In this document: in pieces, positions 1-64,000 of the stretch | Layout of the letters: every line of letters starts with the position of its first letter | Numbering within the stretch: the first letter of the stretch is position 1 | DNA from: Vitrella brassicaformis CCMP3155 | Lineage: Eukaryota > Protista > Chromerida | Direction: 5' to 3' | Assembly: GCA_001179505.1 (NCBI GenBank) | Contig: CDMY01000302.1 | Location: forward strand, 62,001-126,000 | Length of the DNA: 64,000 nucleotides | Notes under the pieces: model-generated | What the model was told of the DNA's origin: nothing | What the model saw: the letters and a program-made list of their open reading frames with translations, nothing else | Database searches by the model: none | Made by a program: the position numbers and the translations under genes

Positions 1-40
1 AATGATGTGCCTCTGTGTGTGTGTGTGTGTGTGTGTGTAG

Positions 41-372
41 CTCGTGAGGAGTTGCATCGGATGTTGAATGAGGACGAGCTGCGCGATGCGGTGCTGCTGG
101 TGTTCGCCAACAAGCAGGATCTGCCCAACGCCATGACGGCCGCCGAGGTCACCGACAAACTCCATCTCCACTCCATCAGACACCGAAACTGGTACGCACA
201 CACACGTGGATGGCCACACACGCGCAGACACACGCATCTGGTCCTCTCTCTCTCTGTCTGCGTGTTGTGTGTGACAACAAACAGGTTCATTCAGTCGACG
301 TGTGCGACGACGGGCGATGGCCTGTACGAGGGCCTCGACTGGCTCTCACGCACTCTGGCGCAAAAGAAATGA
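41..372 (+). CDS. ARF1: ADP-ribosylation factor 1 (class I Arf), last two exons; 5' part outside the window
   Basis: Exons 41-191 and 285-372 (GT-AG intron) splice to [31 protein letters not shown]...RHRNW|[28 protein letters not shown]. This contains the NKQD (G4) and TCAT (G5) motifs of Arf GTPases. Confidence 0.95.
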
Positions 373-2009
373 TACTAAGACATTCACACACACCTGCACA
401 CATGCATGTACGGCGGCGTGGTGCATCGTGTGTGGGTGTCTGTCTGTCTGTCTGTCTGTGTGGCTGAGTGGATGGATGAGTGAGGTGACTGACGTGTTTG
501 TGGGGGTGAGGGAGGAGGGAAGGGTGGTCGAGTGGGCGGGGCGGGCCAGTTTGATACGAATTAGCCGAGTCGCTGCCACATACTCGCCGCCACATACGTA
601 CACACATACACACACACTTCTACTGCTGCTATACATATGCATCCATTCATGCGTGAGAGCCGAAAGCCACCACACCCTCTTCTCCCTTCATCCCTCCATG
701 TGTGTATCCATCTGCCCACCGGCCTGGTTGCCTGGCTTCTTGCTTTTTCACTTGCCCTCTCCCTCTCTCTCTAGTTTCATTCCAACGTGTTGGTGTGGTG
801 TGTATTGCCTGTCTGCCTGTGCGCCTGTCTGCCCGCCTCGAGTGAGCAAAGCGTCTCTCGCAATTAAGCAGGGCGGCTGACCGATGACCGATGACCAATG
901 GATGGATGGATGAGCGACTGAGAGAGACGAGACGGGCAGATAGATGCGGGTGGTGGGGATGATGGCAGTGGAAGTCGGTGCGTTGTCTGGCAGCTAGTCC
1001 AGACGACGACTCTCTTTCTGTGTAGATGGGGAGGGAGGGAACGCACACAGTTCAGTCAGTCATCCTTTTGCCCACACACACATTGCTTTTCGGCCCACAG
1101 GCCCGTGTGCTTCCTTTGCCTTGTTGAGCACATCTCCCACCGCACAGATCGACCATCTTGTGCGGTGGTTGATGTGGGCGGCCGGCAGCAAGGGAACACA
1201 CATATCTGGACGGTGCAGGCCAGTCGGAACAGCGAGGATTGGTATTGTCAAACAGGTGCAACACGGTTGCTCGGCTACTCGTGTCGGTGTGCTTGCCGTC
1301 TGGCTTCGTGATGCTACAACCGAACCCTGCCCGAAGGTGTTCGTTTGGCGCGTCGCGATGGAGGAGGGTGAGCGAGCCACACGGATGAGGCCCACCACCG
1401 TGGGAAGGCTTGGAATGGGAGAGGGTTGTCCACACGCATCACTCACTCACTCACACACAAGCAGCTAGTGCCTTGCCCCGCACATGTTGGTTTTTTCCCC
1501 TAGCTTCGTTCGGCACTGTGCACGTAGATATACTTACAGAGAGGGAGAGAAAGGGAGAGGGGCGGCGTGTTTGATCAATCACTCATCGGTTTTGCGTCTG
1601 TCTGTCATGTATCCTTTTCCCATCCCACCACACCACACCCCACCCGTGTAATGGTGACTTTGCATTGCTGTCTGTTTTCGAGAGGGGGAGAGAGAGTTTA
1701 AGCGCATGTCTGTCTCACCCCTTGGCTTGTCTTGCCGCTGGCCTGCTGCTGTGGGCGGCCCCTCTCGCGCCAGTCTCTCTCTGTGTGTATGCCTGCCCAT
1801 CTGCCTGTCTGCCTGGCTCCCCTCCGTCGTGTGTGTGGCGCGATTTTGTATCTGCTGTCTGCCTGAATGAATGGATGGATGGATGGATGGTCGGTGTGTG
1901 CGTGTGGTGGCGTATGGATGTGACAGACAATTCGTGAAGACCCCTAGATAGATTGATGGATGGATGTCTGCTGCACGTCATGTGAGGTGATTGATGTGTA
2001 TCTCTCCGT

Positions 2010-2185
2010 GTGTGTGGTGGCTGATTTGATCCCTAAATCAATGTCGATGATTTGCATATGTGCGTCAAGAGAATGTCTGTGTGCAGACAGACAGACATAT
2101 TCACATCACCATGCCACGCACAGACAGACGCATACACACGCATACAGCCGGTAGTTAGGTTGGTCACTCAGTCACAGCAGCCAGT
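2010..2185. repeat. Direct repeat copy 1 (about 175 bp): duplicate of the Ctr gene's last codons and 3' UTR
   Basis: Near-identical to 4870-5046 (gatttgatccctaaatcaatgtcgatg...gtcactcagtcacagcagccagt) with only a few differences visible. The minus strand encodes ..TGCCD*. Confidence 0.92.
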
Positions 2186-2635
2186 GCCCTCTTGCGACTC
2201 CTGAGCGAACGGAAAAGGGGGAGACAAAAGGCCAAGAATACACCACATGTTCGTTGGCTGTCGCCGTGACAGGACTGGTGAGACAATTGCATTTGCAAGT
2301 GTGACAAGCGATCGTGTCCATTTGTCCATCCGTTCGTTCCATGCCATGCAGGTATGTATGTTACAGCAAACGCACTGCACTCACTTGACCAAATTCACTC
2401 AATCACTCACTCACAGCAGCGGCACGAACAAGCGGACACACCAGGCAGGCAGGCATGGCTCGACATTCTCACACATCCGTCGGGCACCACCATTCTCGCG
2501 TCATGCTGATCATGCGTTCGGCGTGACCTCTCTGGGTGCGTTGGCATCTAATCACCACACACACAGACGCATTCAGACACAGGCACATACAGACTGCATA
2601 GACACAAGGGTGCACGTGTCCCACCGTGCGGCACA

Positions 2636-3259
2636 TCATATGGCGGTATCTGCACCAGGCGCTTCATGACGATCGGGTCCGCCTTGGTCTTGCCCCTGCA
2701 CCAACACGCACTCACACGCACTCAATGTCTGCGCCCGCGAGAACCACTCACCCACGCACCTGTCGCCAAGACGTTGCTCGATGAGCTCATCGTCGCCAGC
2801 AGTTTCGCAGCCGATAATGACCACGTCAGCCGAGCTGGTGGCACCGCGCACCATCCCACCGTCGTAGAGGAACGACTTGATGTCGCCAATGGTGTGGAAG
2901 CTCCCCCCGAACTGTCTTACATTGAAGCACATGGGTCCCCACTCGCCGGGACAATCATGGTACGTGAAGAAGCGTAGCTCGGCACGCACAACTGGCCGCG
3001 GTCAGCTCAGCCAACGCCGCCAACACTGCAAACACTGCCAACGCTTCTTCTCTTCCATCTCCTTCCCCTTCCTCTCGCGAGCTTTTGGGAACTCTCGCGC
3101 AGAAGTGTGAGAGAGCAGCCCAAAAGCGTTGAGTCGCCCTGGATGGGTTCTGGTTTCTCGGGTTGTTCTCCTCCCCAGACGATAACATTTCACCTCCATG
3201 TTATCCTCTCCGAGGATCAGCGTTCCGAGTGGATTTTCGGGGAGGAGCCTGTTGAGCAT
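2636..3259 (-). pseudogene. Unknown ORF interrupted by one in-frame TGA at 3002-3004; possibly a ubiquitin-like fold
   Basis: ORFs 3002-3259 and 2636-2989 are in the same frame, separated by a single TGA. The sequence is microsatellite-free (ELRFFTYHDCPGEWGPMCFNVRQFGGSFHTIGDIKSFLYDGG) with a GT donor after ..QRLGDR. The fold guess is weak. Confidence 0.35.
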
Positions 3260-3868
3260 TGGGAAGTGGATTACCCGAGCACGCGCACTCTCCAGACGTT
3301 GCGCTGGAAACGGGAGGTGAGGCTATGGTGGAACAATATTGGACCGCGAGATTGGGATTTTCGCTCATACGAGATTGACTTCTATAATTAAGAAGAAGCC
3401 ATACCTGCGAGGTGAGTATGCCTGTAGTGAAGGAGCGTCTTTCTGCGCGAGTGCGTGTGTATTGCGGTTGTATGTGTGTCTGTTTGTGGGCAGAAACTAC
3501 AACATCCCCATACACGAAGTCTTCACCAATCTTTGCACCACTCGACTGGCTGGCACACGAAACCGGCCCCTCAAGTTCGAATGCCGACGTACGCACGCAC
3601 TTGCGGAAAGAGAGCATCGACACACTGCCTTGTGTGTGCTGTAGGAGGACGTCGGATCATCGAGGCACCAGCCCTAGCCCCACGCGGAGGGCAGGCGGGC
3701 CCCGCCCGACAGCCCGAACCCAGAGAGCGGGCGAGCCCCGCCGCACCGCCCGAACCCAGAGAGCGGGCGAGCCCCGCCGGACCGCCCGAATTCAGAGGGC
3801 GGGCGAGCCCCGTCGTGTCACAGCCCGACGCCGAAGAAAGCCCGCTCGAAGAGCCAGATCTGAGATAA
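3143..3868 (+). pseudogene. Uncharacterised 3-exon gene, copy A (paralogue at about 43190-43870), with in-frame TAA at 3389-3391
   Basis: EHWEVDYPSTRTLQTLRWKREVRLWWNNIGPRDWDFRSYEIDFYN*EEAIPA|RNYNIPIHEVF...RNRPLKFE aligns with the minus-strand copy near 43.5-43.85 kb, and intron positions are shared. Confidence 0.5.
3713..3812 (+). repeat. 36-bp tandem minisatellite, about 2.8 units, encoding PEPRERASPAAP-like repeats
   Basis: Units start at 3713, 3749 and 3785 (cccgaacccagagagcgggcgagccccgccgcaccg) and are contiguous with no spacers. Confidence 0.9.
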
Positions 3869-3999
3869 TGCATATACACGTATGTATAGCCGTATGATAA
3901 ACGCCTTGCACGCACGTATGGTACACTGGACGGACAATGGACGAATCTCAATGAAGGCACAAACGCATTTCTCCCTCTCGCCTTCTTGTCCATCCATTC

Positions 4000-4781
4000 G
4001 CCCTTGTTGAGTCGCATTTGGACATCAACAGTCGTCCGCACCCCGCTCAACATCGATGAGTACCTACACACACACACACACGCACACACACACACACACG
4101 GACACAGGGGGCACATGTGTTGATCGTATACATGAGTGCTGTCGGGTACGGTACCGTTTGAGGTGGACGAGGAGCAGCGTGGGCACGTGTGTGATGGACA
4201 GCTGCTTGGTCGCCTGCACGGGCACATCAGATACACACATGCGCACCTGTACCTCCTCTGTCTGTTCCGCGTGAGGGCGTACCCGTCTCTTCTGTTTGCA
4301 GACCTCACAGAAGTAGTGCTGGTGGCCGGGCTGCACCAACCGTACACACACACATCCATCCATCCATCCACGGACACGCGCATCGCTCTGTTTCGTTGCT
4401 GACCTGTCCGAGTATCTCTTCGTCGAAGAAGCTCTCCACACACGTGTGAAGCGACAAACGCGGCGCCTAACACACACACGCACACACATGGATGGATGGA
4501 TATGGGCACACGAAAAGGATGAGCATCCTTCGTTCACACACACGTAGTTACCCGTTCGAGGGGCAGCGACAAGTCGAAGAAGGGGTCGAATGTGTCGCTG
4601 GTGGTCCCGCACATGGTGCACTTGACGCGCGAACGGAGCTGCAGGTACACACACACAAGAGGAAGAGACGAATGGACAGGAGGGTATTGTTGTGGGTGTG
4701 CGTGGGTACCTGTCCCGAGAAGGTCTCTGCGATGAGGGTGTTGTTGCTCTCGAGGAAGTGGCTCCACCAACGCTCGGCTGC
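4000..4781 (-). pseudogene. Internal fragment (6 exons) of a USP-family ubiquitin carboxyl-terminal hydrolase; Cys-box and His-box not found
   Basis: Spliced AAERWWSHFLESNNTLIAETFSGQ|LRSRVKCTMCGTTSDTFDPFFDLSLPLER|APRLSLHTCVESFFDEEILGQ|PGHQHYFCEVCKQKRR|ATKQLSITHVPTLLLVHLKR|YSSM. These are typical USP fingers CxxC...CxxC and LxxHLKR segments. Confidence 0.85.
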
Positions 4782-4869
4782 CTGCACAACCGTCACACGC
4801 ATACACACACACACGTGTTCATTGACGTTCCTCTCCCTCTTTCCCTCTCTCTCTCTCCCTCGCTCTATG

Positions 4870-5046
4870 TGTGTGTGGTGGTTGATTTGATCCCTAAATC
4901 AATGTCGATGATTTGCATATGTGCGTCAAGAGAATGTCTGTGTGCAGACAGACAGACATATTCACATCACCATACCACGCACAGACAGACGCATACACAC
5001 GCATACAGCCGGTTAGTTAGGTTGGTCACTCAGTCACAGCAGCCAG
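4870..5046. repeat. Direct repeat copy 2 (native 3' end and UTR of the Ctr gene)
   Basis: Near-identical to 2010-2185. Confidence 0.92.
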
Positions 5047-5776
5047 TCCCTAACGCCCCGCCCTGCTCCTTCTTGCCCTTGGATGAGGGCGGCTCGCGAA
5101 GTGCGTCGGTGAAGAGCGCCACGCCCATCACCAGACCGCCCACGACAGCAAAGAACAACCCCTGCACACACAGAGAATGCAGCCGCATGAATCTCGGCCA
5201 TACGTCGGTATGTCTGTGTGCGATTGGCGAGCGCACCACTTCGAAGAGCATGGCGATGAGCATAAGGCCATAATCGAGAGAGAATGATAACGCCGCCAGA
5301 CCCGCTCTCACACAGTGCTTCATTGCCACCGGTCGTGGGCCGCCTCCCGTCAGCTCCCACCAGGTCTCCAGCCGCCCTCTGTACAGCCGCAGAAACACCG
5401 ACGCCATCCCGGCAGCAAAGATTATCAGACACGCACCCAAATACTGCCAGACAGACACGGACCCAAATACTACAGACATGTGCGGCGAGATCTGTCCATT
5501 TGCGTGTGTGTGTTGGCTGACCTCTCCAGTGTTGTTCGTCTGCCAGAAGGAGAAGAGTATGGTGTTCTGGACACTCATGTGGAATGTCATCGAGTGGTGC
5601 TGGTGGTGGCTGCTGTGGTCGTCCGGCTGGTGGGGGTGATGCAACCTGTCAGCATCTGAAAGGCCTCGCCTCTCTTCGGTGTTGTGATCTGACGATGAAT
5701 TGTTTCCTCTCTCGGCCCTCAGATGCACCACATGGCACAGCACACTCGCCGCATACATCCAATGACGAGAATGCAT
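5030..5776 (-). CDS. Ctr/SLC31-family copper transporter, 3 exons (start at 5776 or 5758)
   Basis: His-rich N-terminus followed by MTFHMSVQNTILFSFWQTNN, then TM1 YLGACLIIFAAGMASV. TM2 LDYGLMLIAM contains MxxxM and TM3 GLFFAVVGGLVMG contains GxxxG. The protein ends in GCCD. Approximate exons are 5521-5776, 5237-5443 and 5030-5161. Confidence 0.85.
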   Translation of the reverse strand: MHSRHWMYAASVLCHVVHLRAERGNNSSSDHNTEERRGLSDADRLHHPHQPDDHSSHHQHHSMTFHMSVQNTILFSFWQTNNTGEVSQHTHANGQISPHMSVVFGSVSVWQYLGACLIIFAAGMASVFLRLYRGRLETWWELTGGGPRPVAMKHCVRAGLAALSFSLDYGLMLIAMLFEVVRSPIAHRHTDVWPRFMRLHSLCVQGLFFAVVGGLVMGVALFTDALREPPSSKGKKEQGGALGTGCCD

Positions 5777-5841
5777 CTTGGCGGATCTGCAGCATTTACA
5801 AGCTCGCAAGGCCGGGGAAGTGCGGGAATCGCCGTCCACAA

Positions 5842-7171
5842 ATGTCCACCGCCTTGGCTGCCCGCCGCCTGCTGGCGCCTCATCGATCCATTGCGGCCGC
5901 CGCCAGGATTCCTTTTCGCTGCCGTTCCTCGCCATTTCTGCCTCATCCCGTGATTTCATCCATGCAGGCGGGCCTCGCTGTCGCCTCTCGTCATGTATTG
6001 GGCTCCCACCGGTCCCCTGCGCTCGCCGCCACCGCCTCCCCCTCTCCCTACGCCACCCAATTCCAGCAGCGGCTTGTGCATCGACGGCTCCTCACAAGCC
6101 CTGCTGCTGACATTCTTCTGCAGCGATGGGAGAAGAAGAGATATCGGCTCGTCAGCAACTGTGGCGTGCAGTGTGTGATGGATCTGCTGAGGAACTGGTT
6201 TGAGGTGCAGAGGACCTACGAGTTCGCCCATGCTGACCTTGCCGTGCGGCCCTTTGGTGTGGGTGAGGACCTGTGGCTGCCGGTGCAAGTGAAGACGTGC
6301 AAGCAGAAAAGTAGCAGCGGCGGTCGCGCTTGGTTCTTTCACCTTGTTCAGCAGTACGCCGGCATGCCCGTCGTCTGTGTGGCTCTGCGAGAGTATCGCA
6401 TCTGGTGCTACGACGGATCCATGCTGAAGGAAGAAGGCGGCAAGTCGGGTCATATTGCCATCTCTGAGAACGGCAAGTGGGACCATGAGAAATTTCGATG
6501 CTCAGCGACGCTTGAGGGCCAGGAATCTCTGGCACATAAGCTGCTGCTGGCCTATCATGACACCGCATTTATCAAGGACTCGCTGGGGAACATCATGAGG
6601 CAGCGGTCTGAGACCCATCAGAAGGGCGAGGAATCCGTTGCCGCATGGGCCCCTTTGCTGTCTGCTGCTGGTATGGACATCCGTCCACGCCAGCTCCGCT
6701 ACGAGGACACGCCTGTCGATGCCGTCTGGCGGTGGAATGGGAAGAAATTCCTCGTTCAGCACAAACAAGCTGTCCTTCACTCCGGGGTCAAGGACGGCTC
6801 ATATTGTTGTCCTTCAGAAGAGTGCCGGCAGGAAGGGAGCACGTCTCACAATTCAGCTGTACGAGGAACAAGACTTTGATTTGCTCGCCGTCTCTGTGCC
6901 TGGTGATCGCTATTTTTATCTCATTCCCACGGAGGTGCTGGTGCAAAGGGGGAAGGTGAGGGGAAATGGAGAGAGACGCAAGTGCAGCGGCTCGTCATTG
7001 TACCTGTGGACCCCAGAAGCACAGGTCATGCAGAAACGCAAAGAGGAGAACGGGTGCAGAGGAAGAAAGGCTGATTTCTGGGCGAGCGAGTATTTGATTG
7101 ACACATGTGCGGACGATGGCCGAGTGGGGAGGCTGCATGCTATCCTTGAGGGCGCCAAGTGCTCGAAATGA
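5842..7171 (+). pseudogene. Intronless tandem PD-(D/E)XK-like endonuclease with presequence-like leader, copy A; 2-nt deletion frameshift at about 6804
   Basis: Motif 1 is HADLAVRP...WLPVQVKT and motif 2 is TPVDAVWRWNGKKFLVQHK. The frame switches from ORF 5584-6879 to ORF 6638-7171, where copy B reads TAT CTT GTT and copy A reads TAT T GTT. Confidence 0.78.
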
Positions 7172-7699
7172 CGTGACAGGACGGCTGGATGCCTGTGTGT
7201 GCCCGCCTTTTTCAATGAATCCATGTGTCGAGTATGCCAGTGGCCACTCCCCCGCCCATCTACACACATCCACCCATATTCGCATGTGACTGAAAGCCAT
7301 CATAGACAAGCACAAATTGGACAAACAAGCACAGAGATCTTGTTGAAAAATTGGGTGTGGTGTGGATGATTCGTTCACACAGGGTGGTTCAGGTGGTTGC
7401 ATGGAGGCTTATGTGCATGCACACGTGTGTGCGAGTGTTGGCATACAAAAAAGACAGACAGACCTGTGTATGCATACGGTGCCGAAAGCGCAGAAGGGAC
7501 TCGTTGATTTATCTATTCATATTCATCTTTCCACCGGAGAGTCTGTCTGTCTATCTGTCTGTCGAGCACATCAACACACTGTCTGCGATGCATGTGTGTC
7601 GAGAACCATCCACCCACCCACCCAAACATCCACCCACACATCCAGCCGAGCCCTTTGTATGCACGTATCACACATCATGTCATCCTCCCACCCTCCTAA

Positions 7700-8586
7700 T
7701 TCGCCTCATCGTCCAGCAAGCCCGCAGACTGCGTCAGACCCTCTTCTATCATCGGCTTATCATCGTAGCCAGTGAAGGCCTTGAGCATCTGACGCCACGT
7801 CAGCAGCTCGACAGAGAGGTGCTCGTACCTCCCTGTCCTCACTGTTGAGATGATAGTTCCTCCTCCTGCTGGCGCCTCAGAGATCTCTGCTGCTCTCCGA
7901 TCTCCTGTGCCATTTTGAGCGTGGTAACCCAGTCCAATAACTTCTAGTCCTTGGTCACGGCGTCTGCAGCGCACACGCACACACACACAGACAAAGACAC
8001 CCATGTGGCACGGTAGGTGAATCGCCGGGTCGCTTTCTTCCTTCCTCTCTGTCGTCATGTGTGTGTGTGTGTGTGGTTCTCCCTCCCTCTGTGTGTGTGG
8101 GCGGTGCATGCGAACCAGGGGGCGGTGTGCAGTAATGTGTTTGGTACAGCGGGGTGAGTTGCTGTGTGTTCGCTAGAATGAGCTGGTCGGTCGACAGAAG
8201 GCGCTGTGTGAGCCGTGCATGGCTGCTGGTGCACTCGATTGGACGGCGTACTTGGTCTGCTTTTGTCGGTCGGCACAGCTGCGAGTACTGGTGGCGCAGA
8301 ACTGGAGGCGGGCACACACACCGTCAAAGTTCCGTGCAACAGCTCTCTTCCTCGCGCACCCTATCTCCTTGTCTCGCGCATTTCAAAGGATGCCCATCAA
8401 TCAGCGTAGCCGGTGATGGATGGCTAGTTGGCTGGCCCTGAGCATCACACACGGCTTCGTTCAGCAGCTCGACAGAGATGACATTGTGTGTGCTTCTGCC
8501 CACCTGTCTGTCTGTCTGTCTGTCTGTTGTCGTCACTGTTGAGATGATGCTTCCTCCTCCTGCTGGCGCCGTAGAAGATTCTCATC
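7700..8586 (-). pseudogene. Degenerate tandem copies of exon/intron modules of the adjacent coiled-coil gene
   Basis: The RRQQE..SSQQ|gtga module recurs at about 7840, 8535 and 8895. The intron 9050-9150 is duplicated at 7960-8060. An in-frame TAG lies in DAVTKD*KLLDW. Confidence 0.6.
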
Positions 8587-9828
8587 CTAACGGACTTCCC
8601 ATATCTTTCTGACCTGGTTCATACGGCGGAAGACGTCCTCCCTCAGCTCCTTCAAGTCCTCCACGCTCATGGTCTCCGAGAAACCTGTCTGGTACATTAA
8701 GTGAATTAGCCTATCAGTCGAGTCCATGCGCCGCTCGAGGAGGATGAGAGTTTTTTCGTCCTTCTCCTGCTCGATCTGCTGCTTCAGTTCTCCCCACTGT
8801 TCCCACAGCTCCTTGACCTTTCTGTCCAGGTCGACAGAGATGACATTGTGTGTGCTTCTGCCCACCTGTCTGTCTGTCTGTCTGTTGTTGTCACTGTTGA
8901 GATGATTGCTCCTGCTGGCGCCTCAGAAAGTCCTGCTCATCCCCGAGCTCCTTTATCTGCATCATCTGGTTGAACAAGCGGCGGTTGTCCTCCTTCATAT
9001 GGAATAAGCTCTCCTGGAGGAGCGCCTTCAAGTCCGCCTTGGTCGCGGCCTCTGCAGCGCACACGCACACACACACAGACAAAGACACCCATGTGGCACG
9101 GTAGGTGAATCGCCGGGTCGCTTTCTTCCTTCCTCTCTGTCGTCATGTGTGTGCATTTCTCTTCTCTTCACATGCATGTGTGTGTCGTTCTCTCTCCCTC
9201 CCTCCCTCCCTCCCTGTGTGTGGGCGGTGCGTGCGTACCAGGGCGAAATGTGGAGAAGAGTGCTTGGTCTATCGCATTGAGTCGCTTATCGATCGACACA
9301 ATGAGCTGCGTGAGGCTGTTGATGAGCGTTAAAGTCTCTTTGTCCTCAGGCTGCTTAAGCGCGAGATCGAACTGCTGCGACAGTTCTGCCTTCTCTTGGT
9401 CCAGCGCCGCCTTCTCTTCCCGAAGCTCCCTGATGAGACTGTCCAGCTTCGCAGGGGGGGCGGTATCGGCGTCATTGGTCACCTGCACCCCCCACCACAC
9501 ACACATTCAGGTGCCTGCGTCAGTCATCGGCCGCCTTGTTGCCTCCCACCCTCTCCCACCGACCCACCATGAGTGCAGTGGAGCCACGGGGCCGCCGGCG
9601 TCGATGGGAAGTGGACGAAGATGACTGCACCATGACGGTAGGCAGAGGCAGGGCGGCCATCCACTCAGTCGGCTCGGCTCGCCGCACGTCCAGCTGCTGC
9701 TGCTGGCCAGCAGAGTGGGCACCAACATGCTGCAGGTGGCGGACGGCATGGCCCAGGGGAGGCACAAATGCGACGACGGCACTTATCCATACTCCCATCA
9801 CCAGCAGCAGAATCACCATCAGCAGCAT
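8587..9828 (-). CDS. Uncharacterised coiled-coil protein with signal peptide plus transit-like peptide (probably plastid-targeted), 4-exon model of 298 aa
   Basis: Exons 9568-9828, 9239-9482, 8895-9051 and 8587-8821 join with consistent phases (0,1,2). The sequence starts MLLMVILLLVMGVWISAVVAFVPP, continues through an R/S-rich stretch ending RGSTALM, and then has E/K/Q-rich helices. Confidence 0.6.
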
Positions 9829-10818
9829 GGTCTGTGTGCCTACAAATGCGTCACACACACACACACAGACACACAGAGGGATACTGACTGACTGATTGAT
9901 TGATTGATCGTTCCCCTCTCTCGCCCCTGACGTACTCGTGGCGGCGTGAGTCAGTTTGGTTGTTTGTACTCACGTATCGTGGCGGCGGACGAATAGCACC
10001 ACAGCAAGGCATTCCCCGGTTTGTTTTCTTTCCAATGCACGAGCATCACTCACTCACTCATTCACTGATCTGACTGAATCACCGCGTGTGCGTCTCCGTC
10101 GCCGACCTCAGCTGACAAGGCAAGGTGGATGCCAAAGGACGACAGACAGATCTCAGCGCACAGCACAGCCGTCAGGAGGGCTGGGCACCGAACTTGAAAG
10201 AGCCGGAGGGTTTGACTGCCGAGGGGTCAAAGGGTTTGTTACCCTATAGCCCCATTCCCGAGAGGCCAAACTGCGGCGTTTTGTTTGTGCGCCTTAATTG
10301 TCGGACAGCTGTGCGTTGCGAGAGTGAGGCACTCGGCCGACAAGCTTACAAGAGGGCGAGAAGAGTCCCTCGAGTCAGTCGTCCTCTCGGCTGCTTTGGT
10401 GGGGTGGCGGGCCGTTGAGCTGACAGACATCGGAGGTGAGGGAGGCCCAACACTCACTGACTCGCTGACTGAGTGATGCGCTCATCCACTCACGTCAATG
10501 AATTAATGCGTTGGCCTTTCTGTCTGTCTGTCTGTCTGCCTCTCTCTGTGTGTCCTAGTTGTGTGTGTCTGTCGGCCCATCGGTGCAGTGTGGCTGAGGA
10601 CCGATGGCGGCCTCCTCATCTGCCGCTGCCGCTGGTGGTGTTAGCTCATTGACCTCTCTCTGATCTGTCCATCTGAGCATCGAACGAGATGAGCAGCACA
10701 CACACAGATCTGTGAGCAGCATGCTCGATGGACATAATCCTCTGCCGGCTCTGTCGCTCTGTGCAGCCTCTCGTCGACCACCGCCCCACTCATCTGACCG
10801 TCTTGGCCCATCCATCGC

Positions 10819-12453
10819 ATGCAGCAACCAGAGCATCAGCAGCAGCACCCCTTCTCGTATATCTTCGTCGGCCGCCGCACCTTCTACCTCTTCAGCAGCA
10901 TCAAGGACATCCTGCGGCTGAGGGCCATCTGCACCTGGCTCAGAGAGCTCTTCGGAGCGGCCCAGCTAAGAGATCGGCTCCGCCACTCGCTGGGCTCACA
11001 TGCGGGGCTGCGGCGGGCGAATGTGAATGGGCAGCAGCAAGTGCAGCTGCTGCGGTTCGACGACGACCAGTTCGGCGCACATGATCTGCTGGCGGCTGTG
11101 TGTGTGGTGGAGGAGGGGGGCTGGGGCGAGATGGTCGAGGTGATTGAGCTGGCGGGGCAGTGCGGCAATTGTGAGCTGCCTGTGACCCTCAGTGGGGCTG
11201 ACATCAACACACACGCAAACATAACGGTGAGCCAGCAAACAGAGGGGCGGGGAGGGGACAAAAGGAGAAGAGCCTCATTCTCTCTGTCTGTGTCTGTGTA
11301 GGCGTATGTGTCGGCTCCCCGTGTGTTGGCGCAGCTCAAGATGGTCGGCCCCCACATCCACTTCAGTGACGGCAGCTGCCTGCAGCTGTTCCACCACGGC
11401 AACGGTGAGGTGAGGGCCATCATCGACCAGCCCGGCTTCGAGCTGCAAGTCGACCCGCCTCTCTTTCCCTTTCCCGGCCACCTGTACCAGCAGCACAGAC
11501 AGCCACACGACCCACCAGTGCGCAGCATTTCCATCGGCTACTCGACCGACAACGCCAGATGGGTGGCATTCGGTGACCTGGGGCGCATCGATTCGTCAGT
11601 GTCGTCATTTGCCAAGTTCATAATTCTCAAACACTTCCACAAGACTCACCAGATCAATGACACATTCACTACACTCAACAGGTAGCACACCGACGATATC
11701 TTTGGGGTCGAGCAAACCATCAGAAGTCATTTGTTGGTTTTTGTGTGTTCAGAGGTGTTGGTGATAGCGGCCGTCTCCACGACCTCCTGACGCAGTCGCC
11801 CCACACACGGGTGGCCGGCTGCGCGACCACACTCGGCTTGGGCGGTGTGGCGCGGCAGCTGGTGCTGACCGATGGCAGTCATCCCTTCGTCGCGTTGATT
11901 ACCATCATCAGATCGGGAAATGCCGCTCAGAGTGACCGAGAGGGAGAGAGCTCTGCTCGTCGCATGTTGCGTCTTCATCTGTCTTCATCTCTCATTGTCT
12001 GCAGTGAGTGTTCATGTGGTGACCACTGAGGGGGCTGTGTGTGAGAGTGGTGCCTTCAAGCACCGCTTCCCGGTGACCACTCAGCTGGCTCGCGTGGCGT
12101 TGGGGGCGGTGGCGCCATTCGTATTCGACGGACAAGTACAACAACAGCAGCAGCAGCAAGATGACGACAGCGACGATGGTACGGACACACACACACACAG
12201 ATGGATGAAAGACTTGCCTTCTGTCTGTCTGTCTGTCTGTCTGTGCGTGGTATCTGCAGATTCGGACGATGGCAGCGGCGATGAGATTGGTGATGGTGTG
12301 GATGACGGCAGCGGAGAGGGCGGCGGAGGTACACAGCCGCACACACCACAGAGGCCCTCACGTCGACCTCCATGACAATCGTGTGTGTGTGTGTGTGTGT
12401 GTGTGCCTTGGGCAGGTGAGGGTGGCGCAGCTGAGGCGGAGGGCGGCGGCTGA
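10819..12453 (+). CDS. Lineage-specific protein with a degenerate F-box-like N-terminus and acidic/Gly tail, copy A (6 exons, apparently intact)
   Basis: FYLFSSIKDILRLRAICTWLRELF resembles the F-box xxFSFLxxKDLLRLRxVCKxW pattern. Exons splice in phase to the stop at 12451-12453. An inverted paralogue lies at 55514-57135. Confidence 0.7.
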
Positions 12454-13247
12454 CCGATCCATCAGCCAACACGCACTGGTGGGTGCGCAGCGATACATCC
12501 CCTCTGTCGCCATGTGGCTGAGTGCTGCCCTGCCCTCTGTGTGTGTGTGTGTGTGTGTGTGTTGTCAGGAGGGCATCTCAAGTTGGGTGCTGGCTGTCGT
12601 CATTCATCTCTGTCGCCGATCGGTTTGTTCTTCAGGACACATCGCCCACCGCTCACTGTGTGGACCAGCTGCTGCTGCTGTGTGACCGAATGGCTGGCTG
12701 CCTGTGGGTCTCGGTGTGAGTGCCTGTGGTGCTGTCCGGTCCGCTCCCGGCCGATTTTGATGTGATGCGCCGGCCGATGTGTGAGTGTTTGGCTGCCTGA
12801 CTGACTCACTCGCCCTCGGTTCCGCCATGGGTGCCCTGACGGGAATGAAATGATCACACCAGTGATACTCACAGCAAAGGCCACACATCCCGTCAGCCAC
12901 CTGCAGCAGAAACTCGCACGCACCAGAAAGAGCCTGGTGACAAACACAAGGGCGACACTTCGTCGAGCTGTGCCGGGTGTGTCGGCCGCCCACTGCTGCT
13001 GCACAGGCGCATTCACCAATTTAGCATTCCCCACGCCTCATCCGGACTCAGAGAGCACGGCAGCGGCCGCCATACGCTCCTGCAATGGGAGAAACCTCTC
13101 AGCGCGGCGATCGGCAGGGTTCCAAACCATGAGAGCTTAGAGGTGCGGCACTCTCCTCGTCCCAATTGGCTCTGCCTCTGTGCAGCAGCAGCATCTCTGG
13201 GGACCACGACCAACGGGCACTTCACTTCCCAAGCAGCTGAGTTGAGG

Positions 13248-14247
13248 ATGGATGCATCGGGTATTGGCGGCAGCAGGACATCCCAGAACGACACGGCGGC
13301 CAAAGTGGTTGTGCAACGCGTCGGTGAGCCATCCTCCTTCGTGGCGCACAGATACACTCATCCCATTGATGGATGGATGGATGGATGGCATGTGTGTGTA
13401 AGTGCTGCAGATGAAGGGCAGCTGCTGATAGACAACGAGGAGGAATGGCTGCAGTTTGGTCGCGGCTTCGTCGTGTACATATGCTTCCTGAAAGGAGGTA
13501 GGGTGCGTGAGAGATCACACAACACACGCAGTCGCATCCTTCCCATCCACCCGCACAGCCTGCGGCATGGCATCTCTCTGCTTGTGTTGTGTTGTGCACT
13601 GCAGCCACGACATCGACTGTGGCGAAGATTGTCGATGCGCTCTTTGCGTGCAACCACCTGGAAGATCCCGACAGCGGCAAGAAGGCACGCACACACACAC
13701 ACACACACTCACCCATCTCATCACTTGTGTCTGTCGTGTGCTCACTGTGTCTGTCTGTCTGCACACAAACAATCGTTTCATTCGTCCACCAGGTGTCGCT
13801 AAGTGACGTGTGTGGCGACTGGTGGATGACGCTGGTGCCACAGGCCTCGATGGCGGCCAAGCTCAAAGGCAACGCGCTGCAGTTCCACTCGCTGATAATG
13901 AAGGAGGAGGGCGCGGCTCTGTACGCCAGTCTGGTCACACAGATACAAAACACTGTGAGTGAGTGAGTGAGTCTGTCGGAGGGATGAGGGTCTGTGTGTG
14001 TGTTGCCCGCAGGCGGAACAAATGGAGAAGGCGACCAAGGGCAAGACGATCACAGTAGTGGCCGGCGTCTATGGTCAGCAATCACACACACACACACACA
14101 CTCGTGTGTTTATATCAGTCTCTCTCTCTCTCTCTGTCTCTCTTTCTATCTATCTGTGTATGTGTGTGTGTGTGTGCGGCTGCAGGCAATCGTCAGGGCT
14201 TGAAGTTCTCGTCGAGTGGTCCGAACGCTCTCAACCTGACTTTCTGA
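13248..14247 (+). CDS. DTD2: D-aminoacyl-tRNA deacylase, DTD2/ATD-type
   Basis: Spliced VVQRV|DEGQLLIDNEEEWLQFGRGFVVYICFLKG|..VAKIVDALF..|VSLSDV..LVPQASMAAKLKGNALQFHSLIMKEEGAALY..|..VVAGVYG|NRQGLKFSSSGPNALNLTF*. By recollection this is colinear with animal DTD2 (RGLVIYVCFFKG, PQATLGG, KEEG.ELY, GTYGNRQ, NGP). Confidence 0.85.
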
Positions 14248-14881
14248 CTGAGTCCCCACCACTCATTCACTTCGTGTGTGTACATAGCCAGACAGACAGA
14301 CAGACAGGGTATTGCGCGTGGATGCATATATGAGTGTGTCCATCAGTGAAATGGTTTGTCGTCGTATGGGGGCTCGCGTGTGTGGACCGACACACCGACC
14401 AGCTAGCTGCAGATATATTGGACTGACTGAGGCACACACGCTTCATCACCAAATGGCACATCGCATCGGATCGCATGTATCCGGTCCGTACAAGTCGTCT
14501 CGTTTGTCTGTCTATCTCTCCGCTCTCACGCACTCACTGCCAAAAATCTATCTGTTCCTTCCTTCCTCCGTCAACCAGTGGCAAAAAAGCCCACCCACCA
14601 CCCACCACCCACCCGCTCCTCCCACTGCGGACTACGTGTGTGTGGATGTCTGTCTGTCTGTATGATGACAAATCATCGCATCTCTGTGTTCTGGACACAC
14701 CACACCCACACGCCAGCACATCGATCGAGCGGCCGCGATCGCGACCGAGAGACGGGGAGGTATGTATGTATGTATTGTATATGTACACCTACACATACAT
14801 ACGTATACGTATACATATGTGTGTGCATCAGCACCCGACGCACCGCACGCACGCACGCACGCGTGGCTGCCTTTCTCATGA

Positions 14882-17800
14882 TCATGATGCGTCGTCGACG
14901 TCCATGGGCATCTCGACGTCATCAATGTCACCCTGACACACACACACAGCCACACACGCACACGTGTCTCGATACGTATCTCTGTGTGTGTGTGTGTGTG
15001 TGTGATCCATAGCCGCACACACACACGCACCTCGTGTCTGTGGAGCTTCTCGGTGCCCGCCACACACCTCCCCGTTGCCAAGTCCTTCTGACACACCTGC
15101 AATAGACACACACGGTGGGCGCATTCACATTGTGTGTGTGTGGGTGTGTGTGGGTGTGTGTCCCACGGGTACGTGTATCTGCAGTTTCTTCGGATGGCTG
15201 TCGTCGGGCGCAACACGCACGATCGAGTGGTCCTGACAATGCACACACAGACACATACACACGTGCATACGAGCATTGCTCTGTGTGCGTGTGAGTGTGT
15301 GTGTGGGGGGGAGAGATGAAGACGACTGCGTACTGGCAGCTCCCCAGCAATCAGCAGTCGGCTCAGCCGTGTAACGACGTGCTTCTCCAGATACCTGCAC
15401 CCATCATGCACATCACCCACACGCACCCACAGGCATACACACACAACACAACACACACAACCCCCACGCAGCTGCACGCACCTCTTGAGTGGCCGTGCCC
15501 CATATGCCGGCGTGTATGCAGCGGCCAGAATGCGGTCGAGAGCCTCGTCAGAGAATTCAACCTACACACACCCGACCGACACGCCAAAGCACACGTGTGT
15601 GTGTGGGTGTTTGGGGAAGGGGGAAGGTACCGTGATGTCTCGGTCTTCGAGCCGTTTCGCCAGGTCCTTCATCTGCAGCTTCATCACGTCGCGTAGTTGA
15701 ACCTGCACACGCAGACAGACACACACACACACACACACAGACACAAAGCCGCATTTGGACATACGGTGATGATAGGCACAAACTGACTGACCTTAGAGAG
15801 GGGCTCGAACACCACAAGTGCGTCTAGGCGGTTCAGAAACTCTGCGCATCTCCATCACACACAAACCATTCAGCCGTTTGTGTGTGTCTGAGTTGTCTGC
15901 AGACAGACACGCCGCACCTGGCCTGAAGTGCTTCCGCACTGCCGTCATGACGAGTGTTTTCGCCGTCTGCTTGGCTCTCTGCACACACAGACACACACAC
16001 AGGAGAGAGAGAGAGAGAGAGAAAGGCACGCGCTTTTGCGTACACTGATGGGTCCCGTTTCCCACCTTGTCGCTGCTGTCGAATATCTCTGCAGTGAGGT
16101 GCTCCGAGCCGAGGTTGGAGGTCATGATGATGACCGTGTTGGCGAAATCGACCACCTTACCCTAAACACACACACAGAGAGGGAGAGAGAGAGGACGAAT
16201 GACACACACACACGTCTGTATGTATGTGTGTGGGTGCGTGCCTGTCCGTCGGTGAGCCTGCCGTCGTCGAGCACTTGCAGCAGGACGTTGAACACCTGAG
16301 GGTGGGCCTTCTCGACCTCGTCAAACAGCACCACGCTGCATGGCAATGGCACAGACACACAACCGTTTATATGCCATTGAAGCACGCCTTCAGCACGACG
16401 CACACCCACTACCTGACCTGTATGGCCGTCTCCTGACGGCCTCAGTGAGCTGCCCGCCCTCGCCATAGCCCACATAGCCGGGGGGTGAGCCTGTGTGTGG
16501 ATGAGTGAGTGGATGGACACACACACAGAGGGAGAGAGAGACAGGGAAGTGTGTGGAGTGAGTATGATTGTGCGCCTGGCTGCAGTGGTAGGTACCTACC
16601 GATCAGTCTGCTGACTGAGTGGCTCTCCATGTACTCGGACATGTCGATCCGCACCATGTGCTTCTCGTCGTCAAACAACTACACACACACACACACACAC
16701 GTCTGATGTCTGTGTGCGTCTGTCTGTCTGTGTGTGTGTGCGTGGATTACCTCTTCGGCGAGGGCCTTGGCAAGCTCAGTCTTGCCCACACCCGTTGGCC
16801 CCAGGAACAAGAACGAGCCCAGCGGCTGGCCAGGGCGACTCAGGCCAGCACTGCAGAACGACACAGATGACCACACACACACATGACAACAGCGTGGTGC
16901 GTTTGGGTCGGTGCGCACCGTGATCTGAGGACGGCCTCGGCCACTGCGTCGATGGCCTCGTCTTGACCAACGACACGCTGAGTGAGTGAGTGACACACAG
17001 ACACACACATACGGGAGCATGGGACGGGCAGACAGACAGACAGACAGACAGACGGACGGACGGGCTGACCTCGTGTAGGTGTTCGGACAGCTTGAGGAGC
17101 TTCTCCTTCTCTCCCCCTGTCAGCTTGCTCACAGGAATGCCCGTCCAACGGGACACCTGCACACACACACGAGTACTCTTGCCAGTGGCGGAAATTTGCC
17201 GGCGCGTGCTGTGTCTGTGTGTCTGTGTCTGTGTGTGTGAATGGTTCCCTCTCCCCCTCTCCCTCTGTGTGCACATGGCATGGCGTCTGTGTCCCCTCTC
17301 TCCCTCCCTCCCTCCCTCCCTCCCTCTCTGGATGCGTGTGTTGAGGGGGTTAAACGGACCACATTAGCGATTTGTTCGACGTCGACGACGTTGCTGAGCA
17401 TAGCGCCCTGGTCGGTGGCACGGTTGGAGGCCTTCTTCTTCTCGATCTTAGCCTCAGCCTAACGAGACCGTACACACACACATACACACACACACAGAGA
17501 GAGAGAGAGAGAGGGGGGAGAGTGTGTGTGAAGTGGGATATGTTCCCGCGTGTGTGTTTTTTTTCACCTGTTTCTTCTCTTGTTCCAGTGCGGGGAGCAG
17601 ATCGAAGCGGAGCTTGCCTTCCTCCTACAACCACATACACACACACCCACACCCACACATGGCGCCACAATCATGTGTGTGTGCGGATGGATGGATGGAT
17701 GGGCGTACCTTCTTGTTGCCTTCTCGCGAGGCTATGTCGGCTGACACACGCACCTGCACACACACACACACACACATGCGTGTGGCTGTCTGTCTCTCTG

Positions 17801-20800
17801 TCTGTCTGTCTGTCTGTGAGCCGCCCGTGCACCTCGTCGATGCGCTTCTGTAGGTTCCTGATGGCCTCGGTGCCCTCAAACTCCTCTGCGTACTGAGCCT
17901 GCAGTGCTCCACACACACACACATCCATCTCTCTCTCTCTCTCTCTCTGCGTGTGTGTGTGTGTGTGTGGTTGTGTGGGAGCCGCTGTCTGTACCTGCAG
18001 GGGCTCCAGCTGTTCGCGAATCGCGCCGATGTCTGCACGGACCTTCTTGAGTCTGTCCTGAGACTTGCTGTCGTTCTGATAAACGACAGACACACAGACA
18101 CACAGACAGACAGACAGACAGACAAGAGAGGCAGGATGTGTGTGAGTGTGTGTGTGTCCCTGCAGAGGTACGTATACCTCTTTCTTGAGGGCCTCTGCTT
18201 CGACCTCCAGCTGCGCCAGCTCTCTTTCCAGCTGCATCATGCAGACCGATACACACACACACACACCAAGTCTCTTTGTGTGTGTGTGTGTGTGCGTGTG
18301 TGGGCCTGCCTGGTCTATCTTCTCGGGTTTGCTGTCGAGCTGCACACGCACCGACGCGCACGCCTCGTCAACTACACACACACACACGCACACATCCCAC
18401 AGGCACCCGACACATGTTGTGTGGTGCCATCGTCTGGGTGTGTGTGTGTGCACAATGCCGACCAAGGTCGATTGCCTTGTCCGGCAGGAAGCGGCCGGAG
18501 ATGTACCGAGAGCTGCATTGCATTGCACCCAACACAGACACACAGCCAGACGTCCATCCATCCATCCAGGTGTGTGCATGTCGTGTCGGTCTGTGTGTGT
18601 CGAGAGAGGCAGGCTTCCTCCCGACGCTGGCATGGCTGACCTGAGCTGCACGGCGGCGACGAGAGCGTTGTCTGTGATGCGGATGCCGTGGTGTGACTCG
18701 TACTTGTCCTTCAAACCTGTGTGTGTGTGTGTGTCCATCCATCCATCCACACACACACACGCACAGAGATGGTGGGTTGATGTATCTCTTTCTCTCTCTC
18801 TCTGTGTGTGTCCCTATGTGTGTGGTTGTGTGGGGGTACCAACCGCGCAGTATTGATATGGTGCTCTGGACAGACGGCTCTGGCACCAAGACCTGCTGGA
18901 ACCTGCGCTCAAAAGCGGCATCCTGACACACACCAACACACCAACACATCAGCCGTCTGTCTGTCTGTCTGGCTGGCTGGCTCGATGTCTGTGCATTCGT
19001 ATGTCACTGCTTCCTTCCTCTCTCTCTGTGTCTGCGTGTGTGGATGTGCGGACCTTTTCCACGTGTTGTCGATACTCGTCGAGTGTCGTGGCGCCAATGC
19101 ACCTGACTTCGCCCCTGGCGAGCAGCGGCTTCAGCAGGTTGGCGGCGTCCATCGCACCCTCTCCTTTGCCTACACATCACATACACACACAGAGAGAGAG
19201 AGAGAGATGCAAGTGTGATGTGTGTATGTGTGTGGATGGATACCTGCGCCGAGAACTAGGTGTATCTCGTCAATGAAGAGGATCACCTGGCCTGCACATC
19301 AGACGCACACACACACACACAGACACAGAGAGAGAGAGAGAGAGAGAGAAGGAGAGAGAGAGAGGGATGGGTGTCACCAGAAGTGCCTGCCAGTGTGTGT
19401 GTGTGTGTGTGTGCGTACCTTTGCTCTCCTTGACCTCTTCGAGCACCTTCTTGAGTCGGTCCTCGAACTCTCCCCGATAAGACGCACCGGCCACCAACGC
19501 CCCCATGTCTAGCGCCACGATGCGGCGGCCCTTGAGAGAAGACGGCACATCCCCCTGATGGATGGATGGATGGATCGACGCACACGCACACACACGCACA
19601 CACACACATGAATGGATGGACGAATGGATGGATGGCTACGTGAAGACGCACCTGCACGACTCGCTGCGCGAGTCCCTCGACGATCGCCGTCTTGCCCACG
19701 CCTGCACACACACACACACACACAAACACCAATCCACACACACAGGTGTTGCGGTGTGTCTGTGTGGGCGCCGCTGACCGGGGTCTCCGATGAGCACGGG
19801 GTTGTTTTTGGTGCGTCGTGTGAGCACCTGGATGACCCGCTGGATCTCTTTCTGACGGCCGATGACGGGGTCGAGACGACCTGTCAGCACACAGACAGAC
19901 AGACAGACATTCGTCTCTGCGCGCCTCTATGTGTGTGTGTGTGCAGGTGCATCCTTCTCTCTCTCTCTATTTCTCTCTGTGTGTGTGTGCGTGTGTGTGT
20001 GTGTGTGTACCTTCTTCCGCATCTTTAGTGAGGTCGCGGCCTGTCAATACGTGCGCGGGGGGGGGNNNNNNNNNNNNNNNNNNNNNNNNNNNNNNNNNNN
20101 NNNNNNNNNNNNNNNNNNNNNNNNNNNNNNNNNNNNNNNNNNNNNNNNNNNNNNNNNNNNNNNNNNNNNNNNNNNNNNNNNNNNNNNNNNNNNNNNNNNN
20201 NNNNNNNNNNNNNNNNNNNNNNNNNNNNNNNNNNNNNNNNNNNNNNNNNNNNNNNNNNNNNNNNNNNNNNNNNNNNNNNNNNNNNNNNNNNNNNNNNNNN
20301 NNNNNNNNNNNNNNNNNNNNNNNNNNNNNNNNNNNNNNNNNNNNNNNNNNNNNNNNNNNNNNNNNGGGGGGGGGGAGGGACAAAACGAACGCATGAACGA
20401 ACGAACACAGACACATTGTGCGCAGTTTTGGTGCGCCCGCCATACCTACCGTATTTCTCCAGTTCTTTGAGCTGGAGTGAGCCCATGTCGATGTCGCCCT
20501 GCTCTGTCACCTTGAGCTCCTCTATCACACTGCATGCCATCCATCCATCCACAGAGGTGCTCATGTGCGTGTGAGTGTACCTGAGGAGCGCCTGTATGTT
20601 GACCCCGGCTGCTTCAAGTGCCTTCTGCACATGACGATCTCGCGGCAGCTGATCGATCGATGCCGATGCACACACAAATGGGTGCGTGTGTGTGCATACA
20701 TGTGTCTGGGCATCTGTGTGTGTGTACCATGGCAATGAGGTGCCTGACCTGCACCACCTCCCCCCTCTCCCCCGCATAACGCTGAAGCCACACACCACAC

Positions 20801-21790
20801 CACATTTACACCACACACAGACAGCGGTGTGTCTATGCTATGTGTCGCTTGTGTGTATACCGACCCCGCCCACCTCTGCCAGCCGAAAGATGGACACAAG
20901 CGCGCCGCTTGGCGGGGCGCTCGATTGCCCCTACACACAACACCACACACACAGGGGGAGAGGGAGAGAGAGAGAACCATTCACACAGACGCACGAAAGT
21001 GGGTTGACAGTCACAAAAAACGGCTGTATGAGTACAATGAGAAGACAGTAGGTAATTTTATTGTATTGTCTCATTCAGGCATACATAGAGTCGGTGTTCG
21101 TAGCTAGAGATGACTCTCGAAATGCGTCTACCCATGGCTGAGTGTACCAGTTCAGGATGCACACGCGGCAGCCGACCGATCTCGTTGTTCAACGTCTCCT
21201 GTAAACTGCACACACCACACACATACGCACACACAAAGACTATGTGTGTACGCCTCTGCCGGCACTGTCGGCACACCTCTCTCTCTCTCTCTTTCTCTGT
21301 CTGTGTGTGTGTGTGTGTGTCTGTGAGGGTAGGCTTACACATTGACATCGCCCCCGGCCCGCTCAAGCAGCTTGCAGCCTGACATATACGGCCACAGACA
21401 CACGGACACATCCACACTCGACAATATCGTGTGTGTGTGTGTGGATCGTACCGAGGTCGCTGCTATCTCTGAATATGGCAGCGGCGAGGTGCAGAGGGAT
21501 CGTCTGCTGGTGGTTGTACTGCTGGGCGTACGACTGCACACACACACACACACACATCGATGTACTCACAAACACGCAGGCACCGATGTGTGTGCGCCCA
21601 TCTGTCTGTCTGTCTGTGTGGTGCTGAGGAATGGGTATATGCTGACCTGCGCGACAGCGACCATCTCAGCGGCCTTCTCTGTCGAGTCCTTCGTGAACCC
21701 CTACACATCACACACAGCACCCCACCATAAGCACATGTGTTGGATGTGTGATAAACATTCTGACTGACCTCAGTGCCCCTGCCTCCCCTG
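14882..21790 (-). CDS. HSP101: ClpB/Hsp101 AAA+ disaggregase, cytosolic type, about 30 exons; exact first exon uncertain
   Basis: [47 protein letters not shown] (Walker A1), LFIDEIH, and [28 protein letters not shown]. These are followed by [30 protein letters not shown] (Walker A2), [26 protein letters not shown] and an acidic tail [15 protein letters not shown]. Confidence 0.95.
20066..20365. other. Assembly gap (300 N) inside a ClpB intron
   Basis: Poly-G on both sides. The flanking exons join as EKY-G|[10 protein letters not shown], so no coding sequence is missing. Confidence 0.9.
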
Positions 21791-22354
21791 AATGTGGCCG
21801 CATGTGTGCTGGGCACACACCACACACACGCCAGCACCACCACCAGCATCACACGCATCACGGCACCTGAAGCAGACAGACACTCACACGCGCGCCGACA
21901 GAGAGAGATCTGCTCGTCTGCGCAGTGCCCCTGGAAGTCTGCTGCTCTCTGCGTGTGTGTGGCGTACGGCACGGCAGCTACCTTTCACTGTGACAGCTGG
22001 GATCTGCTCCTTCTTCATTGTGCAGACGGCAAGTTGAACGACATACACACCACACCGAGGTGAGATGCGATGAGATGCTGTTAGAAGGTCGACTGCCCAC
22101 AAGCAAACACTCCCAGAAAACGACTACGCAGCCAGCGATGACTTGGAGCGGAGTGCGAGCTCACGACAGAACGCACTGCGAGCTTACCCCTAAAGCCCCC
22201 ATTTGATCTGGACTCTGAGAAATCTGGACTCTGAGAGAGCGAAACGAAGTGTCGTTGCTAGTAGTACAGGGGATGCAGTGACAGTAGGTGGGCGATACTG
22301 TGCTGGAGAAGAAGGTGGGCAGAGGGAGAGAGGGAGGGGGTCTCCTGCTCTGCA

Positions 22355-24381
22355 ATGGACATCATGTTGCTGTCATTGTCGGCTGTCCTCCTCAGTGTAG
22401 CCATTCATTTTGCTCTATTCTGCAGTGTAGCCAGAGCCATCCATATCTGCAAAGGTACGCACACACCAGCTGCAGCCATCCAATGCTCTCTGTGTGCCTG
22501 TGTGTACGTGTGTACGTGTGTATGTGTGTGTCAGGTGGTATAGGTGTCAGTAGACAGCTATCGTCGATCGCTTCGTTCGATGGGCGGCTCCCTCGCCGGT
22601 CACAACGATTGGCAGCAACTGCACTTTGCAATCGACTGGCCTTGCAACAGGTCAGTGAATGGACGATGGACACACGCGCAGAGAGAGAGGGGATGTGTGT
22701 GTGTGTGTGTCTGTGGATGGGGTCAGTCGTGATGTGTGTGAGTTCAATTGGCTGCATCTGGAGATCGATATCGGTCTGTTCGTGGCCTCGTTCGTCCTCA
22801 TGCTCGCCGTCTTCTACCCTGCCACACGATGGTACGTACGTATGTGTATGAGTATATGGCCCGCCCGCCCGCCAGACAGCGAAATGACAAATAATAATAA
22901 GCTGCATTGGCTGGCTGGCCGCCATCGATGTGATTGATGTGCGTGTGTGACGGTGCTCGCGATTGATGCAGTCTGCAAAAGGTGGACCGGCTCGTCTACC
23001 TGCGGATACAGCTGCGCAACAAAATGCAAAGTCAGCGAGCACACATCCATCCATCCATCCATCTGTGTGTGTGTGAATGTCGTGTGTGCAGGTGCATTCA
23101 AGCTCGAGTACCACCACGGCACGGCCTCAGTGGTATTCGTGCTGGCATCGGGGCCGCTGATACAGTGCGTCATATTCGTCATTCGATCAAGCATGTGTGT
23201 ATGGGGGCAGACACAGATATGACACTCACAAAGACAGAGAGAGAGAGAGAGAGGCGGAGGCCTCATTTGCACATTCGCTCCCGTGTGTGTGTCTGTGTGT
23301 GTGTGTGGCGATGTGTCAGGGAGCGTGTGACAATCACGACCTGGCTGATCGAGCTGACGGTGGCGGTGCTGTCCTTCCTGAACACCGTCGTCTTCATTCT
23401 CACATCACGACCGAAGTCAGTCAGCACACATACACACAGATGAGTATGTCTGGCACGCGTGGACGCCTTGGCTTCTGTAGGACTCGTCTGAAGACGCTGG
23501 AGAGTCTCTCGTCTGCTTTGGTGTTGGATGCGCTAATCTTGCCGAGCATTCTGTCAATGCTCTTCTCCAAAACGTGGTCAGTGGACGAAGGCGCCGTGTG
23601 TGTATATGCATGCATCTCTCCGTATCGGCTGTTCCAGCTTTTCTTTCTCTTTCTTTGCGTCGATTCGCGTGATTCAGCTCTACAAAAGGTGTGCAGTCCC
23701 GGCACAGAGCAAATACGTATGTGTCAGCATTCTCTGTGTGTGTGTGTGTGTGTGTGTTTGTGTAGGTTTTTGGATTCCTCGTCGGTGAAGCAGTCGTCCA
23801 TCGCGATGCAGATCGTCTCGGTGTCGATACACATCGGCGTATTCATCTATGTATGTACGCGCACATAACCCACCGGACCCACACAGAGACACAGCCGCAT
23901 ATATATATATATATCTATATCTGTGTGTGTGTGTGCGTCATTGTCTGATGCAGTGTTCGGCGTGCATATTCCTGTGTCTGGAGCGTGCTGGGAACCCGGA
24001 TTTCCTTCGGTTCAGCATGCCCTTCCATCTCACCGGTCAGTCAGACATCGACAGACACATACAGAGGGAGGGAGAGAGGGAGAGGGAGGGAGAGACATTG
24101 TGTGCATGTTATGTGGGTGGATTTAAATGCAGAGATAGAGGGCGACGGTCTTGGGATTAGCAACGAGGGACTGGACTTCTTCTCGTCGTGCTACTTTGTG
24201 ATGGTACCTATGTGCACATGCACACAGCACACGTGCGACGCAATGCAATTCAATTCGATACAGGTGACCATATCGACAGTGGGCTATGGCGACGTATTCC
24301 CCACCACATCTCTGGTGTGTATCCTTCACACACACACCACAGACACGCACCACACAGACCGACTCCTGTCACCGGATGTCC

Positions 24382-24416
<35 letters not shown>

Positions 24417-27400
24417 TGTGTCTTGAAATAAAGGGTCGTGCTTTCTCCGTGCTGATGATCGCCGGCGGCATCGCCGCCTTCAGCATATCCACACGCGCAC
24501 TTGTGGAGGCATTCAGGTCCGTACATACAAACACACACACGCTCAGACGGAAGAGAACGCTTTCACGTGTGATTGGGACGCATGCAGGGTGAACCAGCTT
24601 GGCCATGGGACGTACTCGCCCAAGAAGCGGTTCAAACACATTGTGGTCACGGGCAACCCCACCGTCAACATGTGCAAGGCACGTCTACGCACACAAACAT
24701 CAGTGTCTCTCTCTACCTCCACACATGTGTGTCTCTCTCTATTGGTGTGTGTGTGTGCGTAGGATTTCATCACCGAGCTCTACCATCCGGTGCGGGCATT
24801 GGTTGCATTCGTGTGTGTGCACACCACACACATGGGATGGGACCGGGTGTCACATATATGTCATCGCAGGACCACTCGGAGGAGTCAGCGCTTATCGACG
24901 TGATATTCCTCCTGTCGGGCGGCGAGAAGAGGGGCAGCTACGGTACCTAGTTCACACACAGACGAACACACACACACGTGTGTGTATGTGTGTGTGTGTG
25001 TGTATAGGTATGGCTGTGCTCGAGTCGCTCAACAATTGGCTTCGTCACCGCAGCAACAGACACCTCGCAGAGCGGGTCAACCTGCTGCAGGTCACACACA
25101 CACACACAGAGGGAGAGAAAGAGAGAGAAAGATGAGTGTGTGTGTGCGTGTGTGTGTGGTTCCCTCTATGGGCAGGGATCCATCCTTGAGGTAACCTTGT
25201 CTACTATTTTTTGTCTCCCACTTCCGAATGAACAATGCGTGTCTCTTTTTCGCTCATGGTTGAATCACTGACTAATCAGCCATCCGACTTCTGGCGGTCT
25301 GCGGCTCCCTCGAGCACCGCCATCGTCATAATCGCAAACCTCTACTCACGGGAGTCAGAGCCAGCATGCAGTCCCATATATATATGGCTGATATACATGT
25401 ACGCCTTTGTATATCTGTGTGTGTGCAGTCCGAACGTGGAAGACTCGGAGAATGTCGTGAGGGTGCTGAGCGTCAAGCAAAGGTTGCCCGATGTGCGTGT
25501 CATGTGTCTGCTCAACAAAGCGCAAAACTACTCCCTGCTCAAGACGGCTGGTAGACCACACGGATGACACACACGGAGAGAGAGAGAGAGAGAGAGAGAA
25601 GGAGAGAGAGACACGCACACAAGTTGCTGTTGTGTGTTCATTTCACAAAGACTTGACCAGAAGGGATGTGGTGTGCCTCGATGAGTTCAAGCTGCAGGTC
25701 ATCTCTAAGGGATGCGTCGTGCCAGGTGGGTGAGAAGTATGGGTGGGGCAGACAGTCCAGTCCTCACACACAAACACACACGCAACGCGATCGATGCAGG
25801 CTTCTCGGCGCTGATATGCAACCTGGTCAAGTCGATCAGCGACGACGAGATCGGCAGGGAGGGCGACCCACAATGGCTGCAGGTCGGCAGGCACATGACT
25901 GCTGTGCTGCGCACAATGGGTGTGTGGGGTGTGTGTGTCAAAAGGAATACGACAAAGGCATCACGAACGAACTGTACGAGCTCCCTTTGTCTCGCGCATA
26001 CGTCGGATGGCAATTCCAGGCACGTCAGCCCCATCCACATCATCCCCTCAGTGTGAATGTGCCTCACGTATCTGTGTGTGTGTGTGTGTGTGTTTGCACA
26101 GGATGTCTTTATCGACATATTGCAGCGCAGCTCCGGGCGGTCCGTGCACCTCATCGGATTCAGAGTGAGCTTATGAGCCAGGAACAAACACCCACACGGA
26201 CATGTGTGTGCATGGTCAATGCAGTACCCATCGTGGTATCGCGCGCCGCCAGAGGAGACACAACAGTGAGACACCATTCTATGCACACGCACACACACAC
26301 ACAGACACACATCCATGCAAGTGCTTGCAGGCCTGACGACAACCAAAACAGCTCGACAAGGGGGTCCATCGGGGCATGGTCTCTCGCAGGTCCGTGTTCA
26401 TGTCGATGCTGTCTACACACATGCATTGAATCTCTTAGTGTGTATTGTGAGCAGGGTCGCTGAACATGTCGATGAAGCGGCAGCACACCCGCTGGGGCGA
26501 CTGGGGACTCAACGCGCCTGACGGACACGTAATCAAGGACAGAATGCACCTGTATTCTGTGTGTGCGTCTGTGTGTGTATGTCATGTGTAGGCCACTGCC
26601 ATCTCTCCCTTCCACACGACGATGACCAACATCAAAGACAGCAGCAGCAAGGCCGTTGCAGGAGAGCCTAACAGCAACAGCAAAGACGACCCCACAGCCA
26701 AAGAGATCCCCCCCATCATCTTCTTCCCCGGCAGCGCCTTCCCCATCCCTCCACCCACACACGCAAACACACAGGCAGAGGCAGTCGACAACGCCGTCTC
26801 CGTCAGTCGACAGCCGAGCTGGTCAAACACAGGTAGGCGCCAAAAGACAAAAGACAGAACGTCAAAAGACTCTCTCTCTCTCTCTCTCTGCCTGTGTGTG
26901 CGTGCATGCTCATAGATTCGTCTCGCGTCAGCGGTGATGAGACGCCCGTCCCCGCACTTTCGCCGAGAGGCGACGACAAGCGTCCCGTCCTCCGGAGACA
27001 GCGCACGCAGAGCATCACCATGCGCATGTTCCGGGCTTTCATTAGGGGCGGGTCGACCACCATGCACGAGGGTACCCAATGCATCCACACACACCACACA
27101 CATTGGGTGTGTGGATGTCTTGTCAGCTCAAGTCGGCTCGCCCGACCCCACGAGCAGAGAGGCTTTCAACCCCAAGACGTCACCCAGAGGTGCGTACGCG
27201 CATCTCTGCAGAGACACACGAAGACACCAAGATTCACACGTGTTTCTGTGCTGTCGCTTTGTGGTGTTCAATGTGCATGTGTAGGAATAGGTGAGATGAC
27301 GGAGAGGGATGGAGAGAAGCCGACCCAAGAGGCAGACAGCGACGACAACAAGACGCCCTTGGGCGTCGGCATGATATACGGCATCTTCATTGCCGGGGTG

Positions 27401-30400
27401 GGCTGTTAGCTGACATTCACATATTGGACAGTGGGTGAGTTTGTCTGTCTGTCTGTCTATCTGTAGGATCGCGAAGCCATCGTGCAGAAGCCTGAAGACG
27501 AGATAGAGGTTGCGGCACAGACAGAGGAGTCCCCCGCCCCTAAGATCGTCAACAAAGGCATGCATCCCTCAGCCATTCATTCACTGCCCACTGTCTCCGC
27601 GTGTATGTGCAGGGTCGATCCTCAAAGTGGCGCAGACCCTCATCCACAAATCAGCCAAGAGACGATCCGAATCCAACGAAGCCGATCACCGGACAGATCC
27701 ACCACAACCAGACACAGAGCCACCACAACCAGCACCCCTCCCTGGTGCAGTCTCTGCCCCCTCCCCCTCCCCAGCACCACAACCAGCACCACTGAGGCAT
27801 CAGCAGAGCATACCCCTCTCCACCTGCAGCAAGAGATCTTCTTTCGCGGACCCACTCCCCCCTCAGCTGCCACCAGCTCTGCCCTCTCCCCCTCTCCCGT
27901 CAGACGACCCCCATCTCGACACGCCATTCGTCCACTCCGTCACCCAGAAGCAGCCTATCAACCTTGCAGAGGCGTTCCTCAAGCGAGCGGAGAGCGGCGA
28001 TGGTCCCCTTGACCGTCCCAGACTGAGCGTGCCCAGCGTCCCCGCCGTTGCTGACGATAACGCAGCCGAGACAGCAGAGAACAACGATGAGTCTGCTCTC
28101 ACGTTCAGGGGCCAGCAGGTACACCCTGCTCCTGCCTGGCTGGTGGCCAACCGGCGGCTGCTAAAGCGCAAGAAGTCGAGCTTCATCATGGAGAAGGGGC
28201 TTGAGAACTGTTCGCTCGAAGAGCTCTTCCTGACGCGGCTGCACTCCCTGAAGGAGATCGGCAGAGCTCCACAGGCCCCGCCGTTTGAGTGTCTCGTCAA
28301 CGGGGGACACATTTTGCTTTGCTGGACGCCGGGCAATGACGATTCAGGGTGGCTGGGGCTGGAATACTTGTGAGCAGCCACATGCCCTCATCAGCCTTAT
28401 GTGCATGGGGCATCTGTCTGTGTGTGTGTTGTGGTGGTCAGTTTGCGGCCGCTCCGTCTGGCTGCGCGTCAGGGGCAAGGGACGGATAACGCTGTCGAGA
28501 CGAATTCCGACGTGCCCTTCATGCCGCCCATGAAACAGCGCAGCCAAGACATGCTACACTCGTGAGAGAGACATTTAATCTACCCTTTCATTTACACGCA
28601 GACAGGGATACACAGAGCTTTGTCTGCAGAACTCCTGATCGCTCCAGGACAGCCACGTTCGGCCGCTCGCGGCGTGTGAGCATCAGTGTGGACGCGCTGA
28701 GCAGCACTCAAACCAAGGAGAGGAGGGGCAGCAACCTTAGTCTCGGCGGTGGCCTCAGCAGCACGGTCAACGGAGGGCTGCTGCCCGTGGTTGTGCTCGG
28801 TATGTGCACAGGCATAGAGAGACAGAGGTGCATTGTGTGTGGTGTGGATCAGTGCCCATCATCCCGCGGGATTGGTGTCTGGTTGCGGACGACCCGATGT
28901 TGTTCTACGTCGAGGGCAGCAGCACCAACCTCTTCGACCTGGAGCGATGCGCTTTCCGGCGCGCAAAGGCCATCGTCGTGCAAGCAAACCCCAGCAGTCA
29001 GTCCGACACCTCCGCACACACATATGAGATGAGGAACAGCAGTGTGGGTGTGCTGTGCGTGGGTGCGCAGGCGAGGCAGTGAACGACCCTTACATGATGG
29101 ACGCGTCGACGGTGTTCTCTGTCCGGCTGGTGGAGGGACACCTCACTGACAAGTCACTGCTGGCCAGCCTCCCCGGCAAATCCAGCAGGTGCGTCCGTGC
29201 GTCTGAGAGAGTCTCTCTGCATGTGTGTGGGATGCATTGGCAGGCCGCCGTCCCCGACAAGTCAGCCGGAGGAGGGCAGCCTGCTGACGCGCACCATGGA
29301 CCTGCTGCCGTGCTTCCCTCTGGTCATTGCCGAGCTGGTCTACGACGGTATACATGACAAACAATCGGTCGGCACACGTGTCTCTTGTCCAGTAGTCTCT
29401 TGCTGTGCGTGATGGGTGCATATGCAGGCAATGTCGCCTTCATTGCCCGCGATCGAGACGTAAGCACACATGGACGCCTTTCTCCCATCCGATGAATCTC
29501 TCTCTCTCTCTCTCTCTGTGTATGTGTGTGTCAGAACCAGCTTGCCAACGAGGCAGCTGACGTAGGCGGCCAGTCACAAAGCGCAGAAGCGGCCGCAGAG
29601 AGAGAGGGAGATGACACGCCGCACGACAGCAGAAGAAGAGCACACATCAACAAAGACGATGGCCACGACATCTCTGACCAAGAGGGCAGCGAGAGCAGCA
29701 GGTACACGCCACTGCACCACCCAGAGGCAGCCCCAGACCCCGCCACAACACTTGAGGACACCAACGGCGCCAACCCGAGACGCACCAGCTTCGCAGCCAT
29801 GTTCGGCCACTTTCTCGGCGGCCAGCACCACCACCAGCACAGCCTAAGACGGTCATTCATCCGATATTCCATGCCAGCCATCGATGAGCAACACCAACAG
29901 CACCAGCAAGAGCATCAAGAGCAGCAGAGCGACTCGAGAAGAGGCAGCACCCGAGTCAACCGCCACTCGACGCAGGCCATCCCGTCAGCTGCACCGATCA
30001 AGCGGACCTCTGTTGACCGAAGGAAGGCGAGCACTGAGCAGAGGAGGCAGTCGATGTCGATCCTCGACGTCCTCGTGTCGCCCCGCAAACGCACGAGAGC
30101 GTCCTCTGCAGCTATATCGCCCATCATGGAGCCACCGACAGCCAGCAGCAGCAAGGAGAGGAAGTTCGCGCGAATGACGTCGCGCGAGTCCAACAGGCGG
30201 ATCTCTGACCGATCCACACAGCCCCTGAGCAACACTAGCAACGCCAGCAAACAGGTGAATTTGCGGGCAGTGTGGCCACACACGAGCCTGAGAGAGGAGG
30301 GCGGCGAGGCCCGTCAGGCTATCATCAGGGCGAGTCTCTCTATGGTTTCGGCCCTCTCGCCAGCGGCGGGGGGTATGGCGAGCTTCAGGGAGAGAACGAG

Positions 30401-32452
30401 TGAGCAGCAGAGACACACCTATCTCTCTCTCTCTCTCTCTTTCTTTCTCTTCGTCTCTTCGTTGGTGTGTGCCATGACGGTTGATGTCGTGTCGGTATGG
30501 CATCAGGTATATGCAGGAGGGTCTGCTGATGGCGGACTACCCGCTGACGTTGGGCCACTCGCCTTACCACAGGGAGTACTACAGACATCCCCGATACTCA
30601 TCGGGGGAACTCTTCGTGTACGAGCGAACGAGTGCTTAAGACACCCATCCATCCACACGTGTGTGGATTGTTGCCGTGTGGCTGTCAATCAGGTCGTGTG
30701 TGACATCGTCACTGATAGTGAACGCCTTGTTCAATCCCTCCCTGCCACTGCTGGTCAGGGAGATGGTCGCTAGCAGAATTCTGGTCAGTCCCTCAGACAC
30801 ACACGGTTGTACGCAGACGTGCAATCTGCACCGACCTGTGTGCAGGTGTTGTCGGTGCCTGCTTCCTTTGCTGGGAGACAGTATGAGGGGCTCGTCAAAC
30901 ACTTTCTCGACGAGCGGGTCAGGCGCCATATGCACAGTGATACATGAGACATGATACACACGTTAACTGCGAGAACTGTGCGTGTGAAATGTGTGCAGGA
31001 TTTGCTTCCGATCGTCTTGTATCGCTCTGCCTTTGTGGACCCTGCTCTCTCGCCATTGCTCGAAAACAGCGCACTCAGCAACAAGGTGGGCACGTCATCC
31101 GTCAATGTACAGAAACGTACACAAGACTGGATGGATGGATGGATGTCTGTGTGCAGGTGGTGCCTGCGTCCAGTGCCCCTGATGCAGCTTCACAGACGCC
31201 CTTTCTGAGACGGCTCAAGACCGTGGGCAACTTGCTGGGTACGTATAGACGGACACGCGCATTCATTCATCCCTCTATCAACGTGTGCACATACATGACA
31301 TGCAGGCAACGCCACGCCTCCAGCCCCCTCCCACTCCTTCACATGCCGCACACACGCCGGCAACTTCACCAGACGGTCTGCGTCATCCCTCGGCACCGAT
31401 GACGACGACAAGCCAGGTACCCACTCGCATGCACAGACATATACAGACACATACAGACACGTGAATTCCTGTGCGGCTGTCACGCCATGCAACGCAGAGG
31501 GGGACGAGGGTCAGGCTGCCCCCTATTCCTTTGCTGAGTTGCGCAAGAAGCGACGGAGCAGATCGCTCGCCCCTGAAGCAGTGCACAAGGGTATGGTATA
31601 AATGAGCGTGCCTGTTCCTCCGTACGTATGTCTGCTGTCGTGCAGGGGCTGAGACGGATGGCGCCACCACGCCCGGAGGACGGTGCGCTCGTCCGTGTGT
31701 GTATATCAAATACCCATGTATACGTGTGTGTATATTTGTGCACAGGCCGGCCCACCCGTCCCGGCGCAAGTCGTTCCTGCGTCGGCTCTCCCTCGCACTG
31801 AGAATCGGCAAGAGCGACAGCATCGTCACCGAAGGGCAAGCAGCAGCCGCACATACACACAGAGAGAGAGACAGACAAATTTGTACACCCACGCGTGTGA
31901 ATTGCACTGCACATACATACAGGCAAAAGCGGGGGTCAGAACAAGTAGAGACACCACCCCTCGTAAGCGTGCCGAGCGACGCCTACAGAAAAGAGAGACA
32001 CGAGAGTATCGGTGTATTTGTGGCAACAGGTGACGGCCGCGTCTAGCCGTACTGCGGTGCTGAGAAAGCGGAAGAAGGGGAGGAAGGCGGTCGACAAGAA
32101 ATATCCCGTCCGCGAGCCGCTCACCGCCATTCAGAGAAATGGCGGGTCCAAGAACCTCAGAATGCAAAAGTCAGCCATCTATGAAGCCACGAAGCCATCG
32201 ATCAGACACACACACATTGAGTATGTCTGGTTTAGGTGGGTGTTGGTAGCACCGGCAGCGTCCACAACGATCGGCGCTCTCGATCAGGTGGGCATCGTCA
32301 TTCGTGCCGATGTGCAGCACATCGTTTCCTTTATGTGTGTGTGTGCAGGTCATTTGCTTCTCGCCGCGAGCGAATTTGCATCTGTAGTAGTAGTTGGTGC
32401 ACCCATTCACGCACAGACGGGTAGATTCGCTGCGTACGTATGTGCAAAGTAG
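22355..32452 (+). CDS. Slo/BK-like K+ channel with two RCK domains and long low-complexity inserts; 3' end uncertain
   Basis: The pore VTISTVGYGDVFP lies at 24264-24302, followed by S6 GRAFSVLMIAGGIAAF. RCK1 includes KHIVVTGN, AIVIIAN, EDSENVVRVLSVK, VVCLDEFKLQVISKGCVVPGFSALICNL and EYDKGITNELY. RCK2 includes LPVVVL, FYVEGSSTNLFDLERCAF and VIAELVYDGNVAF. Confidence 0.9.
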
Positions 32453-32559
32453 CTGGGCACCCACGTGAGTGACAACGACGTGTGTGTTTCGGATTGTGTT
32501 TGCGTTCACTCGCCGGCTCGCTGGCCGGCCATTGTAGAAAGGGGAACAACAATGTAGCT

Positions 32560-34825
32560 AGCGCTTCGTGAGTCCATCCATGGTTCCAAACACTCTTGAC
32601 TCTCTCATTGTCTGACCCATGCATGCGCCTGAATACATGAATCTTCGCTCACGTGCTTGCTGGCGTGTCTCGTGTGCGAATGGACGCAAAAATCGACGTG
32701 ATATAAAATGTAGACAGCAATTTCTTTGCATCGTGCTTCCCTCTTGGCAAGATCGTGACACAGCTGGGGCGCTTTGACCTCGCCGTATTGGTCCCGCAGC
32801 TCCCGCAGCTCCGTGATGGGCATGCGTGAGTGCGGGACACGGCCAGGGGCGAGCGGCGCCCTCAGCTTGCCCTCGTTATACTCGCGGACGTTCAGGGGGC
32901 CGGGGGGGATACCAACAACTGCATGCACCGAGAGAGAGGAAGGGAGATGCAGTTGGTGTGATGGATCACCCCGCCGCCCATTCTCATGCGCATGGATGTA
33001 TGTATATAGATACCTGGTCGGGCGGCGCCGGACGAGAGGCGGTCCCAATACTGGTGGCCCAGCGTCTCGCGGATGACCGTCTTGTTGATCTCAATCAGGG
33101 GCTGCATGAACTGCCAACAAGACAGCAGGCCTTCCTCCTTGTCTCCCTGTCTGCCGTGTGATTGTCTGTCCTTAAATACCTCATCTCTCGTGGTCGACAG
33201 CACCGGGCCGTGGAGTGTGGCGAGGGTCTCGTCAACGATCAAGTTGACGGCGTCATGGGGCATGGTGCATTTCACCGACAACTCGTCCACCACTGCACAC
33301 ACATCCACAGAGGGAGGATGGATGGGTGGCGTGCGTGTGCGTGTGCGTGAGCGTGTGCGTGTGCGTGTGCGTGTGTGTGTGTGCGTTTGTATGTGACCTT
33401 GTTGAGGTCGTTCTGGTGTTTCTCGACCAGCGCGAGGGCGTCGGGCAGATTGGCGACCAACCGTGGGCAGTTTCCCCCGCCGTTGATGAGGGCCGCCGCA
33501 CAGAGCCCGCCTGCATGAACACGCAATGCAGGCACAACACAGGCGTGTGTGATGTTGTTATGTTTTCTCGTGATGTGTGTGTACCGAGGGAGAGCCCACA
33601 CCATCTCGGGGTTGACAACGTCACCGATGCCGTTGGCAGGCTGGATGGCTATCTGAGTGAGTGAGAGCCACACACGTAGGGACATATAGATGATGAGTGG
33701 GTGTGGGTGTGGGTGTGGGTGACGGGTGTGTGTGGGGGGGGGGGGGGTTACATGTANNNNNNNNNNNNNNNNNNNNNNNNNNNNNNNNNNNNNNNNNNNN
33801 NNNNNNNNNNNNNNNNNNNNNNNNNNNNNNNNNNNNNNNNNNNNNNNNNNNNNNNNNNNNNNNNNNNNNNNNNNNNNNNNNNNNNNNNNNNNNNNNNNNN
33901 NNNNNNNNNNNNNNNNNNNNNNNNNNNNNNNNNNNNNNNNNNNNNNNNNNNNNNNNNNNNNNNNNNNNNNNNNNNNNNNNNNNNNNNNNNNNNNNNNNNN
34001 NNNNNNNNNNNNNNNNNNNNNNNNNNNNNNNNNNNNNNNNNNNNNNNNNNNNNNNNGGGGGGGGGGGGGGTTACATGTACTGACGATGATGCGGATGATG
34101 ATGCCCCAGAGCCACACGTACCACTGCCCCTCGTACTTCTTGATTATGAATATTAGGATACAGCTGCACACACCACCCACACCACCCACACCACATACAC
34201 CACCCACCCACCCACACACACACACACACATACGATGGACGGTCTGCGAGTCTCTGTGTCTCCGTGTGTGGGCTCACATGATATCGCACGCCGCGATCAG
34301 ATGCATCTTGTCGGTTCTCCTGGCCGCTCGGATGGCCCTCGATACACACTCCAAGGCGGAGTTGTTGGCGGCAAAGTTCAGCAGCAGCTCCTCGGCCTTG
34401 CCCTCCAGCCACTGATTGATGGATGGCACACGACACATTGCAGGTGTGTGCGCGTTGCGTGTGTGTGTCGTGCATGTCATTTGTGTTTGTGCGTACGTCT
34501 AGCAGCTCGTAGAAGTGTTTGTATTTGTGTGGTCGAATGGCCCAGAGGAACTCTCTCTCGCTCTTAAGCAGCAGCTTCATGATGTCTGGGGCGGCCGTCT
34601 ATCAGCGCCAGCTGCACACACACAGTAGAACACAGCACGACAGACACATCAGAGAATGGATGCCCCATGGGTGTGTGTGCGTGTGCGTGTCTGCACTCAC
34701 GGCAGAGTGGCAGTCCTTGGGGAAGAAGCCCTTCATTAGCCGGTAGTAGAAGTCGGGGAACGAGTCGTAAATGTTCTTGAAGTGGCGTACCAGCCCATCG
34801 TACTTAAAGCAATGCGAGTCCAGCT

Positions 34826-34856
<31 letters not shown>

Positions 34857-35226
34857 GAGCACATGCATGCAGACTCGAATCCTCCTTGCATGGACAGATA
34901 CCTGGGACAGATATACGCGTACCTGCAGGATGGTCTGCGCATCGAGGCTGTCTGCGTATCTCTCCCACACCGTCACGCCCTCCTCCTTTGCCCCAATACT
35001 CGCAAAAAAAAAAGGGATCTATGCAAGAACCCTTCTCACGGCCGAAGGCCGCCCTCTTCCCCTCCTCGTCCCTCTCCTCCTCCATGCTGGCAATGGTCGC
35101 CCTCAGCTCGGCGTTCTCGGCGTTGAGCCGCTCGCTAAATTGCCGCTCCTTCTCAAGGAGCCGCTCGAGCTCAGCGACGCGCTCTTTTAATCTGGCGACG
35201 GTCAGCCGCCTGTCCGCCATATCCAT
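32560..35226 (-). pseudogene. Uncharacterised multi-exon family (N-terminal coiled coil, LDSHCFKYDGLVRHFKN, one TM segment), copy 1, frameshifted
   Basis: Aligns exon by exon with 37890-40045. An A10 run at 35004-35013 gives +1 relative to the paralogue, and there is a further indel near 34600. It spans the second N-gap. Confidence 0.6.
33757..34056. other. Assembly gap (300 N), probably an overlap artefact
   Basis: The same poly-G+ttacatgta sequence is present on both sides of the gap. Confidence 0.85.
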
Positions 35227-35589
35227 CTCTCTCCCTCTTTCTGTCGTGGACTGGGCAGCGGGCACGATTGCCGTCGTCGAAACCACACAAAAGCAGGTCC
35301 TCAAGCGCAGGCGGCAGACAATGTCGTCGCAGCCCACGGATTTTGCATCGCGAGCATAGCCGTGCAGTGCGCTTTCAATACCTGAGCAAACACACACGCA
35401 CAGCGCCCTCTTCCAATCCTCCTCTTTTACTTGAGTCTCCGTGGCGGCAATGGTACATTGCCGTTCCTTGTCAAGAAGCCGCCGCTCTAACCTCCTCTAC
35501 ATCGACATCAAGACAAGACACATAGTATAGTAGAGTGGAGGGACATGCACATCCTTCTACCTTGTTGTGCCCACCCACCCAAGCCGAGC

Positions 35590-35900
35590 CGCTCTTGCCG
35601 GCCTTGAGCACGCCCACAGGCACTGTGACGATGGCCTTGGTGGTGACCTTGACATGGCCGCTGCCATCCTCATGTAGCTGTGAATACCACGCCGGCAATC
35701 GGCACGACCAACATCCCGTCTGCAGACACAGCACACAATAGGCATACACGTGGCTGCATGTCTCCCTCCTGTCTGACCATACGTCTATCGGCTGTCCGAT
35801 GAGAAGGTACAGGCAAGCGTTGTATGAAAGGAGTCTTGGAAATATAAAACGTAGGCACCGATTCATCTGATCAAGAAAATTGTGTGTGACAATATATGCT
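35590..35900 (-). pseudogene. Orphan exons with a flavin amine-oxidase-like motif (IVTVPVGVLKAG); degenerate paralogue at about 41020-41320
   Basis: The exon starting at 35719 reads TGCWSCRLPAWYSQLHEDGSGHVKVTTKAIVTVPVGVLKAG. No GxGxxG Rossmann start was found nearby. Confidence 0.35.
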
Positions 35901-36284
35901 GTGTCTGTCTGTCTCCCTGCATCTCTGTCCCGTCCGGTACCAATGGCATCTGAGGCTGTAGCTGTGGTCGATAAGCGAGCGGTACGCCATCTATCTCTTG
36001 CCCATCCTAGCGTAAGCAAAAGAAAAAAAATGAGCGAGTCAGCAGGCGTAAAGGGAGAGAGGGAGGCTTGCTGCAAGTGTCTGTGTACTACCTTGTTTCT
36101 TCCTCGTGTCGATGATAACACCGCTCTCTGCCTCCACGACATTGACGTCCTTACGGGCTGCTTCAATGACAACAACGACATCGCCAGCCGACACCACTAA
36201 CAAGCCGACTCCCATGAGAACGACGCCCCCACCATGGCCACCAGCGACAGACCCAACCCGATCCCCTCTACCTGGCGTCCCTCT

Positions 36285-36448
36285 TGCTGAGGTCATGGCA
36301 CAGCTGGGGCGCCCTCAGCTTCTCTACTCGCTCTTGAGCTTGCGCAGCTCGCCGATCCCCATCCTTGGGGTAGCGGGCCGGGGCCAGGGGGGCGCGCAGC
36401 TTGCCGTACTGGCTGACGTTCAGTCTGCCTGTCGGGATCCCAACTCCT
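36285..36448 (-). pseudogene. Second copy of the GIP.G.LNV..Y.GKLRAPLAP...APQLCHDL exon (paralogue 32760-32915)
   Basis: GVGIPTGRLNVSQYGKLRAPLAPARYP...RAPQLCHDLSKRDAR versus VVGIPPGPLNVREYNEGKLRAPLAPGRVP...KAPQLCHDLAKREAR. Confidence 0.75.
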
Positions 36449-36519
36449 GCAGACAGACAGACAGACAGACAGAAAGGAGAGGCCGCCGTATATCCATCCA
36501 TCTCGCATGTGTACCTGCG

Positions 36520-36635
36520 CCTCTCTTCTGTGATGTCTTTTGCCCGCTCGATCGCCACGCCGATTGCGAGGTACACGCACAGATACAAATAGTACGCCCA
36601 GTAAGGGTAGAAGAACAGGTCAGCCCCAACCTGCC

Positions 36636-36667
<32 letters not shown>

Positions 36668-37860
36668 CGAGAGGCAATCGATGGCTGTCCGAAATCATGT
36701 ACGACGTGTGTATGACATGGCTCTCACCGCCAAGCGTCCCACACACGCAGTTCATGGCCGTTGACGCAGGAATCACCTCGGTGGCCCGCCCCGTGTGTCT
36801 CATCCCGTCGTGGGTGAAATACAGCTGCACCACACACACACACACACACGGAGACACGCACACACGAATGAACGCACACAAAGACGGGGTACGAGCGCGT
36901 CATTTATTGAGAGGCTACGTACCTGCAGCAGGCCGGAGGATATACAAATGAACTGCGCCCAAATCAGCGGCCCGTACTGGATGTCGCCTTGCATGAGAAG
37001 CTGCACAGAGGAGAGAAAAGCATATCTCTTCAGGTGCAGATGCAGGCCAGTGCCATGAGTGCATTATCTCACCTCCAACGCCTGTTTGGCTTGCAGGCCC
37101 ACCTGACATCCCCAAATACCGACCGACAGGCCGTACATCACTCCTGTACCACACGAACAAACGTACAGGAGACAGACGTCTCCTGTGTGTGGACGCACCC
37201 ACCCCAGAGCCTTGTGAAATAGAGTACGTTCTGTCCTTTGCTCTCAACCGCTCTTCTGATGAACCACACAAGCACACACACATATACACACGAGAGGCAA
37301 TCGATGGCTGTCTGTATTCATGCCCGGTGCTCTGTGGTGTGCTGCCGTGCGTACGCGTACGTGGTATTGGTGTGGTTTGTGCGCATACAATGGAGCCAGT
37401 GAAGTCAGCCATATGCCTATGATGGTGCCGATGATGACCGAGATGTCGCGCAGGGGCTGAAGCTTCTCCTCACCAGGGAATAGGCACTGACAGACCCATG
37501 CAACCGAAAACCACACACAGACACCCATCCACCCACCCACCCACTCATCCATCCATCCATCCATTTCCCTCTTTGTGTGTGTATCTGCTCACGCAGCCGA
37601 GGCATGGCACTGTGGCTAGGGCGGCGGCATTCGTCGGGTACACCAGAGATGCAGGCGCGACGGCGAAGGCGCAGAAGTGGATGAAGTTCCCGGCCACAAG
37701 AAAACACCGCCCCAGGCACTGGACGCACTCATTGTCGCACCGAGTCAAATGGATGCCGAAATTGGCCACTACGCCGCCCAGGAAGCTGAGGAGGCCTCCA
37801 ACGGTGTAAGCCACTGCCGGCGTTGGTCGATAAAGAGGCTTGGAAATATAAAATGTAGGC
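36520..37860 (-). pseudogene. NIPA/DMT-family (Mg2+ transporter-like) membrane protein, degenerate
   Basis: YTVGGLLSFLGGVVANFGIHL, AGNFIHFCAFAVAPASLVYPTNAAAL, EKLQPLRDISVIIGTIIG, MYGLSVGIWGCQVGLQAK, QLYFTHDGMRH..EVIPAS and VGADLFF occur in the order expected for NIPA helices. Some segments contain stops or frame changes. Confidence 0.6.
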
Positions 37861-37889
37861 ACCGATTCCCCTGGTCAAGACAATGGCGT

Positions 37890-40045
37890 GTGACACTATA
37901 TATGCTGTGTCTGTCTGCTGTGTGTACATCATGGCCAAGTACTGCTTGCCCAGCGCGGCGATCTCAAGGTCCCTCTTGATGGGCAGCAGGGGCTTGATGA
38001 ACTGCACACACGCATACACACAGACATGGCAGTCAATGCTCGTTCGTTTTTTTTTTCCTCTCTGTCCTGCCTCTTGTGAGTGTGCCCACCCGCCCACCTC
38101 GTCGCTGGCATCTGACCGGACCGGCCCGTCGAGCGTCGCAAGCGTCTCGTCCACGATGAAGTTGACGCCGTCGTGTGGCATGGTGGGGCTCTCCGACAAC
38201 TCGGCCAACACCTGGATACCCACACACACACAGACAAAGAGACAGAGTCAGTGGATGGATGGATGGTGTCGAGTATATGTCCACACCGACCTTGACGACG
38301 TCATAGTTGTGTCGCTCGACAAGGGCGAGCGCGTCACCGAAGTTGGGGACCAGCTTCGGGCAGTTGGCCCCGCCGTTGATCAGCCCCGCGCAAACCCACA
38401 CATACCTCACACACTGCCCTACGACGTCTGCAAAGGTGTGTCAATCAAGTACCGAGTGAGAGGCCCGGGTAGTTGTCGATGATGTATTGACAGGCCCTCA
38501 CGGGGAAGGTCAAGTCGGCGATGCCGTCGGCCGGCCCAAACCGAGGAGGGATTCTCAGGCAGGGGAGAGGGGGGAGGTCCGAGAGCCCCCTCCTGCTCAG
38601 GCAACGGGAGGGGGGAGGAGGGGCCCAGAGGTGGCAGCAGCTGCCACGCGGAGGCTCACGGGACAGAGGAGAGGAACGGAAACCGGGGAACAAGGCAGCC
38701 GGTCAGGGGGCCGAGAGAACGCAGCGTCACGAAGAAAGCAGCAAGGGAACGTGCATAGGACGGATAGACCAGTGTGGGGCGGCCTGTCACGCGTCGACGA
38801 GTGCAGTGCCTAAACCCCGGAGGAACGGATCTGCGTCACTGCGTCACTATCTGAAGACAGACAATTGCACACTCGGGTGAGTGGGCGGGTGGCTGGATGG
38901 GTGGCGCGTGGGCACTTACGATGAGGCGCCACACGATGACCCACGCCCACATGATCCAGCCGCCCTTGCACTTTTTGATGATGAAGATGATCAGAATTCT
39001 GCACTCACACACACACACACACACACATCCATGGCCGTCGTGTGGGTGGGTGGATCGTCGCTCACATGATAATGATGATCCAGCCATCGCAGCAGCACAG
39101 CAAGATTGGGCTCTCCTCCCCCTCCCCCCCTCGCCCTCCATGCCGGCCCTCAGCGCCTTGGCCGCGCACTCGAGTGCGGAATCCCCGCCGGCGAAACACA
39201 CGCGGAGCTCATTCTGGGTGGCCTGCAGCCACTGCACCCACACAACACAACACAACACAATCAGCACGAGAGCAGGACATGGATGGAAGAACGTGTGTGT
39301 GTGGATGGTTTGCGTGTTTGTGTGCGCACGTCGACGAGCTCGTGGAAGTGTGTGAACTTCTGGGGCCGCCTCTTCCAGAGAAACTCCCTCTCCCCCTCCA
39401 GCAGCAGCTTCAAAATGTCTGGCTTGGCCGTCCTATCCATCACACCCACCTGCGCACCACCCACAACACACACACATATAGGATGGATGTGGATGGATGG
39501 ATGGATGTGTGTGTGTGTCTGCTGACCCCTGTGTGGCGGCCAGGTCTGTCGAAGAAGTTGTGCATCAGCTCGAAGTAGAAGTCAGGGAAGGACTCCTTGC
39601 CACTGAGCTTGAAGCGGTTCTTGAAGTGGCGGACCAGGCCGTCGTACTTAAAACAATGAGAATCGAGCTGACACACCACACACACATAACACACACATAT
39701 AGCACATACCAGCCCTGCCCAACCTCTCCCACCCGCCGGCCCGCTTGCCTGAATGATGGTTGTCTCGTGCAGGTTGGGATATCTCTGCAGAACCCTTATC
39801 CTCTCCTCCTTGGCGCCAATGCGCTTGAGGAACCCGTGGTCCACACACGACCCCTTCTCCCTGACGAATGCGGCCCTCCTCCTCTCCTCCTCGCACTCCT
39901 CCTCCATATCTGCCATCGAGGCGAGTAGCCGCTGCACCTCCGCCTCAGCCTCCTCCCTCCGCTGCCGCTCCTCTGCCAGCTCCTTATCTCTCTCAGCAAG
40001 CAGGGCATTCTCGTCTTCTTCCTCGTTGGGCCGCCTGCCGGCCAT
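37890..40045 (-). pseudogene. Uncharacterised multi-exon family, copy 2
   Basis: MAGRRPNEEE..REKGSCVDHGFLKRIGAKEE|LDSHCFKYDGLVRHFKN|TAKPDILKLLLEGEREFLW|WLQATQNE..SALEC|ILIIFIIKK..W|GPADGIAD|GLINGGANCPKLV|MPHDGVNFIVDETLATLDGPV|FIKPLL..LGKQY. Homologous to 32560-35226. Intactness was not established. Confidence 0.6.
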
Positions 40046-40777
40046 CGCCTGGTGGGATAAAGCGACGGAATGCACCACCAGAGTCCTACACGCACAGAGA
40101 GTGGATGGGGGGATGGATGGCATGTTCCTTATCTCGCTTCCTGGCACGACTGTATGTCATGCTGATGCCGTCTATGTTTTGTGTGGGGCCGTGAGTACAG
40201 TCTGTGCACAAATGCATACTTGTTCCTTTCATTCCTGCCGGGCCATCACGCTCTCCAATCTCCTTGTGCCGGTCTTGGTCGTTGAATTCTATTTGACAGA
40301 CTCTGAGCCGACCAATGCACACATGAAGCACGACTAATCTGACATCTTGAAGGACATGTGCTCGTGTCTCCCTCCTTCCTTCCCTCCCTCCCTCCCGCTT
40401 CGCTACCTTTCGCCATGGTTTCATGCGGCGCACCTTGCGCCATTTTCTCTGAAGGCAGACAAAGCAATGCAGCGTCCCAAGATGTCCTCGCTTGTCGCTA
40501 ACCCGTGTGTGCCACTATGACCAGCAAGTGACCGGACGACGTGTTCTTGTGTGTTGATCAGCCGCACACCTGGATCAAAAACCGCCCGAGCTGCTCCACT
40601 TTGCGGCACTTGGTCACCGCCGCTCCACCTTCATGCTTGACGAGCCGCCGCAGAATCGCTGAGACACACCCATGTGCAAGACAGTGAATGCTCGTCCGTA
40701 CACTGCGGCGTACGTCGAGTCCTTTCGGGACGTCCCACATCATCAGATCATATGCACTGCTGGCGGTGATTCCCCAC

Positions 40778-40830
40778 CTGGGGGAAGGCGCCGGCACAAA
40801 TGAAGAAGATGTTCTCGGTCGATGAAGTGC
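40778..40830 (-). other. Isolated 53-nt AG/GT-bounded exon resembling the ClpX/HslU NILFIxxGAF motif
   Basis: Reads GTSSTENIFFICAGAFPQ. No other ClpX/HslU exons were seen nearby. Confidence 0.3.
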
Positions 40831-42559
40831 CTGAATGGACAGACGAATAAGATGCTAAATCAACGCGTCCTCCGCCTCACCGAGGCTCGTCTTTATTTTG
40901 GTGCCATCCAACGGATGTTGGATTACCTGCCCAGCCCACGCAACAGAGTACGGAATGGATAGTCGCGAACATCTTCCTGAGACCGAGATGAACTACAGGC
41001 AATCGGTGCGAGCAAAGTGGACGGACATACCCACGGCGGTGGTGACCTCGACGTGGCTGCTGCAGTCCTCATGTGACTGAGAAGGCCACGCCGGCAATCG
41101 GCGGGACCAATATCCCGTCTGCGGACACAGCACACCACAATAGGCACACTCGTGGCTGCATGTATGTCTTCTTCCTCTCGCGCATGTGTGCGTGAGTGCT
41201 GTCTGTCTGGCTGTGTGTCCATCGGCTGTCCGATGAGAAGGTACGGTCGTTGATCGGAAAAGCCTTTGAAATATAAAACGTAGGCACCGATTGTCCTGAT
41301 GAAGAAAATGGTAAGTCACAAAATACATATATATATACTGTGTCTCTCCTTTGTACCTTCCTCTGCGCGCCCATTGACGCCGAATTTCTTCCTTGCACTT
41401 GATCTCGAGCGAGGGTCTTCCACCATTTTGCGGCATACATCCACCCACATGCACACACACATGACATCAAGCAGGTGTGTGTGTCCGTACGTTCACTTGT
41501 ACTTGGCAATCCCAGCCCGCCCACTCGCTCACCTGTCTGAGTGGTGCCGTCCTGCATTGCCGCCAGACCAGCCGCCCCGATCTGCCCGGCGGAGCATCTC
41601 CGAGACGAGACGATGGGAAGGGTGACGTCGAAAGTCGGGGCATTGGACCCACTTGTCCACCTTCTCGGGGAGGCCTGAAGGGAAGAGGGCACACATGCGG
41701 TCAATCCCAGCTAAGTCGCCTCTCCCTCTCTCTCTGTATGTCTGTGTGCCTGTCTGTGCGCCTGTCTGTGTGTCTACGAGTCAATCTTTCTTTGTGTCGG
41801 TTGTCCCGATCTCGCCCACCTGTTGCAGCCCTACGCCAAATGGCGTTCGGACGGCGATCATTCTGGGGTGGTTCAGGTGAAGCCCACCAAACAGGTAACC
41901 CAGCAGCGACTCCATGGCCATGTCCATGTGCTGCCAACACCACCGCCAACTGGAATCCATGACAAACAGTCGCCACTGAAACAAGACATTATGCCTACCG
42001 TGTTGTGTAGCCGATGCAGACGCACTTGCTGCCGCGAGCTGCACACCAGCACCCACACGCTCCCCTACAGTCTTGCGTTCCTCGTCGTCATCCTCGGTGT
42101 CTCTGCAGGACGCTTTGCGATACCTGACAAGCGCACATACACGAATTCACACACCGCCCACACACCCACAGATACACAGGCCCTCAGAGTGAGTGGTTTT
42201 CTTCTGAAAGAAGCACTCACTTCTCGGCCATCGTACTGGTGTGTGTTCGTGCTGTCCGAGCGTGTTGAAAATGGCGGCGACTGTGGCTGTCTGTGGGGAG
42301 AAGATCCGTGCCGGCCTTGTTCAGCAGCACAATCACATGGTGGCTCGACAGCTGCCACTCCACTCGAATCCCCTTCCCGCTGCTGATGGGGCTCCTCGTG
42401 CGAGAACCTGCAGAGTGACAGCACGGACAAAAATGGTCGGCCGTCAGTTGCCCGTTGCATAAGAGCTCACTAGTCAGACCTGTGCCACCTTCTGACAGAA
42501 AGAAATGTCTGCTGATCGACTCACCTGGGATGTCTGCCCTGCTGGTACTCTTCCCAGCT

Positions 42560-42770
42560 CACCTGATAATCGTCAGCGGTCTCGTCACCCAGTCGGGCGG
42601 CGCCGGATGAGAGGCGGTCTCAATACTCGTGGCCCAGCGTCTCGCGGATGACCGTCTTCTTGATCTCAATCAGGGGCTGGAAGAACGGCCAACAAGACAG
42701 CAGGCCTTTCTCCTTGTCTCCCTGTCTGCCTTTGCGATTGTCTGTCCTTAAATAGCTCGTCGCTCGTGGA
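42560..42770 (-). pseudogene. Uncharacterised family, copy 3 fragment
   Basis: DELFKDRQS...FQPLIEIKKTVIRETLGHEY*DRLSSG matches 33020-33190 (..LGHQYWDRLSSG). TGG has become TGA at 42620-42622 and there is an upstream frameshift. Confidence 0.8.
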
Positions 42771-43189
42771 AAGGATAAGAACGAATGTGCGTGTTCTCAT
42801 ACTGTGTCTTCAGTCCTACCTGTACGCGTTCAAGAAGGTGTGCAGCTCCTTGCTCAGGAGGAAATCAGCTCCTCCTACCCTGTTGTTCTGTGCTTTTTCG
42901 CCTTCTCTGGCTCCTCCCTGGCAAGGCCCTTTTGGCTTTCTCGTGGCTGCCTCGTGCTGAGGCCCACCGCCGATAGAGCAGACTTTATCCACCCGAACTG
43001 CCCGCTCGAGCCTGACGTCGAACTCCTTGCTGCGTGTAGTGAAATGCTGCGTCAGGCTTGACCTGCCGTCGTTGCTACGGCCCCACTCTCTCCTGCAACA
43101 CGACTACATCAAGACAGTCGGCAGCACACGTACCACTATCAGATGCCTGGACATTCACGGTCGTCGCTGCTGGGCTCCTCGCGCGACTA

Positions 43190-43870
43190 CCCCTCGTAGA
43201 AGCACGCCCTCTTGGAGAAGGTCTGGTCGGCCAGTTCCTTCATGGAGAGCTGCAGACAGAACAGAGACGGAAAGCAGTAAAAAGAAGTTTCGGTCTGAAA
43301 CGATTCGGTCGTTCGTACGTTCTGAGAGACGAAGGAAGATGCCATAGTAGAAGTGAAAGGGCTGGTGGGATCTACGTAGGGCATCAGGTCTATTCTATCT
43401 CGCACTTCCAGATACACCTTGTCGAGCACCTGGGCTGCGCTGCCCTTCAGCAAGGCATAGAAGCTGCTGCCCACGTCGCCCTACAGTACACACAAGGCGG
43501 TTTCGATGCTCTTTTTCCGCAAATGCGTGCGTACGCCGGGGTTCGAGCTTGATGGGACGGTTTCGTATGCCTCCCAATCGACCAGGAAAGACCTCTGACG
43601 GGGGATGTTGTATTCTCTGTCCACAAACAGACACACATACAACCGCAATACACACGCACTCGCGCAGAAAGACGCTCTTTCACTTACATGTATACTCACC
43701 TCACAGGTATGGCGGCGTCACCATCATAGAAATCAATCTCGTGGGAGCGAAAATCCCACGCTGGCGGTCCGATGTTGTCCCCACCACAGCCTCACGTCCC
43801 GTTCCCAGCGCAAGCTCTCCAGAGTGCGCGCGCTCGGATAACCGACCACCCAATGCTCAATCCAGACCTT
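43190..43870 (-). pseudogene. Uncharacterised gene, copy B of 3143-3868, with two homopolymer frameshifts
   Basis: IEHWVVGYPSARTLESLRWERDVRLWW[+1]DNIGPPAWDFRSHEIDFYDGDAAIPV|REYNIP[-1]PSEVFPGRLGGIRNRPIKLEPR. The last exon differs from that of copy A. Confidence 0.55.
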
Positions 43871-44066
43871 CATCTCTCAAGTCGAAAAGTGTGCACTGCC
43901 AGGCTTCACAGGACAGAAATTAAGACGCATCATCTGAGAGAATGGAGGCGCTGCCGATTTTGAAGTCCTGCATGACAATAAAAAAAGGCACGTCTCGTCG
44001 CCGTCTCAGCTCGCGAAAAAAACTCGACGCTGGGGGCCGCAAGCCTAGCTCACAATTTTCGAGAGG

Positions 44067-47000
44067 ATGGCGGAGAGCCGAGAAGAGGCGTACAGGGCAG
44101 CGTCGGACCGTTCGGTGGCCGCCGCAGCTGCTGGCGCCACTGGCAAGGATGAGACGGCGCCGGGTCTGGACGTGCAGCTGTTCGACACGGTGCAGGCGGC
44201 TCAGGAGAGAGATGAGGACGTCCATACATACGGGAAAGCGCATCAGTGGACGAATGCAGATGCCAGTATGGTTGATTTTTCTCGTCTTTCTCTCTCGCTG
44301 TCTCCCCTTTCAGAGTGAGCTTGGGTGGGCTGTACAACCTTGTCAGCGGGCTGAACACGAAGCGCTATGTGGTGTTGCTGATTGCTTATGGCATCTTCGT
44401 GTCCATGTTTGCCATCATCATCCTGTACAATAGACAAGTAGGCGTGTTGGAGGCGCGCGGCTCCCTCTTCCATGACTGTCTCTCTCTGCGCGTGTGGACA
44501 GGTGCCCCAGATGTTTCTGGTGCAAGATTCGCTGCTGGATCATTTCTGCCAGGACAACCTGCCCGTGCCCTTCAACAAAAACTACTTTGGGATGGGCACA
44601 GTCGGTCGGTCAGCAGTCTCACACAGTGTACATACACACAAACACAAGGTTGTGCCTGGGGTGCGTGCAGAGGACATGTGGGATTGGATTCACTTCCTGC
44701 TGACGCCGTCGGTCTTTGTACTGCTCCCGGGGGAGGACCCAACTACACGGGGGGTGTTCGTGCGCCAATACAACCGTATCATGTCCCCAGTCAGATTCAG
44801 ACAAGCCAGGTAAGGACAGAGGCCCAATGCAACATGGCAGCTGCCATCTCTCCTTTTCTCTCTGTGTGTGTCAGGGTCGTTGCCAACAGCACAGGGTGCA
44901 GTGTGCCTCTGAGTGCCACAAGGCTCGCAAGGCCATGCTATGTAGGGATGGATGGATGATGCATGAACCTGTGTGTCTTTTTCCCCATATCCCACACGCA
45001 GCCTGACTTCAGCAAGCCTCGGCAAGACACGAGCAAGATCCCCCAAACGGAAGAACCAGAACTGTGGCGAGACTCATTCCGTGAGTGCAATGGGATATAG
45101 AGAGCCCTCACATACAGACAGGCCGTCCTCGATGTGCCCGTGTCTCGTGTACGTCAGCCAATGGGTTCGGCGAGGCTTTGGTGCGACTTCAAAACGGGTC
45201 TCTCAGGCATCAAGTGAGTGACGATGTCTATCGCCAAAATGCGGTGTGGTTGGAAGTGGTGCTTGTCTTGGTTCAGGGGCGAGGAGGGGTACGGCAAGCC
45301 GTATGGCGGCAAAGCGCACCTTGTCGATGTGCCGCTGACGGTATGCGTATGTGAGTGGGCACACAGAGAATGGCAGAGATGGAGGGAGAGACACACTGCA
45401 GAGGGATGTCTGTATGGATCGATGGATGCAGTGTGACCCGATCTACATCACGGGCACTGCGGACCCCCGCGAGTGGCCATTCAACATGACCAGATACAAC
45501 TTCTTCAAACTCGATGGAAGTAAGTCAGCCGGGCACAACAGACGTATTGCCTACTTATCCTGTGTCTCAGATCAGCGTGTGTGTCGTGTGCTGGCGGAGA
45601 TGCAGAAGTCGGGATGGATCGACAGGCACACCCGCGCCCTGTCAGTCGAGATGAACTTCTACAACGCCAACTTTGACATCAGCACATACATCCGATTCCA
45701 GATCGACATCGGCGCGTCGGGACGCATTCACTCCTCTGTCAAAGTAGGTCTGCCCGGGAGTCCGGAAAGGCACATGTGTCTCTCTGTGTCCGTGTCTCTG
45801 TGTGTCTGTGCAGATGTACTCTGCGCGTCTGAATCCCTACAATCAGGCGTCGAAAACCGACAAGTTTCGGTTCTCGTGTGAGATAGCCTGGCTGCTAGGT
45901 GAGTGAGCACGAGCATTTGGTGCCATGTCTCTGCTTGGTTGTCGGTGTGCAGGTCTTCTGATGTACACTCGAGCTGTCTTCAAGAATCTCATTTCACAAC
46001 GTCTGGCTTATTTCGGGTAACAGAGCAAAGAGACCCACGGCCACAAATGGCCACACGGCGTGACGTGAGACACACAGGTCGTTTTGGAATTTGATCGAGC
46101 TGGTCAACCTGAGCCTCTACATCACCTCCATTGTCTATTGGTCTCGCTTTTTGCTCATTGGCAAGGAGAAGTTCAGAGAGCCTTCTGGTGCGTAGGCAAG
46201 GACGGATGGAGTGTGGGTGCCAGAGATGTGTGTCTGTGTATGTGTGTGCAGCTGAGTATTTCGACATGCTGCACATGATGCGGATCTTCAACTTCATCGC
46301 CACCTGTGCAGCGTGGAATATGGTCGTTGCTGTCGTCACGGTCCGCACACACCACAACACAACACGTCAATCCGCTTGATGTTTTGTGCCCACGTCTCCC
46401 CCTGTATGGCAGTTGTTCAAGTACCTGCAGATCAACAAGCGGATGAGTCTTCTGTGGGACGTGCTCTCGGCCGCTGGAAGAGACATCATCCCCTTCATGG
46501 TCACCTTTCGCTGTTTTTCCCTACTTGCTCCATGTCTCTCTTCTCTCTCCCTCTGTTGTGTGTAGGTTGTGCTCACATTAGTGACGATCGGCTTCACCTT
46601 TGCGGGCCACTGGCTGTTCGGCTTCCGCGTGCAGTCGTGGCACAACTTCGGCGCGTCCTTCTCGACTCTACTCAGAAGTAAGACAATGAGTCAATAATGG
46701 AGCCAGGGTCGATGCTGATGGTGTGTGTGTCGATCTTTCAAATAGGTATGTCTGGCGACTTGGACTACCAGCCGTTCAAGGTGCGTCGTGTCGTTGCTCA
46801 GAGAGGGAGATCGAGAGAAATGGGCCGTGTGAGCTGTCCTGGCTGTGTTTGTGCGTGTCTCAGATAGCAGCCCCCAACCTGGCCATCATCTTCACCGTTG
46901 CCTACATCATCATTGTCTCACTGGTCTGTGCACGAAAGAGACACAACGACGCCTAGCAAGTACACTTCTCTCTCCACCCCCTCTCTCTTTCTTTCCATTC

Positions 47001-48427
47001 TCAGGTGCTGACCAATGTGTTTGTGGCCATCCTCACCGACGCCTATCAAGACACACGCAGCCGAATGACGAAAGTCCAGGAGGCGTCAGAGAAAGCCGGT
47101 CAACGGAAAAAGCACGCAGACGTCTCCATCTCTCCATGCAATGTCGTCTTCGCGCTGATGCTCAGTGCTGCAGGGAGCACATACGAGCTGGTCAACAACT
47201 TTCTCATCTACATCTACCGAATACAGACGCTCTTCGACTCGTCAAAGGTAAATGGGTACGTGCATGTCTGCTGCCAAACACACCGATTCGCTCCACCCAA
47301 AACAGGAGAAGAAGTTTCAGTGGCGCAACGCCGAGGCCAAGCTTGACGCCATCAAGACGGACCCAGATCTCTATCAGGCACACGAGAACCTCAAATGTGT
47401 GTAATCAGCCACACATACACGTGCAGAGACGGATGGCGGCTTTCTCTTGTCTGTCATGTGTGTGTGTGTGTGTGTGGTGGTCAGCGTCTCTAAATAAGTT
47501 CAATTTGGACAAAGTGTGGACCAGGGTGCAGGGAGACATCGTGTGAGCTTACCACCACACACGGAAGCATGTCCACCCACCCACACATCCATCCATCCAT
47601 CCATCTGTCTGTGCGTGTGTGTGTGCGTGTGTGTGATTGTCCTCCCTCAGCTCTGGCAAGGAGGAGATGGTGTGGTGGGAGCTGGTCGAGACATTCGACG
47701 GAAACGAAGACGACACCGAGTCAGTCAGCGAGCAAAGGGGACAAGAAACCCAAAGATGATTGATTTGTATCTCTCCTTTCTCTCTGTTCCTGTCTGTCTG
47801 TGTGTCAGGACATTTGTCAAAAACCTTCGTCGCTTCCTCAGAATCGTCAAGGCCAAAAAGAACTACCAACAAAAGGTACGCACTGCAGCCACGAACGATT
47901 TGTGGCAATGCGACCCTTTTTTCCCACTAACATGAGACGCACAAACACGCGGGCGAGACACCTGTTTGTTGCAGATGGAGGACATGACCTTCGTGCCGAT
48001 GGTGGAGGGCGTCTTGCCCGCCGTGCCTGAAGACGAGCAGCCTGAGCAAGAGGTGGGTACAGACAGACAGGCCGGGACACAATCGAGACCTTCTCTCTTT
48101 GTGTGTCGTGTGTATCTTTAAATAGGAGGAGGAGACCAATCCACAAGTGAATGAGGTGCGCCAGATCATCACCCACCTCATCGCCGAGGTCACATTCCTC
48201 AACGAACAGCTGTCCCGGCTAGTGATGCCCGAGTGTTCAAGCAGCAGGCCGTCCCCTCACTTACATCGATTGCGAGGGCCACCGGGGCAGCTGCAGGGGC
48301 GGCGGCTGAGGAGCACCACGCAGCAGAAAGAGGGGCCGCCACCCTCAAGAGCATCCTGAGATCACAGAGGCCCGACGAGTCCTCGGGACCCTCAGAAAGG
48401 AAGGGGGGCAGATATCCGAATGTGTGA
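44067..48427 (+). CDS. Polycystin-2/PKD2 (TRPP)-like cation channel, multi-exon
   Basis: TM1 YVVLLIAYGIFVSMF, then the polycystin domain (WDWIH, YNRIMSPVRFRQAR, WIDRHTRALSVEMNFYNANFD), FWNLIELVN and LFKYLQINKRMSLLWDVL. These are followed by GFTFAGHWLFG..FGASFSTLLR, GDLDY and LTNVFVAILTDAY. Confidence 0.9.
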
Positions 48428-48797
48428 TGAGTGAGTGATGTGAGTGTGTGTATGTGTTGGAATGGGACTTTGACGACATACATTGGGCCATCTATGCGAC
48501 TTTGACGACATTTGGCCAGATATAGCATCATCGCATCGATGTCTCGGATATGCACACGCGTATAACCCAACCAGCAGCCCGGCTACTTAGTATACACACA
48601 TACGTATGCCGTTAGAAATCGACGCAGATCGTTGTCCCTCAAAAAAAGGGAAAAGATGATGCATTTCCGCTCGCAGGACCAACCAAATCGCATCGAGCCA
48701 GATCACTGTCTGTCACTTAACCAGGCCAGTTGGGCTTCAAAAAGGCAGCCCGACGCAGGCAGACAAGCTTAGAAAGGCAAAGGCCGTTCTTCCTTCG

Positions 48798-50794
48798 TCA
48801 CAGGTTGGCCAGCTCCTCCTCATCTTGAACGATGCCTTCTTCCATACCCTCTGCACCACAGACAGACAGACAGACAGGCAAGCGGAGGGAAGACAAAAAT
48901 CTCTCTGTCTGGCTGGCTTCCCCTCCCCTCCCCTCACCGAATAGAACAGTCGAAAGATAGCGCTCCGCGGTGTCGGCGACGACACACACGACAGCCGCTC
49001 CGTCAGCCGCTGCCTTTGCACATTTGACCGCACCGGCAACCGACCCGCCTCCAGATATCCCCGTGGCGATGCCCTCCTCTCGCGCAAGCAGTCGAGCCGT
49101 CTCGATGGCCTCCTCGTCGGTCACCGTCAGAACCTCATCAATGTCGTCACGGTGGCGGTGGAGGATCTGCAGACACAGACAGACAGACAGACAGGGAGGG
49201 AGGGAGGAATGTGACACATGAATACAGGCGTACGTCAGGCAAGAAGTCAGGGGACCAACCTGCACACGACACGTACAATCGCTTGATGGGGTGTGGTGTG
49301 TAGTGTTGTGTTGTGTGATGGATGTGCTCCCACCCATAGCTGCTCACCCTGTATCTTGTGAGGTGACCAATCTTGCCCAGACAGCAGGGCACCTTTTTGC
49401 GGCTCCACGGCAACCACCTGTTTGGTTGAACACAGGACACAACCAACCACTGGCATGTGCATGTCACTCAATCCGCGAGCAGCGTTTCTTTGGTAAGCGT
49501 GCCTTCACATCTGGCCGTGCCAACTGAATGGATGAGGCCATCCACACACACATAAACACGCACACACACAGAGAGAGAGGGAGAGAGAGAGGGAGCGTGT
49601 GTGTGTGTGAAGTGGTCGGATAGATCGACGCAGGGGTGGATACCTTGATCACGGAGCCGGCCCCCGTGATTGTGCCGCCCGTCCCCCAGCCAAGCACAAA
49701 GCAATCCAGCCGCTCCCCTGCAACCAACGCACACACACACACACACACACACACAACGCCAGTCAGGCAACAGCCGGCAACCGATAGCCTTATGGGATTG
49801 AATTGCTCCCTCACTCACTCACTCACCGACAAAGTCGGCCAGCACCTCTGGGCCGGTCGTCTGGCGATGATAAGTGGGGTTGGCTTCGTTGTCAAACTGA
49901 ACACCATCAGCAAAAAAGACAGAGAGGGACGCACAGACACATGCGCACCTCTCAGTCATGGTCACTCGTCCATCTGCTCACCGACCTGCCTTGGGAGAAA
50001 CCACCCAAATCGCTGCGCAAGCTCCTCTGCCTTTTGCACCTGTCCGAACGAGCAGCAGTGCTTCGTTGATCCATCGGTCTATCTGTCTATTTCGTGCTCC
50101 TTCCCTCACCATGCCGGTTCCCCGCAGCTCGCTCGGCGTAAGGACGACTTTGGCGCCATAGAACTGCATTAGCTTTCGCCTCTCGACGCTGAACTGCTCG
50201 CCCATGACGGCCACAAAGGGGTGGCCCTTGACGGCACAAACGGCCGCCAACGATATGCCTGACGACAGACAGACATTCATTGCGATGCAGTGTACCACTT
50301 CCTCCCTCGGTCCCTCCCTCCTACCTGTGTTGCCACTGGGTGGGTGGGTGGACACACAGGGGTGGGAAGAGTGAATACCGTAATCTGCAGCCTTCCTTTG
50401 TCTGACTGACGTCAGCGCTGGCTGACCTGGTGGCTTCGCACACCACCTGCCCGGGCCGCAGCAGCCCTCTCCTTTCCGCATCCTCGATTATCCCTATATA
50501 AACAAAGCACCACACGCAATCGACGCGTATGCATGTGTACAGCGGGCTGGCGGCGGGACCATTGCTCACCGATGGCAAGCCTGTCCTTGACTGAATGAAC
50601 AGACAGAGAGAGCAGGGGACAGCAAGACGCATGGATAGATGCATCGATCAGTGTCACTCACTGCACTCACCTGAGGCGAAGGGGTTGAACGATTCGACCT
50701 TTGCATAGATGGTCCTGCCGGCCGGCGACAGGCGGTTAAGGCGCACGACCGGCGTGTGGCCAATCGTCTTGAGAATGTTGTCGTACAGCGGCAT
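48798..50794 (-). CDS. cysK: Cysteine synthase (O-acetylserine thiol-lyase), no leader peptide
   Basis: MPLYDNILKTIGHTPVVRL..AKVESFNPFAS|VKDRLA (PLP lysine), EATS|GNT|GISLA, SVERRKLM, QTTGPE, GWGTGGTITG, HKIQG, AREEGIATGISGG and ADTAERYLST. Confidence 0.95.
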
Positions 50795-51150
50795 CGATTC
50801 GCCTCACTGCTGGGGCGCCTCACTCACTGCCCATGATGCAATGCTCGTGTGCACCTGCAAGCGGGACAGACAGGCAGACAGACAGACAGTTAGACATCGG
50901 GTGAGAGATGAATGGGGGCGAGCGTCCTCCTTTGACGCGCCCTTACATGACGAATGGGCGGCAGCGGACGTCCTCAGTGGAGATGCTGCACAGAAATGGG
51001 AGCAAAGCGACAGCGGATGAATCCTCAAGCACGCTCCCTAGAGATCTTCGAGTCCCTCACCTTCCTGGAGGCTCAGATGGACAGATCGCGTAGACGCTTC
51101 CCTCACCTTTGAGCTCGCATAAAATGCGATCGCCTCCAGTTTCCCTCACG

Positions 51151-52374
51151 ATGGCTGGGCATCGTTGGCGTGTGGCGCCTCTCGACCATGACCTGCCAGA
51201 GGTGAGCCCAGCCAGAAGCGCACTCATCATCCACCAACAAAGGGAGTAGGAGGAAGATGGCTGTTTCCGTGGCTTGTGTGTGTCGTGTGTGTCCTTTGAT
51301 AGCATCTGGTGGGTCAGTGGGAAGAGCTCATGGTGCTCAAGTGGCACGAGGTCATCTACCGCCTCACGCAGGAGGGCATTGTGGCTGAGCCTGCAGCGGC
51401 TGTGAGGGACTTCCTACTCTTCATGATGCTGGTCGGTCCATGAATCACAAGCGCACACGTGTGGATGCAGCAATTGTACGTCTGTTTGCTGCCGTGATGT
51501 GTGTGTGCAGAAGGGTGTTGAGAACGACCGCAGCTGCCGCCTGTCGGTGCCGGCCCACATCGACGAGGTGTGGCACTCAGTGCTGGTCGATCCGGTGCTG
51601 TACATGTCGCTCTCGCGCATCGTCGGCATCGAACCCGTCATTCCTCAGTACGCACACGCATACAGAACACCACACAGATCACACAGTGAATCGGTGTGTG
51701 TGGCTCTTTCCCTCACCCTGACGCAGTGACCCGATGGGCGAGTACGACAGCGACGAGTTGAAGATGCGCCGCCGGCAGGCCGCCTTAGACAAGTTTGCAG
51801 AGCTCTACGGATACCGATACACATACAACCACCGGTGAGTGGGAGAGGGAGAACACACTCGATGGCGATTGTGTGGATGCCTGCCTGCCTGCGTGTGTGT
51901 GGTGTGTGTGTGCAGTGGTGTCGGATATGTGTGTGGCGCGTCGGAGTCGGCCGCTCGCAACCGTGGCGACTATGTCTTCACACAGCCACGGTACACATGA
52001 GAAGAGACACTCAGCGCATGTGCGTGCGAGGGCGCCACTCATTCTTGCAGCGAGGCCCGTGAGTACATCCAGCTGATCATGAAGACATTCGAAGGCAAGA
52101 CCTTCCACCTCTGGGCCCGCCGAGATGCCACGGTAGCGGACGTCAAGGACGGCGTGGAGCGTGTCGACGGCGCCCCGATCGAAGAGCAACGGCTCATCTT
52201 CGCTGGCAGGTGACTGAGTCCAGGACGATGGGCGCGGCGCAGAATGGTGTATGTGATGTGATTTGCCTGTGTGTGCGTCCCTGCAGGCAGCTGGAGGATG
52301 GTCGCACCTTGTCGGACTACAACGTGCAGGATGGCGCGACGATGCATATCATCCTGCGGCTGAGGGGGTGCTAG
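51151..52374 (+). CDS. DUF1399/GRDP-like domain fused to a C-terminal ubiquitin-like domain ending LRLRGC
   Basis: N-domain [11 protein letters not shown]|[24 protein letters not shown]|HDP. The Ubl reads [42 protein letters not shown]|[28 protein letters not shown]. The Ubl call is confident; the N-domain call is moderate. Confidence 0.75.
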
Positions 52375-53134
52375 AGGGGTTCATTCGAACAGCTGGACAA
52401 ACCACCAACCAACTAAGAGGGAGGGAGGGACGAAGGGAGAACGAGAGCAGATAAGATGGCGTGGGAGGGGGTGGAAGGTGGGAGGATGATCTGATGCGTG
52501 TGGTGCGTGTACATACATACAAAACACTTGGTGGCTGGCTGGATGGATGGGTCAATAGATGGGTGGGTGGCTCTCGATAGTTGCATCGCAGACAGTGTTC
52601 GGGTGCTGGACAGACAGGCAGGCAGACTCTCAGGTAGACAGATGGATCGATATCAATCAACAGGTCCGTTCTCGCTTTCGGCATATGTGTACTCAGGTCT
52701 GTTTGTGTGTATATGCCAACACACGCACACATACATGCGTACAAGGCCTCCATGCAGCCACCTAAACCGCCCCACACCCAACAGTCCAACAAACACCTCA
52801 CTCAACACAACACAACACAACACAACACACACACATGGCCAGACGGCCGGATGTCTACATGACAGCAATGTGGTTGGCACATCAACAAGAGATCTCTGTC
52901 TTTGTCTGTGGCTGGCTCTGCAGTGACTTGCAAACTGGATGCCTGTAGGTGGGGGAGTGGCCAGATGGGGGCATCAATGCGTGGCATAGCTAGACCGTGG
53001 TCGAGTGTCTCTCTACACGAAAGGTGGGGCCACATGCTGGCAGCTTCTTGTCCTCTCACAAGCACACATATGGATTCATTGAAAAAGACGCACGCACACA
53101 CTGTGCCACACAGACATGCACCTGTCATGTCATG

Positions 53135-54460
53135 TCACTTCAAGCATTTGGGGCCCTCAAGGATAGCATACAGCCTTCCCACCCCTGTCTCTAGCGTGTG
53201 TGTGTCGATGATGTACTCACTCGCCCAGAAGTCAGCCATCCTTCCTCTGCCCTTGCCTCGCTTCTCCTCTCTGCGTCTCTGCATGACCTCTGGAGGCCAG
53301 ATACGTACAGATGAGCCAGTGCACTGACGTCTCTGCCCGTGTGCATTCACCTTCCCCCTTTACACCAGCACCGCCATGGGAATCAGATAGAAAAAGCGAT
53401 CACCGGGCAGCGAGACGGCCAGCAGATCAAAGTCTCCCTCATCATACAGCCGATATGTGCGACGTCCGCCCTCCTTGCCAGCGCTCTTGTGAAGGACAAC
53501 AAGATATGAGCCGTTGGTGTGGTCGGTGCGAATGCCGGCTAGTTTGTGCTGAATGAGGAACTTCCTGCCATTCCAGCACCAGACTGCGTCGACAGGCGTG
53601 TCCTCGTAGCTGAGCTGGCGTGGACGGACATCCATACCAGCAGCAGACAGCAAAGGGGCCCATGCGGCAACGGATGCCTCGCCCTTCTGATGGCGCTCAG
53701 ACCGCTGCAGCATGATGTTCGCCAGGGAGTTCTTGGCGAATGAAGGGCCCTGATAGGCCAGCAGCAGCTTGTGGGACAGAGATGCCGGCCCATCAAGGGC
53801 CGTCGAGCATCGGAATTTCGCATGGTCCCACTTGCCATTCTCATAGACGGCAAGGAGACCAGACCTGCCGCATACTTCCTTCAGCATGGATCCGCTGTAG
53901 CACCAGATGCGGTAGTCCGAGAGAGCCACACAGACGACGGGGATGCCGGCATACTGATCGACATGATGGAACTGCCAAGCACGACCGTAGTTGCTGCTCT
54001 TCTTCTTGGTGGTCTTGACTTGCACCGGCAGCCACACATCTTCATACACGCCAAGGGAACGCACTGCAAGGTCAGTATGGGCCTTCTCATACGTCCTCTG
54101 CACCTCAAACCATCGCCTCAGCAGATCCATCACACACTGAACGCCCGAGTTGCTGATGAGCCGCAGTTTCTTCTTCTCCCATCGCTGGAGCAGAATGTCA
54201 GCAGCAGGGCTTGAGAGGAGCCGTCGATGCACAAGCTGCTGGAATTGGGTGGCGAAGGGAGAGGACGCGCTGGCAGCAGAGGCAGGGGACCGGTGGGAGC
54301 CCGATAGATGACGAGAGGCGACAGCGAGGCCCGCCTGCATCGATGAAATCACAGGATGAGGCAGAAATGGCGAGGAACGGCAGCAGAGAGGAATCCTGGC
54401 GGCGGCCGCAATGGATCGATGAGGCGCCAGCAGGCATCGGCCAACGAACAGGAGGCACAT
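53135..54460 (-). pseudogene. Intronless tandem PD-(D/E)XK-like endonuclease, copy B; premature TAA at 53360-53362
   Basis: HTDLAVRS..WLPVQVKT and TPVDAVWCWNGRKFLIQHK. Copy A's CAA is TAA here, and the frame continues unchanged to ..ILEGPKCLK* at 53135. Confidence 0.8.
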
Positions 54461-54519
54461 TTGCGGACGGCACTTGGCGCTCGTTACGATTTTGGGAGGC
54501 GCATCGGTGTACAGTACTG

Positions 54520-54735
54520 AGTGTACTGAGTGTGCTCTGTCAGCTGCTGTATCTGAGAGCCGATCGATATCCATCCATCGATCCATCCATGGTTGTCTGG
54601 TACCTGGATAATATTTGCTGCGGGGATGGCGTCTGTGTTTCTGCGGCTGTACACAGAGGGCGGCTGGAGAACTGGTGGCAGCTGACGGGAGGCGGACCAC
54701 CAGCGATGAAGCACTGCATCAAGGCGGGCCTTCAA
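54520..54735 (+). pseudogene. Internally deleted, truncated remnant of the Ctr copper transporter
   Basis: SVLCQLLYLRADR matches SVLCHVVHLRAER. It then jumps to IIFAAGMASVFLRLY[+2]RGRLENWWQLTGGGP.AMKHCIKAGL. TM2 and TM3 are absent. Confidence 0.8.
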
Positions 54736-55513
54736 GTACATTTCAACACTGTCTCCCACTCACTCCCACCCGTTCTAGGCTGCCCATCCTGTTGACGACA
54801 AACAAGACACGGAAAGGAGCCACAATTGGTCGGTCAGTTGTGGGTGTGTCTTGTCTGTCTCATAGAAGCTTTTGTCACGCGCCGATTGCCTGGAGGTGTC
54901 ACATCTTGTGTCGGTTGTGAAGCCTTTGTTGGAGACATGTTGACTCTCCCGTGTGCACACATACTGACGTATACACATCGGTGGATTGATGGATGGATAT
55001 CGCTGCAGTCGCCTGCACTGTAATCTCGTGTGAGTGCCGTCTTGCCTAGCTACATGGAAGGAAAGATGCCGCTCACGCAAATGTGAGCTCACTTTGCCAT
55101 GACTTAAACAATGATTGAGAGAGAGGTCTGCCAGGTACACACACTCCACCGTACAGTCACCTCGAGAGAGTTATGGCCGGCAGGTGAGTCAGCCACACAG
55201 CCAAACACTCTCACACATCGGCCAGGGCATCACATCAAATCGGCCAGCAGCCGATCGGATCGCACCACAGGCACTCACACCCACAGGCAGCCAGCCATGA
55301 CGACGGGCGGATATCTCTTCATACACACACAGACAGGGGGAGGGAGTGGTATGCGCTGTATCTTGAAGAAACAGATCCGCTACAGAAAGGAATAACGACA
55401 GCCAGCACTCCCTTCACCATCCTGACGACAGACACGCACACAACTGCATGACGGAAGGCATGGATCGACTTTGCGAGTGGAGTGTCTGTGGCGTACCCCA
55501 TTTGACAGATCGA

Positions 55514-57135
55514 TCAGCCGCCGGACGTGCCGCCGCCCTCCGCCTCAGCTGCGACACCGTCACCTGCCCAAGGCACACACACACACACAAATGAATGTGA
55601 GGCAGGTCCACGTGAGGGCTGGGGTGTGTGTGACTGTGTACCTCCACTGCCGTCATCCACACCGTCACCCTCATTGCCGCTGCCATCGTCGAAATCTAAA
55701 CGCCACACACACACAGCGGGAAGGCACATCTTCCATCCATCCATCCATCCAAGTGTTTACCATCGTCGCTGTCGTCATCTTGCTGTTGCTGCTGCTGCTG
55801 GTGCTGCTGCTGGTGCTGCTGCTGTGGCACTGGTCCGTCGAATATGAACGGCGCCACCGCCCCCAACGCCACGCGAGCCAACTGAGTGGTGACGGGGAAG
55901 CGGTGCTTGAACAGACCACCCACACATGCAGCCGCCTCAGTCGTCACGACACGCACGTCCACTACACACAAGGGAACAACAACATGCGACGTATGACTAG
56001 CAGAACTCCCTCCCTCTGTCACGCTGACCGATGTTATTTCCTAGGCACAAGTGCCGAATATCAATCAATGCGACGAAGGGGTGGCTGCCATCGCTCAGCA
56101 CCAGCCAGCGCCCATAAATGTCCCGGCTCAGTGTGGTCGTGCAGCCGGCCACCGGTGTGTGTGGGGACTGCATCAGTAGGTCGTCCAGACGACCGCCACC
56201 AACAGCTCTGAACCAACCACATCAACAAACGACTTGTGGTATTCCCGTTTCGACGCATTTGATGACATTGGGTTGGTACCTGTTGAGTAGAGTCGTTGTG
56301 ACATTGGTCTGGTGAGTATTGGTGAAGACGCTGAGGATATTGAGCTTGGCGAACGATGAAACAGACGCCTCGGCGATCCCCAGGCCACCGCTCGATACCC
56401 ACCCATCGGTCGAATAGTACATGCGGCTGCGCACCGGTGGGTCGTGTGGCTGCCGGTGCCGCCGGGACAGGTCGCCGGCAGGGAGGGGCGGGTCGACCTG
56501 CAGCTCGAAGCCGGGCTCGTCGACGATGGTTCGCACCTCACCGTTGCCGTGCTGGAACAGCTGCAGGCAGCTGCCGTCACTGAAGTGGATGTGGGGGCCG
56601 ACCATCTTGAGCTGCGCCAACACACGGGGAGCCGAAACATACGCCTACACACACGACCACACACAGACAGACAGAGAGACAGAGAGAGTGAGGCCCTCTC
56701 CCTCCCCTCCCCGCCCGTCTGTTTGCCGGCTCACCGTTTTGTTTGTGTGTGCGTTGATGTCAGCCCCACTGAGGGTCACAGGCAGCTCACAGTTGCCGCA
56801 CTGCCCCGCCAGCTCAATCACGTCGCCCATCTCGCCCCATGGCCCCTCCTCCACCACACACACAGCCGCCAACAGATCATGTGTGCCGAACTGGTCGGCT
56901 CGAACCGCAGCAGCCGCACTTGCTGCCCATTCACATTCGCCCGCCGCAGCCCCGCCTGTGAGCCCAGCGAGTGGCGGAGCCGATCTCTCAGCTGGGCCGC
57001 TCCGAAGAGCTTCCTGAGCCAGGTGCAGGTGGCCCTCAGCCGCACGACGTCCTTGACGCTGAGGAGGTAGCGGCTCCTCCGGCCCACACACAGGTATGAC
57101 ACGGGGTGCTGCTGCTGCTGCTCGTGGTGCTGCAT
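55514..57135 (-). pseudogene. F-box-like family copy B, frameshifted near 56898
   Basis: Colinear with 10819-12453 including introns and 3' UTR. TTC GAC GAC GAC CAG has become TTC GAG CC GAC CAG. Confidence 0.75.
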
Positions 57136-57366
57136 GGGATGTCCAGATGGGCCAAGACGGTCAGATGAGTGAGGCGGTGGTCGACGAGAGAGAGGCTGCA
57201 CAGAGCGACAGAGCCGACAGAGGATTGTGTCCATCAAGCATGCTGCTCACTCACAGATCTGTGTGCTGCTCACCTCGTTCGATGCTCAGACCAGCTCCTC
57301 CGGCAGCAGCGGTCTCAGGGAGCACCCTGGGCGGCCTGTTGCGAGCTTGGAAGCGCTTCGCTCCCG

Positions 57367-58259
57367 ATGAGCGAGAAACAACGATCTAGCAAGGCCGCCG
57401 CTGCATCAGTCGCTGACAACGACAACACGGTGACCGACGCCATGCTGACCTCCACAACCACAGCCAAGAAGCGGCAAAGAGATGCAGACGTGGGGACAGA
57501 GAGGAGAGCACGAGAAGACGAGAATGATGAAGACGAAGATGAGGATGAGGATGAGGATGAGATTGGCGAGATCGACTTGCTGCGGGCGGAGAGGGATCAG
57601 CGGCGGGCGGTGGAACAAGACGACGATGAAGATGACGAGAATGAGGGGGAGGATGAAGAGGCAGAGGGAGATGAAAAGGAGGAAGCAGACTTCGTAAGGG
57701 GGGATGGATGAATGAGTGGCTCAGATCGCTTTTGTTGCTTGGACGGGTGTGTGGCTGGTGGCTGTGTGGCTGGATGTGTGTGTGCAGGACACGCTCAACG
57801 CCGAGTTTGACTTCTGCGACCCGAGCGAAGGCGACTTCCAGGGGTACACTATTGGGCCCATGTGATGTGGCCCATACCATACACACAGGCAGTGGGTCTC
57901 ATGTCATGTGACTGCCTGTGTGTGGTTCATGGTGCAGGGTGAAGCTGTTGCTGCACGAGTGGCAGCTGTCCAAGAACTTCAACCTCTCGCAACTCGCACA
58001 GTGTGTATGCGAACAGGTGGGCACACACACGACAGGACGACACGACACACGCACATGTGCTCATGTCCATCATGTGATTGGCAGGGGAATATCGGGTCGA
58101 TCATCAAGGCTGACAGCGGGAAGGACGGGGAGGGGCAAGGTGGTGAGGGTGATGACGACGACGATGCGGCCCTGTGTGGCGTGCTGACGCTGCTCAACTT
58201 CCAGCAGTACCAAGACGTCAGTCAGATCACGAAGCACATGTACGACGGGCTCTTTATCT

Positions 58260-58297
<38 letters not shown>

Positions 58298-59464
58298 TGT
58301 GTGTCATCTGTGCAGACATTTGGCTGCCTCAAGCAGATCCGCAGCTACATCCTGGAAAAGGCCAAGTAGGCACACAGGCACACCCACACTCACACGCGTG
58401 CACCATCAGTCACTTGTGTGGTGCTCTCTGCTGGCGCTCTCCCTGTGTGTGTCAGGAAGCACGCATCAGCCGAAGACCAAGCGACACTCGGTGCGCACCG
58501 CCCACAGCCCGTTTCCTTGCAGCGAACAACTGCCACATCTCTCTCTCTTTCTCTCTCTCAGATGGCCTCCTGAAGCCGTCAAGTCCGACCTATGAGGGCG
58601 GCAAGAAGGCGTGTGTGGGTCTTTTGGTCAACGAGCGGTACATCAACTTGCCGCCCTCGCTGATCCCGCCCCTCTACCAAACCATGTGGGACGACGTCAA
58701 GTGGTCGCTTGAGACGCCGGTCTGTCAGAGAGAGAGAGAGGGAGAGAGAGGGAGGGAAGGGAATGTGCATTGCGTGTGTCTGGATGGATGTGTGTGTGTG
58801 TGTGCACACAGGAGTGCCCCGAGGACGAAAAGCAGCACTACCACTTCACCCACTTCGTCGGCATCTCGAAGTCAGCCACAGCACACACACGCTCACACAC
58901 AGAGAGAGACAAAAGCCCATCCATCTCTCTGTGCTGCCTGTGTCAACAATCAGGTTCTACCGTGACCCCACTGCTGGTGGTGGTGCTGCTGGTGGGGCGC
59001 CGAAGGGCAAGAAGAAGAAAAAACGGCAGAAGACAGACACGGCAGATGGGAGTGGCAGTAGTGGTGGTGGTGGTGGTGATGCGGTGTACGTCAAGTTTGA
59101 GGACGAGGTGTTTGTCAAGAACGCGACGCTGACATTCGAATTCCCCACCAGCAAATCGGTTAGTCATGGAGAGGGCAAACATGTGTGTGTGGCGTGTGTT
59201 GTGTTATTCATGTGTGTCTCTCAGGTTCGCATGACGTCTCGCGAGAGTGCCGGTGCATCGCAGTCCTTCCCAGAGTACAAACTGGTAGGTGCCTGAATGG
59301 CTTGCGTTGGTCGTCACACACACACCGACACAGACACGGGTGTGTTGTTTGTCTCTGTTGGCTGGTTGGTGCGGCAGGTGTATGTGGTGCCGTACTCGAA
59401 GCTGCCGTCGCTGACTGCCGCCATGAAGGAGATCGCCCCGCCGCTGCCCACACAGAACAAGTAG
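57367..59464 (+). CDS. BCCIP: BCCIP/Bcp1 family protein
   Basis: Acidic N-terminus followed by NAEFDFCDPSEGDFQG|VKLLL, GNIGSIIK, CGVLTLLN, VGLLVNERYINLPPSLIPPLY, YHFTHFVGISK and YVKFEDEVF. Confidence 0.92.
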
Positions 59465-59994
59465 TAGTGATCCGACCTGCAGGACTGGCGAGTGTATGTG
59501 TGAGTGATTTTGAGTTTGTCGTTGTGGCTCGACGGCCGGCTGTGTTTGGCCTTCCGTCGACCGGCGACATCAGTGCACTCTCACCCCTGACGTGAGAAGG
59601 CTCTCTTGTGACCGCGAGATGGAAGGAAAAACACAGTGGGCCGCTGGATGGACGGATGAACGGATGCGTGTGTCTTTTGCTAGTAAGTGAGGCATACACT
59701 GAGCGATGGGGAAGCATCTTGATCCATTGATGATGAAGGCGTCAGCAGTCAACACGCCCACACACGACATGCAGTCAAGTCAGTCTATCTGATTAACAGT
59801 GCCAAAAAAGTCATGTACCTCTCCGTCTCTCGGCCCAAAGCACATAAGCCACCCACACACACACACCCACACACACACACAGCCGACACAACAATAGAGC
59901 ACAGAGGGCGCCGTTGGCGCGCACTCACTCAGTTGACTGGTCCCTCCCCCCACCCACCAGCCAGCCAGCCGCCTGTCTGTCTGCCTGGGCTAGA

Positions 59995-61112
59995 CTAGAC
60001 GAGTGTGGGCATTGGTGGGATTCTGATGTGGGACACTTTGGTGGGGATGACCTGGTCGATGAGGCCGTACTCTCGCGCCTCGTCGGGCGACATGAAGAAG
60101 TCACGGTCGCAGTCCTCCTGATTAGTAACAGTCACAATGACACACACACACACACACAGAGACAGAGAGAGAGATGCACGCAGCAAGAAAACGGTCCTCA
60201 GCACTCGGTGCACTCACCGCGATTTTGTCGAGCGGCTGGCTTGTGAAGGCGGCCATGTAAGTGTTGAGGAGCTGTCTTGTGTAGAGGATTTCCTTGGCCT
60301 GAATCTCGATGTCGGCGGCCTGTCCCTGGGCGCCGCCCAGTGGCTGGTGGATCATGATTCTGGCGTTGGGGAGACTCTTCCGCTTGCCCTTGGTGCCGGC
60401 GCTCAGCAAGAAGGCCCCCATACTCGCCGCAATCCCGAAGCAGACCGTCTCGACGTCACAGGGGACGAACTGCATGGTGTCGAAAATGGCTAAACCGGCC
60501 GTGACGGAGCCCCCCGGGCTGTTGATGTAGAACTTGATGTCCTTTGTGGGGTCTTCGTTGGCCAAAAACAGCATCTGCGCCACCAACGCGTTGGCCACCT
60601 CGTCAGTCACCTGCACACAACACATCAATCCCATCACACCTAAGGATCTCCCCTGCTGACCCACCATTATTCACTCCTTGAGTGACTGACCTGGTTGCCG
60701 AGGAGCAGCACTCTGTCCTTGAGGAGCCGCGAGACGACATCCATCCTGCCCTCGTCCACAGTCGGCATCACCACAGGCAGCGGCTGCCCCGGCCGCCCGG
60801 GGGTGTTTGGCGGCACCGCTGCACACAACAAAACAGAACAAAACACATACACAGAGAGGCAATGCACTCACTACATCGGCTGTCTTGCCCCTCCCCCCCT
60901 CCCATCGACGCACCAGGCGGCTCATCCATTGTGGGAGGCACCCACAGTGAGGACACCTCGCCCCTGTGCGCATCTCGCCGGCTGCTTGTAGAGGTAGAGG
61001 TGGACAGCAGCCGCTGCATGAGGCTTGTGCGGGAGGGGAGAGGGGGCGTGAAGGCGGAGATCAGCGACACCAGCAGCACTGGCACCACCGCGGCAAGCGC
61101 AGGCAGCTGCAT
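59995..61112 (-). CDS. clpP: Plastid-targeted ATP-dependent Clp protease proteolytic subunit
   Basis: Signal peptide [21 protein letters not shown] plus an S/T/R-rich transit peptide. The mature part contains [36 protein letters not shown] (catalytic Ser), RIMIHQP (His) and DRDFFMS (Asp). Confidence 0.95.
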
Positions 61113-61146
61113 TATTGTTGTCTGTGTTGTGATGGGAGCAGATCTC

Positions 61147-61174
61147 TAGGGTTTCAGGGTTTAGGGTAGGGTTT
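61147..61174 (+). repeat. Short degenerate telomeric-type (TTTAGGG) array, telobox and G-quadruplex-competent motif
   Basis: tagggtttcagggtttagggtagggttt has four GGG tracts with loops of 5, 4 and 2 nt. It lies in the 156-bp divergent intergenic space. Confidence 0.75.
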
Positions 61175-61268
61175 TTTGTCCATTTTCTTGGCCAACACAC
61201 AAGGAGTTTCCAGCAAAAAGGCTTCTTTCCGCGATATCTCTCCAAAAACGGACGGCAACAGGCAGACG

Positions 61269-63286
61269 ATGATCTCCAGCGTCGTGTTCATCGCCCTCCT
61301 GGGCCTTCAGGCCACGCTGGCACAGGTGCGCTCGTGTGGTGTGGCTGTGGGCGGCGGGCGGCGGTCGGGCGGCTTCCTTCCGTCAGATCTTCCATTGGAT
61401 GGCACAGAACGGCAGATTCGGCCGTAGATCTGCCCATCCATCCATCCATCTCGCTGTGGTGCGGTGTGTTGTGCGCTCTGCTGTGTGCAGGTTGCGGTGG
61501 AAGGCACATCGCGGGACGCCGTCGTGCGGACCCACGAAGATAAGAAGGACCAGGTCAGCACAGCTGCTCCCGACACACAAAAACCATGTGATCTCCGTCA
61601 CGGTGGTGATGTTGTGCGGTGAATTGTGCGGTGGTGTTGCAGCAGGTAGTGTCGTCGTCGTTTGTCCAGGGGGGCCACCACAACATCCTCCGCGGCCGTG
61701 AGAGCAACACCAACACCCACACAGCTGAGGGCCGTGCAGATGCACCACCACCACCAGCGGCGGCGGGGTCGACTTATGCCGATAGCTACAGCGACCACTT
61801 GGCGGAGGCGGAGGACCGGGAGGAGGAGGATGACGACCCCATTGTGGAGCTGATGCAGATCCACGAGTCCCACCACACCACACAGGACAACACAGACGGG
61901 ATCGTTGCAGATGGTGAGCAACTGCTGAGAGGGAGGGAGGGAGGGAGAGATATGGATGGATGGATGGATGAATGGATGGATGGTGGATGTTGCAGGCGCC
62001 GCAGAGAGACCTCCTCAGAACAAGGCCGAGCCCCTCCCCCATCAGCCTTTCCCTCTGCAGCAGAACGCCTCAACGGTCCCCGCTTTGGCGCCCATCAAAA
62101 TAAGCGACGGCGGTCACACCAAGCCCAACCAGGTGGCCGGCGATGGCCGCGACACACACACACACACACACACGGGATTTTCTCTCCTTGACGTGTGTGT
62201 GTGTGTGCAGCAGGTGGCAGCGGCCTCTTTTGCCGAGGAGGGCCGCAACATCCTCCGCCGTGAGACCACCAACACGCACACAGAGGCCTCTGGGGACGAC
62301 TACAGTGAGCGTCTGGAGGAGGACGTCGAGCTGATGCAGCTGGACGAGGGCCACCACACCGCACACGCACACAACAACACGCACAACAGCACACAGACAC
62401 GGACACACGAGGGAGAGGTGGGGGCTGTGGCGGGGGAGATGGAGGGGTACAAGGAGGCGCTGCTGCTGGAGGAGGACAATGACGACGACCCCATATCCCT
62501 GATGCAAGTGGACGAGGCCCACCACACCGCACACACACACACATCTGGTGGGTGGGCAAACACACACACGCACACACAGAGGGAGAGGGAGAGGGAGAGG
62601 GAGAAAGAGAGAGATGTGTGTGTATGTGTGTTGATGGTGTGTGTGTGTGTTGAAGGGATGGAGAGTGCAGATGAGTTTGACTCATATTTCGCAGAGCCGC
62701 CGCAGCAGCACGCCGACGAAGGACACGCCGAACACAGCTGCGGCGAGGGGGAAGGTTCGCCTGCTGAGACCCCCCCCACACACAACACACGGCATACACA
62801 CACACACACATATGCAATGGAATCCTCTGTGTAGGCTGCATGGCTGGGTGCGGGGATACGGATAAGGACGGCTGCAAGTGCTCCCCTCGAGTCAAGATTG
62901 AGTAGGGAAGGAAACCACGCTCACACACACACACACATGGATCCATGAGCCAACACACGTGTCGCGAGTGTATGTGTGTCTTCTTCTTGTGTGGGTATGT
63001 GTGTGTGTGGTCACAGGTTCGAAAAGGACTACTTCCTCACGCGTAAGCCACCCACCACCACCCCCAACACGCACACACACACAGAGATCCCTCCATCCCT
63101 TGTGGCCATGCCATCTCTCTCCCAGAGACCTTCGAGCGCCTCAACTTCCCCTCCACCACTCTCTGCATGGCCGACAGCGTGTCAGTCGGCCCCAAATGCA
63201 ACACTACCAAATGCAACACACCCAAATCAACAAATACCAAGTGAGCCAGCCAAACACACGACACGCAGTGCAGGCAGTGCAGTGGA

Positions 63287-63321
<35 letters not shown>

Positions 63322-64000
63322 GTGTGTGTGTGGTGTGTGTTGTAGGCTGCAGGGGACAGCCGGCTGCCACACCGCCACTACTACTACAGCGACCTCAGCC
63401 AAGTCGACGCAGCGCTCGGCCATGCCCACATACGCCTGGCGCCACCCCGCCGCCCGGAGCGAGCCGTACGCCGTCCACCACCAGCACCAGCACCAGCACC
63501 AGCCGCAGCGCCAGGCCCAGCAGCATGATCACAGATACTACTCGTACCAGTTCTCTGACCCCACTAACAAGTTCCACGTAAGGTTCCAATGGGACATAAC
63601 ACACACATGTGAGACACACATTCGTTTGTGTGGGTGTGGGTGTCAGATTCTGGGCCGCCGATCGTCGTTTGGCCCTGCCCCCGCCGCCCATTCGCTAGCT
63701 CAGCTGAACACGGCGGCCAATAGTGATAACTCGGCTGAGGCCGAGGCCGATAGCGAGGCCGAGGGGGCTTCCGACCAAACACCCCTCTACGCCGAAAGAA
63801 TCGATGTGAGGACATGGAGAGAGAAAAAGACAAAAAGAGATGGAACCCCATGTTGTGTGTTGTGGTGTGGTGTGTGCAGCTGTATTCGGAGAAGCTTGAC
63901 GCCGACGGCTACACCGTGGCCCACCTGCGGCTGCTGCCTCCGGCCAGCGGGCAGTCCTCCTCCTCCTCCTTCTGCGAGGGGGGCGTGGGTGGTGGTGTTG
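61269..64000 (+). CDS. Putative secreted low-complexity protein with repeated acidic (E/S)LMQ modules; runs off the window and may be two genes
   Basis: Signal peptide MISSVVFIALLGLQATLAQ. The exon NILR(G/R)E..NT(N/H)T occurs twice. The motifs DDDPIVELMQIHE, EEDVELMQLDE and DDDPISLMQVDE recur. Later exons are His/Gln-rich. Confidence 0.55.

What the first reader, a model, noticed from the sequence alone, without database searches (positions are those of the whole stretch)
5842..7171. Intronless tandem PD-(D/E)XK nuclease-like gene with a mitochondrial-presequence-like leader (two copies in the window)
Seen: an ORF of about 440 codons with no introns in a genome where neighbours have many. The first 85-90 residues are R/S/A/L-rich with no D/E (MSTALAARRLLAPHRSIAAAARIP...RRLLTS) and are conserved in both copies. 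Two D...QxK motifs follow (HADLAVR..VQVKT; PVDAVW..VQHK). Established: D...QxK is the variant PD-(D/E)XK active site of I-Ssp6803I-type homing endonucleases. Inference: an acquired, possibly viral or organellar homing-type nuclease retargeted to the mitochondrion. It may be a selfish organelle-acting nuclease or a domesticated DNA/RNA-processing factor, analogous to but distinct from RAP-domain proteins. I do not know of a description of such a system in chromerids.
Basis: partly seen in the sequence, partly recalled or inferred. Interest (0 to 1): 0.85.

Follow-up and report, generated by a model that had tools for sequence, protein, structure and literature searches.

The report
Giant-virus-related double nuclease gene, two broken copies
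The window (Vitrella brassicaformis nuclear DNA) holds two slightly broken copies of an undescribed gene family. The family encodes a two-domain restriction-enzyme-like nuclease whose only relatives are in giant viruses and in Vitrella's close algal and predatory kin, and it carries an N-terminal leader that looks like a mitochondrial import signal.

Summary
The gene is real, but it is not one 440-codon ORF. Copy 1 (5842-7171, +) needs a 2-nt frameshift at 6802-6805. Copy 2 (54460-53135, -) has an in-frame TAA at 53362-53360. The copies lie 47 kb apart, inverted, at 81% nt identity.

An intact, intronless paralog (P0003, 427 aa) sits on another Vitrella contig. Three further close paralogs were checked; two are broken.

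The fold claim holds. The AF2 model (pLDDT 83.5) matches I-Ssp6803I best (Foldseek 2.8e-7). The family profile hits MepB (2e-8) and I-Ssp6803I (9e-7). The two halves are homologous to each other (hhalign 89%). Both keep E/D/QxK in about 96 of 100 relatives.

Relatives are about 100 giant-virus proteins with a Zn-ribbon N-terminus, plus Chromera, Vitrella and Alphamonas proteins. The chrompodellid proteins have Arg-rich, acid-free leaders ending in RRL[LF][ST].

Flanking genes are ordinary host genes, and one paralog has four GT-AG introns, so this is an old nuclear resident. The transfer direction is unresolved. Mitochondrial import and the substrate are inferred, not shown.

The parts
5842..7171 (+). 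Copy 1 of the gene: leader plus two nuclease domains plus tail. It is readable only across a frameshift. Stop codon TGA at 7169-7171.
   Evidence: The public model P0002 is from Vitrella brassicaformis contig CDMY01000302.1.
5842..6093 (+). Leader, residues 1-84. It is Arg/Ser/Ala/Leu-rich, has no D or E, and ends in RRLL|TS, which looks like an R-3 processing site.
   Evidence: The equivalent part of P0003 has pLDDT below 50 in the AF2 model.
6142..6597 (+). Nuclease domain 1, with D in HADLAV (6229-6246) and QxK in VQVKT (6283-6297). The helix Glu of the family consensus is Ser here (RLVSNCGV, 6145-6168).
6598..6801 (+). First part of nuclease domain 2 in frame 1: KGEESVAAW (6622-6648), PVDAVW (6712-6729), VQHK (6754-6765).
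6802..6805 (+). Break in copy 1: two bases are missing relative to copy 2 and the paralogs, which shifts the frame.
6806..7171 (+). Rest of domain 2 and the conserved tail in frame 2: YEEQDFDLLAV (6860-6892), FYLIPTEVL (6914-6940), ADFWASEYLID (7070-7102).
   Evidence: (weak PF11645 hit).
6754..6817 (+). The 64-nt GT..AG 'intron' of the public gene model P0002. It hides the frameshift and removes the QHK motif, so it is most likely an annotation artefact.
   Evidence: The removed stretch is coding in all paralogs.
53135..54460 (-). Copy 2 of the gene. It is in a single frame, with stop TGA at 53137-53135, but is interrupted by an in-frame TAA.
53360..53362 (-). Break in copy 2: TAA where copy 1 has CAA. 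It cuts off the last 74 codons, the conserved tail. The sequence after it stays in frame with dN/dS of about 0.35.
53543..54079 (-). Catalytic motifs of copy 2: HTDLAV (54079-54062), VQVKT (54025-54011), PVDAVW (53596-53579), IQHK (53554-53543).
5313..5426 (.). A patch of the neighbouring Ctr copper-transporter gene that is repeated beside copy 2 (54716-54607, 86%). It marks a DNA-level segmental duplication.
7382..7696 (.). A downstream flank patch shared with the copy 2 locus (52772-52473, 72%).

Best explanation
The window carries two members of a nuclear gene family of chrompodellid alveolates (Vitrella, Chromera, Alphamonas).

The product is a single-chain pseudo-dimer: two tandem, mutually homologous PD-(D/E)XK domains of the I-Ssp6803I/MepB type. 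Each domain keeps a Glu / Asp / Gln-x-Lys metal-site constellation.

The family is shared with giant viruses (Nucleocytoviricota). There the same two-domain module follows a Zn-ribbon, or in some relatives an AP2-like, N-terminal domain. In chrompodellids that domain is replaced by an Arg-rich, acid-free presequence.

Inferred mechanism: the precursor is imported into the mitochondrion and the leader is removed near RRL[LF]|[ST]. The mature monomer then uses its two active sites to cut both strands of a specific, asymmetric nucleic-acid target, most likely DNA.

The family evolves by birth and death. P0003 is intact, while both window copies each carry one recent inactivating lesion.

Shown here: the fold, the internal duplication, motif conservation, the viral and chrompodellid distribution, host-gene flanks, introns in one paralog, the lesions, and dN/dS.

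Inferred only: import, cleavage activity, the substrate, and the direction of virus-host transfer.
For: Fold and family:
- AF2 of P0003 with a 100-sequence alignment gave pLDDT 83.5 and pTM 0.79.
- Foldseek PDB top hits are I-Ssp6803I 2OST (2.8e-7, probability 1.0) and MepB 4LQE, followed by SPARDA nuclease, PvuII, EcoRV and Hjc.
- hmmsearch of the family profile against PDB gives 4LQE at 2.2e-8 and 2OST at 9.1e-7.
- The window copies give only a weak PF11645 hit.

Internal duplication:
- hhalign of the two halves gives probability 89% and E 2e-6.
- A joint alignment puts E, D, Q, K and Y of the two halves in the same columns.
- D120/Q137/K139 and D277/Q290/K292 are kept in 96-99 of 100 relatives.

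Distribution:
- 236 cluster representatives score E below 1e-3.
- The named ones are Vitrella, Chromera and Alphamonas; the Alphamonas ones are complete transcriptome ORFs.
- Homologues lie on contigs with NCLDV capsid, mimivirus-type poly(A) polymerase, RNR, UDG, dUTPase and Erv1, and in a GVMAG.
- BFVD gives full-length matches to AaV, Klosneuvirus and Hyperionvirus.

Nuclear residency:
- The flanks are host genes with introns.
- P0007 has four GT-AG introns of 63-83 nt, and its spliced product is collinear with P0003.

Selection:
- dN/dS is 0.41-0.48 among copy 1, copy 2 and P0003, including the part after the stop in copy 2.

Leader:
- The first acidic residue is at 36-90 in Vitrella and 39-61 in Alphamonas.
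- Net charge is +4 to +7 in the first 40 residues, with far more R than K, and there is no hydrophobic signal-peptide core.
- Viral homologues are Lys-rich and have acidic residues from position 2-22.
- Chromerid plastid import needs a signal peptide, whereas mitochondrial import uses an amphiphilic presequence (PMC6668581).
Against: - No trained targeting predictor, localisation data or expression data for Vitrella were available.
- The public gene models of the window copies start at an internal Met (residue 41), so the first 40 leader residues might not be translated.
- Both window copies, and two of the three other close paralogs examined (P0005 and P0006 loci), are broken. That fits decay as well as turnover.
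- The helix Glu of domain 1 (E in 84 of 100 relatives) is Ser in the Vitrella subfamily and Gly or Ser in Alphamonas. One active site may therefore be weakened.
- The window pieces do not reach Pfam's threshold for PF11645 (13-14 bits against 26.1).
- Several Chromera models lack a leader or have acidic N-termini.
Confidence: 0.6

Rival explanations
1. Decaying selfish or viral relic. The copies are leftovers of a giant-virus-type free-standing endonuclease gene that spread in the nuclear genome and has no host function. On this view the leader is a chance or non-coding feature.
For: - Four of the five close paralogs examined carry stops or frameshifts.
- No Pfam family reaches threshold.
- Viral relatives are abundant.
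Against: - dN/dS is 0.41-0.48, not about 1.
- Each window copy has only one lesion in 1.3 kb.
- P0003 is intact.
- P0007 has acquired four introns and keeps its catalytic residues.
- Alphamonas has three complete transcribed ORFs.
- Presequence-like leaders recur across genera without sequence similarity.
- There are no conserved flanks or terminal repeats.
Confidence: 0.15
2. Organelle RNA-processing factor. The imported protein cuts or binds mitochondrial RNA, for example the fused cox transcripts or rRNA fragments, rather than DNA. It would be functionally analogous to RAP/FASTK proteins.
For: - Chromerid mitochondria make fusion transcripts that are later cleaved by unknown factors (PMC8554336).
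- The PD-(D/E)XK fold also serves RNA enzymes (PMC3424549).
- The helix Glu of domain 1 is lost in Vitrella and Alphamonas.
Against: - All close structural relatives act on DNA: I-Ssp6803I, PvuII, EcoRV and Hjc.
- Viral homologues carry DNA-binding-type N-termini, a Zn-ribbon or an AP2-like domain.
- There is no RAP (PF08373) hit at E up to 1.
Confidence: 0.15
3. Non-mitochondrial nuclease. The protein acts in the nucleus, the cytosol (for example against infecting giant viruses or in DNA repair) or the plastid, and the basic leader is a nuclear signal or is untranslated.
For: - The public models of the window copies begin at Met41, skipping half the leader.
- Some Chromera models have no leader.
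- The kinship with viral genes would suit a defence or counter-defence role.
Against: - The leader ORF is kept open, with only 3-nt indels, in copies 1 and 2 and in P0003.
- Its composition is that of a presequence: acid-free for 76-90 residues and rich in Arg, Ser and Ala.
- It has no hydrophobic signal-peptide core, which chromerid plastid import requires.
Confidence: 0.1

Closest known systems
I-Ssp6803I homing endonuclease (PDB 2OST; Pfam PF11645 PDDEXK_5)
   Same: - Same PD-(D/E)XK core fold; it is the best Foldseek hit (2.8e-7, TM 0.68-0.72 on the target).
- Same variant site, Asp...Gln-x-Lys (YDLV...KVQVK in 2OST).
- The family profile matches it at 9e-7.
   Different: - I-Ssp6803I is a 150-aa single domain that works as a homotetramer and is encoded in a group I intron of a cyanobacterial tRNA gene (PMC3384342).
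- Here two diverged domains are fused in one chain of about 340 aa plus a leader.
- The gene is free-standing in a eukaryotic nucleus.
- Pfam's threshold is not reached by the window copies.
MepB (PDB 4LQE; Pfam PF08877 MepB-like)
   Same: - It is the best sequence-profile match of the C-terminal domain, including the tail (2.2e-8).
- One relative, P0151, passes Pfam's cut-off (37.5 against 27 bits).
- It is Foldseek rank 3.
   Different: - MepB is a single-domain bacterial protein of unknown function.
- It has Q-S-R where this family has Q-x-K.
- The window copies give no PF08877 hit.
Uncharacterised two-domain proteins of Imitervirales giant viruses (AaV A0A076FH51, Klosneuvirus A0A1V0SIJ8, Hyperionvirus A0A3G5A8P9, and about 100 metagenomic clusters)
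   Same: - Full-length structural match to both domains (E 6e-17 to 6e-15, about 360-370 aligned columns).
- Sequence E-values down to 1e-14.
- The same catalytic columns.
   Different: - The viral proteins start with a Cys-rich Zn-ribbon-like domain (CGH...CxxC) and are Lys-rich.
- The chrompodellid proteins start with an Arg-rich, acid-free leader.
- None of the viral proteins has a described function.
RAP-domain / FASTK-type organellar proteins of apicomplexans and relatives
   Same: They are nuclear-encoded, organelle-targeted proteins with a PD-(D/E)XK-like domain in the same broad lineage (PMC3424549). They are a possible functional analogue.
   Different: - There is no sequence match to RAP (PF08373) at E up to 1.
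- Here there are two domains with well-kept catalytic residues.
- The nearest relatives are DNA endonucleases and viral proteins.
Single-chain homing endonucleases derived from homodimers (for example monomeric LAGLIDADG enzymes; engineered single-chain PvuII, PDB 3KSK)
   Same: They follow the same architectural logic: two copies of a dimer-forming nuclease domain fused in one chain, which allows asymmetric targets. Single-chain PvuII appears among the Foldseek hits (rank 7).
   Different: - The LAGLIDADG enzymes have a different fold.
- The scPvuII match is weak (TM about 0.2).
- The pseudo-dimer geometry of this family was not examined at coordinate level.

Membership tests
PD-(D/E)XK nuclease superfamily | Restriction-endonuclease-like alpha/beta core fold | tested here: met
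   The AF2 model has pLDDT above 90 over the domains. All significant Foldseek PDB hits are PD-(D/E)XK enzymes.
PD-(D/E)XK nuclease superfamily | Catalytic Asp ... (Asp/Glu/Gln)-x-Lys on consecutive strands, plus a helix Glu | tested here: met
   D...QxK is present in both halves of both window copies and in 96-99 of 100 relatives. The helix Glu is present in domain 2 (offset by one column). In domain 1 it is replaced by Ser in the Vitrella subfamily.
I-Ssp6803I family (Pfam PF11645) | Score above Pfam's gathering cut-off | tested here: not met
   The window pieces score 13.0 and 14.3 bits against 26.1. Relatives reach 20-25.8 bits. The family profile against 2OST gives E 9e-7, so this is a related but separate family.
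I-Ssp6803I family (Pfam PF11645) | Single-domain subunit acting as a homotetramer | tested here: not met
   Two homologous domains lie in one chain. The oligomeric state cannot be tested here.
Homing endonuclease (functional class) | Encoded inside, or next to, a mobile intron or intein at its own target site | tested here: not met
   The gene is free-standing between host nuclear genes. Homology among paralog loci ends at the CDS. In the viral loci it is free-standing too.
Homing endonuclease (functional class) | Site-specific double-strand cleavage of a long target | not testable with these tools
   This needs a biochemical assay.
MepB-like (Pfam PF08877) | Score above Pfam's gathering cut-off | tested here: inconclusive
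   The window copies give no hit. Relative P0151 passes at 37.5 against 27 bits and P0069 scores 26.6. The profile against 4LQE gives 2.2e-8.
RAP domain (Pfam PF08373) | Sequence match to the RAP profile | tested here: not met
   There is no hit at E up to 1 for any window piece, nor for ten relatives at E up to 0.05.
Mitochondrial presequence | N-terminal, Arg-rich, acid-free, hydroxylated, amphiphilic; no hydrophobic signal-peptide core | tested here: met
   The first acidic residue is at 90/88/76/36 in Vitrella and 57/39/61 in Alphamonas. Net charge is +4 to +7 in residues 1-40, maximum hydrophobic moment is 0.44-0.70, and maximum mean hydrophobicity is at most 0.55. These are composition measures only.
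Mitochondrial presequence | Positive call by a trained predictor, processing at the predicted site, or demonstrated import | not testable with these tools
   No TargetP, MitoFates or localisation data were available. The RRL[LF][ST] motif was read by eye.
Endogenous giant-virus insertion (GEVE) | Neighbouring genes of viral type, with virus-like composition | tested here: not met
   The neighbours are Arf, UCH, Ctr, D-Tyr deacylase, ClpB, ClpP, ubiquitin, PALP and a PKD channel, all with introns. GC is uniform at about 0.55-0.60.

The most novel reading that the evidence does not exclude
A two-domain I-Ssp6803I-like endonuclease, exchanged between giant viruses and the chrompodellid ancestor, was domesticated as a mitochondrion-imported, sequence-specific nuclease. 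Its expanded paralogs (at least 8 in Vitrella and at least 19 modules in Chromera) would then be the enzymes that break and recombine the fragmented, scrambled mitochondrial genomes of chromerids, or that cleave their fused cox/cob transcripts.
Probability: 0.15. Interest if true: 0.85.

Novelty: new variant of a known kind. Interest (0 to 1): 0.6.

Why it matters
- It would be the first eukaryotic nuclear family of I-Ssp6803I/MepB-type nucleases. A 2012 census listed PF11645 as prokaryotic only (PMC3424549).
- It is a clear case of a gene family shared by giant viruses and one alveolate lineage.
- It has a new single-chain architecture for this fold.
- Chromerid mitochondrial genomes are short, scrambled, recombining linear pieces, and their fused transcripts are cut by unknown factors (PMC8554336). 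A family of imported nucleases with intact active sites, expanded in exactly these organisms, gives a concrete candidate that can be tested.

Tried and rejected
- **Pfam on the window pieces:** only sub-threshold PF11645 hits.
- **phmmer of copy 2 against PDB:** nothing useful.
- **Profile of domain 1 alone against PDB:** no hit. Its identity rests on the fold and on hhalign to domain 2.
- **Word-indexed protein searches with alignments A2 and A5:** returned almost nothing, because the candidate prefilter saturated. This says nothing about distribution.
- **Rooting the family by its own internal duplication:** contradictory. The domain 1 subtree nests chrompodellids inside viruses, while the domain 2 subtree nests viruses inside the GC-rich, eukaryote-like set. 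No transfer direction is claimed.
- **Mobile-element reading:** rejected. Nucleotide homology among paralog loci stops at the CDS ends and there are no terminal repeats.
- **GEVE reading:** rejected on the neighbours.
- **Retroposition for the copy 1 / copy 2 pair:** rejected, because flank patches and a fragment of the neighbouring Ctr gene were copied too.
- **The 'intron' in public model P0002:** rejected as an artefact.
- **Rfam and tRNA scans of the window:** empty.
- **Literature searches:** found no description of the family. The original I-Ssp6803I structure paper is not held.

Full report
**What is at the coordinates**

The window is Vitrella brassicaformis CCMP3155 nuclear DNA, contig CDMY01000302.1.

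Copy 1:
- At 5842-7171 (+) there is a coding region, but it is not one ORF.
- The frame opened by the ATG at 5842 runs to a stop at 6879. The last third lies in another frame that ends at 7171.
- Aligned to the second copy, copy 1 lacks two bases at 6802-6805.

Copy 2:
- It lies at 54460-53135 on the minus strand, 47 kb away and inverted. Identity is 81% at the nucleotide level and 75% at the protein level.
- It is in one frame but has TAA at 53362-53360 where copy 1 has CAA. This removes the last 74 codons.

'Tandem' therefore applies to the two domains in the protein, not to the two genes.

The public model of copy 1 (P0002) bridges the frameshift with a 64-nt GT..AG 'intron' at 6754-6817. 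That 'intron' deletes the QHK motif, so I regard it as an artefact.

**The leader**

- Residues 1-89 of copy 1 have no Asp or Glu (A18, S12, R11, L10, P9). The first acidic residue is at position 90 in copy 1, 88 in copy 2 and 76 in P0003.
- With about 10-12% acidic residues in the mature part, chance gives this about 5e-5 of the time.
- The leader ORF is kept open in three paralogs, with only 3-nt indels.
- In the AF2 model the leader is disordered (pLDDT below 50 for residues 1-60).

The same kind of N-terminus recurs in relatives without sequence similarity. It is Arg-rich, with net charge +4 to +7 in the first 40 residues, acid-free for 36-90 residues, and rich in Ser, Thr and Ala. It has no hydrophobic core of the signal-peptide type. 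It is seen in:
- Vitrella P0007;
- the three Alphamonas edax transcripts;
- several Chromera proteins.

The giant-virus homologues instead begin with a Lys-rich, Cys-containing domain that has acidic residues from position 2-22.

The leaders of Vitrella and Alphamonas end in RRLLTS, RRLLSS, RRLFTS or RRLFTQ. By my reading this fits the R-3 rule of the mitochondrial processing peptidase. The rule itself comes from established knowledge and was not tested here.

Chromerid plastid proteins need a signal peptide ahead of the transit peptide, whereas mitochondrial ones use an amphiphilic presequence (PMC6668581). This favours the mitochondrion over the plastid.

**Fold and active sites**

Pfam gives only a weak PF11645 hit on the C-terminal half (E 0.043 and 0.11). 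An exhaustive HMMER search found 236 cluster representatives.

Using a 100-sequence alignment (A2):
- The profile matches MepB 4LQE (2.2e-8) and I-Ssp6803I 2OST (9.1e-7). In the alignment 2OST shows YDLV...KVQVK opposite the family's YDF...KVQEK.
- AlphaFold2 gives a confident model of the intact paralog P0003 (pLDDT 83.5, pTM 0.79, above 90 over the domains).
- Foldseek ranks I-Ssp6803I first (2.8e-7, probability 1.0), then MepB, the SPARDA nuclease domain, single-chain PvuII, EcoRV and Hjc.

The two halves:
- They are homologous to each other (hhalign probability 89%, E 2e-6).
- A joint alignment puts Glu, Asp, Gln, Lys and a Tyr of both halves in the same columns.
- D120/Q137/K139 and D277/Q290/K292 (P0003 numbering) are kept in 96-99 of 100 sequences and in both window copies.

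One caveat: the helix Glu of domain 1 (Glu in 84 of 100) is Ser in the Vitrella subfamily and Gly or Ser in Alphamonas.

**Relatives**

- Named hits are Vitrella paralogs (P0003-P0007, P0072), many Chromera velia proteins and three Alphamonas edax transcripts with complete ORFs.
- Several of the Chromera proteins carry two full modules, that is, four nuclease domains.
- About 100 AT-rich proteins of about 380 aa come from metagenomes. Three contexts were examined:
  - one with NCLDV major capsid, mimivirus-type poly(A) polymerase and an intein-bearing RNR;
  - one with UDG and dUTPase;
  - one with Erv1/Alr.

  One is in a GVMAG.
- BFVD gives full-length matches to Aureococcus anophagefferens virus, Klosneuvirus and Hyperionvirus proteins. 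All are uncharacterised.
- Two further relatives carry an AP2-like N-terminus.

**Phylogeny**

In a tree of 145 modules, all chrompodellid sequences fall in a 44-row set (SH-aLRT 99) together with some GC-rich metagenomic sequences. That set stands opposite a 101-row viral set.

The tree is unrooted. Rooting by the internal duplication gave opposite answers for the two halves. The direction of transfer is therefore open.

**Residency and turnover**

- The genes around both window copies and around P0003 are ordinary intron-bearing host genes. This is not a viral insertion block.
- P0003 is intact and intronless.
- The more distant paralog P0007 has four GT-AG introns of 63-83 nt, and its spliced product is collinear with P0003. 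The family has therefore been in the nucleus for a long time.
- dN/dS among copy 1, copy 2 and P0003 is 0.41-0.48, and 0.34-0.36 in the tail after copy 2's stop. The lesions are therefore recent, or possibly assembly errors.
- The P0005 locus has two in-frame stops. The P0006 locus has a frameshift and a stop.
- Nucleotide homology between paralog loci stops at the CDS. The exception is the copy 1 / copy 2 pair, which also shares flank patches and a fragment of the neighbouring Ctr gene. That pair arose by segmental duplication, not by transposition or retroposition.

**Most likely mechanism**

I-Ssp6803I works as a homotetramer in which two subunits contact a 23-bp pseudo-palindromic site (PMC3384342). 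By analogy with other homing enzymes that became single-chain, a fusion of two diverged domains with two kept active sites should act as a monomeric pseudo-dimer. It would cut both strands of an asymmetric site.

In giant viruses the module follows a Zn-ribbon-like (or, in some relatives, AP2-like) N-terminal domain. In chrompodellids a presequence takes the place of that domain. I infer import into the mitochondrion and action on mitochondrial nucleic acid, with DNA more likely than RNA.

Chromerid mitochondrial genomes are short, scrambled, recombining linear molecules, and their fusion transcripts are cleaved by unknown factors (PMC8554336). This makes an attractive target, but nothing here links the protein to it.

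**Novelty and verdict**

I found no paper that describes this family. In 2012 PF11645 was listed as prokaryotic only.

- The fold and chemistry are known.
- The two-domain architecture, the giant-virus/chrompodellid distribution and the presequence are new.

Noticed in passing
window 10672-12809 (+) and 57290-55184 (-): A second duplicated gene pair at 75% nt identity. The public models are 415 aa each with no Pfam family. It lies on the opposite side of the nuclease gene in the two loci, so the duplication was followed by rearrangement.
   Followed up: partly
window 54607-54716 (vs 5313-5426): A 114-nt patch of the Ctr copper-transporter gene that neighbours copy 1 is repeated beside copy 2 (86% identity). 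It appears to be only a fragment.
   Followed up: partly
window 5842-7171 vs 54460-53135: Synonymous divergence between the two copies rises from 5' to 3': leader 0.135, domain 1 0.37, domain 2 0.33, tail 0.67. This may reflect partial gene conversion or extra constraint on the 5' end; it is unexplained.
   Followed up: no
window 6754-6817: The public gene model for copy 1 contains a 64-nt 'intron' that masks the frameshift and deletes a catalytic motif. The public models of both copies also start at an internal Met (residue 41).
   Followed up: yes
L012 6001-7500 (Vitrella contig CDMY01000569.1): Paralog P0007 has four short GT-AG introns (6257-6327, 6376-6458, 6563-6625, 7025-7101), while the window subfamily has none.
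   Followed up: yes
Chromera proteins P0008-P0012, P0015, P0018 (no window coordinates): Chromera models of 650-1040 aa contain two complete modules, that is, four nuclease domains. These could be real fusions or neighbouring genes merged by the gene caller.
   Followed up: no
P0151, P0069 (metagenomic relatives; L009 8001-9446): Two relatives carry an AP2-like N-terminal domain (Pfam AP2 E 2e-4, below the cut-off). P0069 sits on a 92.8-kb contig with sparse short gene calls, as a eukaryotic genome would give.
   Followed up: partly
window 20001-22000 and 32001-34000: GC dips to 0.475 and 0.50, against about 0.55-0.60 elsewhere.
   Followed up: no
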